A stretch of DNA of 14,748 nt from Bdellovibrionota bacterium FG-1 (GTDB taxonomy: Bacteria; Bdellovibrionota; UBA1018): NCBI GenBank assembly GCA_051382295.1, contig JBBCAW010000116.1, positions 1-14,748 on the forward strand. Direction: 5' to 3'. The notes under the pieces were generated by a model. It searched no databases and was not told the origin of the DNA. It was given only the letters and a program-made list of their open reading frames with translations. A program made the translations under genes and the position numbers. Each line of letters begins with the position of its first letter. Position 1 is the stretch's first letter. Shown here piece after piece: positions 1 through 14,748 of the stretch.

Positions 1-62
1 CGATGAACTGAACGATGTCAATTGCTAAAATTGAGCCATAAACAGCCTTCAAAGCTCAAGAA

Positions 63-272
63 GTGGATGTTTTGACCCACTCGTTTTCACGAAGAGCCAA
101 AAAAGAAGAGTATGGGGTGCGAAGGTTTTCAAAGTCTATTAAGAGGCACTCCGGCTTGGAGGCTTCGGATTTTAGGGGCCAACTCCTCGCAGATTTTTCC
201 AAATTTACCGGGGAGGCGCCCTTGCATGACGACCTTTCGCTGGTCGTGTGTAAGTTCCCAGGCCTGGCCTAA
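63..272 (+). pseudogene. C-terminal fragment of a PP2C/SpoIIE (RsbU-like) Ser/Thr phosphatase domain
   Basis: EEYGVRRF...LLADFSKFTGEAPLHDDLSLVVCK matches the end of SpoIIE-type phosphatases (GEEFG..RL....F.G.....DDxTxxV). The frame is closed by TAA at 39-41, and I see no upstream TDG metal-binding motif in any + frame, so it appears N-terminally truncated. Its stop overlaps the stop of the convergent barrel gene (269-272). Confidence 0.6.
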
Positions 273-916
273 AATCCGAGCGTGATCCCGGCGAATCCTT
301 GGATCGGCTTGAGGTTCATGGACGCGCTATAAAGAAATTCGTATTTGCCTCCGAGGAGAAAATTCACGCTGCTCTGGCTGGCAAAAATATAATAGGCCGC
401 TCCCCCAAAGCCCGTGAACGGCACGATCGAGGAGGAGCTGTTGAAAAAGAACTGCGTGCCATTGAGTTCAAGGCGTAAGCCGCCTGGGTTGAGATCGCGG
501 CCGCGAAACACTTCTTTTTCGTCTAAAAAAATGGACCGATCATTTTGTATAAAGGTTCCGGTGATGGCGAGAACCGCTTTGAGCTCAAGCGCCGTGTAGA
601 TGGCGACGACCGAGGAGGGTTGAAAAGCAAATCTCACGTTTCCGCCTAGGCTTAACCAGGAGGAGGTGGCGTGCGAAAAGCCGACACTGGGTGCGAGTCC
701 CGTCAAGTGTTTTCCCGCTTTTATGATGCTGACCCAGCCCAATTGAAGGAGCGCTTGACTGTTCCGGGGTTCAGTTTGTTCACGGATTTCCGTCTTGGCT
801 GCATCGGTCGACTCTTCTTTGAGCGTTTCAGCAGCGGAGGCCGCTTCCAGTCCGCCGAGAACGCCAAGAAATCTAAGGAGCAGGAACGGCTTAAGCGGCT
901 TTTTTCGGGGTCTCAA
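269..916 (-). CDS. Putative small outer-membrane beta-barrel protein (~215 aa)
   Basis: Probable TTG start at 916 with AGGAG (930-926) 9 nt upstream, in frame with the 976 ORF. It has a basic N-terminus, a hydrophobic stretch and an ASA-AE signal peptidase site. Alternating beta-strand patterns (LSLGGNVRFAF, VNFLLGGKYEFLY) and a C-terminal GFAGITLGF ending in Phe fit a BAM beta-signal. Confidence 0.7.
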   Translation of the reverse strand: MRPRKKPLKPFLLLRFLGVLGGLEAASAAETLKEESTDAAKTEIREQTEPRNSQALLQLGWVSIIKAGKHLTGLAPSVGFSHATSSWLSLGGNVRFAFQPSSVVAIYTALELKAVLAITGTFIQNDRSIFLDEKEVFRGRDLNPGGLRLELNGTQFFFNSSSSIVPFTGFGGAAYYIFASQSSVNFLLGGKYEFLYSASMNLKPIQGFAGITLGF

Positions 917-2525
917 GTTTAGGTGCTCCTGTGAGGGCCGCTCGCAATTGTTGAAGGGTTTGTTCGTGGATCGCATTCATGATCGGGTGATCGCGCTCCG
1001 GAGTCAGAGACGAGGTATAGCCTTGGAGCATTTCGACCTTCTTTGGAGGCATGTGTTTTTGGAGTTGTTCGAGCACCGTTTTGGGCGCCAGCCAGACCTG
1101 GGCCAGTTCTTTTGCGGAATACTCCTTCAGTACTTGCTCAATTTGAGTCGGTTGGAGACGTAAGAGCCAGCCGAGCGATTGAACGCTCTCAAGTACATCC
1201 ATCGTCAAGTTGGGGAGATTAAGCAGTTCCTGCTCCTCTTCAACCGTTTTGAGTTTCAGCACGGTTTTTCGTTTCATCGCGCGCAAGGCGCTGGCGGCCA
1301 CCTTCGAGAAATCCGGCAGCGCGACGCCCGCTTTCGGGGCTTGCCGGTCAAATTCAATGCGCTCGCGCACCGAGAGTTGCAGCGCTTCGGATCTGAGTTT
1401 GGGAAACTGTTTAAGGAGGTGCGGCGTTTGTCGCGTGAGTTCGGTCAGTTTTTGATTGGAGAGATGGTGGATTTCGAAGGGTGCAAGATAGTAGGGTTCG
1501 TTTTCGACGCCAAGGTCTGCGGGCATGAGGGTGACAATGTAGGAAAGGTAATCTTTAAGAAACGGCAGGGTGGTGATCAGGCTTTTTCGTTTTCCTAGCG
1601 GAATCTCCTTCCAGATAAAAGCCGCGTAGGTGTCCTGCTCGGCCCAATAACAATCAGCCAGCAGGGCCTTAAGGCCTTCTTCTGGGAAGGCTTCGAAGTT
1701 TCGGAGTTGCAGCTCGGCTTGGGCTCCGCCGCCTTCTGTCCCGCCCGAACTTTCGGCGGTGGCTTTTTGCTCTGCAGAAGCTTCACCGCGGCCCTTGCTC
1801 TTTTCAAGCGCGGAGGAAAGCTGTTCGGTAGCGCGCTCGACCGACGCCGTTAGGCGTGCGATCCCCTTGCGCCGTAAGAACCCGGAGAGAATCATGGAAA
1901 AGACAAAAAAGGCGAGAAGACTTAAACCAGAGGCTAACATTATGCGCGGCGATTTGAGGAGCGGATCAAGCATTGCAAGACGGGGATCATCAAAGGTGTT
2001 AGCGGGGGAGGCTTCGGGTTTTGTGGGGTCGGCCTGCGCAGACGCGGGAGATCTATTTTTTTGGTCTCGATCGTTTTTTGCGAGGGTTTTTGCCTCTTCG
2101 TTTTCGTCAATCGTTTTTGAAAGCGCGAAGTCGCTCGGGATTTTTTGTAAGGTGATTTCAGGTTTGACGCCGTAGCTTTTTGTGAATTCCGTAATGAGTT
2201 GCAGCCCGGCGTCGGAGAACTTCCCGCTCTTGGTCAGAAGGGTGACTTGAAGTTTTTGAATTCGAATGCGGCCGCTGGCATCCTCTTTGTTGAGGTCGCG
2301 CAAAACAAAAGGAGTCATGGGGAGCGTGCTCTTCGCGGTTTGGGGCGTAACTCGTACATAGAAGAGCGAATAGGCGTCGGCCCCTTTGATGATGGGCGTG
2401 AGCCGCACTTCAATCTCGCGTTCAAGATCCAGGACGCTGCGCCCGGCCTCGGCGTAACTTGGGGTCACCGAGAAACCGAGAAGCGAGAGCGCGAAGGAAA
2501 AGGTTAAAAGACGACGACAAAACAT
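891..2525 (-). CDS. Membrane-anchored FliG-C-domain protein; probable FliF(RBM3)-TM-FliG-like fusion, 544 aa
   Basis: Sec signal (SYA-EA); periplasmic aa ~32-133 resembling FliF RBM3; TM aa ~195-217 followed by RRK; degenerate FliG-M-like repeat (aa ~277-321); FliG-C-like aa ~427-531 (LLRLQPTQIEQVLKEYSAKELAQ...QKHMPPKKVEML vs consensus L..LDDRSIQ.VLREV....LA.AL.....NMSKRAAEML). AAGGAGG upstream, with a TAATG overlap with the motB-like stop. Confidence 0.7.
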   Translation of the reverse strand: MFCRRLLTFSFALSLLGFSVTPSYAEAGRSVLDLEREIEVRLTPIIKGADAYSLFYVRVTPQTAKSTLPMTPFVLRDLNKEDASGRIRIQKLQVTLLTKSGKFSDAGLQLITEFTKSYGVKPEITLQKIPSDFALSKTIDENEEAKTLAKNDRDQKNRSPASAQADPTKPEASPANTFDDPRLAMLDPLLKSPRIMLASGLSLLAFFVFSMILSGFLRRKGIARLTASVERATEQLSSALEKSKGRGEASAEQKATAESSGGTEGGGAQAELQLRNFEAFPEEGLKALLADCYWAEQDTYAAFIWKEIPLGKRKSLITTLPFLKDYLSYIVTLMPADLGVENEPYYLAPFEIHHLSNQKLTELTRQTPHLLKQFPKLRSEALQLSVRERIEFDRQAPKAGVALPDFSKVAASALRAMKRKTVLKLKTVEEEQELLNLPNLTMDVLESVQSLGWLLRLQPTQIEQVLKEYSAKELAQVWLAPKTVLEQLQKHMPPKKVEMLQGYTSSLTPERDHPIMNAIHEQTLQQLRAALTGAPKLETPKKAA

Positions 2526-3277
2526 TACTCTTTAGCCTCCTTGCTCTTGCGCGCGGAGATTCTCACACTCAAGGATCGTGTACTGCGGGCGTATTCGCCA
2601 CTGCCTTGGGCCGAGATGAATCGGGGATCAAAGCCATTAGACATGGCAAATTCCATCGCCTTCGTGGCCCGTAAGCTTGAGAGGACGAAGTTGGAGTCCA
2701 GCACTTTGGTGTCCCGAATCGTCTTATGCGAGATCGGGACCGCGTCGGAGTGCCCGATGAAAGTGAGTTCGATTTCGTTTCGCTGCGGATGGACCAGCAT
2801 CAGGATTCTCAAAACACTCGCGCGGGCTGCTTTATTGAGGTCATAACTGCCTTCGCGATAAAAGTTGTTTTTGAAGTTTACATATACGCCGGGTTCCACC
2901 GAATCACGGGAGACACTGAGGGATGGGTCTTGAATTTTGAGGGCGAGCGAATCGAAAGCTTGCATCTTAATCGCCAGGAGGTTTCGTTCGACGACTTCTT
3001 CGTCGACCTCTTCTTGGATTGGTTCTTGAATTTTTTCTTTGGGCGCGGTGACGGCCGTGGGTCGAGCTTTTTGCGCGAGCGAGGACATGACATCGACGTT
3101 ATCTCGCATCTCAAAATAGATGACGAAAAAGCTCATGAGCACCATGAGCAAGTCAGAGTAGGAAATGGCCCACATGAACTGCATGGGATCTTCAGCCAAG
3201 GCACCGCTTTCTGACGCATGCAGTGGTTCTTCGTGGGCGGAGGTTTTGTGGGGGCGTTTGTTACGCCGCAGTATCAT
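2525..3277 (-). CDS. motB: MotB-family stator subunit with OmpA-like peptidoglycan-binding domain (~250 aa)
   Basis: TM WAISYSDLLMVLMSFFVIYF carries the conserved ion-binding Asp (W.v.YaD..t.Lm.FF). The OmpA-like domain has GHSDAVPI...SNFVLSSLRA...G.DPRFISAQGSGE. Probable ATG at 3277 with GGAGG 5 nt upstream, overlapping the end of motA. Confidence 0.85.
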   Translation of the reverse strand: MILRRNKRPHKTSAHEEPLHASESGALAEDPMQFMWAISYSDLLMVLMSFFVIYFEMRDNVDVMSSLAQKARPTAVTAPKEKIQEPIQEEVDEEVVERNLLAIKMQAFDSLALKIQDPSLSVSRDSVEPGVYVNFKNNFYREGSYDLNKAARASVLRILMLVHPQRNEIELTFIGHSDAVPISHKTIRDTKVLDSNFVLSSLRATKAMEFAMSNGFDPRFISAQGSGEYARSTRSLSVRISARKSKEAKE

Positions 3278-3968
3278 GCAGCCCTCCTGCAATAACTTGT
3301 TGCGGCTCGCCGCTGTTAATCATCAAAACCACGCGATAGATATGTTCGTTGTCTTTGGCTCTTTTTAAGTGCCGCACATGCAGGCGGTCGGAAAGCGGCA
3401 TCAGGATTACGTTGGCTAAAATTAGACCATAAAATGTGGCCGTCAACGCGAGTGCGAGGTTGGGGCCGATCTGAGAGCGGCTCTCAGGCGTGAGAGATGA
3501 AAACAAGGAGACTAGGCCGATGACTGTTCCGGTCATGCCGAGGGCGGGGGGATATTTGGCAAGGTTTCGCAATGACGCCACGGACTGTTCGCTCGTGCCG
3601 TTGAGTTCACGAAGACGTTGGGACACCATCAGGACAAAAAGATCTTCATCTAAACCTTGTTCCCAGAGTCCCTGCGCGTAGGTGACAAGCGCGTGCGGAT
3701 GCGGGAGTTTTGAATCTCGATTTTTACTTAAGGCAATGAGCTCGGTGTCCAGGGTTCGTTGTGAGGGCACGGATTTGAGGAGTTCAAGAAGTGATTTGAA
3801 GAGGTTGATGATTTCGCCGCTAGGGACGGAGAGCCAAAGAACGCCCACCGTGCCGACTCCCACAAGGGTTAATGAATGCATGTTGACGAGCGTGGCGGCC
3901 TGGGTCCCTGAGAGCGCGTAAACCATGACTCCAACTAAAATGATGATTCCGATGGGTAAGCTGAGCAT
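3261..3968 (-). CDS. motA: MotA/PomA-family stator subunit (235 aa)
   Basis: N-terminal TM pair with NMHSLTLVGVGT (cf. N.pS.liV.gGT), TM3 YPPALGMTGTVIGL, TM4 IGPNLALALTATFYGLILANVILMPLSDRL with the conserved Pro residues, and C-terminal I.SGEP. Directly upstream of a MotB homologue. Confidence 0.88.
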   Translation of the reverse strand: MLSLPIGIIILVGVMVYALSGTQAATLVNMHSLTLVGVGTVGVLWLSVPSGEIINLFKSLLELLKSVPSQRTLDTELIALSKNRDSKLPHPHALVTYAQGLWEQGLDEDLFVLMVSQRLRELNGTSEQSVASLRNLAKYPPALGMTGTVIGLVSLFSSLTPESRSQIGPNLALALTATFYGLILANVILMPLSDRLHVRHLKRAKDNEHIYRVVLMINSGEPQQVIAGGLHDTAA

Positions 3969-3971
3969 GGT

Positions 3972-4625
3972 TTAGTTGTCGCCTCCTGTAGGTTTCCGGG
4001 TCTTGGGTTGTGAACTCACGGATCTTCCTGCTGCGCCTACCGCACGGTCTAACGTCCCCCCAAGGGTGCGATAGAGTTCTGCGGCGGTTTTGTTATCCGG
4101 GTCTGTGCGGAGTGCGTCTTGAAGAATGGTACGCGCCTGTCGCTGGTCGCCCATGAGTAGGTAGCAATTCGCGCGGAGATATTTGAAAGCGCTCACGTTG
4201 GGATAATCTTTTTCGGCGATTTCGAGTTTGGTGAGGGCGATTTTCTCTTGGCGGGTCACGATCAACGTTTGCGCTTCAATGATCAGGTTGACGATCGAGT
4301 TGACGACCGTGGTGGATTGTTTTTCAAACCCTGCCCCGCCCCAGGTTTCAATGGCGCGGAGAGTGAGTTGTATTTTTTGGGGGGGGGCGGCCGCAGGAAT
4401 CATGAGCACACTCACATACCCCGGAGATTCAACCAGCAGGGGATCACCTTTGACGTTAACGATTGCACCTTTTTTGAGGGTGACAGGTTTTTGACGTCCG
4501 ATCTTCACGACAGAATCTTGACCCAGTTCGAGTGTTCGTCCAGGCGAGAAGAGGGAGCATCCCGAGCCGAGTGCCGAGAAAACCGGCAACAGAATAATGA
4601 TGAGCCTACCGAGAGAGGGTTTCAC
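3972..4625 (-). CDS. TPR-repeat lipoprotein (217 aa)
   Basis: GTG start, lipobox LGSG-C at residue 23, beta-rich N-terminal part, then TPR-like helices (YPNVSAFKYLRANCYLLMGDQRQARTILQDALRTDPDNKTA). Ends 3 nt before the motA ATG. Confidence 0.8.
   Translation of the reverse strand: MKPSLGRLIIILLPVFSALGSGCSLFSPGRTLELGQDSVVKIGRQKPVTLKKGAIVNVKGDPLLVESPGYVSVLMIPAAAPPQKIQLTLRAIETWGGAGFEKQSTTVVNSIVNLIIEAQTLIVTRQEKIALTKLEIAEKDYPNVSAFKYLRANCYLLMGDQRQARTILQDALRTDPDNKTAAELYRTLGGTLDRAVGAAGRSVSSQPKTRKPTGGDN
4379..4387. repeat. G9 homopolymer tract (C9 followed by A6 on the coding strand) inside the TPR lipoprotein gene
   Basis: Direct read: tattttttgg ggggggg c at 4371-4388; it encodes A-P-P-Q-K in frame. 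Confidence 0.9.
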
Positions 4626-4669
4626 ATAGGGTTCATCGGAGGATGGGGGGAGAATCTAAAATATATTTT

Positions 4670-4692
4670 AAAAAGGGATCCGACCCCTTTTT
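4670..4692 (-). terminator. Candidate weak, possibly bidirectional, intrinsic terminator between the adhesin genes and the motor genes
   Basis: The minus strand reads AAAAAGGGGTCGGATCCCTTTTT: an 8-bp inverted repeat (AAAAAGGG/CCCTTTTT) with a short GC core and a U5 tail, 40 nt after the stop of the 1694-aa gene. Confidence 0.45.
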
Positions 4693-4732
4693 GATGCTGG
4701 GTGCGTCAGAAAAGGTCGGCGAGTCCGATCGC

Positions 4733-7700
4733 TTAAGGGCACGAACCCGACGTGCCTATATTAAACGTCCCTCGTGTAGCATTAAAGTTGGTGCAGACGT
4801 CACTATCCGTGAGCGCGCGATTGTAAACGCGAACTTGGCCGATGGAGCCGTAAAGATATTCGCCAGTATATGGTTTCACCCCCAAAAATAACGGCGTGGC
4901 TGAAACTGCCGCGCCCGGGGCGGAGCCTCGAGTGGCTTTTGTACCATTGACGTAAAGATACATATCTCCTGCTGTCCAGACCGCTACGATGTGTTGCCAG
5001 GTTGCATTCGTGGCGGTGACTCCTGGACACCAAAACGCGGCGCCGGTGGTCATACAAAACTTTGCGGTCCCGCCCTCGATTGAAAGATTGCGGTCGTACG
5101 TAGAATCTTCAGCAGAGAGAATTGTGACTCTTCCTGCTTGATTAGTCTGCTGTACCCAAACTTCCCAGCTGGTAGCGGGCATTTCGGCGGGGCTGACATA
5201 AAGGCTTGTTTGCAGATACTGATATTGGGGATTGCCAGTGAAGGTCAATCGATATGGATCTGCAGGAACCCCAGTCCCTCGCCATCCTGTGGTGCTGGAG
5301 GCGCATTTTTGGCCGTAGAATCTCGATCCATCTTGTACAGCGTTACTCACGTGTTGAATGTCCCACCAGACTTCGCTGTCGTAGTTACATCCTGCCGCAT
5401 AGGGCGCCTCCGTGCTGCTGGCGCGTGCGGCATCGAGTTCCAAAACAGGGGCCGTTTGGGCCGCAACAATCAGGGTCACTGCCGCGCTGGTCAGGCCGGC
5501 GCTTGTGGCGGATAAGATCGCAGTTTCGGTTCCCGCGTCCTTATAATAGATTGGAGTATTAATATATTGGTTGGTTGTATAATTTAAAGAAGAGATGCTC
5601 ACCGCGCATGAAGAATCCGAATAGAAACTGCCACCAGTGGCTGCGCCACTAAGTGTGATCGTTCGGTCTGTGCCGGCAATGGTGGCATCGCCGTAGGTAT
5701 TGAGTCCTTTGAGGGTCAAAGAAACGCAAGTGGAGTTGCTTCGAGGGGTCGCGACATTTCCTTGGGTGAGGCTAAGGATTTGGGCCGCTAACCCCACTCG
5801 ATCAGAGATGCAGCGGAACCCCCGCGCCGAGCTTTGAGCAGCTGATATTGCGGGGGTACGCGCGCTCCACCGGCCATCAAAGCCGTTAATTCCTGGGCCC
5901 CAGGCCGCGCCCAGGGCCGCAGAATACCTATACCATGCAGCCCAATGCTCAATGGTATCGATAGAGTCGCGGCCAAAAACGTCCACCACGCCAGGAGTCG
6001 TGGTATACCTGATGGCGTCAAAAGCCAGATAATCTGCATTTGTTACACATTGGCCAATGGGGACGTTGAACCATCCGTTAGCCCACCCATAAACAGAAAA
6101 AGTCGGGAAGCATGTGGTATTAAGTAACGACGGGGCTCCGTCATTAATAGAAATGTTATAAAAATCCGTGTTGGTAGGGTCGATGTTGCTTAAGAGGCCG
6201 CGCCTAGCCGTACCAAAGCCGTCTGTTTGTTTGTAAACTTGATCCGAAGTCCATTCTTCGATGTTTCCCACCGCGTCTTGGATACCATACCTAGAGATAC
6301 AATTTTTGGTGGCGAGGCTCCCCGTGCGTACGGCACCGCCGGCGACGTTACTTGTAGGAATCGTTTCAATATTTGTAGGGAGTAGGCCGAGCGCATTTGC
6401 CGTTAGATCTGAGGGGTAGTCCGAATTTTCATAAGTGAGTCCATAGCCTGCATTATTGTTACAATAATAATTGTCGTAGAGCGGGTATAGGGTCGTCACG
6501 GGGTTGCCGCCCGCATGAGACTGCTCCATTGCATTAATCCCAGGGTACGACCAGATGGAAACGGGCCAGACGCTGGCGGCCAGGTTTCGGCGAATACTGG
6601 GGAGTTTGTATTCGTTAGTGGTGGTGTTTCTCGCTACGCAAAAATTATGAGCAGTCTGCACTGCCACATTAACCAAAGGAGGGAGTCCTGGTTTATTTGA
6701 AGCCATCACCGCGCGCTCGGCTGCGGTCAGGCTTGCGCTATCTTGTCTGAGCCAAATGTTTCCTGCTCGCTTGTAGTAGCAGTATTGATTTGAGCGATCA
6801 TAATAAACATCCCCCGTGTTCCCCACGCCCGCCCCCGGCGCCACACCGGCTAACTTTGAGATTCGCCCAGAGGTGAAGTTACAACCCGCTTCAAAACGAT
6901 CGACAAAATGACTGCTCCCGATATCATAATAATAAGGATTAGCCATGTCAGTGCTGGAGGTAGGCCAGCTTGAGATACCTGCATCGTTTACGGCGGTTGG
7001 GGCTCGGTACGGGCAACGATAATTGTGTTCACGATCCACGGTGCGGGCCATGGTAGTACAAGTGTCGTAGTTCGCAAGCCAACGATGCACAAGGCTCATG
7101 TTCGCTGGAGGAACTGGCACAACGACTTCAGAGTCTGCGGCCGCAGTGGAGATCGCGGTGCTGCCTGCAATGGGCCTAATCACATAATAGTAAGTGACTC
7201 CTGCGGTGACGGTGGAGTCGGTATAAGTTCGCACTCCCGGATTTGTTTCGGCGAGCGGTGACGAAAAATTCTGTCCTCCGGAGCTTGTTGCCCTAAAAAT
7301 TCGATATCCTTGTAGACTTGAATTGGTTACGGTCATCGCGTTCCATTTTAGCTTAATGTAGCTACCATGCTCCATGGCTCGAATCGGGTCACCCACGGGC
7401 ACGATGTCCGCGCTCACTCTCGGTCCGAAGGCGCTGATCTCCGTCCAGCCATTATGAGTTGCGACTACGGCGAGGGTCGCGCTTTGAACTTCTTTGGTGT
7501 TGGAGTCTGGGATGTTATCACTTCTCAAGAGATTCACTCTGAGTCTGAAGGTCGTACTGGGTGTGAGATTGGTGAGGGTTACCGTACTGGCGGGGGCGAT
7601 GACGGTGGCAATAACTTCGAGGGAGGCGCCTGTAACATTGGTAATGATATAGGAGTTTGCGCCGGCGGCGCTGGTCCAGTTCACTTTGATCGTGTCGCCT

Positions 7701-9817
7701 GTTTCGTTACTGATTGAGACAATGCCTTTGAAAAAGACTTGGGTGGGTCCTGTGAGCCAATCACTGTTCAAAGATCCTCGCTGCGCACGTACCCGAAAAC
7801 GATAAACGTTGCCTTCGGTCAGGCCGCTCCATAAATACGTCGATTGGTTTGAGGCGCTGATCGTAGCACTATCTGCGCTGTCGGGAGCCGTAAAGGTCGC
7901 TGCGCACGCGGCGCCGGTGCAGCGTTGAACTTCAAAGCTCGTTTCACTGGTGGACTGATCAACCCAGTTGAGCTGAAAACCACCACCTCCGGTCACGGTA
8001 TCGGTGGTTTGAGACCAGGCAGTGGGAGCAGAAGGATTTGCGGTTCCCGTAAGGGCGACGCCCAATTGAAAAGGCGTATTGCCAGCGGCAAGACCATAGC
8101 TCAGAGTGAAACTGGCACTTTGCGCTTCGGGCAGAACGGGCGCAAACGCAAAGGTGATCGTGCAGGTCTGTGCCGGCAAGAGTTCCGCAGCACAGGTTTG
8201 AGAGTTAATGGCAAAGTGGGGACTGGAGCCCGCAATAGATCCGAGGGCGGCGATACTTTGGGAATTGTTTGTAACGGTGACCGCCGAAAGAGCTTGGGCA
8301 CCCACACCGACGTTCCCCATGTTCAGTGAAGTCGAATCAAGACTCAACATAGGCTCACCTGCGAAGTTTACGAAAACTCTAAATGTAGCAGAAGAAGATG
8401 AAGGCGTGCTCACTCCTTGTTCGGTGGCCGTAACTCTGAAACCAAAGAACTTGTTTCCATCTTGGTAACGAGGCGTCCAAGCAAAAACTCCGCTTGAAGC
8501 GCCAAAACTAAATACCTTGGCGGGAACGCCTGAGCAATTTTGTGAATAGGTTCCGGGCAGGAGTGGTTCGGTGGCCGCGGATTCGTAGCCACAAGTATAA
8601 ACGATCGCGTCGTCGTCTTCATCCACGTCTCCCAGATTGGTTCCGCTCGCAGAGGAGAGGAGTGAAAAATCTTTGTTGACCTCTGTGGCGCCCGCAATCA
8701 CCGCCGTCCCGGATGGATAAACTGTAGTGAGGCTCGAGGAGGGGGTGAGGTGCGGTGGGCGATTGGTATCCGCAATTTGAAACTCGATCGTCCGGGAGAG
8801 GGTCGATCCATTGATGCTACAGCGAACTTCAGCGGACGCCGTCCAATCTGAATGTCCGGCTCGATAAGGGACGGTGCAGTCTAGTTTTCCTGAAGAAACG
8901 CTGCAGCCGGCTCCGGCTCCGTCCAGCGTGCCCCAGAGGCTGTCACTTTGCGCCACGAGACTAAAGGCAGCGGTGTTGCCTACAGTGTCCGAACAATCCA
9001 GCGGGATAGAAACGGTTTCTCCTTCAGATAAGAATTGAGTTTCCACAGAGGAAAACACCCCTATGGAATCCGTAAAAAAAGTTTTGTCGTTGGTGTTCGT
9101 GTCCATTCCACCATTTTCATCTTCGACCCGAACCCGATAGGTATAAGCGGTTGCAGGCGTCAGGCCCGTGAGCGAGATATTGGTTGCATCTTCGGTGAGC
9201 GTTCTTAGGGGAAGTGCAGCGCCTAGCGTATTAATTTGGTAAACGATAAAGGCCTTGGCGCCCGTGGGGGCGGTCCAGCGAATTCTCGCGGAACTCGAGG
9301 TGATCTGATCAAAGGCGTCGATCCCCGCAAACGGCACGAGACCCTCGCCCTGGCCTGTGAGTTCTAAGGTGATCGTGTAGTTTGTCGTTTTATCCGCCGA
9401 TTTTCCGTAAATGACCGTAAAGAGGTTAGAGGTGTTTCCACTCTTTGTAGGTGCAAAAGTGACTTGCGCTTTGCACGTGGTCCCGGCGACCAGGGCGAGT
9501 GGTTGAATGGGGCAGTCGTGCGAAACGATTTCAAAAGCTGAATCCGTGTTCAAAATGCTTGAGACATAGACATCCTCGCTGCTTTCGTTATGGACTGTGA
9601 TGGTTTTTTCCGCAGAGGCGGCTTTGAGGGATTGGATCCCGAAATTTCGGACCTCAGCCGTGGCGGTCAGGCTCAGATACTGCGAAGAACCCGATAGAAC
9701 CTCAAGAAACTCGTCCATTTGTACGGGTTCGCAGGCACATAATCCAAGCGCACTGATCAGGGTTAGGCTCGCGAGGCTTCGAGATGAGCATGAGGTTATT
9801 CGGCGTCGAGCACGCAT
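4733..9817 (-). CDS. Giant surface lipoprotein/adhesin, 1694 aa: ASH-Ig, FN3, cadherin/He_PIG-like Ig, ASH-Ig, 3xFN3, FGE-sulfatase/CLec-fold domain, Ig-like, LamG
   Basis: Lipobox LCA-C (residue 29). ASH motifs NFG...TITVHN...C...C..QVTFAPT...LTGQG; FN3 motifs W...LTGLTPATAYTYRVR; DTNRPP; SGVFAWTP. CLec/FGE motifs PANM...VDRFE...PLVNV...AHNFC...KLPS...SRYGIQDAVGNIEEW...RGFRC. C-terminal LamG (SWEVWV...WQHIVAVW...LYVNG...GSIGQVRVYNRALT). AGAGG 6 nt before the ATG; overlaps the upstream paralog by 22 nt. Confidence 0.85.
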   Translation of the reverse strand: MRARRRITSCSSRSLASLTLISALGLCACEPVQMDEFLEVLSGSSQYLSLTATAEVRNFGIQSLKAASAEKTITVHNESSEDVYVSSILNTDSAFEIVSHDCPIQPLALVAGTTCKAQVTFAPTKSGNTSNLFTVIYGKSADKTTNYTITLELTGQGEGLVPFAGIDAFDQITSSSARIRWTAPTGAKAFIVYQINTLGAALPLRTLTEDATNISLTGLTPATAYTYRVRVEDENGGMDTNTNDKTFFTDSIGVFSSVETQFLSEGETVSIPLDCSDTVGNTAAFSLVAQSDSLWGTLDGAGAGCSVSSGKLDCTVPYRAGHSDWTASAEVRCSINGSTLSRTIEFQIADTNRPPHLTPSSSLTTVYPSGTAVIAGATEVNKDFSLLSSASGTNLGDVDEDDDAIVYTCGYESAATEPLLPGTYSQNCSGVPAKVFSFGASSGVFAWTPRYQDGNKFFGFRVTATEQGVSTPSSSSATFRVFVNFAGEPMLSLDSTSLNMGNVGVGAQALSAVTVTNNSQSIAALGSIAGSSPHFAINSQTCAAELLPAQTCTITFAFAPVLPEAQSASFTLSYGLAAGNTPFQLGVALTGTANPSAPTAWSQTTDTVTGGGGFQLNWVDQSTSETSFEVQRCTGAACAATFTAPDSADSATISASNQSTYLWSGLTEGNVYRFRVRAQRGSLNSDWLTGPTQVFFKGIVSISNETGDTIKVNWTSAAGANSYIITNVTGASLEVIATVIAPASTVTLTNLTPSTTFRLRVNLLRSDNIPDSNTKEVQSATLAVVATHNGWTEISAFGPRVSADIVPVGDPIRAMEHGSYIKLKWNAMTVTNSSLQGYRIFRATSSGGQNFSSPLAETNPGVRTYTDSTVTAGVTYYYVIRPIAGSTAISTAAADSEVVVPVPPANMSLVHRWLANYDTCTTMARTVDREHNYRCPYRAPTAVNDAGISSWPTSSTDMANPYYYDIGSSHFVDRFEAGCNFTSGRISKLAGVAPGAGVGNTGDVYYDRSNQYCYYKRAGNIWLRQDSASLTAAERAVMASNKPGLPPLVNVAVQTAHNFCVARNTTTNEYKLPSIRRNLAASVWPVSIWSYPGINAMEQSHAGGNPVTTLYPLYDNYYCNNNAGYGLTYENSDYPSDLTANALGLLPTNIETIPTSNVAGGAVRTGSLATKNCISRYGIQDAVGNIEEWTSDQVYKQTDGFGTARRGLLSNIDPTNTDFYNISINDGAPSLLNTTCFPTFSVYGWANGWFNVPIGQCVTNADYLAFDAIRYTTTPGVVDVFGRDSIDTIEHWAAWYRYSAALGAAWGPGINGFDGRWSARTPAISAAQSSARGFRCISDRVGLAAQILSLTQGNVATPRSNSTCVSLTLKGLNTYGDATIAGTDRTITLSGAATGGSFYSDSSCAVSISSLNYTTNQYINTPIYYKDAGTETAILSATSAGLTSAAVTLIVAAQTAPVLELDAARASSTEAPYAAGCNYDSEVWWDIQHVSNAVQDGSRFYGQKCASSTTGWRGTGVPADPYRLTFTGNPQYQYLQTSLYVSPAEMPATSWEVWVQQTNQAGRVTILSAEDSTYDRNLSIEGGTAKFCMTTGAAFWCPGVTATNATWQHIVAVWTAGDMYLYVNGTKATRGSAPGAAVSATPLFLGVKPYTGEYLYGSIGQVRVYNRALTDSDVCTNFNATRGTFNIGTSGSCP

Positions 9818-12800
9818 CTGAATCCTCTCTGGGCTGAAAATATAGTATCAACTCCGGTTGATGTGGCGGCCACAGACCATCGCCCGGCCGTTGTGCCGTT
9901 GTGAAGGTAGTATCCGCCCCCTCCTTCAAGTTCTCCTGAGGCTGCAAACCAAGTCCAGAAGCTCAGGTTATCGCCATGAAACCTGGCGGGATCAAACGAT
10001 CCCACGGCTCCCGATGCATTCACTGGGATGCTATCGAGTCCGGCAGGATCTGTCGTTTCGACCGGAAAGCCAATAGCAGGAAGAAACCGTGCAATGGTCG
10101 CAAAGGTCTTGATGCCGCTGCCGTTGGTAGCGCCCCCTATGTTTCCGAGTGAGGTTCCGTCTGTCTTCTTATCTGTGAGATCGGAGCTGATACGTTCCGC
10201 TCCGTTTCTGTAGTTTGTGGTGAAGGTAATGTCGCCATCGTTATAGCCTCCTACAGTTTTGATGTAAGAATCCGCAACTTGATCAGGCATGTTTCCAACC
10301 GCATCTTGCACCCCATAACGAGAGACACAGTTTCGAGTCGCGTAGCTCCCCGTGCGGACGGCCTTCCATCCATTGTCATTATAGCTCATTGTTGGTCCCG
10401 CCACTGAGCCAGGGGGGAGCGCGGCGCTCCCGGTACCCGGTAAGGCGTCCATCTTGTTAATGTCGGTTGTCGAACTGGGATACTCGGCGTCTTCAAAGGT
10501 CAGACCATGGCCGGCGGCATAAGAAGTATGGCAACGGCCCGTGGTGTTTAGGCTTGTTCCTGCAGTGTATTCGAGGGCAGTGATTTGAGCATCACTCAAA
10601 GAACTATCCCACGCCCCATAAACCACGTGCTCACGACGACTCGGGAGTCGTTTGGTCCCAAAGGGGGTGATGTTTGTCGAGGCGCAAAGCTGGGCCGACG
10701 GAGTCGAAAAAATTCTTGGAATCGGCGGCAGTCCTGGCGCATTTGAATAGACGAGCGCCTGCTCGGTATCCGAAAGAGTGGCGTTATCCGCTAATTTCCA
10801 AATTCCAGCTGATTTAATCCAGCAGGCTGCCGCGTAGCGGTCATAATACACATCACCCGTATTTGCGGCCGCGAGTACGGCTGCGGGCGGAGAGTGTGGT
10901 AGTGAACCGGCGGTGACGACGGAGTCCGGCACTCGCCCAATGCACCCGTAGGCATTACCACATTTGTTTCCACTTGCTGAATAAGTATAGTTACAACCTC
11001 CTTCGAAACGATCGACAAAAAGGTGTTTTGAAAAATCATAATAATAAGTCCCGTTGTCATTCACTGACGTCGGACCCGTGTAGGGACATCGATAGTTATT
11101 TGCGCGATCCGAAGTTCTCCCCATGAGACCGCAAATCTCCTGATTGGCCATCCAGCGATGGACGAGCGCCATATTGTCGGGTGGAACCATGACTTTGATT
11201 TCGCTGTCGGCGGCGAGGGTCGCGACTGCTGCTCCCGCAATCACGGGGCGCACCACATAATAGTAGGTTGTTTTCCCGGTCACGGTCGTGTCGGTGTAGG
11301 TCGTGGTCGATCCATTGACCGTCGTGCCCACCGGGGCGGCGGCGAAGTCCTGTCCGCTAGAAGAAGTCGCGCGATAGATCGCGTAGTATTGGAGCGAACC
11401 TCCGCCGACGGTCATCGCGTTCCAGGTTAAGGTCACGCGCGCCGAAGCGTCGAGGGCTCGAAGCGGATCATCGCTAGGAACCTGTACTGCGGCCACTCTC
11501 GCGCCCAAGGCTTGCACATGCGCCCAGCCCAGGTGGACTGCGGTAGCGTCGCTCGTGGTGGTGTTGCGATCATCGACATTCGTGTCGCCGATGCCATCGC
11601 CTCGCACCACATTGACGCGGAACTTGTAAAGCGTAAGCGCGGTCAGTCCCGTGAGCTGCACGGAACTTGCGGGGCCACTGACGTTGGAGATGACGACCGG
11701 AGTTCCCGTGATGACATTGGTGACGACGTAAGTGCCCGCATTTGCAATGGAGGTCCAGTTCAGCGTGACGCTATCGCTGATGGGGTTGGAGACGGTGGTG
11801 ATTCCGCCGAAGAGAACTTGCGTATCATCGGTGACCCAGGCGCTAGAAGTAGCGCCTCGAACCGCGCGGATTCTAAATCGATAGACGTTGCCTTCGGTCA
11901 AGCCCGCCCAGCCGACCGAAGTGGTGCTTGCCGTAGAGATTGTGAGCGTGGTGGCGGCGGTGAAAACAGTGGCGCAGGCCGCGCCGTCGCAGCGCTGGAT
12001 CTCCAGTCCACTTTCGACACTCGAGTTGTCGCTCCAGGAGAGCGTAAATGAAGTTCCCCCTGCGTCGGCAACCGCGTGGAAGTTTGAAGGCGCAGCCGGG
12101 CTTGTGTAGCCTATTAATGGTAACGAAGAGGTCGCATCCGTGACGCCGGTCTCAGAGCCATAAGTGAGCACCCCGGAACCGCTTTGCGATTCGCTGGTGG
12201 TCGGGGCGTATTGCAGGGTGATTTGGCAAGTTTGGGCGGGAAGCAGTGAACCGTTGCAGTCATGGGATACGAGAGAGAAGGGGGTGGCGATGCCGCTGAG
12301 TGCGCCCGCGATCACCGCGACGGTTTGCGAAGCGTTTGTGACGGTAGTGGAGAGTTGCGCGGTCGCGCCTGAGGCCACAGTTCCAAAATTCAAATTGCTC
12401 GGAGAGAAGGTGAGCATGGGAGACCCGGCGAAATTCACTTTTGCGATGAAGCTCGTTGAGGCACTGAGTGCGGGCGCGACGCCATTTTCCGTGGCGGTGA
12501 TTTGAAACGCAAAGTGTTTGTTGCCGTCCGCGTACCTCGGCTGCCAAATGAATGCCCCCGTGCTGGTATTAAAGGAGTAACTTGCGTTGGGCACTCCCGC
12601 ACAATCGGTAACGAAGGCTCCTTGCACATCCCCTTGGGCCGTGCCTGGTTGATATTTACACGAGTAGGTCAAGGAGTCGCCATCTTCATCCGTATCGCCG
12701 AGGGATGTATAGGTCGGGGCTGCGGTGACGCCATTGAAGTCGAGTGAAATCGTGCTGAGTCCGGCAAGAATTGCGGAGTTTGTCGGATATGAAGCGAGAT

Positions 12801-13878
12801 AACTAGCAACCGGGGCGAGCCGGGGTGCGCGATTGGAGTCGTTGAGTGTGAGGGAAACTGTTTGCTTGAGAGTCGAGCCGTTGATCAGACATTGGACTTC
12901 GACTTGCGCGCTCCAAGCGTCGTGGCTTGATTTATAGGGTACGACACATTGGAGTTGATAGCTATTTTCGATCGTGCAGCCTGCGCCGCCCGCCGCACCG
13001 GCAACCGAGTCGGACTGCTGAAGAATGCTCAAGGTAGAGGAATTAAATTCGGCATCGTGGCAATCCAGGTTGGTAAGCAGGGTGGCGCCCTCGGTGCCCC
13101 CGCTGAGATTGGGGGGTTCAAAAACGCCCAAGTCGTCAGTAGTGGCTTCGACTACTTTGGTGTTTTCATCCATGCCCCCGTAGTTGTCGTAGCCGTTCAC
13201 TCTAAATCGGTAGGGGGTTGAGGGCGAGAGTCCCGTGATCGTGATGCCCGTAGCGCTGCCTTCGGCCGTGGCGACGGGGAGTAAACTTTCGTCGCTCTCG
13301 ACGCGGTACACGACGAAGTTGCTGGCGTTTTCGACGGCGTTCCACTTGAGTTGCAGTGAAGTGGTGGTCACTTCTATGATTCGATCGATCCCGTCAAAAA
13401 CAATGGGGCTCGCCCCGACGCCCGTGAGTACCACGGAGGCGCTCGAATTACGTTCGGGGATGGAGGTGCCGAAGCTGACTACAATGGAAGTGCTCAGGTT
13501 GCCTGCCTCAGTGGGTTTGAAAACAACATTGAGGTCACAGTCTTTTTCCGGCGGAAACGGATTCGGCGAGGTGGGGCAGGTGGAACTTGTGATTTCAAAG
13601 TGGCTGCTCTCTTGCGTGATGGGTGAGAAGTACAAGTTGAAACCGCTGGCATTGGATAAATTGATGCGTTTCTCTGTCGTCGTCGAGCCCAGGAGCGTGA
13701 TGCCGAAATCCCGGTCAGAGAGTTGAAAGACGAGTGACTCATTGCCTTTGTCGGATGGCACCATGACGGTTGCGGCCTGTACGATTTCATCGACACCTGA
13801 ATCTGAATTACAGCCCAAGCCCATGCTGAGCAGTGCAAGCAGGATAAGGCAATGAGTGATGGAGTGCCGGGTGCCCAT
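9796..13878 (-). CDS. Giant surface lipoprotein/adhesin, 1360 aa: same Ig/FN3 stalk, ending in an FGE-sulfatase/CLec-fold domain
   Basis: Lipobox GLG-C (residue 23). Collinear with the 1694-aa protein domain by domain (DFG...NLSN...C...VVFKPT; FDGI...W...GLSPSTPYRFRV; DSNRAP; LNFG; GLTEGNVYRFR; VPPDNMALVHRWMAN; SRYGVQDAVGN). Ends RGFRCVLDAE, the typical terminal strand of FGE/Mtd-like CLec domains. Confidence 0.85.
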   Translation of the reverse strand: MGTRHSITHCLILLALLSMGLGCNSDSGVDEIVQAATVMVPSDKGNESLVFQLSDRDFGITLLGSTTTEKRINLSNASGFNLYFSPITQESSHFEITSSTCPTSPNPFPPEKDCDLNVVFKPTEAGNLSTSIVVSFGTSIPERNSSASVVLTGVGASPIVFDGIDRIIEVTTTSLQLKWNAVENASNFVVYRVESDESLLPVATAEGSATGITITGLSPSTPYRFRVNGYDNYGGMDENTKVVEATTDDLGVFEPPNLSGGTEGATLLTNLDCHDAEFNSSTLSILQQSDSVAGAAGGAGCTIENSYQLQCVVPYKSSHDAWSAQVEVQCLINGSTLKQTVSLTLNDSNRAPRLAPVASYLASYPTNSAILAGLSTISLDFNGVTAAPTYTSLGDTDEDGDSLTYSCKYQPGTAQGDVQGAFVTDCAGVPNASYSFNTSTGAFIWQPRYADGNKHFAFQITATENGVAPALSASTSFIAKVNFAGSPMLTFSPSNLNFGTVASGATAQLSTTVTNASQTVAVIAGALSGIATPFSLVSHDCNGSLLPAQTCQITLQYAPTTSESQSGSGVLTYGSETGVTDATSSLPLIGYTSPAAPSNFHAVADAGGTSFTLSWSDNSSVESGLEIQRCDGAACATVFTAATTLTISTASTTSVGWAGLTEGNVYRFRIRAVRGATSSAWVTDDTQVLFGGITTVSNPISDSVTLNWTSIANAGTYVVTNVITGTPVVISNVSGPASSVQLTGLTALTLYKFRVNVVRGDGIGDTNVDDRNTTTSDATAVHLGWAHVQALGARVAAVQVPSDDPLRALDASARVTLTWNAMTVGGGSLQYYAIYRATSSSGQDFAAAPVGTTVNGSTTTYTDTTVTGKTTYYYVVRPVIAGAAVATLAADSEIKVMVPPDNMALVHRWMANQEICGLMGRTSDRANNYRCPYTGPTSVNDNGTYYYDFSKHLFVDRFEGGCNYTYSASGNKCGNAYGCIGRVPDSVVTAGSLPHSPPAAVLAAANTGDVYYDRYAAACWIKSAGIWKLADNATLSDTEQALVYSNAPGLPPIPRIFSTPSAQLCASTNITPFGTKRLPSRREHVVYGAWDSSLSDAQITALEYTAGTSLNTTGRCHTSYAAGHGLTFEDAEYPSSTTDINKMDALPGTGSAALPPGSVAGPTMSYNDNGWKAVRTGSYATRNCVSRYGVQDAVGNMPDQVADSYIKTVGGYNDGDITFTTNYRNGAERISSDLTDKKTDGTSLGNIGGATNGSGIKTFATIARFLPAIGFPVETTDPAGLDSIPVNASGAVGSFDPARFHGDNLSFWTWFAASGELEGGGGYYLHNGTTAGRWSVAATSTGVDTIFSAQRGFRCVLDAE

Positions 13879-13886
13879 ATTTAATT

Positions 13887-13917
13887 ATCTTAACATAATA
13901 CTGACCGTTTTGGTCAA
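13887..13917 (-). promoter_or_regulatory. Candidate sigma70-type promoter for the cluster, overlapped by a TGACC-N5-GGTCA inverted repeat
   Basis: Minus strand: TTGACC (13917-13912), a 19-nt spacer, then TG-T-TAAGAT (extended -10, 13895-13887), 8 nt before the ATG at 13878. The inverted repeat is at 13902-13916. Confidence 0.4.
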
Positions 13918-14029
13918 GTAAAACTATATGACTAGCTGCGCTAAATTAAAGGGTTTTATCGCTAAGAGGCCCTGAATTCTATCGGCTTGAAATCTAACGG
14001 AATTAACAATTGTGGCTTGGAAAATCGAG

Positions 14030-14072
14030 AGACCATACTCCGGAAATATCCGCTAAATCCGGAGTATGGTCT
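14030..14072. repeat. Perfect 15-bp inverted repeat with 13-nt spacer
   Basis: AGACCATACTCCGGA (14030-14044) and TCCGGAGTATGGTCT (14058-14072) are exact reverse complements. Confidence 0.9.
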
Positions 14073-14177
14073 ATTTAATAAAGCAAGAACTCCTGCCGTG
14101 CCGCTGCCCACCGCGTTTCATCCGCGATCAGCCGAGAATAAAACTCCTCCGGCGTCGAACTCGCTGAATCCACCTAA

Positions 14178-14623
14178 TCACGCAGGAACGTCGGTCCCAC
14201 CGGTAGCAATTTGCAGTTCATCGAGGAACCACCGTGGCGCAGGGGCGCGCGGTATTTTAAGCGTGACCTGTGTGCCGTGCTCAAGCTCGGAGGTGATTGA
14301 GAGTGAGCCTCCACATTTTTCTACAGCCTCACGGGCGTTGGATAAACCAATCCCTGAGCCGCCCTTCTTGCCAAATGTTACGCCCCGCTGGCCAAGCTGT
14401 GGCAGCAGGTCGTGTGAAATTCCACACCCGGTATCAGCCACCGTGATTTGAACTTGCTCGCCCGAAGCGTGGCAGGTGACTGTGACTTGTCCTCGGCCAT
14501 CGGGGAGTGATTCCACCGCATTATTGAGCAGATTTGAAAGGGCGATGCGGAGATCAGTCGCTCTGACCGAAGCGAACACAGCGTAGTTTAGTGCATCCTG
14601 CTCTGCGATCACTTCAACGCCTA
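14178..14623 (-). pseudogene. Orphan HATPase_c domain of a sensor histidine kinase (N-terminally truncated)
   Basis: N box (LSNLLNNAVES), G1 box (VADTGCGI), F/G2 region (GVTFGKKGGSGIGLS) and GTQVTLKIP are present. There is no HisKA/H-box or sensor region: the frame is closed by TAG immediately upstream of 14654, and the upstream DNA reads as an unrelated protein. Confidence 0.7.
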
Positions 14624-14748
14624 GACACCTCCAAGCCGATGCATTCGCAGTCATCTAAACCAATCGCCGAGCCTTTCCGGGCCAGCGCCTCGAGAGTAAC
14701 GCGAAGTACGACGAGAGCCTTGCGGGTTCCGATGTCGATGGAGCAGTC
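14614..14748 (-). mobile_element. Truncated frame entering from the window edge, resembling a DDE/RNase H-like transposase-type protein
   Basis: Open from 14748: DCSIDIGTRKALVVLRVTLEALARKGSAIGLDDCECIGLEVSRR*. It recalls, from memory only, a transposase-like family with D.S.dIG..KaLVvL followed by DcecIgL. It stops abruptly where the kinase-like sequence begins. Confidence 0.35.

Follow-up and report, generated by a model that had tools for sequence, protein, structure and literature searches.

A five-gene unit of Bdellovibrionota bacterium FG-1 may encode a motor, so far undescribed, for moving or holding adhesins

The stretch of DNA analysed here (the window, 14,748 nucleotides) is a whole contig of Bdellovibrionota bacterium FG-1 and includes seven open reading frames (ORFs) on the minus strand. 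They encode two giant lipoproteins, followed by a five-gene unit composed of a TPR lipoprotein, MotA- and MotB-like proteins, a rotor-like protein of 544 aa and an outer-membrane barrel (Table 1). With the starts chosen (ATG at 3277 for MotB; TTG, with AGGAG, at 916 for the barrel), the six junctions from lipoprotein B to the barrel measure -22, +107, +3, -17, -1 and -26 nt, and both these lengths and the seven same-strand genes are exactly as given by an earlier, sequence-only reading of this DNA. Alternative upstream starts are a TTG for MotB, giving 3292, and an ATG for the barrel, giving 976. That reading was also right in placing no rod, hook, flagellin, export-gate or FliM/N gene in the window: among its eight scanned ORFs no other flagellar gene was found with Pfam and NCBIfam, nor any export gate, rod, hook or filament. 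The FliF, FliG, FlhA and flagellins of this bacterium sit on other contigs. Scans for promoters (7 vs 8.9) and terminators (20 vs 16.8) were at chance level.

Table 1. Features of the window, with positions and the basis or reading of each
Feature	Positions	Strand	Basis or reading
Giant lipoprotein B, 1360 aa; putative adhesin	9796..13878	-	ORF, Pfam
Post-cysteine motif V-D-E-I-V, lipoprotein B residues 29-33	13780..13794	-	candidate targeting/docking signal
Giant lipoprotein A, 1694 aa; putative adhesin	4733..9817	-	ORF, Pfam
Post-cysteine motif M-D-E-F-L, lipoprotein A residues 34-38	9704..9718	-	
TPR lipoprotein, 217 aa	3972..4625	-	TPR Pfam match under cut-off
MotA-like stator subunit, 235 aa	3261..3968	-	Pfam, residues, trees
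MotB-like subunit, 250 aa from ATG	2525..3277	-	Pfam, conserved residues
Rotor-like protein, 544 aa	891..2525	-	predicted folds, profile matches
Eight-stranded OmpA/NspA-type outer-membrane barrel	269..916	-	predicted structure

The MotA of the unit belongs to PF01618 (Pfam, E 2e-17), and the plug and OmpA domains of MotB gave Pfam matches slightly under the cut-offs (E 1e-4 and 1e-5). Conservation extends to the MotA channel residues Thr148 and Thr178 and to Thr176 (41/41 for each), to the membrane Asp47 of MotB (44/45; numbered from the TTG at 3292) and to the MotB wall-binding motifs GHxD and NxxLSxxRA, and Trp102 of MotA is specific to the family. The torque interface of MotA bears R90/E98-type charges (PMC12505986); the segment in question has 14-15 aa in all 41 sequences vs 21 in PomA, being 6-7 residues shorter, and the E98/E96 column of the alignment is a gap in 26/26. 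In trees with small sampling and an unreliable root, the stator falls on the MotA side and forms its own group apart from the five references of the flagellar (FIT) clade (SH-aLRT 100 and 96); nesting among flagellar stators, with an effect on swimming alone, had been named by the sequence-only reading as grounds against its proposal. A long, fully supported branch divides the stator from ExbB/TolQ, and its best sequence matches are PomA/MotA. An outgroup mixture-model tree was rejected as a guide to the direction of descent: it placed the root within the group of the five-gene unit, on a branch of length zero, which is probably an effect of long-branch attraction.

No Pfam or NCBIfam family matched the 544-aa protein, and its fold and that of the barrel, which likewise has no Pfam family, were taken from predicted models. 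The prediction comprises a signal peptide (1-25), a FliF-RBM3-like domain (28-131), one membrane helix (~193-219) and a FliG-like cytoplasmic part (275-532). A missing FliG-like fold had been named beforehand as grounds for giving up the rotor; the model carries a predicted FliG-C fold, matching 4fhr_B with Z 8.8 (rmsd 2.5, 81 aligned) and 3ajc with Z 9.1 (rmsd 4.1, 96 aligned). A colinear profile match to FliG 75-304 reached E 4e-4 vs 0.1-0.36 for four controls, and the middle part alone (275-420) gave E 0.14. FliF or flagellar C-ring/FliG chains fill nine of the first ten Foldseek rows, and an injectisome ring model fills the other; the best Foldseek E (6e-3) and the PDB profile E (0.06) fall short of the usual significance thresholds. 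The periplasmic domain matched FliF RBM3 with Z 7.1-7.2 (83-90 aligned), tied with unrelated KH/OsmC alpha/beta folds, and a FliF RBM profile with E 0.0035 over 32 columns. Of the proposed fusion of FliF- and FliG-like parts, the FliG-C half agrees with the models, and the likeness to FliF is moderate.

On the rotor side, just 15 of the 148 proteins have an acidic residue where the FliG torque helix bears D288/D289, and 133 have none; basic residues are kept at the positions of R281 (K/R, 126/148) and R297 (144/148). The EHPQ motif, which in FliG serves the FliM switch, is replaced, and a FliM switch is therefore not expected here. Judged from the alignments, the canonical MotA-FliG torque contacts are lost on both stator and rotor and the ion-channel residues are kept. 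The absence of these charge contacts from both partners had been overlooked in the sequence-only reading.

In the TPR lipoprotein, Cys23 is followed by a probable small beta domain and then by TPR helices (Pfam E 3e-5, under the cut-off); residues 24-105 gave no usable Atlas match, and some relatives do not have the cysteine. The barrel is predicted to be eight-stranded, of OmpA/NspA type, with an extra beta-hairpin that probably faces the periplasm in the model. Barrels of eight strands are too narrow for the passage of folded domains. A complex prediction with the rotor RBM domain, the TPR protein and the barrel scored 0.00, which counts neither way.

Both giants have FN3/ASH-Ig stalks by Pfam, as had been read from the sequence, and are 39% identical over 1340 aa. 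Lipoprotein B (Cys23) has an ASH-type Ig and FN3 stalk and a C-terminal FGE-like domain, which we take to be C-type-lectin-like; lipoprotein A (Cys27 or Cys29) has an ASH-Ig and FN3 stalk, an FGE-like domain and, at the C-terminus, a LamG/ConA-like domain (1548-1675; Pfam LamG). Their earlier description as lectin-tipped is solid for the LamG of the 1694-aa protein and weak for the FGE/C-type-lectin-like domain, with a Pfam match of E 0.008 plus two motifs and 0 sequence matches in PDB; nor did the two giants come up when the genome was searched with the FGE family. A diversity-generating retroelement acting on the FGE-like tips was rejected for now, since the assembly contains the DNA of these tips only once; two reverse-transcriptase matches lie elsewhere in it.

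Beyond this genome, an exhaustive profile search found 381 clusters of the rotor family at 50% identity (360 at E<=1e-10), with invariant residues, vs only 2 proteins by word-index searches; ten clusters looked up were named 'hypothetical protein' or not at all. The association of the genes, which the sequence-only reading had wished to see in other genomes, is conserved: of 57 loci, 34 have the whole of TPR-motA-motB-rotor-barrel, with contig ends truncating many of the others, and predicted lipoproteins of at least 700 aa lie within 1.7 kb in 28/57 (49%) vs 3.6% at random. Of 401 genomes, 25 have a strong barrel match (E<1e-30), and every one of these belongs to the 29 that match the rotor strongly. 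No complete motAB pair is seen at 17/57 loci, some of them on contigs long enough for one; TPR-rotor-barrel units without adjacent motAB exist, and one such genome has a motAB pair of the same clade elsewhere. A second five-gene copy in Bdellovibrionota bacterium FG-1 has no giant neighbour. All 29 carrier genomes tested have a normal flagellum, with one canonical FliF each elsewhere in the genome, and none of them has the unit without a flagellum. That some loci go without motAB or adhesins, and that every carrier tested is flagellated, had escaped the sequence-only reading.

The adhesins beside the units vary in stalks and tips (GLUG, Big and LamG types among them), and despite these unrelated stalks they share a short motif that follows the lipidated cysteine. 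In its strict form it was present in 8 of 10 held-out adhesins vs 0 of 28 other predicted lipoproteins from the same loci; the motif also recurred in 1 of 3 metagenome cases, giving 9 of 13 held-out cases overall. Adhesins of the same family are found, too, where a genome lacks a strong rotor match, and of 7 such adhesins 1 has the strict motif and most others near variants; as far as these sequences go, the motif is not exclusive to carriers of the unit.

The genes present, their conservation and linkage to adhesins, the predicted folds and the conserved residues together suggest an ion-driven motor of the envelope that stands alone and acts on surface adhesins. This is our best explanation and has, in our judgement, about an even chance of being right. 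MotB would be anchored to the wall by its OmpA domain, and ions crossing at its Asp would turn a MotA pentamer, as in known 5:2 stators. Via a rewired contact, MotA would push on the FliG-like region of the rotor protein, which may assemble into a ring or arc by means of its FliF-like domain in the periplasm. Going by gene order alone, the rotor could be linked to the outer membrane by the TPR protein together with the hairpin that the barrel probably exposes to the periplasm. There the barrel, too narrow for a pore, might serve as a platform to which interchangeable giant lipoproteins attach by the motif near their lipid anchor, and the motor would turn, move or tension them during prey or surface attachment. 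A narrower version, in which co-evolved MotAB turns a FliF-FliG-like ring by a new contact, independently of the flagellum, and this minimal five-protein rotary motor drives barrels docking exchangeable giant adhesins via the post-cysteine tag, is offered more tentatively. The self-contained ion-powered device acting on the adhesins that was first proposed agrees with the conserved unit, the separate stator group and the FliG-C fold, and is less easily squared with the loci that have no complete motAB.

The motor could instead energise delivery of the giants to the surface, with the post-cysteine motif as export signal. Such an export or display machine would account for the tight linkage to giant lipoproteins and for a motif shared by unrelated stalks, and the available parts of the sources offer precedents in a short post-cysteine export signal of Bacteroidetes (PMC5080379) and in 5:2 motors tied to secretion, T9SS and SiiAB (PMC13104615, PMC12204202). 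We consider it unlikely, however, as the barrel would not pass folded domains, the unit has neither an export gate nor a large pore as a regular neighbour, and some genomes with adhesins of the same family have no strong rotor match. Somewhat doubtful as well, and improbable on balance, is a non-rotating sensor or tether, in which the FliF/FliG-like protein would serve as a fixed scaffold and the MotAB channel would respond to load on bound adhesins, signalling contact. The missing torque contacts, the units without adjacent motAB and the expected absence of a FliM switch point that way, but the FliG-C fold and the basic residues at the R281 and R297 positions are kept, and a matched loss on both partners equally fits a co-evolved private contact. 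Least probable by far, and already disfavoured, is a spare stator of the flagellum, lying next to the decaying remains of a FliF/FliG protein and with the adhesins as chance neighbours, for which speak the flagella of all tested carriers, the PomA/MotA matches and, in the available text of PMC11323537, the three stand-alone motAB pairs serving one flagellum in Bdellovibrio, but against which stand a stator outside the flagellar reference group, a MotA without the segment needed for driving FliG, 381 clusters whose invariant residues betray no decay, the fixed linkage to barrel and TPR protein and the excess of adhesin neighbours. With the torque contacts lost on both sides and the channel residues kept, the sequences indicate that MotAB is therefore probably not such a spare.

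The preferred motor would share with the flagellar one a MotA/MotB pair with channel residues, plug region and OmpA-type wall-binding domain, and a FliG-C fold, a colinear FliG-M/C match and an RBM3-like periplasmic domain before a membrane helix. It differs in having one fused, signal-peptide-led rotor protein with a single RBM, in its altered torque contacts and in having an eight-stranded barrel, a TPR protein and giant lipoproteins instead of export gate, rod, FliM/N and filament. In the Agl-Glt gliding system of Myxococcus and Bdellovibrio, as far as the accessible text goes, an ion motor and envelope-spanning parts are likewise found, and outer-membrane barrels recruit and retain the surface lipoprotein adhesin CglB without exporting it (PMC9946355); in the present unit, barrel and adhesin genes are linked. 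Agl, however, is a TolQR-like motor with TolA/TonB-like arms, whereas here a MotA-side stator meets a FliF/FliG-like transducer, MotB has an OmpA domain and Pfam found no vWA domain in the two giants. A natural chlamydial protein joins a shortened FliF to a portion of FliG in a non-flagellar context, but it spans the membrane with two helices, carries FliG-M and is treated in connection with the injectisome, and the available part of that source names no stator, barrel or adhesin partner (PMC4768692). ExbBD-TonB, TolQR-TolA, ZorAB and GldLM of the type IX system are, in the sections available, also ion-driven pentamer-dimer units working across the envelope (PMC9389320, PMC12204202). Unlike the first three, the unit has no TonB/TolA-like or Zorya partner; PADLOC on the five core proteins gave two weak ZorB matches (E 0.002, 0.012), no ZorA or other Zor match and none for MotA.

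No description of the five-gene unit was found in our literature search, from which most subscription journals and all supplements were excluded, nor in the available parts of PMC1586193 and PMC13277936; neighbourhood tables in supplements, e.g., of PMC12505986, could include such loci. The FliG-type rotors described in the literature found all turn a flagellum. If the narrower version is true, this would be the first whose output is not flagellar; predatory bacteria would have in it a new device for motility or prey handling, and it would offer a working model of a rotor-stator core that lacks export gate and filament. A natural unit made up solely of stator, fused rotor, TPR protein and barrel would help to test how small a working rotor-stator pair can be and how torque passes without conserved charge pairs. 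It also bears on the origin of the rotor-stator core, which may be older than the flagellum or have been derived from it by reduction. With the linked adhesins and their tag, surface display, movement and prey attachment could be assayed directly, and both may point to an unknown anchoring of surface lipoproteins in Bdellovibrio-like bacteria.

The window is an entire 14.7-kb contig of a source genome of 4.44 Mb (98% complete), and its seven minus-strand genes encode two giant lipoproteins followed by a five-gene unit: a TPR lipoprotein, MotA, MotB, a 544-aa rotor-like protein and an outer-membrane barrel. If the most probable start codons are used, the gene junctions measure -22, +107, +3, -17, -1 and -26 nt, exactly the values of the sequence-only reading. 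We give about even chances to the five-gene unit being a putative ion-driven motor that acts on barrel-docked adhesins.

The rotor-like protein matched no Pfam or NCBIfam family, and an exhaustive profile search placed its relatives in 381 clusters at 50% identity, of which 303 reached E<=1e-30. Its model, built from 148 sequences (mean pLDDT 84, pTM 0.57), comprises a signal peptide, an alpha/beta domain (28-131) into which a hairpin is inserted, and helical domains (282-532); a membrane helix lies at 193-219. In structure comparison, residues 447-531 matched FliG-C (Z 8.8, rmsd 2.5, 81 aligned), their best five matches being FliG or C-ring chains, and nine of the best ten Foldseek rows for the protein were FliF or C-ring/FliG chains, none at E<=0.001. 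FliG-C also ranked first in a profile search of PDB sequences (E 0.06), Atlas neighbours bear FliG_C, FliG_M, MgtE_N or YscJ_FliF_C, and profile-profile comparison with 32 FliG sequences was colinear over FliG 75-304 (E 4e-4; four controls, 0.1-0.36). Taken by itself, the middle part gave E 0.14. Of the FliF/FliG-like rotor proposed earlier, the FliG-C likeness is thus well supported by several weak-to-moderate lines from modelling and profiles, whereas the FliG-M and FliF likeness is less so, residues 28-130 matching FliF RBM3 at Z 7.1-7.2 in a tie with ribosomal S3, CzrB and OsmC folds.

Of 401 genomes of the phylum, the rotor profile detected 39 at E<=0.001, and 29 of these reached E<1e-30; two weak matches inspected were a canonical FliG and a different fusion. 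Further samples, which overlap the first 401, held the rotor in 28/251, 7/38 and 10/127 genomes. All five genes occur at 34 of 57 loci left after removal of duplicates and non-rotor controls, motAB at 40, the barrel at 46 and the TPR gene at 45, with many gaps being contig ends and with kin included in these and the genome counts, so that rows are not independent. Some units are truly TPR-rotor-barrel without adjacent motAB, and one such genome holds a same-clade motAB pair elsewhere. Strong barrel matches (25/401 genomes) all fall within the 29 rotor carriers, and ten more genomes have weak ones. The source genome encodes a normal flagellum elsewhere (FliG, FliF, FlhA, seven flagellin-domain matches); flagellins, one FliF and FlhA are present in 29/29 carriers, and therefore absence of a flagellum is unusable as evidence here.

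The last gene's product was modelled as an eight-stranded OmpA/NspA-type barrel (pLDDT 87; against NspA, Z 19.4, rmsd 3.1, 145 aligned), whose extra hairpin after strand 4 (144-160) would, by strand count, face the periplasm. At 28/57 loci, a count that misses truncated genes, a predicted lipoprotein of at least 700 aa is encoded no more than 1.7 kb from the unit, vs 3.6% of random intervals drawn from the source genome alone. In most of the 29 large neighbours scanned, stalks of Ig-like, invasin, FN3 or GLUG type are combined with LamG, NHL, Kelch, RCC1 or DUF5122 tips; three neighbours proved unrelated (enzymes, transporters or TPR proteins), and one matched nothing. The window giants are paralogues (39% identity), both with an FGE-like domain by motifs, and the longer, lipoprotein A, has LamG at its C-terminal end. 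By analogy with Glt barrels, the barrel could be a platform on which adhesins dock; Glt barrels, in an excerpt of one report, recruit CglB without exporting it (PMC9946355). A rival reading, in which the unit energises export, is unlikely.

The giants share a motif, hydrophobic-Asp-x-hydrophobic-hydrophobic, 3-10 residues past the lipid cysteine. Of 27 adjacent lipoproteins, the set from which it was derived, 17 have it in strict form and 22 in loose form, and it is common to unrelated stalk types. Its strict form occurs in 1/88 predicted lipoproteins of the source genome, an unlinked 2067-aa Ig/LamG protein that is possibly a client of the adhesin-less second unit. At held-out loci, 8/10 adjacent giants and 0/28 other predicted lipoproteins carry it, by a manual count that leaves out one duplicate locus; metagenome cases gave one in three with two near misses (one duplicate dropped). 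The adhesin N-terminal module is also present where there is no strong rotor match (62/401 genomes at E<=1e-15), and among seven full-module proteins from such genomes with a visible start, one has the strict motif and most near variants, which argues against specificity; of nine of these genomes that were checked, four encode a long FliG-C fusion from a different family. The motif may be either a docking tag used by machines of this class or a trait of the adhesin family in general.

As to the putative motor's stator, MotB keeps its membrane Asp (44/45) and wall-binding motifs, and MotA keeps Thr148, Thr176 and Thr178 (41/41); we take ion binding to be the role of MotA equivalents of PomA T158/T186. 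In the stator phylogeny proposed earlier, cassette MotAs form a single group in a 107-row tree (SH-aLRT 93), on the MotA side of the long branch separating ExbB/TolQ. In an outgroup-free tree of 37 of these rows, support is 100 for the cassette group, 96 for the group with the five flagellar references and 89 for a third group, the root being unreliable. Several third-group members adjoin FliG-domain fusions of other kinds, which are less diverged and come with TPR proteins. MotA-FliG contacts, in the excerpt of one study, pair R90 with D288-D289 and E98 with R281 (PMC12505986). In cassette MotAs the segment for such contacts numbers 14-15 residues (41/41), compared with 21 for PomA, and no residue aligns to the E98 column in 26/26. 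The rotor keeps K/R at the R281 position (126/148) and R at R297 (144/148), with an acid at D288/D289 in just 15/148, and the EHPQ motif, presumably the FliM site, is swapped for a D/E/H-P-Y-Y pattern. Because stator and rotor show a matched change, the known torque mechanism cannot be taken for granted. The same matched change argues that the cassette stator is private to its rotor and unable to drive the flagellum. Of two further rival readings, a non-rotating contact sensor is quite unlikely and a spare flagellar stator accompanied by a relic very improbable.

The putative unit would work like the flagellar rotor-stator core but lacks its torque contacts and axial parts, and so falls outside it; nor does it belong to Agl-Glt, Ton, Tol or Zorya. 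The chlamydial fusion is the single natural FliF-FliG fusion found in the literature, as excerpted (PMC4768692), excerpts of 5:2-motor and gliding reviews name no FliG-type non-flagellar rotor (PMC9389320, PMC13104615, PMC12204202), and no description of the five-gene unit was found in the part of the literature covered. The points added here are the matched torque-contact loss, the counts of adhesin linkage and the motif that follows the lipid cysteine.

Coordinates of features in the window, in other contigs of the source genome (G000:C) and at compared loci (L)
Feature	Position	Strand	Remark
Seven genes	window 269-13878	-	
Five-gene unit	window 269-4625	-	
Histidine-kinase ATPase fragment	window 14178-14654	-	in-frame stop just upstream; protein 93% identical to copy on contig C153
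End of convergent gene	window 1-272	+	SpoIIE/PP2C phosphatase by eye
Second full five-gene unit	G000:C55:7175-11608 (L004)		no giant neighbour
Two more motAB pairs	L004 5573-7203; 1100-2706		within 6 kb of second unit
2067-aa lipoprotein	G000:C11:1459-7662 (L221)		
Four clustered 820-870-aa lipoproteins	G000:C78:56294-70882 (L220)		same FGE-like tip domain, variable patches; no post-cysteine motif
Stand-alone short FliG-C proteins	G000:C86:9200-9658; C141:13707-14198		about 150 aa
Lipoproteins directly upstream of TPR gene	L071:8680-10188; L232:5911-7308		460-500 aa

The histidine-kinase fragment is either a pseudogene or a contig-end artefact. Close to the second unit there is a HAMP-SpoIIE gene too, and of the motAB pairs there one belongs to the third stator group and one is E. 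coli-like. Short FliG-C proteins similar to those of the source genome are present in most relatives checked. TPR-rotor-barrel is duplicated in tandem at L243, L247 has two consecutive barrels, and barrels that lie across the giant adhesin from the rest of the unit are a further variant among L243, L247, L075 and L250. At L210, L211 and L223-L226 there are long FliG-domain fusions of further families, 560-790 aa in length, which are less diverged than the window rotor and are accompanied by TPR proteins and mostly by their own motAB. The upstream 460-500-aa lipoproteins are also found at L231, L239 and L244; the two that were scanned have a DsbA-like Thioredoxin_4 domain and perhaps serve disulfides of cysteine-rich adhesins.
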